A stretch of 64,000 bases of DNA from Promethearchaeota archaeon (GTDB lineage Archaea > Asgardarchaeota > Hermodarchaeia > Hermodarchaeales > Hermodarchaeaceae): positions 28,774-92,773 of the forward strand of contig JBHLMG010000010.1 of the NCBI GenBank assembly GCA_048938385.1. The letters run 5' to 3'. The position numbers and the translations under genes were made by a program. This document shows, in pieces, positions 1 through 64,000 of the stretch (its first letter is position 1; every line of letters begins with the position of its first letter). Under the pieces are notes generated by a model that did not search any database, was not told where the DNA came from, and worked only from the letters and a program-made list of their open reading frames with translations.

Positions 1-105
1 GTAACCACCCGCACGGACATTGAAGGTTATGAGGGAGCCCATTTTGGTGATGTTAGTGGAGGCTCCCACGATGGCGATGGATTTAGGATTGAGTAGGCGT
101 TCCAT
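1..105 (-). CDS. Acetate--CoA ligase (ADP-forming) family / CoA-binding protein, N-terminal part (runs off the window)
   Basis: Manual translation MERLLNPKSIAIVGASTNITKMGSLITFNVRAGGY matches the CoA-binding N-terminus (compare FFNPRGVAIIGAS at 61248). Confidence 0.75.
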   Translation of the reverse strand, partial: MERLLNPKSIAIVGASTNITKMGSLITFNVRAGGY

Positions 106-268
106 GTAACGGGTCTCCTGTGACCCTTTCTGTTTTCACTTTCGATTGTAGTGCATTGAGGGAGGTGGATTCCCATAAGCCTTCTGGCTGGTATGCAAAA
201 TGGAAAATAATTAAGGGACCAACCACAAGTAGCAGTTCCAAGTTTTGGTTCTACAAGGAGGGTTCCAC

Positions 269-1459
269 ATGACCTCAGAAAAAGTTGAAATTACCAAAGG
301 CGTCTACTGGGTGGGTGCCATTGATTGGATGCTCCGTGACTTCCACGGACTCTGGACACCTAAAGGTGGTACCTATAACGCGTACCTGATCTTGGATGAG
401 AAAATCACGCTTATCGACACCGTTGCTCCGAATTTTACAAATGAACTCTTAGACCGAATTCGCACCATCGTAGATCCCGCGAAAATCGATTACATCATCT
501 GCCAACATGTGGAACCAGACCATTCCACGACCTATGCAGACATGATCAAGGTAGCACCAAAAGCGACAATTATCACTTCAAAACGGGGAGCAGAGTTCCT
601 CAAACTAAACTACCCCGGTGTCGAGTTCCCCTTACAAATCGTCGAAGATGGCGAAACCCTGAGTCTAGGCAAACGGAACCTCAAGTTCGTGCAAATCCCC
701 ATGGTCCATTGGCCCGAAACGATGGTAAGCTACATGCCAGAAGACCAGCTGCTTTTCAGCAATGACGCCTTTGGCATGCAAATTGCGACCCCCTATCGTT
801 TCGCTGATCAAGTTGATGATTGGTATGAACCACTACGCGCTTACTACAGCTATATCGTGCGGTGGAATGCCCGAGCCGTTCTGAACGCCTTTAAGAAATT
901 CGAAGGAGTCCCAGTTAAGATTATTGCGCCCTCGCATGGACCGATTTGGCGAAAAGACATTGAGAAGATTATGGAGATCTATTACCGCTGGTCCAGTAGT
1001 CCCGAAACGGAGCATGCCATCGTCGTCTATTCTACCATTTGGCAGAGCACTAAACAAATGGCGTATGCGATTCGAGAAGGAATATCAAGCGTAGGCGTTG
1101 CTGCAGATCTCTATAACCTAGAAGACGAAGTCTTCAGTCGCGTTCAAGGCGCGGCGATGGAAGCAAAAGCCGTGGTTGTGGGAGCCATGACCTACAACAT
1201 CGATCCCTACTATCCGACGGCAGCGTTCATGCCGTACCTAAAGCATTTACGCCCCGAGAATAAAATCGGTGCCGCCTTCGGATCCTATGGGTGGGGCGGT
1301 GGAGCCACGAAAGTCCTCACCGAGCAGTTGAAAGAGTACAAGTTTGGTGAAGTCTTAGAGCCATTGAATGTACAGTTCCGCCCGAATCAAGAAGACCTCC
1401 AACGGTGTTTCGAGTATGGACAAGAAATCGGACGGAAGGTAAAGGCAGCCTTCAAGTAG
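269..1459 (+). CDS. fprA: Flavodiiron protein (FprA / A-type flavoprotein)
   Basis: Metallo-beta-lactamase diiron motifs HVEPDH, HWPE, NDAFG, PSHG plus flavodoxin domain (AFGSYGWGG); ATG 269 follows AGGAGG. Confidence 0.92.
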   Translation: MTSEKVEITKGVYWVGAIDWMLRDFHGLWTPKGGTYNAYLILDEKITLIDTVAPNFTNELLDRIRTIVDPAKIDYIICQHVEPDHSTTYADMIKVAPKATIITSKRGAEFLKLNYPGVEFPLQIVEDGETLSLGKRNLKFVQIPMVHWPETMVSYMPEDQLLFSNDAFGMQIATPYRFADQVDDWYEPLRAYYSYIVRWNARAVLNAFKKFEGVPVKIIAPSHGPIWRKDIEKIMEIYYRWSSSPETEHAIVVYSTIWQSTKQMAYAIREGISSVGVAADLYNLEDEVFSRVQGAAMEAKAVVVGAMTYNIDPYYPTAAFMPYLKHLRPENKIGAAFGSYGWGGGATKVLTEQLKEYKFGEVLEPLNVQFRPNQEDLQRCFEYGQEIGRKVKAAFK

Positions 1460-1666
1460 TGCCCTTAATAGTAGTCGTTTAAAATCAATGACCACCTATG
1501 AAACCGTTAAAAAGAAACTGTAAGTAGTGGGTTCGTTTGTTACCCCTGCTGCATGAGAAACTTGGGGCATCGCCAAAGCCTCGGAGTCGAGAAGCAAAAG
1601 ATTCAAAAGCCCCGACACAGCGGATGCGGTAACATTGCGACCCCCACCAGGAGGCACTGACACACC

Positions 1667-2716
1667 TTGCCAGAAGTAGGAATCTTAGGATACGGCGGAT
1701 ACATTCCCAAATACCGCATCAAAGTCGAGGAGATTGCCCGCGTTTGGGGCAAAGATGGCAAAGCCATTGCCAGCGGATTAAGCCTACAAGAAAAGAGCGT
1801 CCCTGGACTCGACGAAGACACCACAACCATCTCGGTCGAAGCAGCCCGTAACGCTTTAAAGTGTGCACAAATCAACCCAAACCGCATCGGCGCAATTTAT
1901 GTGGGGTCCGAATCCCATGTCTACGCAACCAAGCCAACAGGAACCGTGGTTGCAGAAGCCATTAACGCGCCGCACAGCTTGCAGTGCGCTGATTTTTCGT
2001 TTGCGTGTAAAGCAGGAACGGCCGCCATCCAGGTCTGTATTGGTCTTGTAAAATCCAAGGAAGTGGACATCGGACTCGCCATCGGATCAGACACCGCCCA
2101 ATCCAAACCTGGTGACGCCCTTGAATACGCTGCAGCCGCTGGCGGAGCCGCTTTTCTGATTGGTGCTGATGACGACATGGTTGCCAGCTTTGAAGGAACC
2201 TACTCGTATACCAGCGATACCCCCGACTTTTGGCGACGGGAAGGAACCGACTTCCCCGAGCATGGCTCACGATTCACGGGAAAACCTGCCTACTTCAGGC
2301 ATGTCCATCAGGCCGCGATGGGTCTCTTTGCGAAAATGGGCACCAAAGCAAATGATTACAACTGGGGGGTCTTCCATTCGCCGAATGGGAAATTCCCACG
2401 TCGTGCAGCGAAGGATTTAGGCTTCAAAGAAGACCAGATCAAACCCTCCCTTATCGTCGATTATGTGGGGAATACCTATGCAGGGAGTTCTCCTCTGGGA
2501 CTTGCAGCAACCCTTGATATTGCAAAACCTGGCCAGAAAATTTTGGTTGTGTCTTACGGATCTGGTGCAGGAAGCGATGCCTTCCATATCGAAGTCCACA
2601 AACCTATCGAAGAAAAACGAAAACGGAAACCCATGGTGGAAGACTACATCACAGACAAAGTCTATGTAGATTATGCACAGTATGCGAAGCACCGACGCAC
2701 CATCAAAGTGGAGTAG
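1667..2716 (+). CDS. Hydroxymethylglutaryl-CoA synthase, archaeal type
   Basis: EDTTT, GSES, FACKAG (catalytic Cys), FHSPN, GNTYAG, SYGSGAG; clustered with thiolase and DUF35. Confidence 0.93.
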
Positions 2717-2722
2717 AAGCAA

Positions 2723-3904
2723 ATGACAGAAACAATTCCGATCAAGGATCGCGTCGCCATTATTGGTGTAGGTCAAACAGCATTTGGCGAACAATGGGAC
2801 CGTAGTATTCGACGCATCACCTTAACCGCTGCCACCGCCTGTCTGGCAGACGCTGGTGTGGGTGGTGATGACATCGATGGCCTCTATGTTAGCAACACCT
2901 CAACAAGCTCGTTCATTCAACAAGAGCATCAAGCGGCCATGGCAGCAGACTCTGGGGGTCTCCTTCCAGTGGCGTCCACGGAGGTTGAAGCGGCTTGCGC
3001 AAGTGGTGGCGTTGCCGTTCGCCATGCTTACATGGCCGTGAAATCCAAGGAACATGAAGTTGTAATGGTCATTGGTTGCGAAAAGATGAGCGACATCTCC
3101 GAAGCAGCCATCGCTGATACCCTCATGAGCGCAGCTGACCGTGAATGGGAGGGACAAGTAGGAGCCACATTCCCCGCACTCTTTGCATTGCTAGCTCAAC
3201 GCCACATGTATAATTTTGGAACTACCGAAGAGCAGCTAGCTGCTCCAGCAGTTAAAGCTCATGCCAACGCGGTGGATAATCCTTACGCGCAATTCCGCTT
3301 CAAAATCACTCCTGAAGCTGTCATGCGAAGTCCTATTGTAGCTGACCCAATCCGGGTCTTACATTGTGCCCCCATCTCCGATGGCGCAGCAGCCCTTATT
3401 TTATGTCGCGGCGACTTGGTCGATAAATTTGAAGGCGACCCCATTTGGGTGGATGCCTCCACCCAAGCATCAGACACTCTAGCCGTACACGACCGTCCCC
3501 ATATCACACGATTCAACGCAGTTATAAGCGCCGCGAAAAAAGCCTTCACTAAACTTGACATGAAACCTAAAGAAGTCGATATCGCAGAAGTGCATGATTC
3601 TTTCAGTATTAGCGAAATCATATCAGTCGAAGACCTTGGCTTCGTGGAGAAAGGAAAAGGTGGAAAAGCTATTCAAGAGGGATTCTTCAACAAGGATGGT
3701 ACAATTCCCGTCAATGTGAGTGGAGGATTGAAAGCCAAAGGTCATCCCGTAGGTGCCACAGGAATAGCTCAAGTTGGAGAAATTGTTGAACAGTTACGCG
3801 GAACTGCTGGTAAACGCCAAGTAAAAGGCGTCAAGCGCGGTTTAACCCTCAACCTCGGAGGAACCGGCTCCACTGCCGTAGTCCATATTCTCAATCGTGA
3901 ATAA
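2723..3904 (+). CDS. Acetoacetyl-CoA thiolase, archaeal type
   Basis: EAACASGG, DGAAA, EVHDSF, GHPVGATG motifs. Confidence 0.92.
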   Translation: MTETIPIKDRVAIIGVGQTAFGEQWDRSIRRITLTAATACLADAGVGGDDIDGLYVSNTSTSSFIQQEHQAAMAADSGGLLPVASTEVEAACASGGVAVRHAYMAVKSKEHEVVMVIGCEKMSDISEAAIADTLMSAADREWEGQVGATFPALFALLAQRHMYNFGTTEEQLAAPAVKAHANAVDNPYAQFRFKITPEAVMRSPIVADPIRVLHCAPISDGAAALILCRGDLVDKFEGDPIWVDASTQASDTLAVHDRPHITRFNAVISAAKKAFTKLDMKPKEVDIAEVHDSFSISEIISVEDLGFVEKGKGGKAIQEGFFNKDGTIPVNVSGGLKAKGHPVGATGIAQVGEIVEQLRGTAGKRQVKGVKRGLTLNLGGTGSTAVVHILNRE

Positions 3905-3921
3905 AATGAAAGGTGAACTTG

Positions 3922-4518
3922 ATGTCTGATCAAAGCGTACCCATGCTATGGCGACGAATCAAACAGGTCTATAACCTTGTAGGTCGACGATGCCGTACTT
4001 GCGATACCAAATACTTTCCCCCTATCCCCTTGTGCCCGAAGTGTCGACGTAGAAGCGACCTCGTGGACCATCAATTTTCTGGGTTAGGCAAGGTTTATTC
4101 TTACACCATCGTGCACGATCCCCCTGCGGGCTTCAAGGATTTAGCACCTTATGTCTTAGCCCTTGTTCGTCTCGATGAAGGCCCTCTCGTCCTCTCACAG
4201 ATAGTGGATATTGATCCCGATAACCTCAAAATTGGAATGAGCGTCCAAGTGGTGTTTCGTCGGCTAGGTGATGCAGGGCGTACTGGTGTTTTGCGTTATG
4301 CCTACAAGTTTCGACCACTCCCTGAATACGCTACTGGTTATGTTATTGCCACTATTGAAGGTGAAGAAGGCGTCGCGCATTTAGAGGTTCCCATGGAAGA
4401 ACGCAAGCGCAGTTCAGTTCGGCGAGTGCTTCGAGAAGCAGCTGATAGGGCAAAAAAACGATTTCGTCGACAAAAGAATGAGACCGAAGCACCAGCTGAT
4501 GAAGAAAGTAAAGAATGA
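3922..4518 (+). CDS. DUF35 Zn-ribbon/OB-fold scaffold protein with C-terminal extension
   Basis: CRTC..CPKC ribbon, GKVYSYT, APYVLALVRLDEG, IGMSV, YAYKF; third gene of the HMGS-thiolase operon; ATG 3922 after AGGTGA (GTG 3913 is the alternative). Confidence 0.88.
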   Translation: MSDQSVPMLWRRIKQVYNLVGRRCRTCDTKYFPPIPLCPKCRRRSDLVDHQFSGLGKVYSYTIVHDPPAGFKDLAPYVLALVRLDEGPLVLSQIVDIDPDNLKIGMSVQVVFRRLGDAGRTGVLRYAYKFRPLPEYATGYVIATIEGEEGVAHLEVPMEERKRSSVRRVLREAADRAKKRFRRQKNETEAPADEESKE

Positions 4519-4642
4519 TCCTTCGCCTTGGCTCATTGTTGGTTGACTCTGCAACCACGCGATTTATAAGAGCAAATGATATGGAAGGTCCCCTCAGCAT
4601 AAAGCATCCAGCTTCATTTCGTGCCCTGCTTGGGGTTGTGTT

Positions 4643-7039
4643 ATGTCTCGTCGACAGCAACGCGTTTTCACTTGTAAGAACATGATAATCATCATGATTT
4701 CAGCCTTAATCTTAGGCATCATGTTTAGCGTCATGCCATGGATACAACCGAATGGCGGATTGTGGCAGGATATCCATTGGGCAAACCTTCCACCCTATTC
4801 CAGCCATACAATTCCAGGACTAGATGATGAAGTTCGAATTATCCGGGATCAGTGGGGCGTTCCCCACATTTTTGGCAACAGCCTTAACGACACCTATTTC
4901 GCGTGCGGTTATACTCACGCACAAGATCGCCTCTTCCAATTGGATCTCACCCGTCGAATAGCAAAAGGCCGTCTTTCAGAACTCTTTGGTCCTCTCTATG
5001 AAGATTTAGATGTGTATCACAAGCAACTTAGTTTTAATCAAGCCGCCAGCGCCTCCGAAACTTTGCTGGATTCTACGGTGCTGGGTTTATTGCAGCGGTA
5101 TGCGGATGGTATTAACACTTACATGAGTAGTATTGGCACCAAAGTGCCCGTGGAATTCCGGCTCATTGGCTACTTCCCTGCACCATGGACCGTTCTCGAT
5201 ACACTAACCATTGAACGCTACCTCGCTTGGCAGCTCTCCGAAAATAACGCCTTCAATGATCTCCAAATGGCCAGCCTTATTGACACTTATGGAGCTAACC
5301 TGGTGTTTCGTGACCTGTTTCCAGAAACACATTACAATGATCAACCAACCGTTCCGTCACCCACGCCTGAAATTCTCGCAGCTGCGCGTACCCTTGCTGA
5401 AGAAGTACAACAGCTCCAGCGAACCAATCCCTTTACCACGACATTGGCTCCGGGAAGTAACTGCTGGGTTGTAAATGGATCCCATACCACTACTGGATAC
5501 CCCATCCTTGCAAGCGACCCCCACTTTGCTTTGAAACTTCCTTCTGTTTGGTATGAAATCCACCTGATTGCCCCGGGGCACAATGTGCAAGGCGTCACCT
5601 ACCCTGGTATCCCCTTCATCTATCAAGGACATAACCCTGACATCGGGTGGGCATGGACCAGCATGCAATCGGATGTAACCGATTTTTACTACTACGCTTG
5701 GAATCCAAGTCAACCCGATCAATATTGGTGGCAGGGAGGGTGGCAAACCATCCAAACCCGGAGCACTACCATTGGCACGAAAACGGTTACCTTGAATTAC
5801 ACCGTCCATGGACCTCTGTTCACTGAGGCCACGGGTCGATTTGCCCTCAAATGGACCGGGTACAACGGGTCACAGACCCTTGTAGCCCTTTACTCATTAG
5901 CCCTAGTAACGGATCACACAGAATTCCTTTCAGCCATAAGCTTGATTGAGTGTCCCAACCTCAACTTCCTCTACGCCGATACTAGCGGAAATATCGCCTA
6001 CCACGCTACCGGTGCCCATCCCATACGCGCGCCAGGTCTAGGACCAGCGCTGCACAACGGCTCGGCAGGAACAGACGAGTGGCAAGGCTTCATCCCTTTT
6101 ACGAGCCTCCCCAACAGCTCAAACCCGACCACCGGATATCTGATCAGTGCTAATAACAAGCCAGTCAATGCGAGTTATCCCTATTACCTAGGATACAACT
6201 TTGCCCCCGCTCACCGAGCCAACCGGATTACTGAACTAGTAAATGTTACTGGTCTTCATTCACTCACGGATATGGGTCAGATTCAACAGGACGCCTTTTC
6301 ATTGCATGCACTCGCAATTAAAGACATCATTGCTACTGTAATCCTCGCACAGGTCTCAGCGTCTTCAAACCCTGTAGCACATGCAGCTGCAACAGCACTC
6401 CAAAGTTGGAATGGCGAGATGACTACTGACAGCGTAGCTGCCACAATTTGGGCGAGTTTTTCATTAAAGTTCCGTAACGAAACCTTCTACGATGAGTATG
6501 CACAAGCAGGAATCTCGGAAGGATTTTTACCTGGAGTGACAGTTTTGGAAAACTTTACACAAATAGATTATGGACTATGGTTTAACAATACCCTCCTTCC
6601 TGGAACTCAAACCCGCGATGACATCGTCCTTTCTAGTTTTTTGGCTACCGTTGATGAACTGACCACCAACCTCGGTGCTGATGTAAACGCCTGGCAATAC
6701 TATCGCGTCCATGTACTCTGGATGCAGCATCCCCTCGCTGAAGCTCTTCCCTACATGAGTGCCCCCCTATATCCTATTGATGGGAGCTCGTATACTGTCA
6801 ACTACGCCCCAGGATTTCTGGTAGATAACGGCGCAGCTTACCGGATGCTGCTAGACTTCCAAGATTTTGATCACTCATTAGCCGTGATTGCGGGTGGACA
6901 CCGGGCAAATGTGTACAGCACCCATTACTTGAACCAATTAACCCTATGGGTTACTGGTGACTACCACCCTTTACCCTTCCCCACCATGATCTCCGAGCTG
7001 ACTGATTATGCGTCAATCGTCCACTTATTACCCGCGTGA
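4643..7039 (+). CDS. Penicillin acylase family Ntn-hydrolase, N-terminally anchored/secreted
   Basis: RDQWGVPHI, HAQDRLFQ, GSNCW (Ser nucleophile), DPH, SANN. Confidence 0.9.
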   Translation: MSRRQQRVFTCKNMIIIMISALILGIMFSVMPWIQPNGGLWQDIHWANLPPYSSHTIPGLDDEVRIIRDQWGVPHIFGNSLNDTYFACGYTHAQDRLFQLDLTRRIAKGRLSELFGPLYEDLDVYHKQLSFNQAASASETLLDSTVLGLLQRYADGINTYMSSIGTKVPVEFRLIGYFPAPWTVLDTLTIERYLAWQLSENNAFNDLQMASLIDTYGANLVFRDLFPETHYNDQPTVPSPTPEILAAARTLAEEVQQLQRTNPFTTTLAPGSNCWVVNGSHTTTGYPILASDPHFALKLPSVWYEIHLIAPGHNVQGVTYPGIPFIYQGHNPDIGWAWTSMQSDVTDFYYYAWNPSQPDQYWWQGGWQTIQTRSTTIGTKTVTLNYTVHGPLFTEATGRFALKWTGYNGSQTLVALYSLALVTDHTEFLSAISLIECPNLNFLYADTSGNIAYHATGAHPIRAPGLGPALHNGSAGTDEWQGFIPFTSLPNSSNPTTGYLISANNKPVNASYPYYLGYNFAPAHRANRITELVNVTGLHSLTDMGQIQQDAFSLHALAIKDIIATVILAQVSASSNPVAHAAATALQSWNGEMTTDSVAATIWASFSLKFRNETFYDEYAQAGISEGFLPGVTVLENFTQIDYGLWFNNTLLPGTQTRDDIVLSSFLATVDELTTNLGADVNAWQYYRVHVLWMQHPLAEALPYMSAPLYPIDGSSYTVNYAPGFLVDNGAAYRMLLDFQDFDHSLAVIAGGHRANVYSTHYLNQLTLWVTGDYHPLPFPTMISELTDYASIVHLLPA

Positions 7040-7060
7040 ATACCTTCGAGGTGAAATACC

Positions 7061-7561
7061 ATGTCCATGAAAAATCCAATGGAGAATTTCCGTGCAATTT
7101 TGCGTCAAACCCACCATCCTATCATTGGATTTGTCGTTTGCTTCATCCTCGCCTTTTTCATCCAACTCACCGGATTTGGTATTGGCATCGTAATCGCGGG
7201 TATCATTACAGGGATTTTAGTCAAAAATACCTATAAGGCAATCCTTGCCGCGTTTCTCGCGGGATTCGGTGTCTGGCTCTCTTTGTTTGGCATCATGCTT
7301 GCATTTAACACTCAAGCGTTCATCAACGCCTGGATCGTTCTCTCGTTACAAATTCCCGCCCCACAACTTTTTGTAGCTCTTATTGGAGGCGTTGTCACCG
7401 GTGTGGGAGCACAACTTGGCACCATGTTTGCCGAGATTGCGTACCGTCCCCCAGACGATTTGGGACTCCCACCTGCAGCGACAGAACGCGTACCGACTAA
7501 AGAACTTCCTCGACGCAAGCGCGTAAAACGCAAACGAGTGAAGAAGAAGCGAAAATCCTAA
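7061..7561 (+). CDS. Membrane protein (~4 TM) with polybasic C-terminal tail
   Basis: Hydrophobic segments; GAGGTGA RBS; tail RRKRVKRKRVKKKRKS. Confidence 0.7.
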   Translation: MSMKNPMENFRAILRQTHHPIIGFVVCFILAFFIQLTGFGIGIVIAGIITGILVKNTYKAILAAFLAGFGVWLSLFGIMLAFNTQAFINAWIVLSLQIPAPQLFVALIGGVVTGVGAQLGTMFAEIAYRPPDDLGLPPAATERVPTKELPRRKRVKRKRVKKKRKS

Positions 7562-7642
7562 GACTTCTACACGCTTTACCCACTGTGCAGTATTAGGAAG
7601 ATACTAATAGGAAAATCGTGGTGACCTTCGCAGGTTTCTAAC

Positions 7643-8269
7643 ATGACCCCTGCGAACACCAGCACCCCATCCACCAGGGACTCATATGAGAAGGTCCAGG
7701 AACTCACACAACTTCTAACCAGCCCACATCAGGACATTCGGCGCCAAGCCATCAAAAGTTTGGGTCAGTTGGGATCGGAAGCCATGAGTGCCCTTCCACT
7801 GTTGCGTGACGCGTTACAGGATTCCAACTTCGTAATTCGTTTGGAAGCGGCTATTGCTGTCGGTTTCATTGGCTCCAAAAAGGATACAGAATTTTTGGTT
7901 CCCCTGTTAGATGACGAAAATGAAGCGGTCCGGTTTCAGGCCATTAGCGCTATAGCTTTTCTGTGTGATTCAAAAGTAGCACCTGAACTAATTAAGCGGT
8001 ATGAGGCGGAAACACCGCACATCCGGGACCAAATTCTTCGAGCCTTGGGACATCTCAGGGGAAAGGAAGCCTATGCGTTGTTGAAACGGGAATTAAAGGC
8101 AGACGATCCCACAGTGCGCACTGGAGCTGTTGTAGGATTGAGTTTCTATGGAGATGTGAAGGTTTGTTCTCTGCTGCAGGAAATAGCTGAAAACGACCCA
8201 GATGACCTCGTTGCACATGAAGCCCGGATAGCCGTGCTTCAACTCCAGTATGGACGTAAACTGGATTAA
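7643..8269 (+). CDS. HEAT-repeat (PBS-lyase-like) protein
   Basis: Repeated L.D....VR..A..ALG units. Confidence 0.85.
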   Translation: MTPANTSTPSTRDSYEKVQELTQLLTSPHQDIRRQAIKSLGQLGSEAMSALPLLRDALQDSNFVIRLEAAIAVGFIGSKKDTEFLVPLLDDENEAVRFQAISAIAFLCDSKVAPELIKRYEAETPHIRDQILRALGHLRGKEAYALLKRELKADDPTVRTGAVVGLSFYGDVKVCSLLQEIAENDPDDLVAHEARIAVLQLQYGRKLD

Positions 8270-8301
8270 TTCGTGTTGTTTTGTTAAAAAAGAAAAAGAT
8301 G

Positions 8302-8323
8302 GGAAGCACCCGAAGGTACTTCC
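8302..8323 (-). terminator. Hairpin with UUCG loop followed by a U-tract, downstream of the 8339-8956 gene
   Basis: Minus strand GGAAGTACC-TTCG-GGTGCTTCC then CATCTTTTTCTTTTTT. Confidence 0.65.
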
Positions 8324-8338
8324 TTGAAACGAGCTACA

Positions 8339-8956
8339 TTAGATGGGAAGGAAAGAAAGAATTCCTCCAGGGAAGAAGATAATGAGCGCGGCTTGTACAA
8401 TTCCTAGAATTGCAAGGACGAGGGTTACGGGTTTTGATGCGAGGATGTAAGCAAAGGTTTTGATGAGGTCTTCTATCCATTTCAGGGATAAGAAAATGAA
8501 GAGCCCAACAACGAGGAAAAATCCAATGACTACCCACCGGAAATCAAAGGGAATTAGAGCCACAATCCAGGGGGGCGTGAAGAAGGCTATCACAGCAGCA
8601 ATAACTATAGCGATGATAAACGCGACTAATGCTGCCCAGGGTATTTTCGCCACCGGCGCAATCAATAAGACGAAGCCAATAATGCCTAGAAGTACTAAAG
8701 TCAAGGTATCAGTATAAGGGCTTGGCACCAAGCCACTTACTGAGGCAATGAGCGTAGCGAAACAGACAATTCCAACAGCCATTCCAAGAAATTGGAGGAA
8801 TTTAACAATAGCCTGGAAAAAGTCTGTGATATCAAGTCCCTTTTTTTCCCGCGCCCGTAAAATTGCATCAAGAATCCACGATCCTGTGATGAATGCGGCA
8901 AATCCGAGGATGCTTGGAGTCAGAATTACGAGGTATTGTACGATTATGTCTATCAC
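8339..8956 (-). CDS. Multi-pass membrane protein, unknown function
   Basis: ~6 hydrophobic helices; GTG start after AGGTGG. Confidence 0.7.
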   Translation of the reverse strand: MIDIIVQYLVILTPSILGFAAFITGSWILDAILRAREKKGLDITDFFQAIVKFLQFLGMAVGIVCFATLIASVSGLVPSPYTDTLTLVLLGIIGFVLLIAPVAKIPWAALVAFIIAIVIAAVIAFFTPPWIVALIPFDFRWVVIGFFLVVGLFIFLSLKWIEDLIKTFAYILASKPVTLVLAILGIVQAALIIFFPGGILSFLPI

Positions 8957-9082
8957 GACGCAACCACCTGTGTTATCCTGTGGTTTTTCGGGAAAAAAGC
9001 CTTATGTCAACTTACGCGGTAGGGTTGTAGGTTAACGGAAAAATAATGGGGGCGGAGGATCTTGCCTCGCCAAATTCCCCTC

Positions 9083-9325
9083 TTATGCGGCTTGACTATC
9101 GAGGAGTTGCTTCCCCTTATCGGTTAAGTCAAACCAGACATGGTAGACACCACGTCGTTCATTAATGAGGCCGACCTGGGTCAGACGCTTTAGATGATAA
9201 GCAGCAGTCGATGTAGGAATGTTGAGATCTTTGGCAATTTCTCGAAGGAACGCTTTGTCCTTGGAGAGCTTGAACAAGATCCGCCTCCGGGTGCTGTGTT
9301 GTAGAGCTTCTGTTTTGGATAGCAT
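9083..9325 (-). CDS. ArsR-like winged-helix transcriptional regulator
   Basis: RRRIL..L, EIAKDLNIPTSTAAYHLKRL, LTDKG. Confidence 0.82.
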   Translation of the reverse strand: MLSKTEALQHSTRRRILFKLSKDKAFLREIAKDLNIPTSTAAYHLKRLTQVGLINERRGVYHVWFDLTDKGKQLLDSQAA

Positions 9326-9566
9326 AATCTTAACCGTGTTAATTATTTACTTAAACACATATATAAGCATTTTCGTTTGCACTAATAATCACCTAGACAA
9401 ACGCATTCCCATCTAAACAAGCAAACGCAAAACGAATGAGATACCGTTCAAAAACCTTGAACAGGGTGTTCTAAGCCGTAGGATAAAGAGCTATCACACA
9501 CCTTAATCTATGAGCCCGACTTGCACTCAACAGGCCTAAAGCAATGTACTGCGAGGTAATTAACAC

Positions 9567-10547
9567 ATGACTCTTCGTGAATTTGTTCTCCGACGAGTTA
9601 TCAACAGTGTCATTCTCGTTCTTGGAGCCATCGTCTTCAATTTCTTCGTCTTTAGAATGATGCCAGGTGATCCTGTTGCGATTCTTATCAGCCCCACAAT
9701 GATAGGAGGCCAAGCCGATCTAGCTGAGGCTCTTCGAAGGATGTGGGGATTAGATCAACCCATGCATGTACAGTTTGCCTTATACATACAGAACATGCTC
9801 ACTTTCAACTTCGGTAATTCTTTCACTGAGGGATTTCGCCCCGTCATTGAATCTATTGCAGCCCGTCTTCCAAACACCCTCCTCCTCATGGGCACAGCTG
9901 CAGTGCTCACCATCATAATGGGCGTGGTCACGGGTATTAGTGCTGCAGCCAAGCGTGGAGGGAAAACGGACATGAGCCTAGTAATCAGCGCATTAACCTT
10001 CTATTCCATTCCGACCTTCTGGCTGGGAATGATGTTTATCATGCTTCTTGGCTTCTTCATCCCCATCTTTCCGTTAGGTGGAACTGTCTCGGTTCCAATT
10101 CCGGAAGATCCACTGGCTTATGCGGTATCAGTTGGCCATCATCTCTTCCTGCCAGCTCTGACGCTGGCCTTAGTGTCTTATGGAGGCTATATGCTCGTAA
10201 TGCGTAACAGCCTCATCGATGTCCTCACCGAAGATTACATCGTGACCGCCCGCGCGAAGGGCGTCGATGAACGAAATGTTCTCTACAAACACGCCTTACG
10301 CAACGCCATCCTTCCTCTTGTCACGATGATCGCGTTGACTTTTGGATTCCTCATTACGGGTGCGACATTAACTGAGACTGTTTTCAATTGGTACGGGCTC
10401 GGGCGACTCATCTTCGATTCCGTCATGCTACAAAATTACCCTGTCCTCCAGGCCATCTTCTATATCATGGCCTTAACGGTCATCGTAGCCAATTTCATCG
10501 CTGACCTCTTGTATGGTTTTCTAGATCCTCGCGTCCGATACGACTAG
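9567..10547 (+). CDS. Peptide/nickel ABC transporter permease (OppB/DppB family), orphan here
   Basis: MPGDP, EDYIVTARAKG, HALRNA, ETVF, DPRVRY. Confidence 0.9.
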   Translation: MTLREFVLRRVINSVILVLGAIVFNFFVFRMMPGDPVAILISPTMIGGQADLAEALRRMWGLDQPMHVQFALYIQNMLTFNFGNSFTEGFRPVIESIAARLPNTLLLMGTAAVLTIIMGVVTGISAAAKRGGKTDMSLVISALTFYSIPTFWLGMMFIMLLGFFIPIFPLGGTVSVPIPEDPLAYAVSVGHHLFLPALTLALVSYGGYMLVMRNSLIDVLTEDYIVTARAKGVDERNVLYKHALRNAILPLVTMIALTFGFLITGATLTETVFNWYGLGRLIFDSVMLQNYPVLQAIFYIMALTVIVANFIADLLYGFLDPRVRYD

Positions 10548-10573
10548 AAGAAGGCACCTTCCAAACAAACCTC

Positions 10574-10597
10574 GAAGGGCGGGTTTCCCCGCCCTTC
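10574..10597 (+). terminator. Perfect 10-bp GC-rich hairpin after the permease gene
   Basis: GAAGGGCGGG-TTTC-CCCGCCCTTC. Confidence 0.55.
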
Positions 10598-10753
10598 ACT
10601 ACTAATTTTCACTGTATTTGATTAGGAGCGCACCACTGGATAACTGGTTCGAACTCTTTGAAGCAGGGGGTGTAACCAGTTCGTCTTGCACTTACCATTA
10701 GCGTTTTATGTTCTGTGAAATGAACCATCCCCCACCTATGCGATAGTTATTCT

Positions 10754-10784
10754 CAATCTATGCGGTTATCTCTTGCATAGATTG
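10754..10784. promoter_or_regulatory. Perfect 10-bp inverted repeat, candidate operator
   Basis: CAATCTATGC-N11-GCATAGATTG, ~57 bp upstream of ATG 10841. Confidence 0.35.
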
Positions 10785-10840
10785 GATGATTCCTCGCATC
10801 TCTCAGCACTCAATTTAACGAATAATCTGAGGACTGTTAC

Positions 10841-11593
10841 ATGTTCCAGAAGACTCGTATTCCGTCTCAAACCCTTATAGCCTGTACGATAGTCTTGCTG
10901 TTATTCGCGCTTTTTTGCACAAATACTTGCTCAGCAGTAATTGTCTGGCAAGAGGACTTTAACGATGGCACTTACGATGGATGGACAATATACTTGGGTG
11001 AATTTCAAATCGCTGATAATGTGCTTATTGCCAATGGAAGCTTCGGTGTATGGAATTTCATCCGGTACCCGAGTGATGTCGCGTACGGATTTTGGAGCTT
11101 TGATGTTCTCTCAGAAGACGCACCTCAGAACCACACTTATGTCTACATCATATCGAGTAGCATCACCGATGTTCCGAACTACCGGTTGTGTATCTGGACT
11201 GGTTCTTACCTAAACTGGGCACCCAGTCCGGGTGTTTCGCTCTTGAAACAAAACAACAGTGGAACATTCTCGATCGCTGGTTGGTTCACCGGAACTTTGA
11301 GCGGCTGGCATTCTTACAATGTGACTCGAGACCAAACCGGACTATTCAACATCTTTGTTGATGGAACACTACGAATCACGGTCAGAGACAACGATATCAC
11401 GACATCGGGCTACTTCCGATTCGGAGCCCAAGAGAACTCAGGCATTGACAATATTATCGTCGGTGACTTTTCAACAATTACACCAACTAGCACGCCACCG
11501 CCTATCCCTGGATTTCCTTTACTAGCCATCCTGATCGCAGTACCCTTCGCTCTCGGTTTCGCTATAATCTTACGCCGTCGTAATGTGCTCTAA
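10841..11593 (+). CDS. Cell-surface beta-sandwich (concanavalin/LamG-like) protein with PGF-type C-terminal sorting signal
   Basis: Signal peptide; EDFNDG, WHSYNVTR..G.F.IFVDG; Thr/Pro linker, IPGF, TM helix, RRR. Confidence 0.7.
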   Translation: MFQKTRIPSQTLIACTIVLLLFALFCTNTCSAVIVWQEDFNDGTYDGWTIYLGEFQIADNVLIANGSFGVWNFIRYPSDVAYGFWSFDVLSEDAPQNHTYVYIISSSITDVPNYRLCIWTGSYLNWAPSPGVSLLKQNNSGTFSIAGWFTGTLSGWHSYNVTRDQTGLFNIFVDGTLRITVRDNDITTSGYFRFGAQENSGIDNIIVGDFSTITPTSTPPPIPGFPLLAILIAVPFALGFAIILRRRNVL

Positions 11594-11708
11594 ACGCGCC
11601 ACTCAGACTAAAGCTCTTCGTAAAAGGTTATTTCTTTGGCTCAATTGTCAGATTGTTAGATTATTGTTAGTATTAAGAATAATCGTCAATGAGTACCAGA
11701 GTCCATTG

Positions 11709-12230
11709 CTAGTTTGGTTTATCTACGGGACGAAAATATAGTTGAACCCACATACCAGGGGCTTGTTCATAAGGCGACCCTTTAGGTCGAAAGCCAAAGC
11801 TTTCGACGAGAGCACGCATGGTGAGGTGGTCCTCGAGAATGTTGCAAAGGTTTCCAGGGGCATTACCTTCTCGGGCATAGTTGATGAATTGGCGATACAT
11901 GGCACGGACTAGCCCGCGATGACGGTAATTGGGGTGCACGGTTTGGTGTTCACCCAACACCCCTTCAGGGGTTAAGACGGTTTTATAGAATCCAACGAGG
12001 CGGTTATTCAGACGAGCTCCAAAATACCGGATGCCTTTTTGCATCTCTGTAATAATTTCATTAGCAGTGAGGACCCGCTTATTTCGCCACTCTAAAGGGA
12101 TGTGATCGGCGTATGGCCAAACCAAGGCGAGAAGTTCAGCGATTTCAGTCGCATCTGCCTCTGTGAGTTCTTCAATGTGGATCTCTTCATCTTCCGGTGG
12201 AAAGTCCTTAGTGCTGGGTGGTATGGACAT
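11709..12230 (-). CDS. GNAT family N-acetyltransferase
   Basis: VHPNYRHRGL acetyl-CoA motif, ESFGF; start moved to ATG 12230 to avoid overlap with the radical SAM gene. Confidence 0.8.
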   Translation of the reverse strand: MSIPPSTKDFPPEDEEIHIEELTEADATEIAELLALVWPYADHIPLEWRNKRVLTANEIITEMQKGIRYFGARLNNRLVGFYKTVLTPEGVLGEHQTVHPNYRHRGLVRAMYRQFINYAREGNAPGNLCNILEDHLTMRALVESFGFRPKGSPYEQAPGMWVQLYFRPVDKPN

Positions 12231-12258
12231 GGCGGGTACCCTTTGTGAAGTGCGCATA

Positions 12259-13407
12259 TCAATGCTTGCTTTGAGACTGGGCTCGGATAACCTGGTAAGC
12301 CTCAGTGATCGCCGTACAACCGGTGCACCTAATACATCCAGCTCGGTGAGAGTGAGGATCGAGGTTATGGTCCCAGAGGAGTTGGGCACAATCTAAGTAA
12401 ACAGTAACGATCTGATCTAAGTGACTAATATAGCTTGGAATATGGTTTTCAAGCCGCGAACCAGGATTGGGTCGATAGGGTACAGGCACGGGAATGGTTC
12501 CGGTTTCTATCGTTTCCTTAAACCCAGTATGCAGTTGTTTAGGGGTTTCTCCTAGTCCTAGTAAAACAAAGGTGCTGACTTGTCCACGACCAAACAATTC
12601 TGTGGCTATCCGCCAAGATTGGAGATATTCTTGGTAGCTCGCATGGTGGAATTTTCCGGGACAGTACCGTTTTCGGAGTGAATCATTGTAGATTTCTAGG
12701 TGAATACCCACGGTGTCCACGCCGGCTTTTTTTAGGCCTTGGAGGAGGGTGGGAGGTTTCGGGGGTTCGAGTTGTACATGGATGGGAATGTCAGAGTGTT
12801 TACGGATCTGCGATACGAAATCTATGTATTCCTCGATGCCTCGATCTGACCGATCAGGACTCCCAATGGTTAAGGTGAGATGGCTAGCTCGCCCTTCTTT
12901 TTTGGCGGCTTTTAGGACAGCGAGGAATTGGTCTGGGGATTTATAGAGGACTGTTTGGCGGTTTTCTAAGCTGACTGGGATGCTACAGAAGTGGCATTCT
13001 TGACCTTTGTTGAAGTATGCGCAATGTTGGATGATGGTAGTGGCAAGGCAATCTTGCCCGTGAACTAAGGCGATATGGGTCATAGGAGTACCATCGCGAA
13101 GTATGTCGTCATAATACACCGGTTGAGGGATGAGCTCTACCTCAGGTTGTGTGCCCTCGAACTGGTCGACACGGAATCGATTCGCTGATAGATGTAGCAG
13201 TTTAAGAGAATGAAACTGTTTAGCGCTTTTTCCTCCTCGGACCGGGGCATTAACAAGAACATCTCTGTTGATGAGAAAATAACGACCGAGAGTTGGTCCT
13301 GCTCCTCCTAAGCGCCCAAGATGTTCAGTTGGTGGGAGTTGAACACCACGAGTGAGCATTGCAACTTTTAGTTGCAGGATGGAAAGCTCAGGAAGAATCG
13401 TAGACAC
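12259..13407 (-). CDS. Radical SAM protein, MSMEG_0568-like
   Basis: LATTIIQHC-x8-CHFC, QLEPP, GIHLE, FGRGQVSTF.LLGLGET, C-terminal AGCIRCTGC. Confidence 0.8.
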   Translation of the reverse strand: MSTILPELSILQLKVAMLTRGVQLPPTEHLGRLGGAGPTLGRYFLINRDVLVNAPVRGGKSAKQFHSLKLLHLSANRFRVDQFEGTQPEVELIPQPVYYDDILRDGTPMTHIALVHGQDCLATTIIQHCAYFNKGQECHFCSIPVSLENRQTVLYKSPDQFLAVLKAAKKEGRASHLTLTIGSPDRSDRGIEEYIDFVSQIRKHSDIPIHVQLEPPKPPTLLQGLKKAGVDTVGIHLEIYNDSLRKRYCPGKFHHASYQEYLQSWRIATELFGRGQVSTFVLLGLGETPKQLHTGFKETIETGTIPVPVPYRPNPGSRLENHIPSYISHLDQIVTVYLDCAQLLWDHNLDPHSHRAGCIRCTGCTAITEAYQVIRAQSQSKH

Positions 13408-13507
13408 TGTTCTCGCCGTTAGAATATACTTTGTTAAGGGTCCACCTAAAACTTTCTGTCTTACATATTCTGGGCTAGGGAAACTCTCTGAAATCTAATA
13501 TTATGTG

Positions 13508-14458
13508 TTAGGAACGGAGCTTGTTGAAGAGAGGGGATAGATCGACATTTCCCCCGCTGAGAATTACACCGATGCGTTGGTTATCCAATTGCTTTTCTAA
13601 ATGAAAGACTCCCGCAAGCGCGGTAGCACCGGATGGTTCGATGACGAGTTTCATGCGTTCGAAGATGAATCTCATTGCTTCGAGGATTTCCTCCTCTGAG
13701 ACGGTGATGATGTCGTTGACATGCGATTGGATTATCGAAAAGGTTAACTTACTTAGACCGGTTCGAAGACCGTCGGCGATGGTGTTGGGATTTTCACTAG
13801 GCAGAAGCTTCTTCGCTTTAAAGGATCGATAGGCATCGTCAGCGTTTGCAGGTTCGACGCCAATAACTTTTCCTCTCGGATTTAGTCCCTTTGATGCGAT
13901 GGCAGTTCCACTGATGAGTCCACCTCCCCCCACAGGCACAAAAAGATAGTCGAGGGCACCGACTTCCTGAATGAGTTCTAAGGCAGCAGTACCGGCACCT
14001 GCAATCACATGGGGGTTATCGTAGGCGTGGATGAGAACATAGTTGTGTTTTTTGATTAACTCCTTGGTGACTTCTTCGCGTGATGCAAGTGTGGGTTCGC
14101 AGAACACCACTTCTGCACCGTATCCTTTGGTAGCTTCAATTTTAACTTGCGCGGAATCTTTGGGCATCACAATGGTGACAGGGATCTCAAGCATTTTAGC
14201 CGCTAATGCAACGGCTTGGGCGTGGTTGCCTGAGGAATGGGTGATAACACCACGCTTTTTCTCAGTGGAGGAAAGCTGAGAGATAGCGTTGTAGGCACCT
14301 CGGAATTTGAAAGCGCCGATGCGTTGGAAGTTTTCACATTTGAAGAAAAGGCTACAATTCGTTCGACGATTTGCCGTTAAGGAAGTCATCAAAGGAGTTT
14401 GGATGCATGCGCGTCGAATTCGTTCATAGGCTTCTTGGACTTCCTTAAGAGTAATCAT
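13508..14458 (-). CDS. PLP-dependent threonine/serine dehydratase (serine racemase-like)
   Basis: KCENFQRIGAFKFRGA, SSGNHAQ, VGGGGL, SGGNVD; no ACT domain. Confidence 0.9.
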   Translation of the reverse strand: MITLKEVQEAYERIRRACIQTPLMTSLTANRRTNCSLFFKCENFQRIGAFKFRGAYNAISQLSSTEKKRGVITHSSGNHAQAVALAAKMLEIPVTIVMPKDSAQVKIEATKGYGAEVVFCEPTLASREEVTKELIKKHNYVLIHAYDNPHVIAGAGTAALELIQEVGALDYLFVPVGGGGLISGTAIASKGLNPRGKVIGVEPANADDAYRSFKAKKLLPSENPNTIADGLRTGLSKLTFSIIQSHVNDIITVSEEEILEAMRFIFERMKLVIEPSGATALAGVFHLEKQLDNQRIGVILSGGNVDLSPLFNKLRS

Positions 14459-14599
14459 ACTTCATACTAGGATGTCAGGGACCATAAGTGTTCAGATTCT
14501 AACTGTGTTGTTGAAAAATCGAGGTGGAGAAAGATTTTATTACATTGCTTGTGGGGTTGTATCCCTTCATTCACAACCGATTCGAGGATGACATGAAAC

Positions 14600-15541
14600 A
14601 TGGCGAAACGAATGGTTATTGCAATCGGAGGTAACTCCCTCATCAAGGATAAAACTCACATGACTGTTCCTGATCAGTATGTGGCAGCCATGGAAACCAT
14701 GCCCCACATCGTGGATTTGGTCGAACAGGGTTGGGATATTGCAATTACTCACGGGAACGGACCGCAAGTTGGTTTTATCCTACGCCGCTCGGAACTCGCA
14801 TCCCACGAATTGCATGAAGTCCCCCTTGATTTTTGTGGTGCTGACACCCAAGGTGCCATAGGGTATATGCTGCAACAAATTTTACACAACGAGTTCCGTC
14901 GCCGCCACCTCTCAAAACAATCTGTTACAGTAGTCACACAGGTACTTGTGGATCGCAATGACCCTGCATTTACTAACCCTAACAAACCTATAGGGTCATT
15001 CATGGAACAATCAATGGCTGACCGCCGGAAAGCTGAAGGATGGCATGTCGTAGAAGATGCTGGTAGAGGATGGCGACGAGTGGTTCCTTCACCGATTCCT
15101 CAGCGTGTAATTGAAGCTCGTGCGGTCGTGAATCTGTTAGAGGATGGTTATATAGTCATTACTGCAGGAGGGGGTGGGATACCCGTAATTGAAAATGACC
15201 AGGGGAATTTAGAGGGCGTCGCTGCTGTCATTGATAAGGATCGGGCTTCAGCGCTGTTGTGTCAGGCAATTGATGCGAAGCGATTCATCATCTCTACTTC
15301 TATTGACAGAGTATACCTCAATTTCGGGAAGCCAAACCAAACCGCGATTGATCGAATGACCTTAAGTGAGGCAAAACAATACCTCAAGGAAGGACACTTT
15401 GCACCTGGATCTATGGCACCTAAAATTGAGTCCGTGATTGCTTTTATTGAAAATGGTGGAGAGCTTGCGATAATCACCAGTCCAGAAAATCTAGCCGCGG
15501 CCTTGGATGGTAAGGCAGGTACTCGTATCGTCCCTGATTAG
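14600..15541 (+). CDS. arcC: Carbamate kinase
   Basis: AIGGNSL, THGNGPQVG, RRVVPSP, GGGGIPV, AVIDKD, GSMAPK. Confidence 0.95.
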   Translation: MAKRMVIAIGGNSLIKDKTHMTVPDQYVAAMETMPHIVDLVEQGWDIAITHGNGPQVGFILRRSELASHELHEVPLDFCGADTQGAIGYMLQQILHNEFRRRHLSKQSVTVVTQVLVDRNDPAFTNPNKPIGSFMEQSMADRRKAEGWHVVEDAGRGWRRVVPSPIPQRVIEARAVVNLLEDGYIVITAGGGGIPVIENDQGNLEGVAAVIDKDRASALLCQAIDAKRFIISTSIDRVYLNFGKPNQTAIDRMTLSEAKQYLKEGHFAPGSMAPKIESVIAFIENGGELAIITSPENLAAALDGKAGTRIVPD

Positions 15542-15613
15542 TAAAATTTTCAAAAGCTCTTGGCTTCATGCCTAACCAACAAGCCTTTTGAGTGATATGA
15601 GAGAGGAATCATT

Positions 15614-16444
15614 GTGATTTCTCAGATTGTTGAAAAAGTAGCACAGTATCAAACGGAGGATGTTTTGCGCCTTCTTGAAAAGGTTCGGTTGATTCTCCGC
15701 CAAGAACCTCTCCTAGTACGACTTCCTAAAGCTCCTTTGGTCTTTATTGGTGACATTCATGGCGATTGGGAAGCAACACAAGCTCTTCTGCACCGTTATT
15801 GGGAAACGCCAACAGTACTTGTATTCTTAGGTGACTATGTGGACCGCGGACCTCATCAACTCGAAAACATCAATCTTTTGTACACTTTAAAGGTTCAACA
15901 GCCTCTACGTGTTATTCTATTACGGGGAAATCACGAACTTCCTAGTATTAACCGAAGCTATGGATTCTACAACGAAATTCAACGCGTTTATGGGAATATC
16001 AGCGAGAAATATTGGGAAGTCTTTGCGGAACACGCCCTAGCTGGGGTTAGTCAAGCACAAAGACTCTTTGCCGTGCATGGAGGCATTCCGCAAGGGCTTG
16101 ACTCAATTGAAGAAATTGTAACACTTCCGCGTGAAATCGAACCAGAAAATCCCATTACGATTCAGCTGTTATGGAATGACCCAAAAGAAGGGTTGAAACG
16201 CTTTGCACCATCTATGCGTGGATCTCGAATCTATTATTTTGGCCAAGAGGTTACGGAAAAATTCATGACAATGAACAATCTAGATCTTATCGTCCGTGCC
16301 CATGAAGTCTTCCCCCAAGGAATTAAGGAGTTCTTTCAAGGTCGAATCGTGAGTCTATTTTCCTGTCGTAACTATCGTGGTCCGATTGCAGGAAAAGTCC
16401 TCTATGTAGATACCACAGGACAACGAACTATTGTAGCAGTCTAA
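15614..16444 (+). CDS. PPP-family Ser/Thr protein phosphatase
   Basis: GDIHG, GDYVDRG, LRGNHE, HGG, LLWNDP, RAHE, SLFS..NY. Confidence 0.92.
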   Translation: MISQIVEKVAQYQTEDVLRLLEKVRLILRQEPLLVRLPKAPLVFIGDIHGDWEATQALLHRYWETPTVLVFLGDYVDRGPHQLENINLLYTLKVQQPLRVILLRGNHELPSINRSYGFYNEIQRVYGNISEKYWEVFAEHALAGVSQAQRLFAVHGGIPQGLDSIEEIVTLPREIEPENPITIQLLWNDPKEGLKRFAPSMRGSRIYYFGQEVTEKFMTMNNLDLIVRAHEVFPQGIKEFFQGRIVSLFSCRNYRGPIAGKVLYVDTTGQRTIVAV

Positions 16445-16463
16445 CCATCATAGCATCTAATAG

Positions 16464-16802
16464 CTATAGTGCCCTGAGTAGATCAAGGCGAGTAAATGGT
16501 TTTTCTAAAAACCGGATACCCTCGTGAGCAGCAATCTCCCTACCTCGAAACTTCGTACCCATGAGAACGATTGTAAAACCCTCTTGTTTCAAGCTCTTGA
16601 TGAACCCTGTCGTTTCAGCGTGGCCCATCCAAAAATCAAGCAAGATTATTTTAGGAGGCGTCTCACAGGCATTGAGGGCATGGCGAAATGCCTCCAACTT
16701 TGCCAATCCTTGACACACAATGTATCCTCCTTCAATCAACATCTGTTCGAGGGCAAATCGAAAGGAAGCCTGTGGTGACACAACCATTACTGCTGTTGTC
16801 AT
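16464..16802 (-). CDS. Atypical single-domain response regulator (receiver)
   Basis: IILLDFWM phospho-Asp and KPF retained; N-terminal acidic pair absent. Confidence 0.7.
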   Translation of the reverse strand: MTTAVMVVSPQASFRFALEQMLIEGGYIVCQGLAKLEAFRHALNACETPPKIILLDFWMGHAETTGFIKSLKQEGFTIVLMGTKFRGREIAAHEGIRFLEKPFTRLDLLRAL

Positions 16803-16806
16803 GATC

Positions 16807-18807
16807 TCACCCCGTGGAGTCGCTTTTTTGCCCTGATTTATGGAGGTATTTTTGCCCTCGTTTAGCTAAAGGGAGTAAAATCCGGAGCACTGTCCCATAT
16901 TGAGCTTCTTCAGTTACACGGTTTTCAATTCGGAATTTACCTCTAAAATAATCAACTAGAACGGGTACTACGAGGAGATTTGGATTTCCGCGTTGTGGTT
17001 CTTCTGGAATGAAGCGAAAAAGCAGCGATTTTTCAACATCGCTCAGTACCCATTTCGGATGAGATATTTCCGTTTGCCAATACTCGACATCATATTCTGT
17101 GACTCGTGAAAGAGTTACAGCAATGGTGGTTGAAACGCCACTATCCACTTCTAACATATGACGAAGAATAGGAAGAAAGATACGGTTCACATATTGATTC
17201 GCAAATATGTAACAAGATTCCTCAGGAAGGTTTAGAGCAACCTTACTTGATGATTCAGGGATCATCTCTTGGAGTTCGGAGAGAAGCTGGGTCATAATCG
17301 AACATAAGTCTAGGCGTTGAAGTTCTGGTAAGGCTTGAGCATCAATGAGGCGGAGAAGTTGAATACTATCTTGGAGATATTGAGTTTCTGCAACTTCGAC
17401 TTGAACCCGCTCGAATAGCTGTTTTTGTTCAAGGGAATCTGTGGTCTGATTTCCTAGCTCTGCGAGACTGAGAATGTTTTGCATTCGATTCGTAAGTTGA
17501 TTCCCAAGCAAGGCAAAATAGTAGTCTAATCGTGACAGTTGCGATGTGGAAGGTAGACGAAGCCGGTGTTCAGAAATGGTGAAGCGTCTAAGTTCTGCCC
17601 GGACTCGTGCCATTTCAGTCAGGATTTGAATGAAAGTGTCGGATATCGCTTGGAGTTCAGAAAAGATGAGTCCAGGAGGTTCGGTGTAGGCTGTAATTCC
17701 AGGTTCAATGACTGCAGAGGTTTCAATTTGTAAATTTTGAAGGGGGTGATTGAGTAGGAAAGAGAGGTAGTAACTGACAGCTCCACCTACCGTGAGGATA
17801 ACGCCTAAAGTGATGAGGAACATGACACCAATATTCTGGAGGGCTACAGTAGCCAGGGGCGCGGTGAGGTACAAAGATAAAATGTGATCGGTCACGGTGA
17901 TGAATGCGATAGCACTGAGAGTAAGGATGACTGCTAGAGTGATGATTAGGACAATGCGGTTGATCTGTGCATATCGGATGGACACAGGACGCCCCATGTG
18001 TGTTCCTTGTAAGCCTTCCATGAAGATGTTCAACACGGCGATGAGGAAAGAAAAGATGGCAAAGAGGGTAAGAGTATCAGAGATAGAGCCAGAATAGAAA
18101 ATGGTGTCAATCACGGTAAAACCCATGGCGTATTGGAAGGCAAATGCGGTATATGCTAAGACGAGGAGGAGACTCGCTGTCACTAATAGAAACCGACTGC
18201 GGGTACCTATGACTTCGCGAGGAGGATTCCGGTTAAAGTAGAAGCTCCAGGCAAATATTGCAGTAAAAAACCCTACAAGTATTCTTAAGCCTAAGCCAAT
18301 AGCTGGGATTATCGGAGGATGAAAGGTAAGGTTCATCTGGTAAGTTGAAAAAATGCACAGCAGAAAGAAGAGTGTGATGAGGAGATAACCAAGCAGTTGT
18401 CTAAAGGATCGACGCTGGGGTTCAATCGATACCATGGCGAATCCTACTAGGAGAACGATGTTGGCGATAGCTGAAAGATATGCGGTGCCATTGGGAAAGG
18501 TAATGGAAAACCCGAGAAAGAGGATTTCAACTAAGAGCCAAAAATTGGCAATTACTCCTATCAAACTTGTGATTGCAACGATAATGGCCAACCGGCGAGC
18601 GACTTGGTTGTGATAACCTAACAGTAAAAGACAGATGCCAAAAAGAGTTAGGAAGACGACGAAGTAGGCACTGATGAGATAGACCAACGCGAGTTCAGGG
18701 GTTAGAAATCCCAGAATCAGAGGAATAACGGAAAGTGCAAAAGCGATGAGGAACGCAGCTGCCAAAACCCTGTGCGCGTCAGCCTTTAACCATTGACTAA
18801 ATTTCAT
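16807..18807 (-). CDS. Multi-TM sensor with degenerate histidine-kinase-like cytoplasmic module
   Basis: ~9 TM, HAMP-like segment, DHp/HATPase-like layout ending GKFRIENR..GTVLRILLP; H, N and G boxes not conserved. Confidence 0.65.
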   Translation of the reverse strand: MKFSQWLKADAHRVLAAAFLIAFALSVIPLILGFLTPELALVYLISAYFVVFLTLFGICLLLLGYHNQVARRLAIIVAITSLIGVIANFWLLVEILFLGFSITFPNGTAYLSAIANIVLLVGFAMVSIEPQRRSFRQLLGYLLITLFFLLCIFSTYQMNLTFHPPIIPAIGLGLRILVGFFTAIFAWSFYFNRNPPREVIGTRSRFLLVTASLLLVLAYTAFAFQYAMGFTVIDTIFYSGSISDTLTLFAIFSFLIAVLNIFMEGLQGTHMGRPVSIRYAQINRIVLIITLAVILTLSAIAFITVTDHILSLYLTAPLATVALQNIGVMFLITLGVILTVGGAVSYYLSFLLNHPLQNLQIETSAVIEPGITAYTEPPGLIFSELQAISDTFIQILTEMARVRAELRRFTISEHRLRLPSTSQLSRLDYYFALLGNQLTNRMQNILSLAELGNQTTDSLEQKQLFERVQVEVAETQYLQDSIQLLRLIDAQALPELQRLDLCSIMTQLLSELQEMIPESSSKVALNLPEESCYIFANQYVNRIFLPILRHMLEVDSGVSTTIAVTLSRVTEYDVEYWQTEISHPKWVLSDVEKSLLFRFIPEEPQRGNPNLLVVPVLVDYFRGKFRIENRVTEEAQYGTVLRILLPLAKRGQKYLHKSGQKSDSTG

Positions 18808-18917
18808 TGGGGATAAACCTCACCCACCCAGCCTTTCACTAGGCGATAAACAGGACGACATTCTGAAGGCTAAAAAAGCTTTTCACACTGTCGCCATTCC
18901 TTGTAATTATCCTAGAA

Positions 18918-20978
18918 TTATGTCGGTGTACGTTGAGGACGCCGCCGGTACCGAAGGAAGTAAAAAACACCCAGACTAGCGATGATTAACCCAACTATAG
19001 CTCCTCCAGCTATCAGAAGAGTTGGATTCAATTCGACAAGAAAGGTATAGTATACTCCGTTGTTATTGTCAACTACCACATTGTCAAAGTTATCTCTTGC
19101 AAGAATATAGAATCGTACCCGCGCTCCTGCCGGAAAGGGATCGAGGATAACACGATAAGTGTCCCCACTAACGACACGCATCAGGCGTGGCGTCCACAAA
19201 GAATAGTCCACACTGTAAAATAGAAGTACTTGGTTAATTCCAGACCCTTTTACATCCTGAGAGATGGTGGCGGTGACTGTTATAGAATCTGAGTCCAGTG
19301 GTCGATAAGGTAAGAACTGAACTCCAGATATGATAGGTGGATAACTTGTAACCGTTACTGTGACCATTGAAGAATTTTGCCGTCCATTGCCATCAATCAC
19401 TCGGGCTTCCATTCGAACGCGTCCAGTGCCCTGCGCGGTCCAGTTGAAGTAATAGACTTGGTTAGCAATGTACTGATAGCAGTTTTGCCACAAGGAAGCA
19501 TTTACTCGTACTTGAATAGTCGGGATATACCGATTGTCAGGATCTGTGACATTCACCCAAATAGTGTACTCTACACCTTCGTCAAGAATATCGTCATCTT
19601 GGGGAGCGTGAATACTACAATAAATTCCCTTATCAAACACAACCGAAGTTGAAGTTTCAGCAATCCAGCCTTCAACATCATAAGCCCGTGCTCTCATTCG
19701 AGTAACCCCATAAAAACTGGTGGCATCGAACATGTAGGTACAGTGAGTTGAATTTAATCCAGCCGTTACATTAATCCAAGGACCATCATCGATAGAAAGC
19801 TCCACATATTCAACATCGCCAAGTGCGTCATCAATTGATAAGACTACTTCAAAGGGATTCGTGGGAGCCAAATAACTTCCATAGCTGGGAGTGATAAAGT
19901 CAATTTCAGGGAATCCGACTTCGGTTGAAACAATGGTTGCAAAATCTGCAACCGCAGCCGCAGCAGTCTTTGTGGTTAGCGCTCCAAGTTCGGTAGAGTA
20001 TTCGGGTTGTCCAAGGTAATCTTCACTGCTATGAATCCATGGATTGTCCCATCCTTCGTATTCGAAGAACCAGACCGCGGGGATATTTCTATCCCAAAAG
20101 GGTTTGTGATCGCTAGATAGCCATAAGGGTTGCAAATTAGCTTGGACTGGAGCATCAATCACAGATTGGCCAATGCCCTCAGCGTGCTGCGCAAACCATG
20201 CGCTGTCTCCACCGTTATGGACGATATGCACCTTCCAATTCTCTGGAGCAGAGGGGCTATCCCATAATATCATGTCAAAATTGTACATGATTGTCACAGA
20301 GACATTTTCCTGGAAAAGCTTGTTAACAAAAGCTTCACTGCCCACAAGACCCTGCTCCTCCGCGTTGAACGCCACGAACATTATGGTATAGTTATACCTG
20401 TATTGGGAGAGAACTCGTGCCATTTCAAGGACTGCACTAATCCCAGATCCATCATCATCAGCACCTGGCGATGCGATTGGATAGGTATCCAGGTGAGCAC
20501 CGACGATAATTGTCGCATTATTGTGAATACTCCCACCTTTCAGTGTGCCTATTACATTGGGTTGACCCGTGCTAAAAGAGTGGAGTTCAACCTCCAGTCC
20601 ATAGCTCTGAAATTTGTTTGCGATATATTCCACAGCGCGACTGTTTCCAGGAGTTCCCCAAAAGCGGGATCCAATGGTCCCAGAAATATAACTCAATTTG
20701 CTATTATAACTCTCGGTAGTGATTTGGTCGATGATGTTTTGGATTTCAGCGGGAGCATTTGGTATTGGTGGATTATGAGTATTCCAACTCTGGAGTTGGA
20801 CATTACTTCCTGTTGAGCGAAGCGATGTAGGAGAAGTTATTGAGTCGGAAGTTGCCCCCTGTTCAATCCTTAACCCTGCATATGGGTCTTGAGAAGGAGG
20901 GATGATAGGAATGGTTCCACCGAGCATAATGACCAAGAAGAATGTGAAAAGGAGGGATGACCGGTGCATGTATATCAC
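18918..20978 (-). CDS. M28 family aminopeptidase with Ig-like domains and C-terminal TM anchor
   Basis: GAHLD, GADDDGSG, NAEEQGLVGS, NFDM, SDH, IHSSED. Confidence 0.9.
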   Translation of the reverse strand: MIYMHRSSLLFTFFLVIMLGGTIPIIPPSQDPYAGLRIEQGATSDSITSPTSLRSTGSNVQLQSWNTHNPPIPNAPAEIQNIIDQITTESYNSKLSYISGTIGSRFWGTPGNSRAVEYIANKFQSYGLEVELHSFSTGQPNVIGTLKGGSIHNNATIIVGAHLDTYPIASPGADDDGSGISAVLEMARVLSQYRYNYTIMFVAFNAEEQGLVGSEAFVNKLFQENVSVTIMYNFDMILWDSPSAPENWKVHIVHNGGDSAWFAQHAEGIGQSVIDAPVQANLQPLWLSSDHKPFWDRNIPAVWFFEYEGWDNPWIHSSEDYLGQPEYSTELGALTTKTAAAAVADFATIVSTEVGFPEIDFITPSYGSYLAPTNPFEVVLSIDDALGDVEYVELSIDDGPWINVTAGLNSTHCTYMFDATSFYGVTRMRARAYDVEGWIAETSTSVVFDKGIYCSIHAPQDDDILDEGVEYTIWVNVTDPDNRYIPTIQVRVNASLWQNCYQYIANQVYYFNWTAQGTGRVRMEARVIDGNGRQNSSMVTVTVTSYPPIISGVQFLPYRPLDSDSITVTATISQDVKGSGINQVLLFYSVDYSLWTPRLMRVVSGDTYRVILDPFPAGARVRFYILARDNFDNVVVDNNNGVYYTFLVELNPTLLIAGGAIVGLIIASLGVFYFLRYRRRPQRTPT

Positions 20979-21095
20979 AATCTAAAAAGTCAGATAATAG
21001 TCGAAAAACACCTAATTTTATGTTATATTCTTTCCGATTCAAGCAAAGCAGGAAATCTCCTGCCCTTACTAAATCTGAAACACATTAATCCAAGA

Positions 21096-21632
21096 CTACT
21101 CCTGTTTTAGTTCAGAAACTAAAATCATTTCTGCGAGTTTATCGAAAACTTCGCTTACTTTGAAATCGGTCTTTGCACTGGTTTCAAAATAGGGAATGTT
21201 CTTTTCCTTCGAATAATTCTGTGCTTCCTCAATAGAAATAGTACGAGTGTCATCTAAATCAATCTTGTTCCCCACTAGCACAACTGGCACATCAAGCCCC
21301 GAATAGCGACGAATTTGATCATACCATTTCTCAGCATTGACAAAGCTTTGCCGCATGGTGATATCGAAGACTAATAATGCCCCCTTGGCTCCACGGAAAT
21401 AAATCGGACGCACACCTGAGTAGCGCTCCTGACCTGCTGTATCCCAGGCCTGAATCTTTACAATCTGGTTGTTAATCGGAATAGATTTCACGATAAAATC
21501 GACACCAAGAGTGGAAATGTACCCATCTGTGAAGGTGCCGTAAGCAAATCGTTGGGTAAGGCTAGTTTTACCAACCTCAGCGTCACCAACTAGAACGATC
21601 TTAAAAAGATAATCGAACGCATCGTGCGGCAT
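21096..21632 (-). CDS. Rab-like small GTPase
   Basis: GDAEVGKT, STLGVDF, WDTAGQE, NKID, ETSAK; RabF-like motifs; no C-terminal Cys. Confidence 0.93.
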   Translation of the reverse strand: MPHDAFDYLFKIVLVGDAEVGKTSLTQRFAYGTFTDGYISTLGVDFIVKSIPINNQIVKIQAWDTAGQERYSGVRPIYFRGAKGALLVFDITMRQSFVNAEKWYDQIRRYSGLDVPVVLVGNKIDLDDTRTISIEEAQNYSKEKNIPYFETSAKTDFKVSEVFDKLAEMILVSELKQE

Positions 21633-21751
21633 GCCCAGAACCCATACAACAGTTATTATCTATGCTTAATGCTGCAGAGGTGTCACTTAATCTTTTGGAA
21701 TCTTGACAGTTTCATCAGGTTCCTTTGCAGAGTAATAAAAAGGAGAACACC

Positions 21752-22912
21752 TCATCGGGGAAAGTATTCAAAACCGCGGTAACCCTTCCGGCGTTGAAGT
21801 TTTTGCATATCGAAGAGTTTTTTGAGTTCGTTGGATGCAGTCCCCTTCGTAATGCCAACTTCCTCAGCAACGACAGCAGAGGTCACTCCATCCTTTTCCT
21901 TTGCTAAGGCGAGGATTTCACGTTGTGTCGCTGTTAATTCGTCGAATTCTTCAAACCAGTCTTCATCCTCCCCTTGGGGACTAGATTCGATAAATCGTGT
22001 CGGATCTTGTATACTTGGAATCAGAGTAGTAACTGGTGGAGGACTAGGTTGGAGTTTTACGACTTGATGTACAAAGTCTCGAGTGATTCGATCACCGGAG
22101 GGAGTATCTTCTTGAAATGCCTGTGTAATGATGTTTTCACAAAAACGAAGGACACTCCGAGGATAACCTCGAGTATGGAGATGCATTTCATCTAAAGCCT
22201 CTTCTGTAAAGGGTGTAAGCCCCTGTCCCCCATAGAATTCGATACGTTGTCGAATGAGTTGCTCCATCTCCTTGCGGGATAACACCTCCAACCCATTCTC
22301 GCCTTCGGTTTCCAAGAAGAACTGTAAGGTAACTCGCTCTGCAAGTGGAGGAAAGATGCTCGTTAAGGCCTTGGTAAATCCAGTTAATCCAGCAATATAC
22401 ACCACGACTGCAGGCATGTCGCTAAGTACACGGAGCCACCGAACAGTTTTTCGCTTCTCAACCTCGACCGGCTCTGTATCCTCTTTGGTCAAGGCTAGGC
22501 TCTGACCATCATCTATCAGTAAAATAATTCGTCGTTTACTCTGTTTATGGAACTGCCGCACCCTTTTTGCAAGATCATCGATGAGGGTAGGGACAGTATT
22601 AACCTTAAGCATCAGCTCTTCCCGCATGAGATTCATGAGCGTGTTGCTTAAGATTGTGGAATCTAGGGGTTCAGAAACTAAACAGGGAACTAGGGCTGGA
22701 GATTCTGCAAGGTAGTCATGGAACCACCGCAAGATGTGGGTTTTCCCTGTTCCGCGACCCCCTTCAATGAGAATTATGTTACCTGTGCGGAGTTGCACCA
22801 CTAAAGGATTTAGTAATCGTTTTTCAGCAGCAAAGACTTCTGGCATGACATCGATCCGAAAGGGGAAATCGGACCAACCAAGGCTTTTGAGACGTTCATC
22901 GAAAGCAAACAT
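21752..22912 (-). CDS. ExeA/AAA_22-like AAA+ ATPase with C-terminal winged helix
   Basis: Walker A GGRGTGKT, Walker B LLIDD, LAERV, TRGYPRSV; C-terminal ITKGTASNELKKL HTH. Confidence 0.8.
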   Translation of the reverse strand: MFAFDERLKSLGWSDFPFRIDVMPEVFAAEKRLLNPLVVQLRTGNIILIEGGRGTGKTHILRWFHDYLAESPALVPCLVSEPLDSTILSNTLMNLMREELMLKVNTVPTLIDDLAKRVRQFHKQSKRRIILLIDDGQSLALTKEDTEPVEVEKRKTVRWLRVLSDMPAVVVYIAGLTGFTKALTSIFPPLAERVTLQFFLETEGENGLEVLSRKEMEQLIRQRIEFYGGQGLTPFTEEALDEMHLHTRGYPRSVLRFCENIITQAFQEDTPSGDRITRDFVHQVVKLQPSPPPVTTLIPSIQDPTRFIESSPQGEDEDWFEEFDELTATQREILALAKEKDGVTSAVVAEEVGITKGTASNELKKLFDMQKLQRRKGYRGFEYFPR

Positions 22913-22990
22913 GTTTAGTCACCGGCGATGGTGTGATTCTTGGATGCATCTCCAATTGTGTGAAAGCCACTCCTCCCAGTCTACTTCAGT

Positions 22991-23272
22991 CTACGCATCG
23001 GTAGTAATTCCGTCACCCATACGACCCAGGAAATTGTTATAGGCGAATGGACAGACGACCTCGATACCAGCGCTGGGATCGAACTCTACCTGTTCTTTGC
23101 CAATTGAGCAGAAGAAGGCACAGTATCCACCATCTACGAGTCGACCGGTCCGCTGACACACAAAGGTTCGAGCGGTGGGGGTAATTAATTCCAGAACCGC
23201 GTTGGCGTCGAGTTGTGCAATTGCTTCTTCAAGTCGGAATTTTGGTTGAAGCGCTTTGATTTTGTCACTCAC
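22991..23272 (-). CDS. Small Cys-containing hypothetical protein
   Basis: 93 aa, four Cys (CQRTG..YCAFFC..VVCPF); GTG start after GAGGTGA; 4-bp overlap with the upstream ORF. Confidence 0.6.
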   Translation of the reverse strand: MSDKIKALQPKFRLEEAIAQLDANAVLELITPTARTFVCQRTGRLVDGGYCAFFCSIGKEQVEFDPSAGIEVVCPFAYNNFLGRMGDGITTDA

Positions 23273-23472
23273 GCATTCTTCACCTCGCGTTGCTGCTTCG
23301 CAAGCAGTTCATCTTCCCGTAGTTGTGCAATTGTTCGAGCAATCCGGACACGCAGCGTAGCCGTCACCAGTGGCATCGCTTCTTGGAGCTGCTCTGCGAT
23401 GCTAGGCGCTTGGAGACGACTGTTAGCATCCGGTCGAGCTCTCCCAGATGCTGTTGCTTCGTCGATTGCCAT
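23269..23472 (-). CDS. Small helical hypothetical protein
   Basis: 67 aa; GAGGG RBS and TTTATAT box upstream; coupled to the next ORF. Confidence 0.55.
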   Translation of the reverse strand: MAIDEATASGRARPDANSRLQAPSIAEQLQEAMPLVTATLRVRIARTIAQLREDELLAKQQREVKNA

Positions 23473-23801
23473 AGCTCATCGTCCCTCATTGAATCTCATT
23501 AACATTCATTCTTTTTCATTTTACTACATATAAAGCTTCGCTTTCCCCTCTTTGCAGGTTTCAAGCGCTAAGAAAAGCCCATCATAGGGGGCACACTGAA
23601 AAAAGTTGGACTTGAAATCAGGGCGTGTGAAATATAATTCCAAAATAAACGGTCGAGAAGGCGTTTTTTCTCAAAAAGAAAATTTAGTCGTTCATTTATG
23701 CTATCAAATGAAACGGAAAACCCCCAAAATTGTTCTAGTCTTTGGCGCGCATTCTCCCTATTCTGGAATCAAGAATAAGATCCAACAGGATAATGGCGCC
23801 G

Positions 23802-24884
23802 TTAGCGTTTTCGACGGCTGGACTCGGTAGTCGGCTGAGCCTTTTCCTCACCCTCCACCTCTGAGCTTTGCTCAGATTCCAATGTATGGGACAGTACGGA
23901 TTCTTGTGCAAGAAACGCAAGGAGCCGAAATCTTTCTGAATCGAAATGGAGGAGACTTCGTAATTGCTCTAGAGTGAAGTGTTGGGCACTACGGCGAAAA
24001 TCGATGAAGCTATTTAGTTGTGCTCGGAGCGTTTCTAGTTGGAGTTCAAGGAGTTTTGCTTGAAGACGGCCATCATCACTTTGAGTAAGGGCTTGTTTGG
24101 CTAGATCCATACTGGGTTGATGAAGGGGAGCAAGGTACACAGGAGGAGTCTTATTCAGGTTGAGAAATAGATACTGCTCTAGGTTATCTGGAGTAGTTAA
24201 GGTGCGGTAGACTTCTTCGGTAACCCCGAGTAGGGTTGGTCGTTTGTGGGGTTGGTTTTCACGACTTTCTAGAATTCCTTTTGCAGTTTCTAATTCCGAG
24301 ATTCCTGGCATGTTGGGAACCGTGAAGGGGAGGACTTGGTCAATAGCTTCACTCAGTTGTTCGAAGGTCTTGTAATCAACACCCGTTATGATAATTGCAT
24401 TACCTACAAGGATGTTTAGAAGCAAAACATCGAGGGCATCATTAAATTTTTCGAGAATATACTCAGTTTGACTGATTCGTTTGCGTGCTACTTGCGAACG
24501 TTCGTTGTGAGCTTTCAACGCTGAGAGAATAATTGGGATGAAGGCCTGAAAGGGTTTAACATCGCCACTCCATTTCTTTAGCTGAATTTCATATTGGTTA
24601 TAGAAGAGCACATTGAGGCTGTGAAGAACGGCTTGAACTTCGAGTTCATCAGCGTTGCCATCAGCAAGCCCAACTGTAATGAGTGGAGCTAGGACATCAT
24701 AGTGGAACCGATACTCGCCTGCACCGATGGTTCGTACCTCTTCGGCGATGGCTTCGTGTCCAAATTCTCGTATCGCAGTAAGAAGTCCGGTTAAGAGGGT
24801 TTGTTCGAGTTTGACAACTGGAGAGGTATGAGAAACTAGGGTTTCACCCGATGAGAGGAAGATGAAAACAGAATGTAGTGTCAT
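23802..24884 (-). CDS. Longin-domain protein with DENN/folliculin-like C-terminal part
   Basis: N-terminal longin pattern (VFIFLSSGETLV..LLTGLLTAIREF..F...Y...WSGDV..F..F); then LLNILVGNAIIITG..QVLPF. Confidence 0.6.
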   Translation of the reverse strand: MTLHSVFIFLSSGETLVSHTSPVVKLEQTLLTGLLTAIREFGHEAIAEEVRTIGAGEYRFHYDVLAPLITVGLADGNADELEVQAVLHSLNVLFYNQYEIQLKKWSGDVKPFQAFIPIILSALKAHNERSQVARKRISQTEYILEKFNDALDVLLLNILVGNAIIITGVDYKTFEQLSEAIDQVLPFTVPNMPGISELETAKGILESRENQPHKRPTLLGVTEEVYRTLTTPDNLEQYLFLNLNKTPPVYLAPLHQPSMDLAKQALTQSDDGRLQAKLLELQLETLRAQLNSFIDFRRSAQHFTLEQLRSLLHFDSERFRLLAFLAQESVLSHTLESEQSSEVEGEEKAQPTTESSRRKR

Positions 24885-25071
24885 GATCGAACGCCCTACA
24901 GCCGTAATCCTTTCAGGGGGTTTGTGCTGTTAGCGTTCGTCCTTTGGCAATTAAAGGTTTCCTCAGTAATATGAAAAATCCAGCTCTTTTGATAGAACAG
25001 TAAGCATAGTCTTAAATCCATTAAGGGTGAAAATTCTCCAAAGAGTCTTCAAAACTTTATGGTGTTAATTA

Positions 25072-26139
25072 ATGTCGATCGATAATCTTCGACCTCTCTT
25101 GAAAGAATTATCTGAAATAATTGGCATCTCAGGGCATGAATCAAATGTTCGTGAGTTCATCCAAGGAGAAATAGAGGACTTCGTGGATGACATTTGGGTA
25201 GACCCGTTGGGAAACCTTTTAGCTGTGCAGAAGGGCTTGAAGGACCATCCACGAATCCTGCTTGACGCTCATGTTGATGAAATCGGATTCATTGTACGAT
25301 ACATACACGAGAACGGATTTCTTCGGATAACACCCATTGGGGGGTGGGATCCACGAATTCTGCCCGGTCACCGGGTTATTATAAAGCCTCAAGGATCGAA
25401 AGCCTCACACAAAGTGTTTGGCGTACTTGGCGCATCACCACCACATCTGACCACGGCAAAACAGCGTGAAAAGGTGATCGCGATTGAAGACCTCTATGTA
25501 GATATTGGCGCATCCTCTCACCAGGCCGTGACCGACATGGGGATTCGAATAGGAACACCATTGACAGTATGGCAACCCTTCATCGAAATGCCAGACAAGA
25601 TCGTCTCAGGAAAAGCCTTCGATGATCGCGTTGGATGTTTAATAATCATTGAAGTGCTTCGACGCCTTAAGAAAAAAGGAAAAAATACACCCACGGTAGT
25701 CGTGAATTTTGCGGTGGGTGAAGAGGTTGGGGGTCGTGGAGCACGCACTGGCGCGTATACATTAGACCCTGATGTAGCGCTTGCTCTCGAGTGTACTTCA
25801 GCAGGAGATATGCCCGGAATTCCAAAGCATTTGTCTCCTACACAACTTGGTAAAGGCCCTGCTATTACCGTAGCTGACCGAACCCTGATTGTCCACCCCA
25901 AGGTACTCGCCACATTAGAAGATGTGGTGCAGAAAGAGAATATACCCTTTCAGTATAAACAACCCCTGGGTGGTGGAACGGATGGAGGACCGATTTCCCA
26001 AAGTCGAAAGGGGGTCCCTACAGGCGTAGTATCCGTGCCATGCCGGTACATTCATTCTGCCATCTCTCTGCTATGTTTAAGTGATATTGCATCCACTATT
26101 GATCTGGTGTATGGGTTCATTCAAACTTGGCAACCTTGA
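25072..26139 (+). CDS. M42 (TET) aminopeptidase
   Basis: SGHE, DAHVDEIG, GKAFDDRVG, EEVGGRGA, GGTDG, RYIHS. Confidence 0.93.
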   Translation: MSIDNLRPLLKELSEIIGISGHESNVREFIQGEIEDFVDDIWVDPLGNLLAVQKGLKDHPRILLDAHVDEIGFIVRYIHENGFLRITPIGGWDPRILPGHRVIIKPQGSKASHKVFGVLGASPPHLTTAKQREKVIAIEDLYVDIGASSHQAVTDMGIRIGTPLTVWQPFIEMPDKIVSGKAFDDRVGCLIIIEVLRRLKKKGKNTPTVVVNFAVGEEVGGRGARTGAYTLDPDVALALECTSAGDMPGIPKHLSPTQLGKGPAITVADRTLIVHPKVLATLEDVVQKENIPFQYKQPLGGGTDGGPISQSRKGVPTGVVSVPCRYIHSAISLLCLSDIASTIDLVYGFIQTWQP

Positions 26140-26152
26140 AGAGGTGATTCTT

Positions 26153-26566
26153 TTGGGAATTCCCACAGTTGATGAAGTCCTAGGCGTTGATAGGAATGTG
26201 TTTTTAGCAACGGCAGAAGGCGACCAACCTCGTGTCCGCCCCGTTACCATGGTCAAGAACGAGGGATCATTCTATGTTATTACGGGTTCAGAAAACGCAA
26301 AAACGCATCAGATCCGTAAGAACGCAAAGGTCGAAGTAGTCACTTTAGTAAAACATGAAGAACACACAGGATATGTGCGATTTGACGCAATTGCGAAAAT
26401 AATAACCGACTCGATTATCCGAGAACGCGTTGCAAAAGCTACATCCTTTTTTTCTGAGTACTTTGACTCCCCCAACGATCCTAAGTATGCCTTGATCCAT
26501 CTAATTCCTCAAAAAGGAGAATACCTCAAACCTGGACAGATGTACCCAGAGCCCTTTACTCTCTGA
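26153..26566 (+). CDS. Pyridoxamine 5'-phosphate oxidase-like (split-barrel flavin-binding) protein
   Basis: FLATAEGDQPRVRPV, K..QIRKNAKVEV; TTG start after GAGGTGA. Confidence 0.8.
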   Translation: MGIPTVDEVLGVDRNVFLATAEGDQPRVRPVTMVKNEGSFYVITGSENAKTHQIRKNAKVEVVTLVKHEEHTGYVRFDAIAKIITDSIIRERVAKATSFFSEYFDSPNDPKYALIHLIPQKGEYLKPGQMYPEPFTL

Positions 26567-26738
26567 TATCGTTTATGAGTTTGACATTCATTGGCGAGGA
26601 TTAAAGAGAGATATTTTCGTTAATTTAGGGCGTATAGGGAAGCTATTTCTAGGTGAGCGTTGTAGATTTGGTTAGTTGGGACTCTAAGAGGTTGACTGCA
26701 GAAAGTGTGGATCGGTGTGGATACGGTGATGTGAAGCG

Positions 26739-28898
26739 ATGGAACAGAATGACATCGACGGCGAGATCGCAGGTAGGACAGGGCAACCTACTCCTAAACT
26801 CGAAGGTTACAACATCAAAATCCAAGCGGAACAACTTCCACTATATAGCGGTTCTGTGGATTATTGGCGGATACCAACCTCTTATTGGACGAGCGTTCTT
26901 GACCGGATCAAGGGTATGGGGTTTCGTTTCATATCCCTGACAATACCATGGAACATCCATGAAGTAGCCAGCGATCTTTTTGATTTTGGCACTACAAACA
27001 AGCAACGAGACTTAGAAGGCTTCCTTGGATTATGTCAGGAGAGGAACCTTTTTGCAATAGTTCGTCCCGGACCTTGCGTCAATGCTGAGCTAGTTTATTA
27101 CGGCTTCCCAAAACGCATCCTTTACGATAAGGATATTCAAGCAGTGTCTGCTTTTGGAACCCGAGTGGTTGTTCCAGCAATTCCAACTCCATTTCCCATG
27201 CCTAGTTACGCTAGCGAAAAATTCTATGATGAAGTTAGCAAATACTTTGACGCCCTCTGCCCTATTCTTGCCCGAAACCTCTCACCAGGCGGACCCATTG
27301 TCGGAGTCCAGATCGATAATGATGTTCCCCTGCTATTTCGAAACGGTCCTTTCAGCGCAGACTATTCTTCCTCTGCCATCAGATGGTACCACGAATTCTT
27401 GGCTGGCAAATACCCCTCAATTACTGCCTTAAACCGAGCATATCGTACCAGGTATAATGCCTTTGAAGATATAGAACCCCCTCGCGCTCTCGCGACCACT
27501 GAACGTGAAGCCCTCCCACGGTATTTAGATTGGATGGAATTCAAAGAGTACTATGTAGGTCTGGCATTAAGCGTTCTTGCGAGCCTTCTTTGGTCTAGAG
27601 GCGTTCGAGGAATTTTTACATACCACAATAGTCGAAGCAACTTCCCAACACTTCCCTTGAATGTATCACGAACTGAACGAGAACTAGACATCCAAGGCGT
27701 GGGTTTATACCTTGACAAATCTCAATACGAAGAGATCCGACGCGGTGCCCTATACATGAGCACCGTGAGTCGTTTCCCCTTCCTTTCTGAAGTAGGGATA
27801 GGCACTTGGCCAGGAGGTCCAGTGATTCCCATCCAGGATTCCCAATTTGCTCTACTTGTTGCACTGATGAATGGTGTTCGTGGTTTTAATGCACATATGC
27901 TGGTTGAACGGAATAGATGGATTGGCGGACCCCTCAGTCCATCGGGTTCAACGCGAGATCAACCTTATGCGTTCTTACATCGATTGCTGACAATTCTAGA
28001 CACAATTGAGTTTCCCACTCTTCAACGGAACATACCTGTTCTCTTGCTTCGGAATTTTGAGTACGAACGCCTGTACGGATTGTGTCAAAATGGTAATTGG
28101 TTCACTGATCTTTTAGACATCCCTGCTGAATTACTCCTGGATAATCGCACATTCAGTTACACTGAAACAATTCAGAAAGCATACCCTGACCTCTGGAATG
28201 CGTTCTATTGGGGATTAACCCGTTCTAAAATCCCTTTTGCTATTGGCGATACCGAGATGGATCGACCAGCTCTAAGTCACTATCAAGCCATCTTTCTCCC
28301 TACATTTGATTTCATGTCAGGAGAACTGCAAGAGAAAATCGTAGAGTATATACAGCGCGGTGGCACAGCCATTATAGGCCCTGAACTTCCCTATCTAGGT
28401 GTGGATATGCGGGGATGCACTATCCTGTCAGATCAGACAGGCGTACAGGTTCCAAATACACGGCGACCCTTAGTTGGTTTCCATGATCCCTTCCAAATTA
28501 TCGAAGATCGAGTTCGGGTTGGGAACCAGACAGCAGGAAGAATCCAACCCCATGGGAATGGCTACATCATTTTCCTCGGTATTACACTGCCACCGACTAC
28601 AGACCGTGAGGGTGCAGTCGATGCTGAGTGCGTCATCACCCAATCAGTGAACCATCTAAAAATTCAAGCAGAAGGAGATATTCAAAATCCGTCGGTAGAT
28701 GAAATCTATTGGGGAACCCGAGCACCACGGGTGATTTTTCAAGCGAACACAACTAATCAACCACAATCGGTGAGAGTAAATATCGCTCAACGAGCTCAAC
28801 TCCGAAATCTCTGGACTGGCGAACAATTAACCCAGCGTGGTCCACAAGAGATTGCCCTTGATCCATATGAAACTCTACTCCTAGAGGTGATCCGATGA
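26739..28898 (+). CDS. GH35/GH42-like glycosidase (beta-galactosidase / exo-glucosaminidase family)
   Basis: YWRIP, IPWNIHE, RPGPCVNAE, I..LNRAY, SEVG; trimerisation-domain-like region. Confidence 0.8.
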   Translation: MEQNDIDGEIAGRTGQPTPKLEGYNIKIQAEQLPLYSGSVDYWRIPTSYWTSVLDRIKGMGFRFISLTIPWNIHEVASDLFDFGTTNKQRDLEGFLGLCQERNLFAIVRPGPCVNAELVYYGFPKRILYDKDIQAVSAFGTRVVVPAIPTPFPMPSYASEKFYDEVSKYFDALCPILARNLSPGGPIVGVQIDNDVPLLFRNGPFSADYSSSAIRWYHEFLAGKYPSITALNRAYRTRYNAFEDIEPPRALATTEREALPRYLDWMEFKEYYVGLALSVLASLLWSRGVRGIFTYHNSRSNFPTLPLNVSRTERELDIQGVGLYLDKSQYEEIRRGALYMSTVSRFPFLSEVGIGTWPGGPVIPIQDSQFALLVALMNGVRGFNAHMLVERNRWIGGPLSPSGSTRDQPYAFLHRLLTILDTIEFPTLQRNIPVLLLRNFEYERLYGLCQNGNWFTDLLDIPAELLLDNRTFSYTETIQKAYPDLWNAFYWGLTRSKIPFAIGDTEMDRPALSHYQAIFLPTFDFMSGELQEKIVEYIQRGGTAIIGPELPYLGVDMRGCTILSDQTGVQVPNTRRPLVGFHDPFQIIEDRVRVGNQTAGRIQPHGNGYIIFLGITLPPTTDREGAVDAECVITQSVNHLKIQAEGDIQNPSVDEIYWGTRAPRVIFQANTTNQPQSVRVNIAQRAQLRNLWTGEQLTQRGPQEIALDPYETLLLEVIR

Positions 28899-29692
28899 GA
28901 CGACTAGCTGAACAGTATGAGTTACTAGACATTGACCCCATGCAATGGGTGAATCTGCTTTCCTTACTCCCTGAGTTAACTGCGGAAAAAGGGATTCTCT
29001 ACTTATTATTCCACGGGTCAGAAATTATTCAAGCGTTCCATTCTTTGCAGGGTATTCGTCCTGATCTAACAGGTCCCTTTTCCACTCCATCGATTGTGAT
29101 TCAGCAGCTCCAACAACGAGAAGAGGTAGATGCCGTCATTCTACTTGAGCAGGGACTTGCTGTTTACCTGCTTGCCAAGATGCAGGGAGCTTTCGCACCA
29201 GAAATGGATATCATGCAGTTTTTTGAAGTCGCTCAGGAAAGTATTGAAGAGGAGAAGGGACGACGATTATTTGTTTGGCCTGATGAATTCTGGGATAAGG
29301 GAACTTTCGGATTCTTAGGGCGAATTCACAAGCTCATAGAAGCCTTACCACTTGATTTTGTCTTAGCGTTGGCAGTTTTTGAGGAAAACCGGATCTGGGC
29401 TAGTCTTATTATCCAGCGGTCTGAGGGACAAATCCGAAGAATCACCACCTCACAACACTTAGAATCGTTTAACCTGAACTTTGAAGACTGGCAGACGGAG
29501 TATATTATGTTCAATCAAGCAGTTACTCAACTATTTGGTCGCCCCAACCTGGGTATATTTACTGATGATGAAACGCTTCGATTTCTTATCAAAAGTGAAT
29601 CTCCGTTGGAGTTTTTACGTCAAGCTTATAAAAAAGGGCAAATCATCATTGATCCGATTCCCCCTTCAATTCGTAACAGGCTTCAGCGTTAA
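28895..29692 (+). CDS. Hypothetical protein, translationally coupled to the glycosidase
   Basis: 265-aa ORF, ATGA overlap, GAGGTGA RBS. Confidence 0.7.
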   Translation: MRRLAEQYELLDIDPMQWVNLLSLLPELTAEKGILYLLFHGSEIIQAFHSLQGIRPDLTGPFSTPSIVIQQLQQREEVDAVILLEQGLAVYLLAKMQGAFAPEMDIMQFFEVAQESIEEEKGRRLFVWPDEFWDKGTFGFLGRIHKLIEALPLDFVLALAVFEENRIWASLIIQRSEGQIRRITTSQHLESFNLNFEDWQTEYIMFNQAVTQLFGRPNLGIFTDDETLRFLIKSESPLEFLRQAYKKGQIIIDPIPPSIRNRLQR

Positions 29693-30618
29693 CGGCGTCG
29701 ACGAATGAACAGTCCGATTAAGATGATGATAACACAGTACATCACAACACTGAGAATTAAGAGTAGTTCGGGGGGAAGAACTAGCCAGTATCCTACAGGG
29801 GGACCACCTGGTTCAACCTGAAGGGACATGTCCTCGGGATAAGCATCATCGATCACTGGGATAGGAGCTGTGTGATTGCTCATCACGGCATAATATGGGA
29901 AAGCAGGAAAGACCACCGAGGAAATGTACTCCCGAGTTAAGGGTGTAGCAAATGCAAAGGCTTCCTCCACCACCACTTCCCCATCATCATCGGCATCGGC
30001 TGAAGCGTTCTGAAACGCATTGGTTAAGAAGTGATTGAATACATCACCAATAATTGGAAGCCCTTCTTCGGGTAACCCCGCCCAAGAATACTCGCCCACC
30101 TGTGAGGATGCCAAGTGCACATGACCTGCAGAATCAGTTCGCACTGGATTAATCATCGCCTCTGACCCACAAGCAGATACGACCAAGACTTTTTCCTGGC
30201 TAGCTAAATTTAACCAGCCTGATGAAAACCAATTCTCCCAGTGCATTTCGTTTAGTATCCAATTTCCATGGGCAAAGATGTAAAAAAGAACAACATCATT
30301 AGCGTCCGCGTTTTGTGCGAGGAAGTGAAGTGCTGCTTCACCCACGGATTGCGTAAGCGAGTCCTGATAGATTTGAATGTGATGGGTTTGCCATCCCAGC
30401 ACAAGGAGTGTTGAGATCCATTTCTGGACATCGCTGAAACCGGTGGGCAAATCGGAATTCGTGCCAGGGTAATCATCCATTTCTAAAAGGACTGCCCAAC
30501 CTTCTCTGGGATTATTTGGTAATTGACTAGTTACGATTCTTGGCAGGAGTAGAACTCCAAGCATCATGAAGAGGACGCTCAGTTGTTTTATCAAAAGTCT
30601 TCGGTGATATCTTGCCAC
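29689..30618 (-). CDS. Secreted, membrane-anchored caspase-like (clan CD) peptidase
   Basis: FYIFAHG (His) and VSACGS (Cys) dyad, DADDDGEV..EEAF, C-terminal TM plus RRRR; GTG 30618 gives a signal peptide (ORF open to 30711). Confidence 0.72.
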   Translation of the reverse strand: MARYHRRLLIKQLSVLFMMLGVLLLPRIVTSQLPNNPREGWAVLLEMDDYPGTNSDLPTGFSDVQKWISTLLVLGWQTHHIQIYQDSLTQSVGEAALHFLAQNADANDVVLFYIFAHGNWILNEMHWENWFSSGWLNLASQEKVLVVSACGSEAMINPVRTDSAGHVHLASSQVGEYSWAGLPEEGLPIIGDVFNHFLTNAFQNASADADDDGEVVVEEAFAFATPLTREYISSVVFPAFPYYAVMSNHTAPIPVIDDAYPEDMSLQVEPGGPPVGYWLVLPPELLLILSVVMYCVIIILIGLFIRRRR

Positions 30619-30727
30619 AGAATCACATTCAATAGATACATCTTGAGGCGCTGTTATATTAATAACCCGTAAGAGGTCAGAAGAAAAAAGGGGAAACTGC
30701 ACAAAAAGCAACTTGAAAAATTATGGT

Positions 30728-31642
30728 TCAGAGCTTTTCAAGACACAGATGAACCAATTTCTTGTCTTTATCCTGAAGGGTTCCAAGGATTTTCCCTTGA
30801 GCCTGTGCAGTTCCCTTGCCTTTCTGAATTTCTAATTTCGCGCTTAACTTTTGCAGTTCTTGGAGAATCGTATCACGAATAGAGGTGACTTTTTTTGGAG
30901 GAGTTGGTTTCGGGGCTGCGATTTCAAAGGCAAAGCGTTCCACTAAATGGTTATGGAATGCCTGATAGGTTTTAGGATTATCGAAGACTTCCACAGCTTG
31001 AACTCTGCCTTCACTTATCACGGCTAATCCGACCTGTTGTTGTTGAGGAGTTATCTGTGCGATTTCGTCGCGAATAGCATCCATGGCTTTTCCTTGCACA
31101 TGGCTAAGTCGAGAGGAAGTTTCAGAAGCATCGAGTAGTTGTTTCCCTTTGAGTTTACTCGTCTTCAGTTTCTCACGATATCCATGAACTTTACTCCAAA
31201 CCCGATCTTGTCCAGCAACGCTTTGGGTGATAGATACCCCTCGTACTCCTGGAGCAGCTACACTATAGTGCTCGACATCGGTCATCAGGCATTGATATTC
31301 GCGGATGGGGTGGATATCATGAGTACAACGACAGGGTAATTCTATTTGGATTTTAGGAGGGACGAGGTGGCTCCCAATGATAATGCGTGATTGAGTGCCT
31401 TCAGCATGCACATCCATTCCAGCAATGAACAATACGGGAAGCTTCGCCCTGTTGAAGACTAAGACCGCGTTGATGTCACCAGAGTCGCGAAGGTCAAGAA
31501 GGCCCTTTTGCAAGGCTTCGTGAGCGGTGAGGTAGTCCCGTGGAACAGCCTGTGACGGGCACAAGATAGGGATGAAGTGCGCGTTTCCAATTTGGTGAGC
31601 ACCTCCCAATTCGAGAGCGTCCAAGGCTTTTATTAGGTCCAT
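30728..31642 (-). CDS. ARPP-1 / DUF6569-like domain protein
   Basis: YLT..EAL..G, V.N....PVL...G......Q.R.I....LV, P..C, Q..VW, QVGLAV, VEVFDNP pattern. Confidence 0.6.
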   Translation of the reverse strand: MDLIKALDALELGGAHQIGNAHFIPILCPSQAVPRDYLTAHEALQKGLLDLRDSGDINAVLVFNRAKLPVLFIAGMDVHAEGTQSRIIIGSHLVPPKIQIELPCRCTHDIHPIREYQCLMTDVEHYSVAAPGVRGVSITQSVAGQDRVWSKVHGYREKLKTSKLKGKQLLDASETSSRLSHVQGKAMDAIRDEIAQITPQQQQVGLAVISEGRVQAVEVFDNPKTYQAFHNHLVERFAFEIAAPKPTPPKKVTSIRDTILQELQKLSAKLEIQKGKGTAQAQGKILGTLQDKDKKLVHLCLEKL

Positions 31643-31695
31643 TAGGGTTTCTTGGGTTTCAGTTATTGTGGTTCACCATTCCATTACACGAAATT

Positions 31696-31710
31696 TGTAA
31701 TTTAATTACA
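31696..31710. promoter_or_regulatory. 15-bp palindrome upstream of the ARPP-1-like gene
   Basis: TGTAATT-T-AATTACA between a TATA-like box and the start codon. Confidence 0.3.
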
Positions 31711-31824
31711 CCTAACGCGCTAAGTATAAAAATTTTAGCACGCCCTGACAATGAAGGATAAAAGCCTAACAAAACCCCCATTTGGGAGCGAATTAAAATG
31801 GCTGGTTTTCCCGGGGATTAGGCT

Positions 31825-32748
31825 TTAGCGGGTTCGATCGAGTTTAGCTAGACGGTCCAGGAGTTGTTTTCGTTTCCGTTTGTAGAAACCCTCCGTGACT
31901 CGCCCATCTTTATGTTGGAGTTCTAATGCACCTAAAAGATCGAGAACAGCATCTCGTTCGATCAGGGCCTCCGAGAGATATTCTACTCGATAGACTTCGT
32001 CGGATAGATCCCCCTTTTCTCTCGATGAAATCAGCAGCGATTCCACTTCATCAGGAGCGATGGTGATGGTTGTAACTTCAGTTTCTAGATAATCAATAGC
32101 AGATTGTATCTTCGTTTCAGTTTCTTCTGTCGTTGTGGTTGTCGCAGAGATTTCGTCATGCAAGGTCTGTGAAGCTGGTCTATTCTTAAGTAGAGGAAGA
32201 AGCCACGCAGGAAGTGCATCGTATTGTTCAGCCGTCGGATACCGCGAAATATCCACTGATTCTTCTTCTTGGATCCTGTCTTCAGCCCTAGCTCGACGAC
32301 GGAGATGGGCACCCTCTTGTCGTCGCCTCTGTCTTCGAGATGCCGTTCCTCGCTCAGCATTTGCTTCGCGCCGTCGACTGTGTGATCGTATTTCAGTGTA
32401 TAATACTCCGAACGCTGAATTTAACAACAATACAAGGAGGAGTGTTACTGCACTAACTAAGGATATTAAACTCCCAAATGTGATGAGCGCGTAGAGAGGG
32501 TGACTTGAACCCCATGAAGTCGAAAGAATCCCTAACCAGCCTGCGATGACAAGAAGAAGGATTGCAGTGAAGATGAGGAGACGATAACGATGCCAAGACC
32601 GACCCAAGTCTTCTGAGGGATGTCGGCTTGTGTTTGCGCCATTGGGTTCGTCGGGGTAGGACCCAGGCTCAGAGGGGGGGCGAATTGCCGAGACAACTCC
32701 GCGTTGAGATGTGAATCGGACCCACTTAAAAGTTCGGGCAGGAACCAC
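31825..32748 (-). CDS. Two-TM membrane protein with charged cytoplasmic domain
   Basis: Two hydrophobic helices, Arg-rich segment, helical C-terminus. Confidence 0.65.
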   Translation of the reverse strand: MVPARTFKWVRFTSQRGVVSAIRPPSEPGSYPDEPNGANTSRHPSEDLGRSWHRYRLLIFTAILLLVIAGWLGILSTSWGSSHPLYALITFGSLISLVSAVTLLLVLLLNSAFGVLYTEIRSHSRRREANAERGTASRRQRRRQEGAHLRRRARAEDRIQEEESVDISRYPTAEQYDALPAWLLPLLKNRPASQTLHDEISATTTTTEETETKIQSAIDYLETEVTTITIAPDEVESLLISSREKGDLSDEVYRVEYLSEALIERDAVLDLLGALELQHKDGRVTEGFYKRKRKQLLDRLAKLDRTR

Positions 32749-32754
32749 CCTTGT

Positions 32755-35703
32755 TTAAGATTCCTTTGGGGTGACTTTAAGCGTTTGAATTTGGTAAGGA
32801 GCGGTGGGAATTGTGAAGGTGTTACTTCCTGCCGATTTTACCAGAGATTGCTTGAAAGGCTTTTCATCCAGAGTTGCCTCCGTTACATTTAGAGTTGGTG
32901 AAAAACCGAAGGAAAGGTGTGTGGTTGTGGGTTCTCCATGGAGTTCGTAGATGCGGAGTATCGCGTTTTCGGAAGCTTCGGCTTTTTTGAGAATACTGAA
33001 TGCTACATTGCTTGGGGTTAGGTCGAGGAAGCTGTGTTTTGGCGGGAGAGAGTTCTCTTCTGTGGTAAAGAGTTGCATGGCTTTCAGAGGCACCACGAAG
33101 GTTTGAACCTGTGTGCGAACTGTTGGGTGTTGCCAAGTACCCTGGTGTGGAATTATGGAGTAGTGGAAGGTGTGGTCCCCAAGGCATTGGGCACCGGGTG
33201 TGGCGATTTCTGGACCAGCATGTCCTCGACGGGTAGTGAGATCATTACGAGAGAGCCAGCCTACGCATCGGAGTAGCGTGAGGGCAATGGTGCGTTTCGT
33301 ATCGGTGAGTACTTCATATTCAGGGAGACCACGGGAGGCAATGAGGAGTCCTTTGTCATCATCTGTGACATCGACGAAGGTTTGGAGGGCATGGGTTGTG
33401 GTGGAATCTTCAAACCAACCCATGTGCTTCCCGGGCACATTTGGTTGCTTGAGAATTGAGGTCATGTAGTAGTCTATCATCATCGGATATAACGGCGCCT
33501 CCCAGTCTTGTGAAGCCGGTGTGAGGGGGCGTTCAATGACATAGAAAGGGGTATCACCCCATGCAGTATCGGTAGCAAGGTGAGTAGGAAAGAGTACGCG
33601 CAGCCGGTGGTCGAGAACCCTATTCGAGACATTAGTTTGAACATCAACTCGCGGGCTTTGCGCGTAGATAGTGATGAGGTTTTCAACAGGAAGCTCAACC
33701 AATTGAGCCGCCCGTCGCCGGCGTGAAGCCTCTAATCCTTGAGGTATCTGCAACCGCAATCGCGCCTTCAATGTCACAGCAACTGGTCCTGCCTCAACAA
33801 CCCGCACCTCACAGTCAGAAACCTCCTGACTAGAAATCACATCATCTAACTCCGGAGGACAATATGTGTACTCATCCCCCCGATCCCCACCATCCTCAAA
33901 CACCAACACCGACGAATACCGCTGCCCTGTACCCTTATCAACCACTCCCACCACTCCATTCTCACACCCCACCTCAACCCGTACACGCTTATTCTCCACC
34001 ACCATCAACCCAGCCTCTTCTATTACAGTCACCCCACCAACTACATCCCCCGCCATCATCGACGCCCCTTCAGCCACAAATAGCGTCTCCACCCCCAATC
34101 CTACAACCTCCACTAACACCGTCACCACCAACCGCCCCTCTAATCCTCCGCCCTCAGGTTCCCCCACAAACCCCCGAGGGAGAGAGTGGAGCTCAAGGAG
34201 AGGAAGGAAAGATGGATCCATCTCTATCGCAGGAATAATTTGTGCAGGTAGCCGATTGCCCTCTGAATCATAAACACCAATTTTGGTGATGTCGCTGAAT
34301 GGTTTGATTGGTTGTATGAGTACGCGTACGGGACTGGTATGGGTCCATGGGTGTGGATTAAAGATCCGAATTGTCGCTATACAGGGCTGTGGTACCTTTG
34401 GAGAGGGAGTAGAGCCGGTTAGTTGGTTGATGTAGTTTACAGCATCACTGAGGATTTGGTTTCCGAGTTGTTGACTCCAAGCCGAGCGGCGTTCCATATC
34501 GGCATGGGTAGCATCAACGCTACAACCACAAATCGAATCGTGAGGATGATTTTGGAGTACCTGTTCCCAGGCGCGGCGTAATCCTTCAGCGGGGTAGGGG
34601 GCACCGTGCCACCAAGCAATGGTGGCGAAGGGTTCAGCCCATCGTTCCAAGAGTTGTTGGGTGGCAAAATTAGCCTGTTTGAGATAGATACGGGATGAAA
34701 AGACGCCTGAAAGTATAGAGATGTATTTGCTGCTATGTTGTTCTCCTTCAATTCGGGATAACTGATTTAGGTCAACTTCTTGGCGGATAATGTCAAGGTA
34801 GTCTTGGAGAGTGCCCTGCTTGAATTTTACACCTTGCATTTCTTGCAAGAAATCACTAAAAACTTCATCTAGAAATGGGCTTATTTGGTCGATGCCGGTG
34901 ACTTCGGTTGTGATCGGGCTTTTACCTAGATCCCCTAGGAGTTGGGAAACAGATCGTCCTTGAAGTATATCTTGGGTTTGTAGGCGTTGATTTAGCTTTT
35001 TAAGCAGATTGGGAAGAAAGGGTTGGGGAGGAAGGTGGTCGCTGCCATTCATCAACAAGATAGCAGAGCTCATAGCACGCAGAGATAAGACCTTCATGGG
35101 CATCAGTAACTGCGCCAACGAAGCATCGACGGAATTAGGAAGGTTAGCTGCAGTAGAATAACTAGTGCGTAAATGAACGAGAAGCACTTCTGACCCGTCA
35201 GGTGCGCGCCAAAGTAATTCAGTCGGCAAGGTTTTACCCTGGTCTTCAAGTCCTCGCCAAAAGATCGTGGAGGTCATGTTGAAGCCTTTCAAAAGTTGTG
35301 GTAATTGGGCGATATGACCGAAGGTATCAGGCACATACCCAATAGACATGATTGCTCCAAAATCCTTCGCAATTCGATGACCATAGAGCAGGTTACGGAT
35401 GAGGGCCTCTCCACTTACTAGGAACTCATCAGCTAACACATACCAGGGGCCAATTTGGAGGCGATTGTGTGAAATCAGGTTTTGAAGATGTTTCCGCTTA
35501 TTGGGGCGTAAATCGAGATAGTCATGAAGAATCAGGGTTTGGCCGTCTAAGTTGAAAGCTGTGAAGTCAGAATCCTGTTCTAGAAGGTTAATCAGTTGGT
35601 CCATGGTTTTTACGAGTTGCCAGCGAAACTCCTCGAAGGGTAAGTACCATTCACGATCCCAGTGGGTATGACTAACTACAATGACTGTCCGAAGAGGAGG
35701 CAC
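32755..35703 (-). CDS. GH38 alpha-mannosidase (MngB-like)
   Basis: SHTHWDREWY, LDGQT, PDTFGH (nucleophile Asp), NGSDH, HDSICGCS, TLLRCVG. Confidence 0.93.
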   Translation of the reverse strand: MPPLRTVIVVSHTHWDREWYLPFEEFRWQLVKTMDQLINLLEQDSDFTAFNLDGQTLILHDYLDLRPNKRKHLQNLISHNRLQIGPWYVLADEFLVSGEALIRNLLYGHRIAKDFGAIMSIGYVPDTFGHIAQLPQLLKGFNMTSTIFWRGLEDQGKTLPTELLWRAPDGSEVLLVHLRTSYSTAANLPNSVDASLAQLLMPMKVLSLRAMSSAILLMNGSDHLPPQPFLPNLLKKLNQRLQTQDILQGRSVSQLLGDLGKSPITTEVTGIDQISPFLDEVFSDFLQEMQGVKFKQGTLQDYLDIIRQEVDLNQLSRIEGEQHSSKYISILSGVFSSRIYLKQANFATQQLLERWAEPFATIAWWHGAPYPAEGLRRAWEQVLQNHPHDSICGCSVDATHADMERRSAWSQQLGNQILSDAVNYINQLTGSTPSPKVPQPCIATIRIFNPHPWTHTSPVRVLIQPIKPFSDITKIGVYDSEGNRLPAQIIPAIEMDPSFLPLLELHSLPRGFVGEPEGGGLEGRLVVTVLVEVVGLGVETLFVAEGASMMAGDVVGGVTVIEEAGLMVVENKRVRVEVGCENGVVGVVDKGTGQRYSSVLVFEDGGDRGDEYTYCPPELDDVISSQEVSDCEVRVVEAGPVAVTLKARLRLQIPQGLEASRRRRAAQLVELPVENLITIYAQSPRVDVQTNVSNRVLDHRLRVLFPTHLATDTAWGDTPFYVIERPLTPASQDWEAPLYPMMIDYYMTSILKQPNVPGKHMGWFEDSTTTHALQTFVDVTDDDKGLLIASRGLPEYEVLTDTKRTIALTLLRCVGWLSRNDLTTRRGHAGPEIATPGAQCLGDHTFHYSIIPHQGTWQHPTVRTQVQTFVVPLKAMQLFTTEENSLPPKHSFLDLTPSNVAFSILKKAEASENAILRIYELHGEPTTTHLSFGFSPTLNVTEATLDEKPFKQSLVKSAGSNTFTIPTAPYQIQTLKVTPKES

Positions 35704-35826
35704 ATCCGTTACCGCCTTTCAGTGTTTATACAGAAGTATTGTTCGTTGCTGCTTTATGTGGTTTTCACTTATCAAGAACCCTCTCTAGCTTTTTGTGTGC
35801 TCTTTCGATTTCTCAATCAAGTGAGG

Positions 35827-36087
35827 ATGAGTAGCGTGACACACCTCTCGCAACCGCAAGCGGACTCAGACCGTATTCTCTGGGAAGTGCTCCAAGAACT
35901 CCAACCCCACCGAGGCCACCAGCAGCAAGCCCAACTGCTTCGAGCAGGTCAGATTCAACGAATCCGGCCCCTTCTTGATTACGCAATTCGCCTTCAATGG
36001 CGGGCTGGTCATACTCCGGAGAGCGAAGCGGCTCTCAAACGGTTTGTCTACAGGTTTCTCAGCGGCTCAATCCCTCTCTACGATTAG
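35827..36087 (+). CDS. Small hypothetical protein
   Basis: 86-aa ORF from ATG 35827 filling the gap between two minus-strand genes. Confidence 0.5.
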   Translation: MSSVTHLSQPQADSDRILWEVLQELQPHRGHQQQAQLLRAGQIQRIRPLLDYAIRLQWRAGHTPESEAALKRFVYRFLSGSIPLYD

Positions 36088-36187
36088 CACCGTTTGGAAT
36101 AACCTGTTTTTCCTTGAAAAAAAGGTGTACTAGGAGCGGGCATCTGGGCGTTGGTGCCGCTCCTAGCCATTTTCATTGAGGCAAGAT

Positions 36188-37780
36188 TTACTTGCGCTTC
36201 TTCATCCAGTTGTATACAAAGATGATGATAACCCCGATCGCGATAACCGCACCAGCAATGATGATCCATTCGGTTGGTATACCAGGCGGGGGGATTGTAT
36301 AGACGACAGTTGCAACATTACTCCAGTTGGAGGTAGAGCCATTGATGAAGATTGCACGGGTACGGAAGTAATAGGTGCCTTCAACTTCTGCAGAGATATT
36401 CGCTGTATAAGCCTTGGTAGCAATGGTAGTGTTGATCAGGAGAGTAGCGAATGCAGCTGAACTGCTTCCTTGGAACTGGTACATAGCAATCTCGGTTTCA
36501 TTGATCGTTGTTGTCCAGGTGAAAGGGATCAATCCTGTAGAGGTGGTGGTAGGTCCTGTTAGCGTTATGGAAGCCGGTGGGGCACCGAGGTATTCGCCAA
36601 CTTCCCAGTCCCATTGGAAGACTTGGGCAAAGTAGTTGGCAACACCATTGTGGTGGATGATGACGCCAGCTTCACGGTTTTCTGAGACCGATTCGTTACT
36701 CCAGTTGATGCTGGATATTAACACGCGTTGACCATCGGCAATGACGCCTTTGTTATGGGTCCATCCGAAATAGGTTTGGTTGGTAAAAGCCACATGGACA
36801 CCGTTGGCTTTGAGATCCTCCGCCACCAACTGCATTCCAGAACTCCTGTTATCTAACATCACACGGCAGTAGACGCCTCGTAACACGGCTGCTTTAATGG
36901 CATCATTGAATTGGTTGGGATACCCGTCCCAATCAGCCTTGGAATACATTTGTTGGACATCTAAGGTTGTTGTCGCACTATCGATGAGGGCGACAATCGC
37001 AGGAATACAATAGTCAGGAGATACAAGGGAGGTAATCGTCATGGACCCAGTGAAGGTTTGGGCGCTGAATGGTGCAGGATAAGGACCGGTGTAGTTGAGG
37101 TTAGAGAGGTGGTCATAATCGTTGATATCTTCGCTATATAGTGTGGCTGCAGCAACATCTGAAGTGAAGACATTGAGGAAGTATTGGACGACATCCGCAT
37201 TTTGGATCGCGACCCCCCATTCCCGATTGCCATCACTTGTCTCAGGGGGAATTCCTGATTTGGCCCAATTAGCGCTTTGCACCAACACCACCTGTCGGTC
37301 GATGATGATGTATTTGGCATGAGTGAATCCAAGGTCGGTGCGAGATTTATAGGCAAAGACGGTCGCGCCATACCCTGGGAGCTGGGAGATATTGTAGAGC
37401 GCGGCGTGGGTCCAATGGTTTTCAGAAGCACTTGCCCATTTCCAAGAGACTATGACATGAATGATCATGCTGCCATTCCTTGCTTTCGCATCCGCCAGTT
37501 CGTGGAGTAGATAGCCATGGCTAATAGCATACATGGTGATCAGAATTTCGTTCTGGGCTTGACGGAGATATTTCAAGGTCGTCACATAAGAGGAGTCTGG
37601 AGAGGTATACGCTTCGACGGTTGCTGACCCCGTGGTGGTATTCGCCACGAAGTGAGTCTGCGCTTGTGCAGTCAATGGAAAATTAGGAGCATCGTTGTTA
37701 GGAGCAATGGGTCGTATGAATAGAACCATGCCCAGAATCATGATAATAAAGGATAATTGAAGGAGATGTGAGCGTTTCAT
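36188..37780 (-). CDS. Secreted phospholipase D-family protein with Fn3-like domain and C-terminal TM anchor
   Basis: Two HKD motifs (HAKYIIID, HNKGVIAD), SANW/SINW, NRE; YYFRTRA..SNWS. Confidence 0.9.
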   Translation of the reverse strand: MKRSHLLQLSFIIMILGMVLFIRPIAPNNDAPNFPLTAQAQTHFVANTTTGSATVEAYTSPDSSYVTTLKYLRQAQNEILITMYAISHGYLLHELADAKARNGSMIIHVIVSWKWASASENHWTHAALYNISQLPGYGATVFAYKSRTDLGFTHAKYIIIDRQVVLVQSANWAKSGIPPETSDGNREWGVAIQNADVVQYFLNVFTSDVAAATLYSEDINDYDHLSNLNYTGPYPAPFSAQTFTGSMTITSLVSPDYCIPAIVALIDSATTTLDVQQMYSKADWDGYPNQFNDAIKAAVLRGVYCRVMLDNRSSGMQLVAEDLKANGVHVAFTNQTYFGWTHNKGVIADGQRVLISSINWSNESVSENREAGVIIHHNGVANYFAQVFQWDWEVGEYLGAPPASITLTGPTTTSTGLIPFTWTTTINETEIAMYQFQGSSSAAFATLLINTTIATKAYTANISAEVEGTYYFRTRAIFINGSTSNWSNVATVVYTIPPPGIPTEWIIIAGAVIAIGVIIIFVYNWMKKRK

Positions 37781-38021
37781 GGTAACACTTTCCCTAGGAA
37801 GCCTAGAAGGATGGTTCCCCTCATATCAACTTCCTATTATATCTCTTCCCTTTATCTAGATTCATGAATTTAAACACGACATAAACCAGCACAAGAGGAA
37901 CGGAACCGTCTCGGAGCCTATGTAAGAGCTATCTTCCTGTGTTGCCTGAAAACTTGATATATGAACAGCTAATCAGTAGTAACGAAGTTTCTCTTGATTA
38001 GAGAATCGACGAATTCACTCG

Positions 38022-38513
38022 GTGGTAACAGTGGGTAAAGAACTTCATTATGAATATGCGCAATATCCACCAGCTGAAACAGCGTTCAAATGTCTAGTTA
38101 ATCGCTTGGATTTGCAGGTAAGAGAAGAAGATATGGGTGGGGGATTGCGGGCGGTGAATGAGACACGAAGTTTAGTTGTTCATTTACAAACCCGCGCCAC
38201 GCAGCGAGGGGGATTAAAAGTGGAAGTTCACATTCGGGTCTCAAGAGACGACGATATGGCGGCAGTGATGGCTTGTTTTGGTGAACCCCAGAAAGAACGC
38301 AAGATGGCCCCAACAGCCAAGGATTTCGCGAACCACGTGATAGCCTTAGAAGTTGGGGAGGATTCAGATGCCTTTGTTGCAGAAATTTGTGAACAGCTAG
38401 ATATTACTGTGGATCAGTTTGGAAATTACCGCGCTATGGTTCTGTCCACTTCAACCCTTCCCGGTGCTTCTAAGGAGTTAAAACAAGCAGCGAAGAAGCT
38501 CAAAACCTTGTAG
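38022..38513 (+). CDS. Hypothetical protein
   Basis: 163-aa ORF, no recognised motif. Confidence 0.6.
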   Translation: MVTVGKELHYEYAQYPPAETAFKCLVNRLDLQVREEDMGGGLRAVNETRSLVVHLQTRATQRGGLKVEVHIRVSRDDDMAAVMACFGEPQKERKMAPTAKDFANHVIALEVGEDSDAFVAEICEQLDITVDQFGNYRAMVLSTSTLPGASKELKQAAKKLKTL

Positions 38514-38535
38514 TCAACGCGAGGACGGAACGGGG

Positions 38536-38706
38536 TTACCCATAGGTGAGAGCATAAGATTCTGCTTTGTGACCACATTGTGGACAGACATACAAGTTTT
38601 TCTTCTTTTTGACACACGCCATGTGAAAAGCCGCGTTGCATTGGGAGCATTTTAGGGGGGTTTTGACGATACTACCACAGGCTTGGCATACATCTTCAGA
38701 GCTCAT
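38536..38706 (-). CDS. Stand-alone C4HC3 zinc finger (PHD / RING-variant-like), 56 aa; not in the ORF track
   Basis: Manual translation MSSEDVCQACGSIVKTPLKCSQCNAAFHMACVKKKKNLYVCPQCGHKAESYALTYG*; fills an intergenic gap; GAAATGTTTAAT promoter-like box upstream. Confidence 0.8.
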   Translation of the reverse strand: MSSEDVCQACGSIVKTPLKCSQCNAAFHMACVKKKKNLYVCPQCGHKAESYALTYG

Positions 38707-38797
38707 GATATCACGGACCTTATTGGTAATACTCTACAAATTACCTGATTAAACATTTCTCTAGACCTGCTATTGACGCCGATTTGGTGTAGATACC

Positions 38798-39724
38798 TTA
38801 GCCTTCCCTTTCTTTGATGTAGGGGACTCCGATCGACTTTGGCGGAATGGATCGTCTAATGATGCCCAAGGCAACGATGACGCTGATATATGGGATCATC
38901 GCGATAAACTGTACATAAGGTGCAAGGTAGGAGAATTCGGGAAGCACATCAATTGATCCTTGGAGGGAGCTCAGGAAGCCAAAAAACAATCCTGATAAGA
39001 CCACTCCAAGGGGATTCCAGTTCCCGAAGATAAGTGCTGCCAAGGCGATGAAGCCACGCCCACCTGTCATGAGTTCAACGAATCGGCTACCAAACCCGAT
39101 AGATAGATGAGCCCCTCCAAGAGCTGCAAGGACGCCGCTGAGGAATACGCCAATAAGGCGTGTAGTTTGGACATTCACTCCTGCGGTATCAAGAGCACTA
39201 GGATCTTCACCTGCTGCTCTAAGGCGTAATCCAAACGGGGTTCGGTACAAGACATACCAACTGATGGGCAACATTAGGAACATGAGCACAATAAGTGGAG
39301 AGATTTTTCCTAACCAAGGCAGAGTCACTCTTGGCAATTGGGTGACGCTGGGAGTGATGCCGCGAATTCCCCAGATGCCATACACCATGAATGATGTAAA
39401 TCCTGAGGCAAAAAGGATAATGCCAGCACCGCTGACAATTTGGTTGCCTCGTAATTGTACTGAGATTAGTCCATGAATAAGACCGAGAATACCTCCTGAT
39501 ACCATGGCACTTAACAAGCCTATCCAAGGATTGCCAGAAAACCAAGTTCCAACTACTGCCATGAAAGCGCCCATGAGCATCATACCCTCTAACCCGATAT
39601 TAACGACACCAGATCGCTCTGAGAACATACCACCTAAAGCAGCAAGGACTAACGGTGTGGAGAATTGCAATGTAGTGTTAATGAACCAAATGATTACCAA
39701 AGGATTCAGGAAAGAGCTCTGCAT
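38798..39724 (-). CDS. Nucleoside ABC transporter permease
   Basis: SERSGVVNIGLEG, GLRLRAAGE, GRGFIALAALIFG. Confidence 0.9.
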   Translation of the reverse strand: MQSSFLNPLVIIWFINTTLQFSTPLVLAALGGMFSERSGVVNIGLEGMMLMGAFMAVVGTWFSGNPWIGLLSAMVSGGILGLIHGLISVQLRGNQIVSGAGIILFASGFTSFMVYGIWGIRGITPSVTQLPRVTLPWLGKISPLIVLMFLMLPISWYVLYRTPFGLRLRAAGEDPSALDTAGVNVQTTRLIGVFLSGVLAALGGAHLSIGFGSRFVELMTGGRGFIALAALIFGNWNPLGVVLSGLFFGFLSSLQGSIDVLPEFSYLAPYVQFIAMIPYISVIVALGIIRRSIPPKSIGVPYIKEREG

Positions 39725-41202
39725 TATGAGACACCTCCAATAAGGACCCTCTTCTTTAGTACGAGAAAGCTAGATATGAGAGATAGAAGAACTCCAATCA
39801 GTCCTAGAATTGTGAGTGGAATCGTCAAAGTCCCCTTTGGGAAAACTACAGTCAAAAAGGCTAGGATAATCCACGCGATGGATGTTATGAGGGCGGTTAT
39901 GAATCCTCCTCTTCTCTTCATGAGGATGGCAATGAATGACCAAAGGGCTAAGATTCCAATTCCAAGCATCTGGGCTGTGAATACCAGGTCGCTTCTGATG
40001 TTAGCGAAACCGATACCAAAGCCAATAAAGGCACCAATTAAGACGATTATTGCCGTGAGAAAGAGGGGGATAGCGTTTTTCGGTTCCTTGACTATCCATT
40101 TGGCGTACGAAACATTCTCTTTTGCAAGCCATTTGATAATCTTAGGAGCAGCAACGAACAAGACAACCAGGCCTTGAATGATATTTACCATTTCAACTGG
40201 AACACCTGCTAATGTCTGCATAGCAACGGCTCCAGCACGAAGAAACCCAAAGAAAACTGCTGCAAATATGACTCCAAAGGGATTGTTAAGCCCTAACACA
40301 GCAACAGTGATTCCATCAAACCCGATTCCCCCAGACCATCCGATTATAAAACGTCGGTACTGTCCGAGTATTTCTGCAGCTCCAGCTAATCCTGATAATG
40401 CACCACTCATAACCAAAGATAAGACAATTAATTTCTTTGAATTTATACCAGCGGCTTCAGCAGCAGTGGGATTTTGTCCGACAGCCCGCATTTCATAACC
40501 AGACACGGTTCGACCTAGGAAGAAGTAAATGAAAATCGCAGCTATAATGGAAATGAAAATACCTGCATGGAGAACGGGAGAGCCAAACACATTAGGAAGC
40601 ACCGCAGAAGGAAGAATTGTCATGGTCTGTGGAAAAGGCGTTCCAGGTTCTCTCAGTGGTCCACTAACCAAGAATTCAGTCAGTAAGATCGCCACAAAAC
40701 TAAGCATCATTGTAGAAACAACTTCATGAGTACCACGATACGCCTTTAACAGACCGGGAATCATACCCCAAAAAGCGCCGCAGAGTGTTCCGATAGCTAG
40801 GCAGATGAATGGATGTATGATGATGGGAAAGAAGAGATAGATTCCAAGAATAGTGGCCACCATTGAGCCTATATACAATTGACCCTCTGCCCCAATATTA
40901 AAAAGTCCAGCTTTGAACGCTAATGCGACTGAAAGGCCGGTAAGAATGAGAGGAGTAGCCCATGAAAAAATCAGGTCAGGTGCCGACAAGGCACCCTCCA
41001 GAAGAGCGGAATAAGCTAGGAGAGGATTACTACCTGTCGCTATCATGATAAGTGCAGCAACAAGCAAAGCGAGAAAAATGGAACCAAGCGCCCAACCGAG
41101 TTCAGTAAGAATCCGCCAGAAAATCCTTTCAAAAGCGCCTTCCCCCTCATCTTTAGCATCTTGTGCGAGCTTGGTTCCAATTTCTTTTTGATCTTCTTTC
41201 AT
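39724..41202 (-). CDS. Nucleoside ABC transporter permease with extra C-terminal TMs
   Basis: FNIGAEGQ, HEVVSTMML, GYEMRAVG, GFDGITVAVLG. Confidence 0.9.
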   Translation of the reverse strand: MKEDQKEIGTKLAQDAKDEGEGAFERIFWRILTELGWALGSIFLALLVAALIMIATGSNPLLAYSALLEGALSAPDLIFSWATPLILTGLSVALAFKAGLFNIGAEGQLYIGSMVATILGIYLFFPIIIHPFICLAIGTLCGAFWGMIPGLLKAYRGTHEVVSTMMLSFVAILLTEFLVSGPLREPGTPFPQTMTILPSAVLPNVFGSPVLHAGIFISIIAAIFIYFFLGRTVSGYEMRAVGQNPTAAEAAGINSKKLIVLSLVMSGALSGLAGAAEILGQYRRFIIGWSGGIGFDGITVAVLGLNNPFGVIFAAVFFGFLRAGAVAMQTLAGVPVEMVNIIQGLVVLFVAAPKIIKWLAKENVSYAKWIVKEPKNAIPLFLTAIIVLIGAFIGFGIGFANIRSDLVFTAQMLGIGILALWSFIAILMKRRGGFITALITSIAWIILAFLTVVFPKGTLTIPLTILGLIGVLLSLISSFLVLKKRVLIGGVS

Positions 41203-41213
41203 CTCCGTGACTC

Positions 41214-42866
41214 CTAAGTTGTTTGTTCAAGCTGAGATCCAGCCATTAACAGCCCAAGTTCCCGTTCATCAGTTTCATCAGGTTCTTTGACAGCCACTAT
41301 ACGACCTTCGAAGATGACAGCGATTCGATCAGCCACATTACGGATTTCATCAAGGTCCGCTGAAACGAGTAAAATTGCCACGCCTTTATCACGCATCTCA
41401 ATGAGTAGGCGATGAATGTATTCGGTTGCACCTACATCTAATCCTCGGGTCGGGTGAGAGGCGATAAGAAATTTTGGTTGGAAGGCAAGAGCTCTAGCTA
41501 CAATGATTTTTTGTTGATTACCACCTGATAGAGTGTTCGCTAACGAGTCAAGATCTCTAATCTTAATCGCGAAATCTTTTACTAATTGATTTGAATCATT
41601 GGCTATTCGCTGGGGATTCAATAAGAAATGAAGAGGCCCCATTGAGTAGGGAGGTCGATAATGAGCACCCAGAATCATGTTTTCCTTTATCGAAAAATCT
41701 AAGATAAGACCTCGTTTATGCCGATCTTGGGGAATGTACCCTATACCATGTTCACGGATTTTTCGTGGATGAAATCGTTTGATACGCTGCCCCTCAAATA
41801 AAATTCGTCCTTTGAGTGGTTTTCGAAGCCCCCATAGGGTTTCGACTAGCTCTAATTGCCCATTACCTTCGACACCAGCTAACCCAAGGATTTCACCTGC
41901 GTGTATTTCCAAATCAATATCCTTAATGACTTCAAATCCTCGATCGTCTTTTACATGGAGGTTTTCAATTGTAAGGACTGGTTGACCAGGCGTTGCCTTA
42001 GTTTTTGAGACCCGAAACACGACTGGACGACCAACCATCATCTCAGCAAGCTTTGATTGAGTTGTCTCGTCTTTTTCGACCGTGCCTACGAGGCGTCCAT
42101 CACGCAACACGGTAATTCGGTCACAAAGTGCCATGGGTTCCCGAAGCTTGTGTGTAATGAGAATAATGGTTTTTCCTGCTTCTCGTAAACGAGTTAAAGT
42201 TTCAAACAGCTCATCGACTTCTTGCGGAGTTAACACTGCAGTCGGCTCGTCAAGAATGAGAATGTCTGCTTCACGATACAAAACCTTGATGATTTCCACT
42301 CGTTGCTGCATCCCCACAGAGAGTTCCTGAACTTTCACATTAGGATCAACGAAGAGCGCGTTTTCTTCCGCGATTTCTTTGATTTTCACTTTTGCCTTCC
42401 TGTAATTCACCGGAGTAACTCTATCCATGGACCCAGTGAATAATCTCGCAATACTGCGAGAGAATTTGCTTACATCGCCTCTGAAACCAGAGGGGATGTC
42501 AGCTTGGATAACCCGTTTTTCGAAGCGGCTCTCCCAATTGGTAAAGAGTGGTTCAGCACCCAAAACAACATTTTCAGTCACTGTAAAAGTAGGAATGAGT
42601 TTGAAATGTTGATGAACCATTCCAATTCCCAAACTGATAGCATCACTAGGTGAATGGAAATCCACCTCTGCACCTCTAATCTTAATCGTCCCAGCATCCC
42701 TTGAAATCAGCCCATAGAGGACATTCATCAGCGTGGTTTTTCCGGCTCCATTCTCACCAAGAAGGCCATGAACTTCCCCCTCTTTAATTCGAAGAGTGAT
42801 ATCCCGATTGGCTTCGACGCCTCCTGGGAAAGTCTTGCTGATGTTTTCAAGTTCTATGGCGTAAAT
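41214..42866 (-). CDS. Nucleoside ABC transporter ATPase (CUT2 type), probable ATT start
   Basis: Walker A GENGAGKT lies upstream of the first in-frame ATG (42728); ATT at 42866 is 7 nt after AGGAGGT; LSVG, DEPT, LSGGNQQK. Confidence 0.85.
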   Translation of the reverse strand: MYAIELENISKTFPGGVEANRDITLRIKEGEVHGLLGENGAGKTTLMNVLYGLISRDAGTIKIRGAEVDFHSPSDAISLGIGMVHQHFKLIPTFTVTENVVLGAEPLFTNWESRFEKRVIQADIPSGFRGDVSKFSRSIARLFTGSMDRVTPVNYRKAKVKIKEIAEENALFVDPNVKVQELSVGMQQRVEIIKVLYREADILILDEPTAVLTPQEVDELFETLTRLREAGKTIILITHKLREPMALCDRITVLRDGRLVGTVEKDETTQSKLAEMMVGRPVVFRVSKTKATPGQPVLTIENLHVKDDRGFEVIKDIDLEIHAGEILGLAGVEGNGQLELVETLWGLRKPLKGRILFEGQRIKRFHPRKIREHGIGYIPQDRHKRGLILDFSIKENMILGAHYRPPYSMGPLHFLLNPQRIANDSNQLVKDFAIKIRDLDSLANTLSGGNQQKIIVARALAFQPKFLIASHPTRGLDVGATEYIHRLLIEMRDKGVAILLVSADLDEIRNVADRIAVIFEGRIVAVKEPDETDERELGLLMAGSQLEQTT

Positions 42867-42980
42867 CCTTGTGACCTCCTTGTTCTGGAATAATTCAAGG
42901 ATGCATTATTGCTAGAAGTGTCGGGTTTAAGTTGTATTTAATCTCAATGATTATTCCGAACAAACTTTTAAAAAAAATGT

Positions 42981-43009
42981 GAAGAGGGCCACAAAAAAAT
43001 GGCCCTTTC
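42981..43009 (-). terminator. Hairpin plus U-tract after the BMP gene
   Basis: Minus GAAAGGGCCA..TGGCCCTCTTC then ACATTTTTTTT. Confidence 0.5.
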
Positions 43010-43015
43010 GAAGAA

Positions 43016-44131
43016 CTAAAGCCACCCAAAGTCTGTCGGGACAACTATGGTTCCATTAATGACGGCTGTTGCTAGGTCGGCCATCAAGTCTTGTTCTGGC
43101 ACTGTGATCTTGTAAGGTGGTGCGAGGAGATCGTTTTGGAGTTCCCATCCAATACCGCCGTCTTCAAGTTCGAAGATTTGTAGACCACCTGTGAAGTTAT
43201 TAAAGATGGAAGCAGCGAGGATGGTTCGGTATACGACATAGTCGACTTTCTTGAGCATCGATGTTAGCATTGTGGTGTAGGTACCACCAGAAGGAACGCC
43301 AAGATACATCTGTGGCTTATCGACACCGATAGACCAGCAATCGTAGGCGAGAGTTCCATTTTTGGCGATGGCAGCATCAAACACTCCAATGCTTGATCCA
43401 CCAGCCGCGGCAAAGCATATGTCTGCACCCGCGTCGTAATGTAGCTCCGCTTGAGATTGCCCGGTTGCTGGATCATCCCAAGCACCAACATAACTGAAGA
43501 GGTAATTGGTATGATGGGTAGCATTCACACCAATATTCGGATTCGTATAGTTAGCACCAAAGGCATACCCAGCAGCAAACTTGTGGATAAGTGGTTCGTC
43601 TTTTCCACCAACAAAAGCAACTGTATCCTGGGTAGTTCGCAAACCAGCGAGTGCACCGACAAGGAAGGCGCCTTGTTCTTCGTTAAAGCACAGCGCCGCA
43701 ATGTTAGGATATGTGGTGTGGTTGATCCAGTTAATATCGATTACACAGAAGTCTTGATCTGGGTACTCACCTGCAACTGTGGTTATCGGATCAAACACTT
43801 CATAGCCTACACCGATAATGAGATCGTAAGGTGTAGAATAGCCTATGTGCATTGCGTACTGTCTGAACAATGGTAGGAAATCAGAAAGCGCTTGCGGTTC
43901 TGAGTATGTGAAATTCACATTGTAATTTGTTTTCGCTAGATCTGCTGCATCAAAGGTCAGGTCGTTGAATCCGAGGTCACCGAGACCCCCTAACCCGAAG
44001 ACAATAGCCACTTGGAAAGGATTCTCCGGTGGGGGAGGCCGTAGGAATAACCACCAGTATGCGGCACCACCGCCGACACCGCCGACGATAATGACAAGTG
44101 CAACAATCGCATAAACTGTTGTTCGTTTCAT
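43016..44131 (-). CDS. BMP-family nucleoside-binding protein
   Basis: GGLGDLGFN, EEQGAFLVG, FAAAGG, IGVD, TSMLKKVD; N-terminal TM from ATG 44131. Confidence 0.9.
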   Translation of the reverse strand: MKRTTVYAIVALVIIVGGVGGGAAYWWLFLRPPPPENPFQVAIVFGLGGLGDLGFNDLTFDAADLAKTNYNVNFTYSEPQALSDFLPLFRQYAMHIGYSTPYDLIIGVGYEVFDPITTVAGEYPDQDFCVIDINWINHTTYPNIAALCFNEEQGAFLVGALAGLRTTQDTVAFVGGKDEPLIHKFAAGYAFGANYTNPNIGVNATHHTNYLFSYVGAWDDPATGQSQAELHYDAGADICFAAAGGSSIGVFDAAIAKNGTLAYDCWSIGVDKPQMYLGVPSGGTYTTMLTSMLKKVDYVVYRTILAASIFNNFTGGLQIFELEDGGIGWELQNDLLAPPYKITVPEQDLMADLATAVINGTIVVPTDFGWL

Positions 44132-44408
44132 TTTTTGGCTCCTCCATATTTCTCCATGGTATTTCGCATGAAGGCAACAGAGCATTCCTGTTAAGAAACG
44201 AAGATGTATAAAAATATAGATTACTTGGAAACCCACAGAATTTTCACTCAGCGTCATTGTAGGAGGGATTGATTGTTCGACACATGTCGATGAGAAAGTC
44301 GCGTGTGTTGCATTTGGTTTGCACGAAGATATTTTACTAATGATCTCAGCAAAACACGATTCGTTAATTCGGGAAGACATTAATTCTCAAAAAACAAGAG
44401 CTCTGTGT

Positions 44409-45116
44409 ATGAACAAGCTCACCGAGATGAAGACGAAAATATTTGCAGTTGAAGTCTTGCAGCTGCTGAAACATGATCACTCGTACAAGCAACTTTCGAA
44501 ATTAACTAGATTGCCTGTCCAGGTGTTAAGTCGATATGTTAACGGTCATGTTCTACCGAATTATAATCGATCCAAAGAAATCATTCAATTGTTTACAGAC
44601 CGATTTCTAATCGAGTTGCTTAAGACAAAGATTCGCACCGATAGTGCAGGGGGTTTAGCAGGTGTTGAAATTCGATCTGACCCAGTGCTACTCGATAAAG
44701 TGGCCAAAGCCGTGTTTCAGGAATTTAACTTCATGAAAATCGGTAAGGTGTTAACGAGAGAGACTGGGGGCATTTTTCTTGCCGTCCCTATTGGTAAGGA
44801 ATTTGGGGTAAAGGTTGTCGTTGCAAGAAAAGAAAAAGAGATGGGTGTTAGCGAGTTTGATGAGGTAAGGATGTTCGATGAATCGGGGAAATATTCCTAT
44901 CTGTACATTCCAGCGAATTCAATAAAGAAACGGGAAAATATTTTGATTGTCGATGATTTCGTCAGGTCAGGGAAATCCGTAGAAGCTTTGATGCATCTTT
45001 GTGAGAGGAGAGGGGCAGTAGTGAGCGGAGTCTTTGCTTTAGCTTCGGCTAAAACACCGGAACCTAAGATGAAGCGCAGAGTTAAAGGTCCAATATTATT
45101 TTACATGAAGCTGTAA
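44409..45116 (+). CDS. HTH + phosphoribosyltransferase-domain protein (archaeal PurR-like regulator)
   Basis: SYKQLSKLTRLPVQVLSRYVNGHVLP HTH; ARKEK; LIVDDFVRSG PRPP loop. Confidence 0.82.
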   Translation: MNKLTEMKTKIFAVEVLQLLKHDHSYKQLSKLTRLPVQVLSRYVNGHVLPNYNRSKEIIQLFTDRFLIELLKTKIRTDSAGGLAGVEIRSDPVLLDKVAKAVFQEFNFMKIGKVLTRETGGIFLAVPIGKEFGVKVVVARKEKEMGVSEFDEVRMFDESGKYSYLYIPANSIKKRENILIVDDFVRSGKSVEALMHLCERRGAVVSGVFALASAKTPEPKMKRRVKGPILFYMKL

Positions 45117-45131
45117 CAGTTCCTTGTTAAT

Positions 45132-45149
45132 TATACATGTTTATGTATA
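45132..45149. promoter_or_regulatory. Palindrome upstream of the second nucleoside ABC operon
   Basis: TATACAT-GTTT-ATGTATA. Confidence 0.4.
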
Positions 45150-45244
45150 TTACAGTTAAATACCCGGGAAGTATCTCCTTCAAACGCGTATAACCTGTTC
45201 ATGTTCTCCCACCAGTAGTTGAAGAATATGAACAACTAACGTGA

Positions 45245-46480
45245 ATGGCAATGTCAGAAAAAGTTAGTTTTAAATTCACGCCAATGACGGCTGCGATCGT
45301 TGGATTAGTCATCGGCATACTTGCGACTGGCGCGGTTGCCTATGCCGTCTGGGGAGTTCCATATGTAACAAACCCAGGAACACAACTTGGGACATTGAAA
45401 GCGGGCTTCATTTATGTTGGGCCTATTGGCGACTATGGCTGGAGCCATGCGCATGAACAAGGACGCTTGTATATCGAAGGCAAATACCCTTGGTTAACGA
45501 CAGTGTATTTAGAGTCGGTGGCAGAAGAGGATTGTGAAACAGCGATTGATTACCTTATCCAAACCCAAGGGTGTGATGTCGTCTTCACAACATCTTTTGG
45601 GTTCATGGATGCAACTATTGCAGCGGGAGCAAAATACCCAGACAAAATTTTCTTCCACTGCTCTGGATATCTTCGAAGCGCAAATGTGGGCACCTACTTT
45701 GCGGATTTCTATCAGCTGTATTACCTTAACGGGTTAATGGCAGGCGCCTTGACTATGAACGGGAAAATTGGTTATGTGGCAGCTTTTCCATTACCTGAGT
45801 TAATTCGTCATATCAACGCCTATCACCTTGGAGCTCAAGAAGTCAACGCTACCGTTGAGACACATGTTCGATGGCTACTCACAGACTGGTACGATCCTGT
45901 CGCAGCAAGAACAGCGGCCGAAAACCTAATTGCAGCGGGTTGCGATATACTCGCTTACACTGAAGACTCAACTGCGGTACTTGATGTCGCAGAAGAAAAT
46001 CCTGGTGTTTATGCTTTTAGCCACTACTCTCCCATGCAATCCTTTGCACCCACCAGTTGTATTAGTGGTCAACTTGTCCGTTGGGACCTAATGTACGAAG
46101 ATATCATACAAAAGATCTACCTCGGTCAATACACTAGCACTAATTTGGTAAATGTCGATCTTCACTGGTTACTTCAGGAAGGTGGTGTGGAACTCGGTGG
46201 CGAGTTTGGCGTCCCAATCAATCCGTTGTTCGAAGCCGACCTTAGAGCCATCATGACAACAGATACCAAGACCGGCCTTGGTTCAATAAGCGTCTATGAT
46301 TTGGTTTTCAATCGGACTGAACAAATGAGTGATGTCAACATCATATTTGATCCATATACTGGTGAAATCAGAGACCAAGCGGATACTGTTATGATCGCTG
46401 ATGGTGTCCGTGCCTCATACTACTATCTCCTAACAATTGATTGGTTCGTCCTCGGTGTCATCGGAGATCCATCACCATAA
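45245..46480 (+). CDS. BMP-family nucleoside/purine-binding protein
   Basis: GFIYVGPIGDYGWSHAH, TTSFGFMD, IGYVAAFP.PE, WYDP. Confidence 0.9.
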   Translation: MAMSEKVSFKFTPMTAAIVGLVIGILATGAVAYAVWGVPYVTNPGTQLGTLKAGFIYVGPIGDYGWSHAHEQGRLYIEGKYPWLTTVYLESVAEEDCETAIDYLIQTQGCDVVFTTSFGFMDATIAAGAKYPDKIFFHCSGYLRSANVGTYFADFYQLYYLNGLMAGALTMNGKIGYVAAFPLPELIRHINAYHLGAQEVNATVETHVRWLLTDWYDPVAARTAAENLIAAGCDILAYTEDSTAVLDVAEENPGVYAFSHYSPMQSFAPTSCISGQLVRWDLMYEDIIQKIYLGQYTSTNLVNVDLHWLLQEGGVELGGEFGVPINPLFEADLRAIMTTDTKTGLGSISVYDLVFNRTEQMSDVNIIFDPYTGEIRDQADTVMIADGVRASYYYLLTIDWFVLGVIGDPSP

Positions 46481-46483
46481 ATT

Positions 46484-46520
46484 GGAGGGGAGAACCCCTC
46501 CTCCCACTCCTTTTTTATTT
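46484..46520 (+). terminator. Hairpin plus U-tract after the BMP gene
   Basis: GGAGGGG-AGAA-CCCCTCC then TTTTTTATTT. Confidence 0.5.
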
Positions 46521-46590
46521 CAAGAGCGATACTCTTCTTCAAAATGACGGCTCCTCTTCTGTAAACCTGTTGAGTCGGAAGGTTAGAATT

Positions 46591-48204
46591 ATGCCAGTGG
46601 CGTTAGAAGTCCGGAACATTTGCAAAACCTATCTTGAAGATGCTGAAACTGAGATCCACGCTAATGATAACATAAGTTTCGCTTTACACCAGGGAGAAAT
46701 CCATGCGCTTTTAGGCGAGAATGGAGCCGGAAAAACCACTTTAGTAAAGATCCTTGGTGGCTTGATTAAACCAGATTCTGGGCAAATTCGACTTTATGAT
46801 CAACTTGCATCTTTTAAGAATCCAAAGGAAGCCTTGGACCATAAAATCGGTATAGCACATCAAGATCTCTCACAAGCACTAGTTGAAAGACACACTGTTG
46901 CTGAAAATATCCTATATCTAGCGAAAGGTGCACTTCTCTCAACTAGGATGCAAGAAGCGCTTGTCCGTGAAGCCTTAGAAAAGTACCAGTTAGGAAAATT
47001 AGATCCACATGTAAAGGTGTGGAAACTGTCTGGAGGAGAAAAACAACGGGTTGAAATTCTAAAATCGCTTATTTCCAACCCAGATATTATCATTTTAGAT
47101 GAACCTACATCGATGTTAACGCCTCCCGAGGTAGAGGATCTTTTCAAATTGCTGCGAGGGCTGAAAAACGAAGGTAAGGCAATAATCATCATTACACATA
47201 TTCTGGAAGAAGCTATTCAGCTGAGTGACCGAATCACCGTCCTTCGGCAGGGAGCGGTTGTAGCTTCACTAGACAAGAAAGATGTGAAAAACTTAAGGAA
47301 GGATCTGACTCAAGGTTCGAAGACGCTAGCCAGGCTAATGGTTGGACGGGAGGTTCTATACCATTTAGATAGAAAACCCATGAAACCCGGTAATACTATT
47401 CTTGAAGTGAAGGAACTCTGTGTAAAAAACGACATGGGGATTCAAGCTGTTAAAAATGTGAGCTTTTCTGTTAAGGAGAAGGCAATCTTGGGTATCGCTG
47501 GCATCACAGGAAATGGCCAACGCGAACTTGTGGAAGGCATTCTTAACCTACGAAAAATTGAATCAGGAAAAGTCCTTATACACGATGTGAATGTCACGCG
47601 AAAAACAATTAAACAGATTAGAAACCTGGGGGTTTCATATCTTCCAGAAAATCGCTTTAAAGCCCTTGTATTAGATTTAAGTGTAAGAGAGAATCTAATC
47701 CTCAATAGATATGAGAAGAAATCAAAGAAACCTCGACCTCACACCTTAAAGGATATCCCTCACTTTTTTACCAACGGATGGAAGAAACAGTTTATTGACC
47801 AAACATTCATTGCAAATAAAACTGATGAATTGATCGAAAAGTTTCGTATTGAAACCCCTTCAGCCTCTACACCTCTTCAATACCTATCAGGAGGAAATAA
47901 ACAAAAAACTGTCGTAGCAAGAGAGTTGTCCCAAGAACCCCCTGTAGATGCACAGTTACTCCTCATTATTGAAAATCCAACCTCTGGGTTGGATGTAGCT
48001 ACAACTCAGTTTGTTCGTCAACAGCTCCTTAATATGAGAGAAGCAGGTTCAGCTATTTTACTAGTCTCCAGTGATTTGACTGAAATCCTTGCGCTCTGTG
48101 ATGAAATCGCTGTCATGTTCAAAGGAGAAATTGTGGGAACTTCGAAGGCAAAAGATGCCACTAGGGAACGGCTTGGCTTGATGATGGGAGGGGTTGTTCG
48201 TTGA
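46591..48204 (+). CDS. Nucleoside ABC transporter ATPase (CUT2 type)
   Basis: GENGAGKT, LSGGEKQ, DEPT, LSGGNKQK; start ATG 46591. Confidence 0.9.
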   Translation: MPVALEVRNICKTYLEDAETEIHANDNISFALHQGEIHALLGENGAGKTTLVKILGGLIKPDSGQIRLYDQLASFKNPKEALDHKIGIAHQDLSQALVERHTVAENILYLAKGALLSTRMQEALVREALEKYQLGKLDPHVKVWKLSGGEKQRVEILKSLISNPDIIILDEPTSMLTPPEVEDLFKLLRGLKNEGKAIIIITHILEEAIQLSDRITVLRQGAVVASLDKKDVKNLRKDLTQGSKTLARLMVGREVLYHLDRKPMKPGNTILEVKELCVKNDMGIQAVKNVSFSVKEKAILGIAGITGNGQRELVEGILNLRKIESGKVLIHDVNVTRKTIKQIRNLGVSYLPENRFKALVLDLSVRENLILNRYEKKSKKPRPHTLKDIPHFFTNGWKKQFIDQTFIANKTDELIEKFRIETPSASTPLQYLSGGNKQKTVVARELSQEPPVDAQLLLIIENPTSGLDVATTQFVRQQLLNMREAGSAILLVSSDLTEILALCDEIAVMFKGEIVGTSKAKDATRERLGLMMGGVVR

Positions 48205-49289
48205 GACTTGGGAAATATGAAGTATTATTGAAAAAACGAACAACACTCCTCACTCGTTGGGAGGCTATTCAACTTCGAATTCTTTTCTTAGTCTTTGGAC
48301 TTGCTGTAATTGGAATAATCTTTGCGGCTTATGGTGTCAATCCAGTTCTCGTGTATATCGATATTTTTCGATTAGCGTATTTTACAACTTTTGGTCTTGC
48401 TGAGACAGTTACACGATTCATCCCTTTACTACTCATTGCCATTGGTTTATCCATCCCCTTTCGTGTGAAAATTGATAATATCGGTGCTGAAGGTCAATTT
48501 ATCATTGGAGCCGTTGCAGCAACAGGAACTGCATTCTTTTTTTGGTACCTTCATCCATTCCTCCTTATCTCACTCATGTTTCTCATCGGGGCAATCGCTG
48601 GAGGACTATGGGCCCTCCCCATTGCCCTCTTTCGGTCCCGAGGAGGGTTCAAGGGAGCTGATGTGGTGATTAGCTTTCTGCTGGTATATCCTGCTTTTTT
48701 CATTTTAGAATATCTCGTAATAGGCCCTTGGAGAGATCCAGTTGGGTATGGATTTCCTCAAACACCCATCCTCCCTCCTAACTCATACATTCCTATTTTT
48801 GTCATTCTGGGTTTTGCTTTAGCCATTACCTTCTTCATCTATTATTTTCTCGGTAAAAGTAAGTATGGCGTTTCAAAAACTAAGTTTGGTTACGAGCTAG
48901 ATGTCCTTGGGAAAAATCCTGAAGCGGGGCGGGTTGCTGGGATGAGTTTTCTGAAAATCGCAGTTATCACCGTTCTTATTTCAGGGGCTTTAGCGGGAAT
49001 AGCTGGTGTTAGTGAAGTGGCAGGTAACCAATTCCGTTTACGGATTGGTTTTCCAAGTGGATATGGATTTTCAGCAATTGCTGTAGCTTGGTTAGGAATG
49101 TTGAATCCTCTCGGAATTATGCTTAGTAGTCTCTTCTTCGCAGGTCTATTAGTTGGAGGATTAGCTATTCAAATCTCAGCCGGTCTTCCTGCCACAACAA
49201 TGAGTTTGTTTAACGGGGTTATTCTGCTTTTCGTGTTATTAGCTGAATTCTTCACACGATATCGACTTGAATTGAGGGTCTACAGATGA
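48201..49289 (+). CDS. Nucleoside ABC transporter permease
   Basis: NIGAEGQ, FGYEL, GYGFSAIAVAWLG. Confidence 0.88.
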   Translation: MRLGKYEVLLKKRTTLLTRWEAIQLRILFLVFGLAVIGIIFAAYGVNPVLVYIDIFRLAYFTTFGLAETVTRFIPLLLIAIGLSIPFRVKIDNIGAEGQFIIGAVAATGTAFFFWYLHPFLLISLMFLIGAIAGGLWALPIALFRSRGGFKGADVVISFLLVYPAFFILEYLVIGPWRDPVGYGFPQTPILPPNSYIPIFVILGFALAITFFIYYFLGKSKYGVSKTKFGYELDVLGKNPEAGRVAGMSFLKIAVITVLISGALAGIAGVSEVAGNQFRLRIGFPSGYGFSAIAVAWLGMLNPLGIMLSSLFFAGLLVGGLAIQISAGLPATTMSLFNGVILLFVLLAEFFTRYRLELRVYR

Positions 49290-50212
49290 GTGCGGAAATA
49301 ATCATTTTAGGTCAATCCATGGTAACAGCGGCAACATTCTTCTTGATACCAACGATTGGGGAAATTTTTGCTGAAAGATCAGGTGTACTTAACTTGGGCA
49401 TTGATGGAATGCTCCTCACAAGCGCAGCGGCGTCTTTCGGTGCAGCCTATTTGACTAACAATCTTGCTATTGGTGTACTTGTAGGGATGATAGGAGGGGG
49501 ATTGTTAGCCCTTATTCATGCCATCCTGACTATTACTTTTCGCGTAAACCAAGTAATCTCGGGAATCGGAATTACAATTTTTGGAACTGGGCTTAGCGGT
49601 TTGGTAGGTTTGGCATTCGTTGGAAAAAAAATCACACCATTTCCAGCTGTTCCCATTCCCTTATTGAGTCAAATTCCTATCCTTGGCCCCATTTTTTTCA
49701 ACCAGGATATCCTTGTTTATACCGCTTTCATCCTTGCAATTGCTTTCGCCATTCTTCTCTACAAGACTAGGTTAGGGATAATTGTTCGAACCACGGGAGA
49801 GAATCCTTATGCCGCGTATTCGCAAGGATTCAATGTAGTCAACATTCGATACGCCTGCGTCATTATCGGTGGCGTTTTATGCGGCTTAGGAGGTGCGTAT
49901 CTCTCATTAGCCTGGATCCCTTTATGGTCCGAAGGAATCACTAAGGGGCGAGGTTGGATTGTTATCGCTTTGACTGTTGTTGCGCTTTGGAATCCAATCG
50001 GCGCGTTATTGGGTTCTTATGTTTTTGGAACCTTTCATGTACTACAATACCAGTTTCAACCCATGGGCATCCCGACCCCAATTCTTAATATGCTTCCCTA
50101 CTTAGCCACCATCTTCTTGCTAGCCTTTTGGGGAATTGTCCTAACAACTCAAAAGGTAAAACAGGTTTTAGGTGCTCCATCAGCTCTTGGAATGCCATTT
50201 GAACCCGTATAA
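49286..50212 (+). CDS. Nucleoside ABC transporter permease
   Basis: AERSGVLNLGIDG, GRGWIVIAL, MLPY. Confidence 0.88.
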   Translation: MSAEIIILGQSMVTAATFFLIPTIGEIFAERSGVLNLGIDGMLLTSAAASFGAAYLTNNLAIGVLVGMIGGGLLALIHAILTITFRVNQVISGIGITIFGTGLSGLVGLAFVGKKITPFPAVPIPLLSQIPILGPIFFNQDILVYTAFILAIAFAILLYKTRLGIIVRTTGENPYAAYSQGFNVVNIRYACVIIGGVLCGLGGAYLSLAWIPLWSEGITKGRGWIVIALTVVALWNPIGALLGSYVFGTFHVLQYQFQPMGIPTPILNMLPYLATIFLLAFWGIVLTTQKVKQVLGAPSALGMPFEPV

Positions 50213-50267
50213 TCTTGATGCTTCGAAAATTGCGAATGCAAATATTTCTGCTGTTCGTTATTCCCTT

Positions 50268-50870
50268 CTAGTCGATATTTATGACATGACCCTGTTTTCC
50301 AACAACCATGAGTTTGGTGTTTTTAAGCACATCCGTTTTTCCTTCAGCCTCATGGACATGACCACTGTAAACTGCTAAAGGTTGTACTTCACTTACAAAA
50401 TCTCGAAGACTACGATAACCTATATGGTTACCTCCCCAAGTCCTATCCACAGTTGTGCCATAAGGTGGCGTATGTGTGCAGAGAATGAGATTTTGAAGAT
50501 GGTAGAAACGCCCAAGTATTAAACGCGCTTTTTCCTCAGTGACAGCAAAGGGTAAACCAGGCATTCCCCCTCCAAGGCCTGCAAAGTTGATTTCCCTTAG
50601 AGTGATCTGTTTCCCGTGGAAGAAATGAAACTGGGCGGATTCTGCACAGATGTGTTTGAGTTCTTCAGCATCATCATGGTTTCCAGGTAACAGGTAAATA
50701 TCGGTTCCCACATCGAGCTGTTCGAGAGCGTAACCGAGCCCTTTTCCGAAGGTAGCAAAATCACCCAACCCAAATGCGCAATCGACTTGTTTTAATCGCT
50801 CTTCAATGTGGGTGATCGCGTTATGGTCTTGGTGTAGATCCGAGAAAAAGAGAATCCGCATACTAGTCAT
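50268..50870 (-). CDS. Icc-like metallophosphoesterase
   Basis: SDLH, GDF, PGNHD, HTPP, GHVHE. Confidence 0.88.
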   Translation of the reverse strand: MTSMRILFFSDLHQDHNAITHIEERLKQVDCAFGLGDFATFGKGLGYALEQLDVGTDIYLLPGNHDDAEELKHICAESAQFHFFHGKQITLREINFAGLGGGMPGLPFAVTEEKARLILGRFYHLQNLILCTHTPPYGTTVDRTWGGNHIGYRSLRDFVSEVQPLAVYSGHVHEAEGKTDVLKNTKLMVVGKQGHVINID

Positions 50871-51049
50871 AGGGCATTGACAGTTTTTTAAAAAGGATTC
50901 CTGTATGTGGAATTGAATGATGAAATTTAGTTCTCAAGTTATCTTCGAGTTATTAGCAAGTCTGAGAAGTTGTATGGTATGTAAACCATTGCGAAACTGT
51001 TATTGAATTTCCTATGCGCTTTCGTCGTTAATGTGGTCGGGCTCTGGTC

Positions 51050-51652
51050 TTAGCTTTCGTAAGTATCCTCAGCTTCTCTTTCGGCTTCTGGCTCTGCTTC
51101 CTTTTCGGCTTCCTGTTCCGCTTCCTTTTGTCGTTGCTCCAATTCTTTTTCTGCTCGTCGTAGGGCTTTTTCTCGGCGAACGACGCTTCGTGGGACCTTA
51201 ACGATGAGGTTCTGAGCGATGATGCTCACTAACAACGCTAGACCAATTGGATCTGTAGTGAACAGAGAGAGGATGAAGAATCCTGTGTGAATAGCAAGTT
51301 CTTCGATGGGAAAGAGAGTGTAATTGATATAGAGGAACTTTCCAACTCGCCATAACAATGAGAGGATACTGAGACCAGTTCCCAGTTTAACAAGGTAACG
51401 TCCCCATCCTTCCCAGCCTACTGCAACAAGGAGCGCACCAGCAATTACTGTAAAACCTCCACCACGGGCGAGGTAGTCGAGAACGAAGTTGATCGTATAG
51501 ACAAAAGGCCAGTACTCCATTGGGAGCGCGAGTGTTGTCCAAATCAATTCCAGGTAAGTAAGTATTCCTGCATCAACAGAGTATCCGAAAACAATCAGCA
51601 TTATTCCAGCAACAAGGGCTAGAATAACGCCTAGAACATTGCGTGTTCTCAC
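51050..51652 (-). CDS. Membrane protein with acidic repetitive C-terminus
   Basis: ~4 TM; GTG start after AGGTGA; (EAEx)n tail. Confidence 0.65.
   Translation of the reverse strand: MRTRNVLGVILALVAGIMLIVFGYSVDAGILTYLELIWTTLALPMEYWPFVYTINFVLDYLARGGGFTVIAGALLVAVGWEGWGRYLVKLGTGLSILSLLWRVGKFLYINYTLFPIEELAIHTGFFILSLFTTDPIGLALLVSIIAQNLIVKVPRSVVRREKALRRAEKELEQRQKEAEQEAEKEAEPEAEREAEDTYES
51066..51125 (-). repeat. Degenerate 12-bp coding tandem repeat (EAEx, five copies)
   Basis: EAEQ EAEK EAEP EAER EAED. Confidence 0.5.
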
Positions 51653-51793
51653 CTTAAAATCACCTAGACCAGTCCTGATACCTTTTACCTTAAAGCCCTA
51701 TTGGCGTTTAAAAAAAGAATGGGAATACGGGTAAAGAGAAAAAAGGGAGTTAGTTAACCATCAAAGGAAAAATTCAAAGAAACTCGAAAATGG

Positions 51794-52987
51794 TTGGTAT
51801 CAATGACGAAAGCTGATGTGTTGTATGTTGATAGGATAGTGTGGCCTCGATATTCAATGCTAGACAAGCTAGAAGTTCTCTGGGAAAAAATCGGGCTAAA
51901 AGACGCTATCAATAAGGATGACAAGGTGATTATTAAAACCCACTTTGGAGCCTATGGGAACCTTATGTACATGAGACCCGCTCTCTTACGCAAGGTCGTA
52001 GACTTGGTGAAAGCAAATGAAGGGTGGCCGATATTAGCGGAAACAGCTGGATTAGGTTACGGCACCGGGCTATACGGTGGTCGTACTACTGCAGCAGAAT
52101 ACTTCAAAATGGCGGCCGCGAATGGTTATACCATTGGAACCATGGGCGCACCTATCGTGTTACTTGATGGCTATTGGGGTACAGATACTTTTACTGTTCC
52201 AATCAAAGGTAAACACCTTGATAGAGTAGAAGTTGCTATGGCGCTAAGGGATGCCGATATCGTCGTCGTGATGACCCACTTCAAAGGCCATGGCGGAACA
52301 GGTATGGGAGGCACGCTAAAGAACCTAGGCATCGGTTGTGTTGGCAAGTATAACAAGACGATGATGCACGGTCCACAGAATCCTGTTGTGAATGCTGCTG
52401 ATTGCAAAGGACCTGACTGTCAAAAATGCATACGAGTCTGTCCAACTCGATGTATCACCGTAGACCCAAAGGTAGAAATTAATTTTGACCAGTGCATCCA
52501 TTGCATCCATTGCGTGTCCGCTTGTCGAGAAGCGGGATCAAAAGCCATTTCAGCGAAGTGGGGCGAGAACCCCTCTGGGTCCACAGAACGGATGATCGAA
52601 AACGCCTATGGTGTACTTGAAGGCGTAGGTCGAGATCGATTCTATTTCTTCAATGTTGCCTTAGATATCAGTGAGTTTTGTGACTGCATGCCTGCAGGTC
52701 CACAAGCGATGGTTCCTGATCTTGGTATTCTGGCATCACGAGATCCCATAGCAATCGATGCAGCAAGTATGGAGATGCTGAACCAGGCACTCCCTATTCC
52801 TAGTTCCGCGTGCGGTGACATCACTCCTGGCGAGGACAAATTAGCGATCGCGACGCCTTGGCCTGATGAGACCGGTGCGAAGACTCCGACGCAATGTCAC
52901 CTTCTACAACTCGATTACGGTGAAGAACTCGGACTTGGTTCGAAGCAGTATATTCTGAAGCATGTCGACAAAAAGCAATCCATCTGA
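51794..52987 (+). CDS. DUF362 iron-sulfur protein with 4Fe-4S ferredoxin insert
   Basis: IKTHFG, THFKGH, GGTLKNLGIG, CQKCIRVCP, CIHCIHCVSAC, CDC, DPIAID. Confidence 0.85.
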   Translation: MVSMTKADVLYVDRIVWPRYSMLDKLEVLWEKIGLKDAINKDDKVIIKTHFGAYGNLMYMRPALLRKVVDLVKANEGWPILAETAGLGYGTGLYGGRTTAAEYFKMAAANGYTIGTMGAPIVLLDGYWGTDTFTVPIKGKHLDRVEVAMALRDADIVVVMTHFKGHGGTGMGGTLKNLGIGCVGKYNKTMMHGPQNPVVNAADCKGPDCQKCIRVCPTRCITVDPKVEINFDQCIHCIHCVSACREAGSKAISAKWGENPSGSTERMIENAYGVLEGVGRDRFYFFNVALDISEFCDCMPAGPQAMVPDLGILASRDPIAIDAASMEMLNQALPIPSSACGDITPGEDKLAIATPWPDETGAKTPTQCHLLQLDYGEELGLGSKQYILKHVDKKQSI

Positions 52988-53030
52988 CATACTACGGTAA
53001 TTTATTACTACAAACACCTTATGTAGAGGT

Positions 53031-54596
53031 ATGGTGCCACAGCTCCAAGAAGGTATCTTAGTTCTCGATTTTGGCAGTCAATATACCCACTTGATCACTC
53101 GGCGTATCCGAGAAATGGAAGTATACAGTGAAATTGCTCCCTCCTCTTTTCCGGTTTCTAAATTTACCGAATTCTCCCCTAAGGGCATCATCCTATCTGG
53201 TGGTCCTCAAAGCGTCTATGAACCTAGCGCTCTAAAATTACCTGATGGTTTCTTTGAATGGCAACTACGATCAGCTGTTCCTGTCTTGGGGATTTGCTAT
53301 GGGATGCAATTGTTGGCATACCAGATGGGAGGAAAAGTTCAAGCTTCTGAGAAACAGGAATATGGTCTTCAGCAAATTCAGATTTATCCCAAAAGTCGGT
53401 TGTTCCATGGTCTTACCGCGTCTTTATCTGTTTGGATGAGCCATGGTGATCAGGTTACTCGACTACCCGAGGAGTTCCAGGTTATCGCCTCAACGGAATT
53501 TTGCCCTGTTGCCGCATTTGAATCTCCGAATCAACACATGTACGGTGTCCAATTCCATCCTGAAGTTCATCATACACAACAGGGAACACGCATGCTTCAG
53601 AACTTCGTGTTTGGAATCTGTCAATGTCAGCCAACTTGGAAACTTGCCAGTTTCATTACAGAAACTACAAAAAGGTTACAGACAATTGTTGGTCCACATC
53701 GTGTATTGATGGCCGTTAGTGGTGGTGTTGACTCTACGGTTGCAGCACTGCTGCTACAGAAAGCAGTGAAAGAACAGCTCCATTGTGTGTTTGTGGATAA
53801 TGGATTACTTCGCCAGAATGAGGTAGAAGAAGTCACTCTGATGTTGACACCGCTGTTCTCCCATTTTCACATCGTTGATGCCGCTGCATTATTTTTAGAG
53901 CGTTTAATCGACATCAAAGATCCTGAACAGAAACGCCTTGTAATTGCGAACACATTCATTGATGTCTTTCAAGACAAGGCAAGTGAACTCGCAGAAACGG
54001 AGGGAGCTTTCAAATTCTTAGGTCAGGGCACTATTGCTCCAGATCGAATTGAAAGCGGAGCAACTAGCCCCTTATCGAGCCGGATTAAGAGTCATCATAA
54101 TGTGACGCTTCCAGATGTGATGCATTTGAAAGTCATTGAACCTTTGAGCAACCTCTACAAAGACGAAGTACGGCGTATCGGAGTGGAACTGGGATTACCT
54201 AGTGAGTTTCTTCAAAGACACCCATTTCCAGGACCTGCCTTAGCTGTGCGAATTGTTGGAGCTGTTACAAAGCCCCGGTTGCGTATTGTTCGCGAATCAG
54301 ATGCAATCCTTATTGAAGAACTCAAAAGGGCGAATCTCTATAACCGCGTCTGGCAAGCTTTTACCGTGTTTCTTCCCGTTCGATCGGTCGGTGTGATGGG
54401 TGATGAACGCACCTACGAGAACGCAGTAGCAATTCGTGTAGTTGAAAGTGAAGATGCAATGACAGCGTCCATCGCTCATCTGGATTGGTCTTTATTAGAG
54501 CGGATTAGTAGTCGTATCGCTAATGAGGTAAAAGGTGTGAATCGTATCCTCTATGATCTCTCCAACAAACCCCCAGCGACTATAGAATTCCTATGA
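53031..54596 (+). CDS. guaA: GMP synthase (fused GATase + ATPPase)
   Basis: DFGSQY, GICYGMQ, HPE, SGGVDS, IKSHHNV, KPPATIE. Confidence 0.96.
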   Translation: MVPQLQEGILVLDFGSQYTHLITRRIREMEVYSEIAPSSFPVSKFTEFSPKGIILSGGPQSVYEPSALKLPDGFFEWQLRSAVPVLGICYGMQLLAYQMGGKVQASEKQEYGLQQIQIYPKSRLFHGLTASLSVWMSHGDQVTRLPEEFQVIASTEFCPVAAFESPNQHMYGVQFHPEVHHTQQGTRMLQNFVFGICQCQPTWKLASFITETTKRLQTIVGPHRVLMAVSGGVDSTVAALLLQKAVKEQLHCVFVDNGLLRQNEVEEVTLMLTPLFSHFHIVDAAALFLERLIDIKDPEQKRLVIANTFIDVFQDKASELAETEGAFKFLGQGTIAPDRIESGATSPLSSRIKSHHNVTLPDVMHLKVIEPLSNLYKDEVRRIGVELGLPSEFLQRHPFPGPALAVRIVGAVTKPRLRIVRESDAILIEELKRANLYNRVWQAFTVFLPVRSVGVMGDERTYENAVAIRVVESEDAMTASIAHLDWSLLERISSRIANEVKGVNRILYDLSNKPPATIEFL

Positions 54597-54602
54597 GTCA
54601 AC

Positions 54603-55709
54603 TTATTCGAGATCGTGAGGATAGAGCTCCTGCATTCCTGCCCCTGAAACGCGTCCAAACCTCGCCTTTTCCCACATCTCCATAATTGATCTAGCCCCAA
54701 TGTAACCACAGGAGGCTTGGAGGGCACCAATGAATTCGACTATAACTTCTTTAACAGAACCTCGCATCGGGACTAACCCTTCAATCCCTTCATCTACAGC
54801 TTTGGTTGGATGAGAGTATCGATCCAAAGCATAACGTTGTTGACGGGCGCGCTGACTGCCCATACCCCAATGGCGTTTATAGGATTGCCCATTGATGGTT
54901 TCGATGGGTGTAGGACTCTCTTGAGTGCCCGCTAGGACATTCCCTAACATCACCACCCAGGCACCAGCAGCTAGCCCGATAGCCGCATCTCCAGGATTGC
55001 GGACTCCACCATCTGAAATTATTGGTATTTTGACACCTAATGACCGGCAAGCATCTGCAGCTGCGGCAACAGCTGAAACATTCGGGGCACTAACCCGGGT
55101 CTGAACTGAGGTCGTGCAGGTTGAACCGCTACCAATTCCACAACGAAGACCTGCAACGCCTTCTAGTTGTGTAAGTACATCTTGAGTTGCTTCATAGGTT
55201 CCAAGATTACCTACAATCACATCAACATTAGTTGCCTTGAGAATTTGGCGTGTTCCATCAAAACAGGATCGAGTATGGAAGTGCGCAACATCGATGACGA
55301 ACACATCAACTGAATCCTGAAGAGCTGATACGCGTTTTACATCTTTAGGTCCAACAGCCGCGCCAACACGATATCGATTCTTTTCATCAAGAGTAACATT
55401 GAGGTGCTTGTCGTTGCCGACAGTTGTAGCTTTCACTTTTTGGGCCATTTTAAGCTGAGCCTCAATTGAGCAGTTACGATGCAACATCCCAACTCCACCA
55501 ATTTGAGCGAGAGCAACTGCTAGCTTCGATTCTGTGACACTTTCCATGGGGCTACTCACAAAGGGTACCGTCAGTGGTATATTAGTGGTAATTTTACTGG
55601 ATACATCAACGAAGTCAGGCTCTACTTCAGACCATCCTGGTAAGAGCACAAGGTCGTGGAAGGTTACAACATCTATAGAGGATGTGATTTTTTTACGGAA
55701 ATAACCCAA
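54603..55709 (-). CDS. guaB: IMP dehydrogenase lacking CBS domains
   Basis: SSPMESVTE, IDVAH, GIGSGSTCTT (catalytic Cys), SDGG, GMGS, DRY flap, EGIEG; TTG 55709 probable start (ORF open to 55739). Confidence 0.88.
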   Translation of the reverse strand: MGYFRKKITSSIDVVTFHDLVLLPGWSEVEPDFVDVSSKITTNIPLTVPFVSSPMESVTESKLAVALAQIGGVGMLHRNCSIEAQLKMAQKVKATTVGNDKHLNVTLDEKNRYRVGAAVGPKDVKRVSALQDSVDVFVIDVAHFHTRSCFDGTRQILKATNVDVIVGNLGTYEATQDVLTQLEGVAGLRCGIGSGSTCTTSVQTRVSAPNVSAVAAAADACRSLGVKIPIISDGGVRNPGDAAIGLAAGAWVVMLGNVLAGTQESPTPIETINGQSYKRHWGMGSQRARQQRYALDRYSHPTKAVDEGIEGLVPMRGSVKEVIVEFIGALQASCGYIGARSIMEMWEKARFGRVSGAGMQELYPHDLE

Positions 55710-55752
55710 TTCTTGTTCCCTCAACCAAACACAATACATTATTGGCTCTTCG

Positions 55753-56400
55753 TTATTTCTTCATCTTCCGTTCTGATTTATGGTCCATACGGGAGATGGC
55801 TTCTGAACTAGCTGGTTGGTCCTGCCATTGCTGTACAAAAAGACGGGCATAAGACATTGGTACACCAACTTCGAACAGGTGGTCGATGATTTCTCTTGTC
55901 GATTTTCCTTCTTTTATCAATTTACTTGATAGATTAATTGTGAATTCTCGCAGTTCCCAAGGATAGACAACCCACGCCTCAGTTTTCACCACCCAAAAGT
56001 CGGGAACCAGCTTTGTCCAAGGTTTCAGATGTAAGGTAGCCGTTCGCGGATTCTTGTATCCGCGTTTGTCGAGGTGATCTAAGGCAAGGGTGAGGCTGTC
56101 TCCAGTGTCAGAAATATCATCCACGATTAGTGGTGCTTTCCATTCCATATCCTTTGGAATAGTTTGGCTAATACGTGCTTCCGCATCTCTTGCATATATT
56201 CCCCTATACAAGTCGACCTTGACATTGGCCGTTTCCCGAGTAAAGAAAAGATCTGAGAGAACGCGGGCAGGAATCCATCCTCCTCTTGCTATGCCAACGA
56301 TCACATCGGGACGAAATCCTGAACCTTCGATTTTCTCATATAATCGAAAACACAGTTCGTACAGTCGTTCCCACCAGACGAATTCGTACGAGATTGCCAT
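55753..56400 (-). CDS. Purine (hypoxanthine/xanthine-guanine) phosphoribosyltransferase, archaeal type
   Basis: GIARGGWIPAR, IVDDISDTG, WVVYPWE. Confidence 0.88.
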   Translation of the reverse strand: MAISYEFVWWERLYELCFRLYEKIEGSGFRPDVIVGIARGGWIPARVLSDLFFTRETANVKVDLYRGIYARDAEARISQTIPKDMEWKAPLIVDDISDTGDSLTLALDHLDKRGYKNPRTATLHLKPWTKLVPDFWVVKTEAWVVYPWELREFTINLSSKLIKEGKSTREIIDHLFEVGVPMSYARLFVQQWQDQPASSEAISRMDHKSERKMKK

Positions 56401-56508
56401 ATTGCTAGATAATTTTGTAATCTATAAAGGTTATCGTAATAACTGGACTCTAGATGTCGAACAGGGTGGACAAGTTGTAACCATGACTGTCTTTCGTAGA
56501 AAAACTTA

Positions 56509-57213
56509 CTAGTCCCGAGTTGAACGAAATTTGAGCAAGTCATGTAAATCTTTGATGATAAGATTGGGTGGTGGCTGCAAGTTTGTGGGCGTATGTTGAT
56601 TGGGACGATCAATTAATACAGTAATCATACCAATCTGATTTCCTCCAACGATATCACTACTGGAATCCCCAACCATCACGGCTTGCTCTGGATGCGTATC
56701 GAGGTTCGAAAGGGAACGAAGAAACCCATCAGGTTCGGGTTTTGCGATATGTTGTTCAACAGATCCCAGCATGACAAAATCATCGAAGAACCTTTCAAGC
56801 TCGAAAGCCTTTACTTCTAGCCAAGCAATGTCGGGGGGTGTATTTGTTAGCAAGCCTAAGGAAAACCTTTCGTGTAGAAGCTGTAAAACGGTTACATCGT
56901 CATAGAGTTGGATTTCTCCTGTTTCAATCAATATTTTCCTTTTATTATAATCAAGCACATCAAAACGATGGATGAAAGCAGGATAGTCATCTACGCCCCA
57001 GCTTCTGATGATCATTTCAAAATCCCCACCAGAGTGCCAAACAGCAAGCCGCCTATCTTTTGGAGGAATAAGCACATTAAACTCCGTAAGTGCCACCACT
57101 AGTAACTCGTCAAAAAATTGCCACATTGAAGGTAACTTCACCAATGTTCCATCTAAATCGAAGAGTATGGTCTTGATTGGGTTCTGAAACGACATCTTTG
57201 GCTCTCTTTCCAT
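56509..57213 (-). CDS. HAD-superfamily hydrolase
   Basis: FDLDGTL, LTN, KPEP, MVGDSSSD. Confidence 0.9.
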   Translation of the reverse strand: MEREPKMSFQNPIKTILFDLDGTLVKLPSMWQFFDELLVVALTEFNVLIPPKDRRLAVWHSGGDFEMIIRSWGVDDYPAFIHRFDVLDYNKRKILIETGEIQLYDDVTVLQLLHERFSLGLLTNTPPDIAWLEVKAFELERFFDDFVMLGSVEQHIAKPEPDGFLRSLSNLDTHPEQAVMVGDSSSDIVGGNQIGMITVLIDRPNQHTPTNLQPPPNLIIKDLHDLLKFRSTRD

Positions 57214-57273
57214 TTAGCGGTGTGCAAATAGCGCCTTTAGTAATTCTCATCACTTTTAAGGTTTCCAAATGCC

Positions 57274-57873
57274 TTACTCAGTTTTCTGGTGTTGCCATTC
57301 TGTGAGAAAGCCCTTAGTTGGCGTGGAAGGAAGACCAATTTCAAGGAGGATCGATTCAATCTCCTTGATGGATTTCTTTTCTTTCGCTAATTGCTGGACG
57401 AAGCTGAAAATAAATTCCTTGATCTCCCAGGGATAGATAATCCAAGCATCTGTTGATTCAGCATAGTAATCGGGAAGCTGTTTAGTCCAAGGTTTGATGT
57501 GAAGACAAACGGTACGAAGGTCAGCCACCTTGCGGCGTTGAAGATGGTCAATCGTGGCTTTCAAGCTGTTTCCGGTATCGGAGATATCATCCACTAGCAA
57601 TACGCGTTTCCAGCGTGTTTCGCCACTTACGGGTTGAGCGATGTAGGGTTGATCTTTTGTTTCGTAAATACCGTGGTAGAATTCAACCTTTACATTAGCA
57701 GTACTGGTTGTGACGAAGAAATCAGCAAGAATTCGAGCCGGCACCCACCCTCCACGGGCAATTCCAACTACAATATCGGGTTGAAAATTGGCTTCACGAA
57801 TCTGCCTATAAGTGGTTAAGCAAAGCGAATGGATTGTGTTCCAATCAATGTAGCGGTACTTGAGTTTCTCCAT
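57274..57873 (-). CDS. Purine phosphoribosyltransferase, second paralogue
   Basis: GIARGGWVPAR, LVDDISDTG, WIIYPWE; start ATG 57873 with TTTATTAA box ~25 bp upstream. Confidence 0.88.
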   Translation of the reverse strand: MEKLKYRYIDWNTIHSLCLTTYRQIREANFQPDIVVGIARGGWVPARILADFFVTTSTANVKVEFYHGIYETKDQPYIAQPVSGETRWKRVLLVDDISDTGNSLKATIDHLQRRKVADLRTVCLHIKPWTKQLPDYYAESTDAWIIYPWEIKEFIFSFVQQLAKEKKSIKEIESILLEIGLPSTPTKGFLTEWQHQKTE

Positions 57874-57937
57874 AATGGAGAATTGACAGGTACTTAATAA
57901 AGATAATAGGCTCGCTAACAAAACGGTGTAAAAGAGG

Positions 57938-58037
57938 TGAGCCGCAGACGCTACATCAGTGCAGATCAGTCCCTTCATCTGCCGTGATGAGCGGCTCGGA
58001 GAGGTACACGTTCGTCATCGAAGCGCCCGCAAGCTCA
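57938..58037 (-). ncRNA. Candidate structured small RNA (~100 nt) with box C/D-like motifs
   Basis: Terminal stem with G-U pairs on the minus strand; GATGA/CCGA/GATGA/CTGA order; BRE-TATA-like box upstream; T-run downstream. Confidence 0.55.
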
Positions 58038-58092
58038 AGGTAATATAGGAATCTTGATGATTAAGAGGTTTCCATTCGGAGCTACTTGGGAC

Positions 58093-58542
58093 CTAGCTGA
58101 TAGCCGCCTTGAGGAGTTGCTTCGTTAAGTTGTTCAATGCTAAGGTTTGTAAAAGGATGAATGTCCCGATGATGAGACTCACAATTAGAAGGAGTACAAA
58201 AAGCCCTATTAGAGAGAAGTTTGTGGGGAAAAAGAGGAACGTTATGATCGTCAGAATGAGAGGTAATAGAAACCCGAGAATTCCTCGAACGATTGAGAGT
58301 AGTATCCTGAGTTGCGTGTCCTTGATCATAAATACACCGAACAAAGGGATGATGATGCAGATCAAGTAGACTGGTGTGCCAATTAAGGAGAGGAGCTGTG
58401 GAAAGAGGAAGGGGTCAAAGAAGTGTCCCGTAATGACAGCTACAAGTATAATGATGGTGATGATGGTCCAGTAGTTGAGAATTGTTGTCCAAGTACCGAG
58501 TTTCTCAGTAGTTTTGGTTAGGTTTTTCATAATATCTTCCAT
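58093..58542 (-). CDS. Membrane protein (~4 TM)
   Basis: Hydrophobic helices; start ATG 58542 avoids overlap with the upstream gene. Confidence 0.6.
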   Translation of the reverse strand: MEDIMKNLTKTTEKLGTWTTILNYWTIITIIILVAVITGHFFDPFLFPQLLSLIGTPVYLICIIIPLFGVFMIKDTQLRILLSIVRGILGFLLPLILTIITFLFFPTNFSLIGLFVLLLIVSLIIGTFILLQTLALNNLTKQLLKAAIS

Positions 58543-58585
58543 TGCTTGGAACCTCCAGAAACCGTGCTTCCTCAGAGTACTTACC

Positions 58586-59704
58586 CTAAATGCCTTTCTC
58601 TCCGCTCGGGAGAAGCGGCGAGTCAAGGAGTTTTTGGATTTTCTTCTGTGAAACGCCCTTTAATACACCTTTTTCGGTGATAAAACCGGTGATATAGCGG
58701 GCGGGGGTAACATCAAAGACGGGGTTAAGAGTTGGAGTGTCATTGGGAGTGACTTGAACCGAACTTATCTCTCCAGAGGGTAATCGTCCAGTTATTGTGG
58801 TTACTTCTGTTCCTGGACGTTCTTCGATTTTAATCTGAGCTCCATCTGAGCATTTAACATCAAAAGCAAAGAGAGGAGCTGCAACAAAAAAGGGAACTTG
58901 GTGCTCATAGGCGAGAACAGCTTTTTCATAGGTGCCAATTTTGTTAGCGACATCACCATTAGCTGCGATGCAATCAGCTCCAACAATAACGACATTAACT
59001 AAGTTCTTTTGAAAGAGATAGCCAGCCGCACTATCAACTACTAAATGGTAGGGAATATTTTCTTGTTGGAGTTCCCAAGTAGTTAAGCGGCTTCCTTGAA
59101 ACCATGGACGCGTTTCTGATATATAGACCATAGCCAGTTTCCCAGCATTATGTGTGGCACTAATCACACCTATGGCAGAGCCGGAATCTTGTATCGCAAG
59201 GGGACCAGTATTACAGTGAGTTAATATGCGACTTTCGGGTTGGAGAAGTTGAGCTCCGATTTTACTCAGGCTAGCAGATGCTCGAATATCGTTGGCAAGG
59301 ATTTCTCTTGCAGCTTGATCTACACGAGCTTGCTTGTCCGGAATAGTTGTTCCTTCTGATGCAGCATTCAAACAATAGGAGACCGCCGCAGCAAGAGTGA
59401 TGGCAGTAGGTCGTGCTTGTCTAATAACAGACGCAGCTTCTGCAAGCTCTCGCTGAAATTGTTCAAGTGTGGTGGTTGTGACTTGATGGCCTGCTTGTGC
59501 CATGGCAAATGCACCTGCAACTCCAACAGAACCTGCTCCACGAGTGACAAGATCCTTGATGGCGTTTACTGTATCCAACCAGGAAGTGAATTGACGAACC
59601 TCTACACGGAACGGAAGCCATCGTTGATCCAGCATTGTAACTACATGATCCGCCATATCCACGGCAAGCATTTCGTGAATTTCGCCCTTAATCTGAACTC
59701 GCAT
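58586..59704 (-). CDS. mtnA: Methylthioribose-1-phosphate isomerase (MtnA / eIF-2B family)
   Basis: LDQRWLP, RGA, ARPTA, THCNTG, ETRPWFQG.RLT, GAD, NKIGT, NPVFDVTP. Confidence 0.82.
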   Translation of the reverse strand: MRVQIKGEIHEMLAVDMADHVVTMLDQRWLPFRVEVRQFTSWLDTVNAIKDLVTRGAGSVGVAGAFAMAQAGHQVTTTTLEQFQRELAEAASVIRQARPTAITLAAAVSYCLNAASEGTTIPDKQARVDQAAREILANDIRASASLSKIGAQLLQPESRILTHCNTGPLAIQDSGSAIGVISATHNAGKLAMVYISETRPWFQGSRLTTWELQQENIPYHLVVDSAAGYLFQKNLVNVVIVGADCIAANGDVANKIGTYEKAVLAYEHQVPFFVAAPLFAFDVKCSDGAQIKIEERPGTEVTTITGRLPSGEISSVQVTPNDTPTLNPVFDVTPARYITGFITEKGVLKGVSQKKIQKLLDSPLLPSGEKGI

Positions 59705-59832
59705 TAGATCTTCCTCCAATTGCATACCTAGAATCAAGTTTAGACCTTAAGAGTTATTTGACTCGCATCCGACCTAGAGAAAATTATAGGACTCTGGCAA
59801 GAATGCAAGAGTGAGGTAGAAAATCTCTGGAA

Positions 59833-61248
59833 TTATTCTTCAGGTCGACGGATGATTTCACCGTATTCTACTAGACCTGCCATAGCTCGTGCTCCCCGCA
59901 TTGGAAGGTGGTAGGCAGGGACTCCAGCCAGCCGGAGATCGAACATACGTTTTCGTATCTCCTTTGTTGATGGAACAGATACGACAAGGATTGGTTTCCG
60001 GCGCTGCTCAGAGGCTTCAACTATCGCTTGGCTTACTTGTTCAGCATCCAGAAGTGGCGTCATAAACAACGGTATTACGATGAGTCCATCCACCTCATCG
60101 CTATCGAGGAGCGTGTTCATAGAAAAGGCGAATTGCTCTGCTGTTGCCGAACCAGTGAGGTCAACGGGATTTCGGACAGAATAAAAGAAGGGAAGTTTCG
60201 TGTGTAATCGTTTTTGCAGCGATTCAGAGAGTTCTGGTGTATCAAGACCATAATCTGATAGTGCGTCCAAGGTCATTACTCCAAATCCTCCGCCACTCGT
60301 AATGACTCCAACTCGGTTCCCCTTGGCAGGTGGTTGGTTAGCCAATGCACGAGCCACATCGAAAAACTCGCCAATGTCTTTGACGCGAATAATCCCTGCA
60401 GCTTCGAAAGCCGCATCATAAATCCGATCCGTACCTGCTAAAGATCCAGTATGACTTGATACAGCTCGCGTTCCGGCTTCGCTGCGTCCAGCTTTGATAA
60501 CGATGAAGGGTTTTACTTTGCATGCACGGCGACAAATATCGATGAATTTACGTCCTCGACTAATAGATTCGAGATACAATCCTGTAACCTGCGTGTCTTC
60601 ATCATCTTCCAAATAGTCAATGAGGTCACCTTCATCGACATCAAGGGCGTTGCCAAAACTGGCAAATTTACTGAACCCAATTTTTTCGTTGTAAGCAAAG
60701 CTCATTATTGATCCACCTACCGAGCCTGACTGGGAGAGAAAAGAGATACGACCTATACCAGGACGAGGGGTCGTGCGTTCAGGTAGAAACAGGGTATCAA
60801 TGTGACTTTTCGGACTGAAGGTTCCAAGGCAGTTGGGTCCAAGGATGCGGATGTTCCCCTTCTGAGCGATTTTCAACACTTGCTCTTCGAGCTTTGCACC
60901 TTCAGGTCCAGCCTCTCGAAATCCCCCTGACACGATAATGACATTTGGCACCTCTTTGTCAACACATTCCTGAATGATGGGAGGTACATACTTTGAGGGA
61001 ATTACTATAACTGCCAGGTCAATGGGCCCACTGCAATCTTTGAGGGAGGCATAAGTCTTGATACCACAAATGTGATGTCCATCCTGTGCCGCTTCAGGAT
61101 TGATGAGGTACAACCGTCCAGGATACTTAGATGCTACCATTTGCTCAACAATTATGTGTCCAATCCGACCAGGACGTCGAGAAGCTCCAATTATGGCAAC
61201 ACCTCGTGGATTAAAGAACCGGTCAATTTGTTGTTCAATCGATTCCAT
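59833..61248 (-). CDS. Acetate--CoA ligase (ADP-forming) alpha subunit family
   Basis: VAIIGAS, GPNCLG, SQSG, SHTGSLAG (phospho-His), NPVDLTG. Confidence 0.9.
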   Translation of the reverse strand: MESIEQQIDRFFNPRGVAIIGASRRPGRIGHIIVEQMVASKYPGRLYLINPEAAQDGHHICGIKTYASLKDCSGPIDLAVIVIPSKYVPPIIQECVDKEVPNVIIVSGGFREAGPEGAKLEEQVLKIAQKGNIRILGPNCLGTFSPKSHIDTLFLPERTTPRPGIGRISFLSQSGSVGGSIMSFAYNEKIGFSKFASFGNALDVDEGDLIDYLEDDEDTQVTGLYLESISRGRKFIDICRRACKVKPFIVIKAGRSEAGTRAVSSHTGSLAGTDRIYDAAFEAAGIIRVKDIGEFFDVARALANQPPAKGNRVGVITSGGGFGVMTLDALSDYGLDTPELSESLQKRLHTKLPFFYSVRNPVDLTGSATAEQFAFSMNTLLDSDEVDGLIVIPLFMTPLLDAEQVSQAIVEASEQRRKPILVVSVPSTKEIRKRMFDLRLAGVPAYHLPMRGARAMAGLVEYGEIIRRPEE

Positions 61249-61384
61249 GGTTTTCCCACACTTTCACCGGATTTTTAAGACCGTTAAGGTTTACAACAAC
61301 AGATTGTGCAAGTACATAAATGAATGTCTTGCCGATAGCGTCCAAAAGAAAGTTCTAGGAATCTCTAGCAAATCCCTGTGAGGA

Positions 61385-62608
61385 ATGTCTGTGTCCCAAC
61401 CTAAACCTCCAGATCATGTACTTGTCCGTTATGGTGAAATTGGATTAAAGAGTCCCGGCGTTCGTCGACACCTTGAGACACTCCTTCATAATCACCTTTC
61501 TACAATGCTCAAAAGGCATAATACTCCCTTTACAGACATTTCTCGGGACCGTGGACGGTTCTTCATACAGACACCTAATGTCCAAAAGACAGCAGAAATA
61601 AGTGTAAAGGTATTTGGTGTGGTCTCGGTAAGCCCCACGTGGCGAATTCCTTCACAACTAGAAACAATTACCAGTTTCATATCAAAGCTAGCTCCGATTA
61701 TCCTTCAGAAAAACCAAACCTTCGCCATTCGAGCTCGTCGCTTGAAAACTCATGCGTTTACCAGCCAAGATATAGCAAAGCAAGTTGGTGCTGAAGTAAT
61801 CCAAGCCATGACCGCTAGAGGCGAAGCTGTGTCAGTCAATTTGGATTCCCCTGATGTTGAGATCCATATTGAAGCCAGGCAACACCAAACTTATATTTTC
61901 ACTCAGACATTGCCAGGACCCGGTGGCTTCCCCTATGGATCCCAAGGCTCAGTGGTTGGTCTACATTCTGGGGGTCTTGACAGCCCCGTTGCCCAGTGGT
62001 TATTAATGAAACGGGGAGCACGAGTCTTTCCGTTGTACTTTGATTCAGATGCCCCTAATGTTGCTCGATTGCGTCCACGCGCCATCGAGAGTGCAAAGGT
62101 CCTCGCAGGGTGGGTACCTGATGCCAAGTTTGAACTCTTAATTATTCCCTATCGCGATGTGCTTACTCAACTTCAAAGCTCTAAAAATCCGAAATTAACT
62201 TGTATCCTTTGTAAGCGGATGATGTATCGGATAGGAGCTATGGTAGCAGCGCAAAAGAAGGCAAAAGGACTCGTGACCGGAGAAAGCTTGGGTCAAGTAG
62301 CTTCCCAAACCCTGACCAATCTCAGTATACTCGATTCAGCTATTGCGCTACCAGTATTTCGACCCTTAATTGGCTTAGATAAAACGGAAACCATGGCGCT
62401 TGCTCGAAGGATAGGAACATATTCAGCATCCAGTCAGGATGTAGGAGATTGCTTTGCGGTTCCAAAGCAACCCACCATTGGAGCCTTGCTCGATGATGTG
62501 CATTCAGCCGAATCACAGTTACCTATCCCTGAAATTACACAAAATGCTCTTGAAAGGTTAGAACGCGTATCGATTGGAGAACAGAAGAATTTAACTGTAA
62601 GAAGATAA
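61385..62608 (+). CDS. thiI: tRNA 4-thiouridine(8) synthase ThiI
   Basis: RYGEIGLKS, THUMP domain, SGGLDSPVA, CILCKR, TGESLGQVASQT, RPLIG. Confidence 0.93.
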   Translation: MSVSQPKPPDHVLVRYGEIGLKSPGVRRHLETLLHNHLSTMLKRHNTPFTDISRDRGRFFIQTPNVQKTAEISVKVFGVVSVSPTWRIPSQLETITSFISKLAPIILQKNQTFAIRARRLKTHAFTSQDIAKQVGAEVIQAMTARGEAVSVNLDSPDVEIHIEARQHQTYIFTQTLPGPGGFPYGSQGSVVGLHSGGLDSPVAQWLLMKRGARVFPLYFDSDAPNVARLRPRAIESAKVLAGWVPDAKFELLIIPYRDVLTQLQSSKNPKLTCILCKRMMYRIGAMVAAQKKAKGLVTGESLGQVASQTLTNLSILDSAIALPVFRPLIGLDKTETMALARRIGTYSASSQDVGDCFAVPKQPTIGALLDDVHSAESQLPIPEITQNALERLERVSIGEQKNLTVRR

Positions 62609-62685
62609 GAAATAATTCTTCTAGAGACACAGCTAAGAAATCATACTGTCTGTAGTCTTAAACGAACAACTTCACGGTTAGGATC

Positions 62686-63375
62686 ATGTCGAAAAACGGT
62701 ATGGGTCGGGTCTTAGACCGCTACGAAATAGATCAACGAATTGTTGAAGTTATTGCAACCCAACCCGACGCGACAATAACAGTCATTGCTGATGAAACAG
62801 GGCTTAGTTATACAGCGGTTCGTAATGCCCTGAACCGCCTGGTCACATTAGGGATTATAGTCGAGACTAGCGAAGCTGAAGGTCCTAGCCGTCGTGGACG
62901 TCCTGCAAGCTTTTTCCGCGTTGAAAGAGCCTTACAAATTCTTGTTCCACCTCGCCAGTTCCAACACCTAGCATTAACTCTGATTGAACAACTCATCCAA
63001 GAAGAAGGAGTAGATCATGTTGTGGGTCTCCTTGACCGAGCCGCGGAACTTCAAGTGTCCCGGTTAATCACCAGCTGGAAAAACACCGATGGATTACCAA
63101 AAACGCTTGAGCAGATGGTAAAGCGGATTTGCGAATACATCAATCAGCAAGGCTGCTACGCGCGTCATGAAGCGTTCTCTAAAGGTTTCTACATCCACGT
63201 TCATAATTGTATATACCACAGTATCGCCACGGCCTACCCAGGAACAGTCTGCCGTTACCATGAGAGTCTTATTTCGCACTTGATTAAGTTCCACAACAAA
63301 TCTCTATTCATCGAGCATGAAGAGTCGATCGCGCACGGTGCCCACGAATGCCGGTATGTTGTGGCTCGACGCTAG
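62686..63375 (+). CDS. Winged-helix transcriptional regulator with C-terminal Cys-containing (V4R-like) effector domain
   Basis: LSYTAVRNAL..L, RGRP, HNCIY..VCRYH..G...C.Y. Confidence 0.8.
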   Translation: MSKNGMGRVLDRYEIDQRIVEVIATQPDATITVIADETGLSYTAVRNALNRLVTLGIIVETSEAEGPSRRGRPASFFRVERALQILVPPRQFQHLALTLIEQLIQEEGVDHVVGLLDRAAELQVSRLITSWKNTDGLPKTLEQMVKRICEYINQQGCYARHEAFSKGFYIHVHNCIYHSIATAYPGTVCRYHESLISHLIKFHNKSLFIEHEESIAHGAHECRYVVARR

Positions 63376-63480
63376 TCGATGCACCGAAAGGTGTTTTTTG
63401 TCGTTAAGTTACGCTTTTAAGCAAAAACCACAACAGAATGAGCAGAACCTTTCTAACCCCTTTAGATTAGGTGAATACTA

Positions 63481-63801
63481 TTGGTAGACACTCCAAAAGA
63501 AGGCTTAGAAGCCATGGTCGGAACCTTCGACTCTGCAGCCGCAGCCGGTTGGAACTGCGTCATTGAAATGGACATCCAAGGCGACCAGAAATACAACATC
63601 ACCATCAAAGACCAAAAAATCGACTGGGGCGAAGGCCCCCCCGACAAAGCAGACCTCATCATCACGATCAGCCAAGATGACTGGTTAGCCATAACCAACG
63701 GCCAACTGAACGCCGTAGCAGCATTCATGTCAGGCAAACTCAAATCCCAAGGCGACATGAGCCACCTCATGAAACTGCAAAGCGTCTTCAAACTCGGCTA
63801 A
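63481..63801 (+). CDS. SCP2 sterol/lipid-carrier domain protein
   Basis: ADLIITI..DDW..I..GQLN...AFMSGKLK..GD...LMKL; TTG start after AGGTGA. Confidence 0.88.
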   Translation: MVDTPKEGLEAMVGTFDSAAAAGWNCVIEMDIQGDQKYNITIKDQKIDWGEGPPDKADLIITISQDDWLAITNGQLNAVAAFMSGKLKSQGDMSHLMKLQSVFKLG

Positions 63802-63871
63802 CCAAGAAGGCAATTCCGACACCCCCTACTAAAAACCGAGCACTCACCTCACAGCGCTTGGAACGAAATAA

Positions 63872-63904
63872 GGGTGGGCTAGTCCACCCCCCACTCATCT
63901 TTTT
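63872..63904 (+). terminator. Hairpin plus pyrimidine tract after the SCP2 gene
   Basis: GGGTGG-GCTAGT-CCACCC then TCTTTTT. Confidence 0.45.
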
Positions 63905-63910
63905 CTCCAG

Positions 63911-63992
63911 CCCACACCCCTCCTAACCGAATAAAACAAAATAGACCCACACCCCCCGAACCACACCCCCCCGAACCACACCCCAAACCGAA
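63911..63992. repeat. Four degenerate copies of CCACACCCC..CCGAA
   Basis: Copies start near 63912, 63947, 63961 and 63976. Confidence 0.6.
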
Positions 63993-64000
63993 CACTCACA

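Follow-up and report, generated by a model that had tools for sequence, protein, structure and literature searches.

Five successive minus-strand genes at positions 21096–24884 of the window (the whole 64,000-nucleotide stretch analyzed) are best explained as three neighboring, separately transcribed units, with a rough probability of 0.55. The first would be a monocistronic gene for a 360-aa protein with the longin-DENN architecture of DENND10, folliculin (FLCN), C9orf72 and SMCR8. The second would be a regulator, the s67-s93-AAA386 operon, in which two small accessory proteins are encoded together with an ExeA-like, DNA-binding AAA_22 ATPase. The third would be a Rab-like GTPase gene, Rab178, under its own conserved upstream box. 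The most likely role of the longin-DENN protein is to bind a small GTPase, either controlling its nucleotide state or serving as its platform.

The window comes from a Promethearchaeota (Asgard) MAG of 2.48 Mb (GCA_048938385.1, contig JBHLMG010000010.1). On the minus strand, its ORFs encode the 360-aa longin-DENN protein (23802–24884), s67 (67 aa, 23269–23472), s93 (93 aa, 22991–23272), the ATPase AAA386 (386 aa, 21752–22912) and Rab178 (178 aa, 21096–21632). The intergenic gaps measure 329 bp before s67 (23473–23801), 78 bp before AAA386 and 119 bp before Rab178 (21633–21751), and the GTG start of s93 overlaps the s67 stop by 4 bp (GTGA). The longin-DENN and Rab178 genes are thus 2.2 kb apart with three genes between them. 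A sequence-only reading of the window had claimed five consecutive genes here; its coordinates are exact and all five ORFs are present.

The 360-aa protein is, in its AF2 model, a longin domain followed by a DENN domain. The model was built on a 23-sequence alignment and has a pLDDT of 78 overall and 85–96 over residues 140–330; four other models reached 63–67. The longin domain (aa 1–134; 24483–24884, minus strand) is predicted with the topology beta-beta-alpha-beta-beta-beta-alpha. VIA-align places it on Sec22b (3egd_C; Z 15.8, rmsd 2.4, 126 residues aligned), and on the VAMP7 and Ykt6 longins, TRAPP, and AP sigma and mu subunits at Z 11–14. The DENN domain (aa 138–336; 23877–24473, minus strand) is modeled as an alpha/beta core and then a helical C-terminal lobe, with pLDDT mostly 84–96. 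It aligns with DENND10 (8p0v_M; Z 12.5, 180 residues, rmsd 4.2), the folliculin C-terminal domain (3v42_B; Z 11.2, 178 of 199 residues, rmsd 4.0) and DENND1A (6ekk_A; Z 10.9, 193 residues). Full-length Foldseek matches are DENND10, FLCN, DENND1B, C9orf72 and SMCR8. Sequence searches gave no such matches: no Pfam or NCBIfam family was found at E up to 1, including DENN, uDENN, dDENN and Folliculin; the protein's profile matched no DENN protein among PDB sequences; and a PF02141 search of the genome returned zero matches. The longin/DENN label that had been given to this protein from its sequence therefore holds in the model, though without a Pfam, NCBIfam or PDB-profile match.

The closest structural parallel is to the DENND10 (FAM45A)/DENND1 Rab35 exchange factors, which run in the same order from longin (uDENN) to alpha/beta DENN core to helical lobe over about 360 residues. 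DENND10 itself, at 357 aa, tops the Foldseek matches as well as the VIA-align matches of the DENN domain. Unlike these proteins, the 360-aa protein is archaeal and has no sequence similarity to them detectable by Pfam or PDB profile. Global superposition is poor (TM 0.31–0.36), since the model places the two lobes differently.

The same two-domain architecture is found in the longin-DENN GAP heterodimers FLCN/FNIP and C9orf72/SMCR8. VIA-align matches 303–308 residues of the 360-aa protein to FLCN (Z 12.3), SMCR8 (Z 12.2) and C9orf72 (Z 8.9). In GAP-type longins (FLCN, SMCR8, C9orf72, NPRL2) the loop that precedes beta-2 ends in a GP motif, which DENND proteins lack (Traffic 2025; PMC12290439). 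In the alignment of 23 homologues the 360-aa family also lacks the GP motif in this loop, which reads (S/T)-G-E-T/N-L with a conserved Gly and never a Pro. No invariant arginine could be assigned to the arginine finger of GAP-type longins (R164 in FLCN, R147 in SMCR8); R39 and R59 of the longin domain are 90% conserved in the same alignment. The missing motif makes the protein look more DENND-type (exchange factor or adaptor) than folliculin-type (GAP). A further difference from FLCN/FNIP and C9orf72/SMCR8 is that the GTPase encoded nearby is Rab-like and not Rag- or Arf-like.

We found 39 homologues of the 360-aa protein, all in Promethearchaeota-type MAGs, and the family is restricted to one Asgard family. 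At least 16 genomes of that family carry a paralogous longin-DENN gene, one per genome. In the genome studied here the paralogue lies on contig C33 and encodes 357 aa (longin HMM 1e-27, DENN HMM 5e-5). With two paralogous longin-DENN genes per genome a heterodimer is possible, and the 360-aa protein may pair with the C33 paralogue as FLCN does with FNIP.

A preprint by Liu and colleagues that bears on this locus was reportedly published later in Nature (2021). The preprint already describes Asgard DENN proteins, an FLCN-like longin-DENN fusion in some Heimdall lineages, and a predicted Asgard operon of a LAMTOR1-like roadblock protein, a Rab-like GTPase and a DENN protein (Liu et al., bioRxiv 10.1101/2020.10.19.343400). 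The operon and our locus both place an Asgard DENN-fold protein near a Rab-like (not Rag) GTPase, and the 360-aa protein may be identical with one of the families described there. The locus departs from the operon so described in showing no gene of the roadblock or LAMTOR1-like kind, with s67 and s93 judged by sequence matches; in that its DENN and Rab genes are three genes and two promoter-like boxes apart; in that an ExeA-like ATPase operon lies between; and in its lineage, a Loki/Hermod-type family. The preprint makes the word ‘undescribed’, which the sequence-only reading had used for the unit, too strong.

Conserved spacers speak for separate transcription. In the 329-bp spacer, a GC hairpin follows the longin-DENN stop codon. 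The spacer also has several AT-rich boxes, and at 23527–23541 it carries the BRE/TATA-like box GCGAAGCTTTATATG. Five (A/G)ATGA repeats with a 10-nt period (23476–23520) end just before the s67 ATG. Blocks of this spacer are conserved across the genus (alignment A4, seven genomes), and the six genus-g1 genomes whose sequence runs through the TATA-like box all keep it. None of the boxes recurs elsewhere in the genome; the spacer has no Rfam match and shows no covariation. Two relatives carry insertions between longin-DENN and s67, one of 2.8 kb with an IS605 TnpB gene (G011) and one of 1.4 kb with an opposite-strand gene (G014). Before Rab178, the box TTAAGTGA at 21683–21690 is invariant in both genera (alignment A3, eight genomes). 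It lies about 58 nt before the Rab178 ATG and may serve as a promoter or operator. The 11-mer TTAAGTGACAC of the same spacer is unique in the genome. In the GC-rich 78-bp gap no TATA-like box was seen, so AAA386 is probably co-transcribed with s67 and s93. Together, the conserved promoter-like boxes and the insertions in relatives point to three transcription units (longin-DENN; s67-s93-AAA386; Rab178), whose operon boundaries we infer from these sequence features. This agrees with the earlier suggestions that the gaps of about 330 and 120 bp contain promoter-like AT-rich boxes, which are present and conserved in relatives, and that the cluster is probably not a single transcript: the two spacers have separate conserved boxes, and the one between longin-DENN and s67 tolerates insertions.

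The two small proteins of the middle unit are products of real genes under purifying selection, as the pattern of substitutions across nine genomes of the genus shows, and the 4-bp overlap of the two genes fits translational coupling. In these genomes pN/pS is 0.18 for s93 and 0.18 for s67 in its own frame, versus 1.3–2.2 in all but one of the other frames of s67; the exception, among five, is the antisense frame that shares the third codon positions of s67, with 0.26. Variable sites at codon positions 1/2/3 number 17/13/50 for s67 and 37/23/84 for s93. The conserved core of s67 is LQAPSIEEQLKEAMPLVTATLRVRIARTIAQLRE. Genus g1 and a third lineage have s67, L042 and L043 carry it as a called gene, and tblastn did not find it in genus g2. 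The s93 protein has four conserved cysteines (C39, C51, C55 and C74), a pattern retained in distant homologues of family f18, and is a putative four-cysteine metal-binding mini-domain. Neither protein matched Robl_LC7 or any other family in Pfam or NCBIfam.

AAA386 matches Pfam AAA_22 (9.4e-8, 32.9 bits against a cut-off of 27) and TIGR03015 (1e-13). Walker A (GGRGTGKT) and Walker B (ILLIDDG) are conserved in the family alignment A5, and an acidic/proline linker leads to a C-terminal MarR/TrmB-type winged helix (wHTH). The AAA+ ATPase label is thus borne out. The wHTH falls just below threshold in AAA386 itself (HTH_24 20.4 versus 21.9; HTH_24 and MarR at about 1e-3 in Pfam) and is above threshold in homologues (L045: MarR_2 30.2 versus 27, TrmB 25.9 versus 25.6). 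JGI annotates homologues as ‘type II secretory pathway predicted ATPase ExeA’. With ExeA/GspA-type AAA_22 ATPases and with other AAA_22 proteins that have a winged helix (an Orc1/Cdc6-like layout), AAA386 shares an N-terminal W-x-(D/N/S/A)-x-P-F motif, the Walker motifs, a GYPR/GAPR box (G-x-P-R invariant), the C-terminal wHTH and a length of about 390 aa. Unlike them, it is not set among genes of type II secretion, in a transposon or at a replication origin. Its family is limited to a few Asgard families, and in f1 two small coupled ORFs precede it.

Rab178 was correctly recognized as Rab-like: its match to Pfam Ras stands at 2e-58, and its top relatives among PDB structures are all Rabs (Rab3, Rab1, Rab43 and Rab35, about 1e-46). 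NCBI names its orthologues ‘Rab family GTPase’. Motifs G1–G5 are complete (GDAEVGKT, T41, WDTAGQE, NKID, SAK), including the switch-II Gln. Compared with the RabF consensus reportedly set out by Pereira-Leal and Seabra in 2000, LGVDF, KIQAW, YFRGA and LVFDIT resemble F1, F2, F4 and F5, and RYSGVR departs from F3. Rab178 has no C-terminal prenylation cysteine; it ends in VSELKQE and has zero Cys in the whole protein. Without a lipid anchor, it would have to reach any target through partners. Like other Asgard Rab-like GTPases (e.g. Tran et al., 2024; PMC10933270), it has a Ras fold closest to eukaryotic Rabs, Rab-family-like motifs and no prenylation site. Unlike them, its orthogroup is family-restricted, with at least 60% identity inside the family and at most 54% to anything else.

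The genome holds about 21 Rab-like GTPases plus further Arf- and Rag-like ones, among which the longin-DENN protein could have its actual client. An unrelated-looking operon lies between the longin-DENN and Rab178 genes, whereas in each clear longin/GTPase pair of the genome the two genes share 4 bp; this speaks against pairing the longin-DENN protein with Rab178.

By analogy with its structural relatives, the longin-DENN protein probably acts on a Rab-like GTPase, and Rab178 may be among its clients. A link of the AAA386 operon to the GTPase is hypothetical. The proposal of a Rab regulator, made earlier from sequence, is reasonable by this analogy and fits the genome-wide arrangement of longin genes: 4 of 11 have a Rab-like gene within 3 kb versus 0.67 expected (P ~0.003), under a random placement model and with this locus itself counted among the four.

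A more doubtful explanation, though the strongest competitor, is that the genes are neighbors by history only, so that the longin-DENN protein serves another GTPase or an adaptor role and Rab178 has other partners. An adaptor role without GTPase regulation is debated for DENND10. Any one longin gene has a chance of about 5% of falling within 2.2 kb of one of the 21 Rab-like genes in a 2.48-Mb genome, the block is merely collinear across the family, and the true longin/GTPase pairs of this genome, on contigs C23 and C26, are bicistronic. In nearly all relatives, moreover, a gene for a 400-aa helical-bundle protein follows the Rab gene after only 17–53 bp, and its product would be the likelier direct partner. 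However, this gene is dispensable: it has been lost from the genome studied here, is absent from G006 and is broken in G007. Longin genes also cluster with Rab-like genes genome-wide far above chance, and the longin-DENN-to-Rab arrangement is retained wherever contigs allow. Finally, DENN/Rab-like linkage recurs in Asgard archaea, according to the preprint (Liu et al., bioRxiv 10.1101/2020.10.19.343400).

The locus offers a small, soluble, well-modeled (by AF2) longin-DENN protein with one paralogue, for which candidate clients are few; the anchor-less Rab178, 2 kb away, comes first among them. Asgard archaea have many small GTPases, longin and roadblock proteins; to our knowledge, almost no Asgard regulator–client pair has been assigned so far. 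A biochemical test of whether DENN-type GTPase regulation predated eukaryotes thus becomes practical, and the genome supplies built-in positive comparators in its two longin/Rab-like bicistrons with overlapping genes. The DENN/Rab concept has been published before, so the locus is of value as a tractable test case and not as a new principle.

An integrated five-gene signaling or trafficking unit, in which for instance the ATPase couples the Rab switch to transcription or remodels longin/GTPase assemblies, is unlikely. The single module proposed by the sequence-only reading gains from the shared strand and from a gene order that both searched genera share with two metagenome contigs of the family that are more divergent. 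It loses from the conserved promoter boxes that split the cluster, from the tolerated insertions and from the scatter of its parts outside the family. The synteny check suggested along with it likewise gave order conserved inside one Asgard family and not outside. A block of at least 14 genes, including flanking GH35/42, PNPOx, M42 and M28 genes, is equally collinear there, so synteny within the family is uninformative on a module. Slightly more improbable still is that the ExeA-like ATPase and the two micro-proteins are a dedicated longin-protein partner in Asgard archaea, the five genes being one circuit in which the ATPase reads or loads the longin-DENN/Rab switch; this would give a eukaryote-style GTPase module a prokaryote-style transcriptional output.

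Outside the family the five parts do not travel together. Longin genes lie near AAA386 homologues at two of four further loci (f15 and f33), versus a few per cent expected for each, which favors the five-gene module. At f15 two standalone longin genes lie head-to-head with a full-length homologue (32% identity), while the rest of the neighborhood differs; this locus has no GTPase and no DENN gene. In one f33 genome the homologue and the gene for a 1400-aa longin-containing protein are two genes apart, a link not kept in a congener. The two other homologues sit beside ABC-transporter or M28 genes.

The most likely reading of those weighed, with a probability of roughly 0.55, is that this locus comprises three adjacent units, in which the longin-DENN protein regulates Rab-like GTPases or serves as their platform, Rab178 being a plausible but unproven client. 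The five minus-strand ORFs of the sequence-only reading were recovered at exactly the same coordinates within 21096–24884: the longin-DENN gene (360 aa; 23802–24884), s67 (67 aa; 23269–23472), s93 (93 aa; 22991–23272, with a GTGA overlap with s67), AAA386 (386 aa; 21752–22912) and Rab178 (178 aa; 21096–21632). The intergenic gaps are 329, 78 and 119 bp. The window (G000:C37:28774–92773) belongs to G000, a 2.48 Mb Asgard MAG that is 90% complete. G+C content at the locus is 44–47%, the same as in the surrounding 14–32 kb (42–50% across the whole window), and this comparison gives no sign of a genomic island. A sequencing-run search found the window DNA in sediment and mangrove metagenomes and listed no RNA runs carrying it.

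Pfam, NCBIfam and PDB-sequence profile searches with the 360-aa protein were all empty. It has 39 homologues, every one from the same kind of MAG. When 1.8 billion representatives were searched exhaustively with a profile, full-length relatives were confined to its own narrow group and one paralogue group, with none found outside its own family; the remaining matches spanned residues 1–130, the longin domain, alone. An AlphaFold2 model built on a 23-sequence alignment (mean pLDDT 78; 85–96 for residues 140–330) has an N-terminal beta-beta-alpha-beta-beta-beta-alpha arrangement and a C-terminal alpha/beta core followed by helices. With VIA-align, residues 1–134 align to longin domains (Sec22b, Z 15.8, rmsd 2.4), and residues 138–336 align to three DENN proteins: DENND10 (Z 12.5), the folliculin C-terminal domain (Z 11.2) and DENND1A (Z 10.9). 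FLCN, SMCR8 and C9orf72 align with the model across 303–308 residues, and the best full-length Foldseek matches are the same DENN and longin-DENN proteins; an ESM Atlas shape search gave longin-level matches only. The VIA-align and Foldseek matches therefore show that the earlier label ‘longin/DENN-like’ was right as far as the predicted structure goes.

The loop preceding beta-2 reads S-G-E-T/N, and in the 23-sequence alignment it lacks the G-P motif of GAP-type longins. This motif is present in FLCN, SMCR8, C9orf72 and NPRL2 and not in DENND proteins (2025 survey, PMC12290439). A longin-DENN paralogue is encoded in at least 16 genomes of the family; that of G000 lies on contig C33 and has 357 aa. 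Two longin-DENN paralogues per genome recall the heterodimers FLCN/FNIP and C9orf72/SMCR8, and only by this analogy do we infer that the 360-aa protein might pair with the C33 paralogue. In relatives, the surroundings of the paralogous gene include a Roadblock/LC7 gene at a distance of about 2 kb (L024:3304–3711, minus strand; L025:6912–7298, plus strand); no GTPase gene was seen at these two loci.

An Asgard DENN/Rab-like operon has been published (Liu et al.), and later papers take it as settled that Asgard archaea have DENN and longin domains. The present locus differs from that operon in lineage and in having an ATPase operon between the DENN and Rab genes. The roadblock gene of the published operon is apparently absent here, judged by family matches alone, and compared with the published DENN proteins the 360-aa protein is compact, of DENND10-like size. 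The locus offers a good experimental handle on an already published idea and no new principle.

Rab178 matches Pfam Ras (2e-58) and its top solved relatives are all Rabs. Its G motifs are complete, the switch-II Gln is present and its motifs are Rab-family-like. The sequence contains no cysteine at all and therefore has no prenyl anchor. Tracing its orthologues beyond the family was swamped by dozens of paralogues at 45–54% identity. Complex prediction with the 360-aa protein gave no verdict (ipSAE 0.01 in both runs) and is evidence neither way.

Of 18 related genomes, 13 have a gene for a 400-aa protein 17–53 bp after the Rab gene. It is found after the Rab gene at L013:1823–3031 and L015:1745–2974 (both minus strand) and at L042:8897–10108 and L043:8835–10034 (both plus strand), the latter two being divergent metagenome contigs of the same family. 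The gene is absent in G000, where it is missing between 20979 and 21095, and in its relative G006, and is broken in another, G007. The AF2 model of its product is a confident (pLDDT 87) all-helical bundle with no Pfam match, ESM Atlas lead or recognisable family. The best structural matches (Z 11 or less) fall within the helical background, and none is specific.

We read conserved spacer elements from alignments across relatives. A GC hairpin (GGCGCGC..GCGCGCC) directly follows the longin-DENN stop codon and is itself followed by several conserved AT-rich blocks. Across the genus, non-coding blocks of this spacer (23473–23801, minus strand), including TAATGACCGACTTAATTTTATTTTT, are unusually well conserved; a palindrome, ATGGAATnnnATTCCAT, is degenerate in G000. 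A BRE/TATA-like box, GCGAAGCTTTATATG, is positioned 58 nt upstream of the s67 ATG. Its sequence is the same in all six genomes of the genus that are readable at this site (a seventh has N there), and five (A/G)ATGA repeats with an exact 10-nt period come after it in the presumed 5' leader. Upstream of the Rab gene, TTAAGTGA is invariant across both searched genera. No TATA-like box occurs in the GC-rich 78-bp gap ahead of AAA386. Two relatives have insertions between the longin-DENN gene and s67: in the congener G011, an IS605-type TnpB gene (479 aa, OrfB_IS605 plus a Cas12f-like TNB domain; L014:3464–4903, minus strand) inside a 2.8-kb insertion, and in G014 a 292-aa opposite-strand gene. Together, the boxes, the box-less gap and the insertions suggest three transcription units, namely longin-DENN, s67-s93-AAA386 and Rab. 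On this reading, transcripts would start roughly 25 nt downstream of 23528–23534 and of 21683–21690. The two larger gaps hold promoter-like boxes, as first noticed, and these are conserved in relatives; the expectation that the five genes are probably not a single transcript fits these boxes and the two insertions. Each conserved spacer box is unique, with no copy elsewhere in the genome. A non-coding RNA in the 329-bp spacer was rejected (no Rfam match; no covariation with RNAalifold). The conserved blocks could be operator sites for the AAA386 winged helix.

The substitution pattern in nine genomes of the genus shows both small ORFs, s67 and s93, to be real genes, with a pN/pS of 0.18 and most of the variation at third codon positions. 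Four cysteines of s93 are retained even in remote homologues; the second genus has no detectable s67. AAA386 belongs to the AAA_22 P-loop ATPases: its N-terminal W-x-(D/N)-x-P-F motif is followed by Walker A and B, then by a linker and a winged helix of MarR/TrmB type. Its homologues are named ExeA by JGI. A defence-system role for the ATPase operon was rejected, as PADLOC yields P-loop-level scraps only.

Outside the family, the parts of the cluster scatter. Contexts of s93 relatives in family f18 vary: one precedes a RadA-like ATPase and an M28 peptidase, the neighbours of other copies are unrelated, and nothing is consistent. AAA386 relatives occur in families f15, f5 and f33. The closest out-of-family homologue is the f15 copy (32% identity), with flanking genes that bear no relation to those in the window. 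The f15 homologue (genome G056) is head-to-head with two standalone longin genes, and in one f33 genome the AAA386 copy is two genes away from a longin-containing gene of 1400 aa. These two loci hint, weakly but genuinely, at a link between the ATPase family and longin proteins. At the remaining loci the neighbours are ABC-transporter or M28 genes. The longin genes of G056 are in tandem (133 and 134 aa) and divergent from the AAA386 homologue (L037:4851–5935, minus strand, and 6877–7971, plus strand; L038 likewise). M28 peptidase genes adjoin parts of the cluster in three families (window 18918–20978, minus strand; L031:5942–9975; L039:4695–7400): after Rab in the family of G000, just before the AAA386 homologue in f5, and after the s93 homologue and RadA-like ATPase in f18. 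This recurrence may be chance.

Within the family, the synteny survey found the five genes in the same order in each of the two genera searched and in two metagenome contigs of greater divergence. The window and the two long metagenome contigs keep a whole block as well (GH35/42, PNPOx, M42, the five genes, the 400-aa gene, M28, a 670-aa gene and a metallophosphatase), so conservation of the five-gene order says nothing specific. With such a block, the longin-DENN gene and Rab178 may be neighbours by history only, a possible but less probable account to be set against the genome-wide pattern of longin and Rab-like genes. That all five genes form one integrated module is improbable: from the regulator–GTPase module first proposed, the longin-DENN fold and the Rab identity stand, but gene order is uninformative and the parts scatter.

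The three-unit reading with a longin-DENN regulator draws on that genome-wide pattern. Counted with HMMs from our own alignments, longin domains of this kind occur in 11 genes of G000, and strong Rab-like genes number 21; 4 of the 11 have a Rab-like gene no more than 3 kb away, versus 0.67 expected (P ~0.003). Two of these four are paralogous bicistrons with a 4-bp overlap (C23:256246–257618, L065:4247–5619; C26:33571–34967, L066:4072–5468; both plus strand), in which the gene for a 273/275-aa protein with an N-terminal longin domain and an unassigned C-terminal half runs into the start of the gene for a Rab-like GTPase of 184/190 aa. Both are clearly cognate pairs and can serve as positive controls. 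Given the excess and the bicistrons, longin–GTPase coupling is a real feature of the G000 genome, and the longin-DENN/Rab178 pair is a looser instance of it. In family f2 (1.4-Mb genomes), a longin domain is fused to an Arf/Rag-like GTPase domain in a 298-aa protein (L026:5161–6057 and L027:5136–6032, both minus strand), whose gene adjoins ORFs that resemble Vps4 (MIT) and ESCRT-III by their N-terminal sequences alone.
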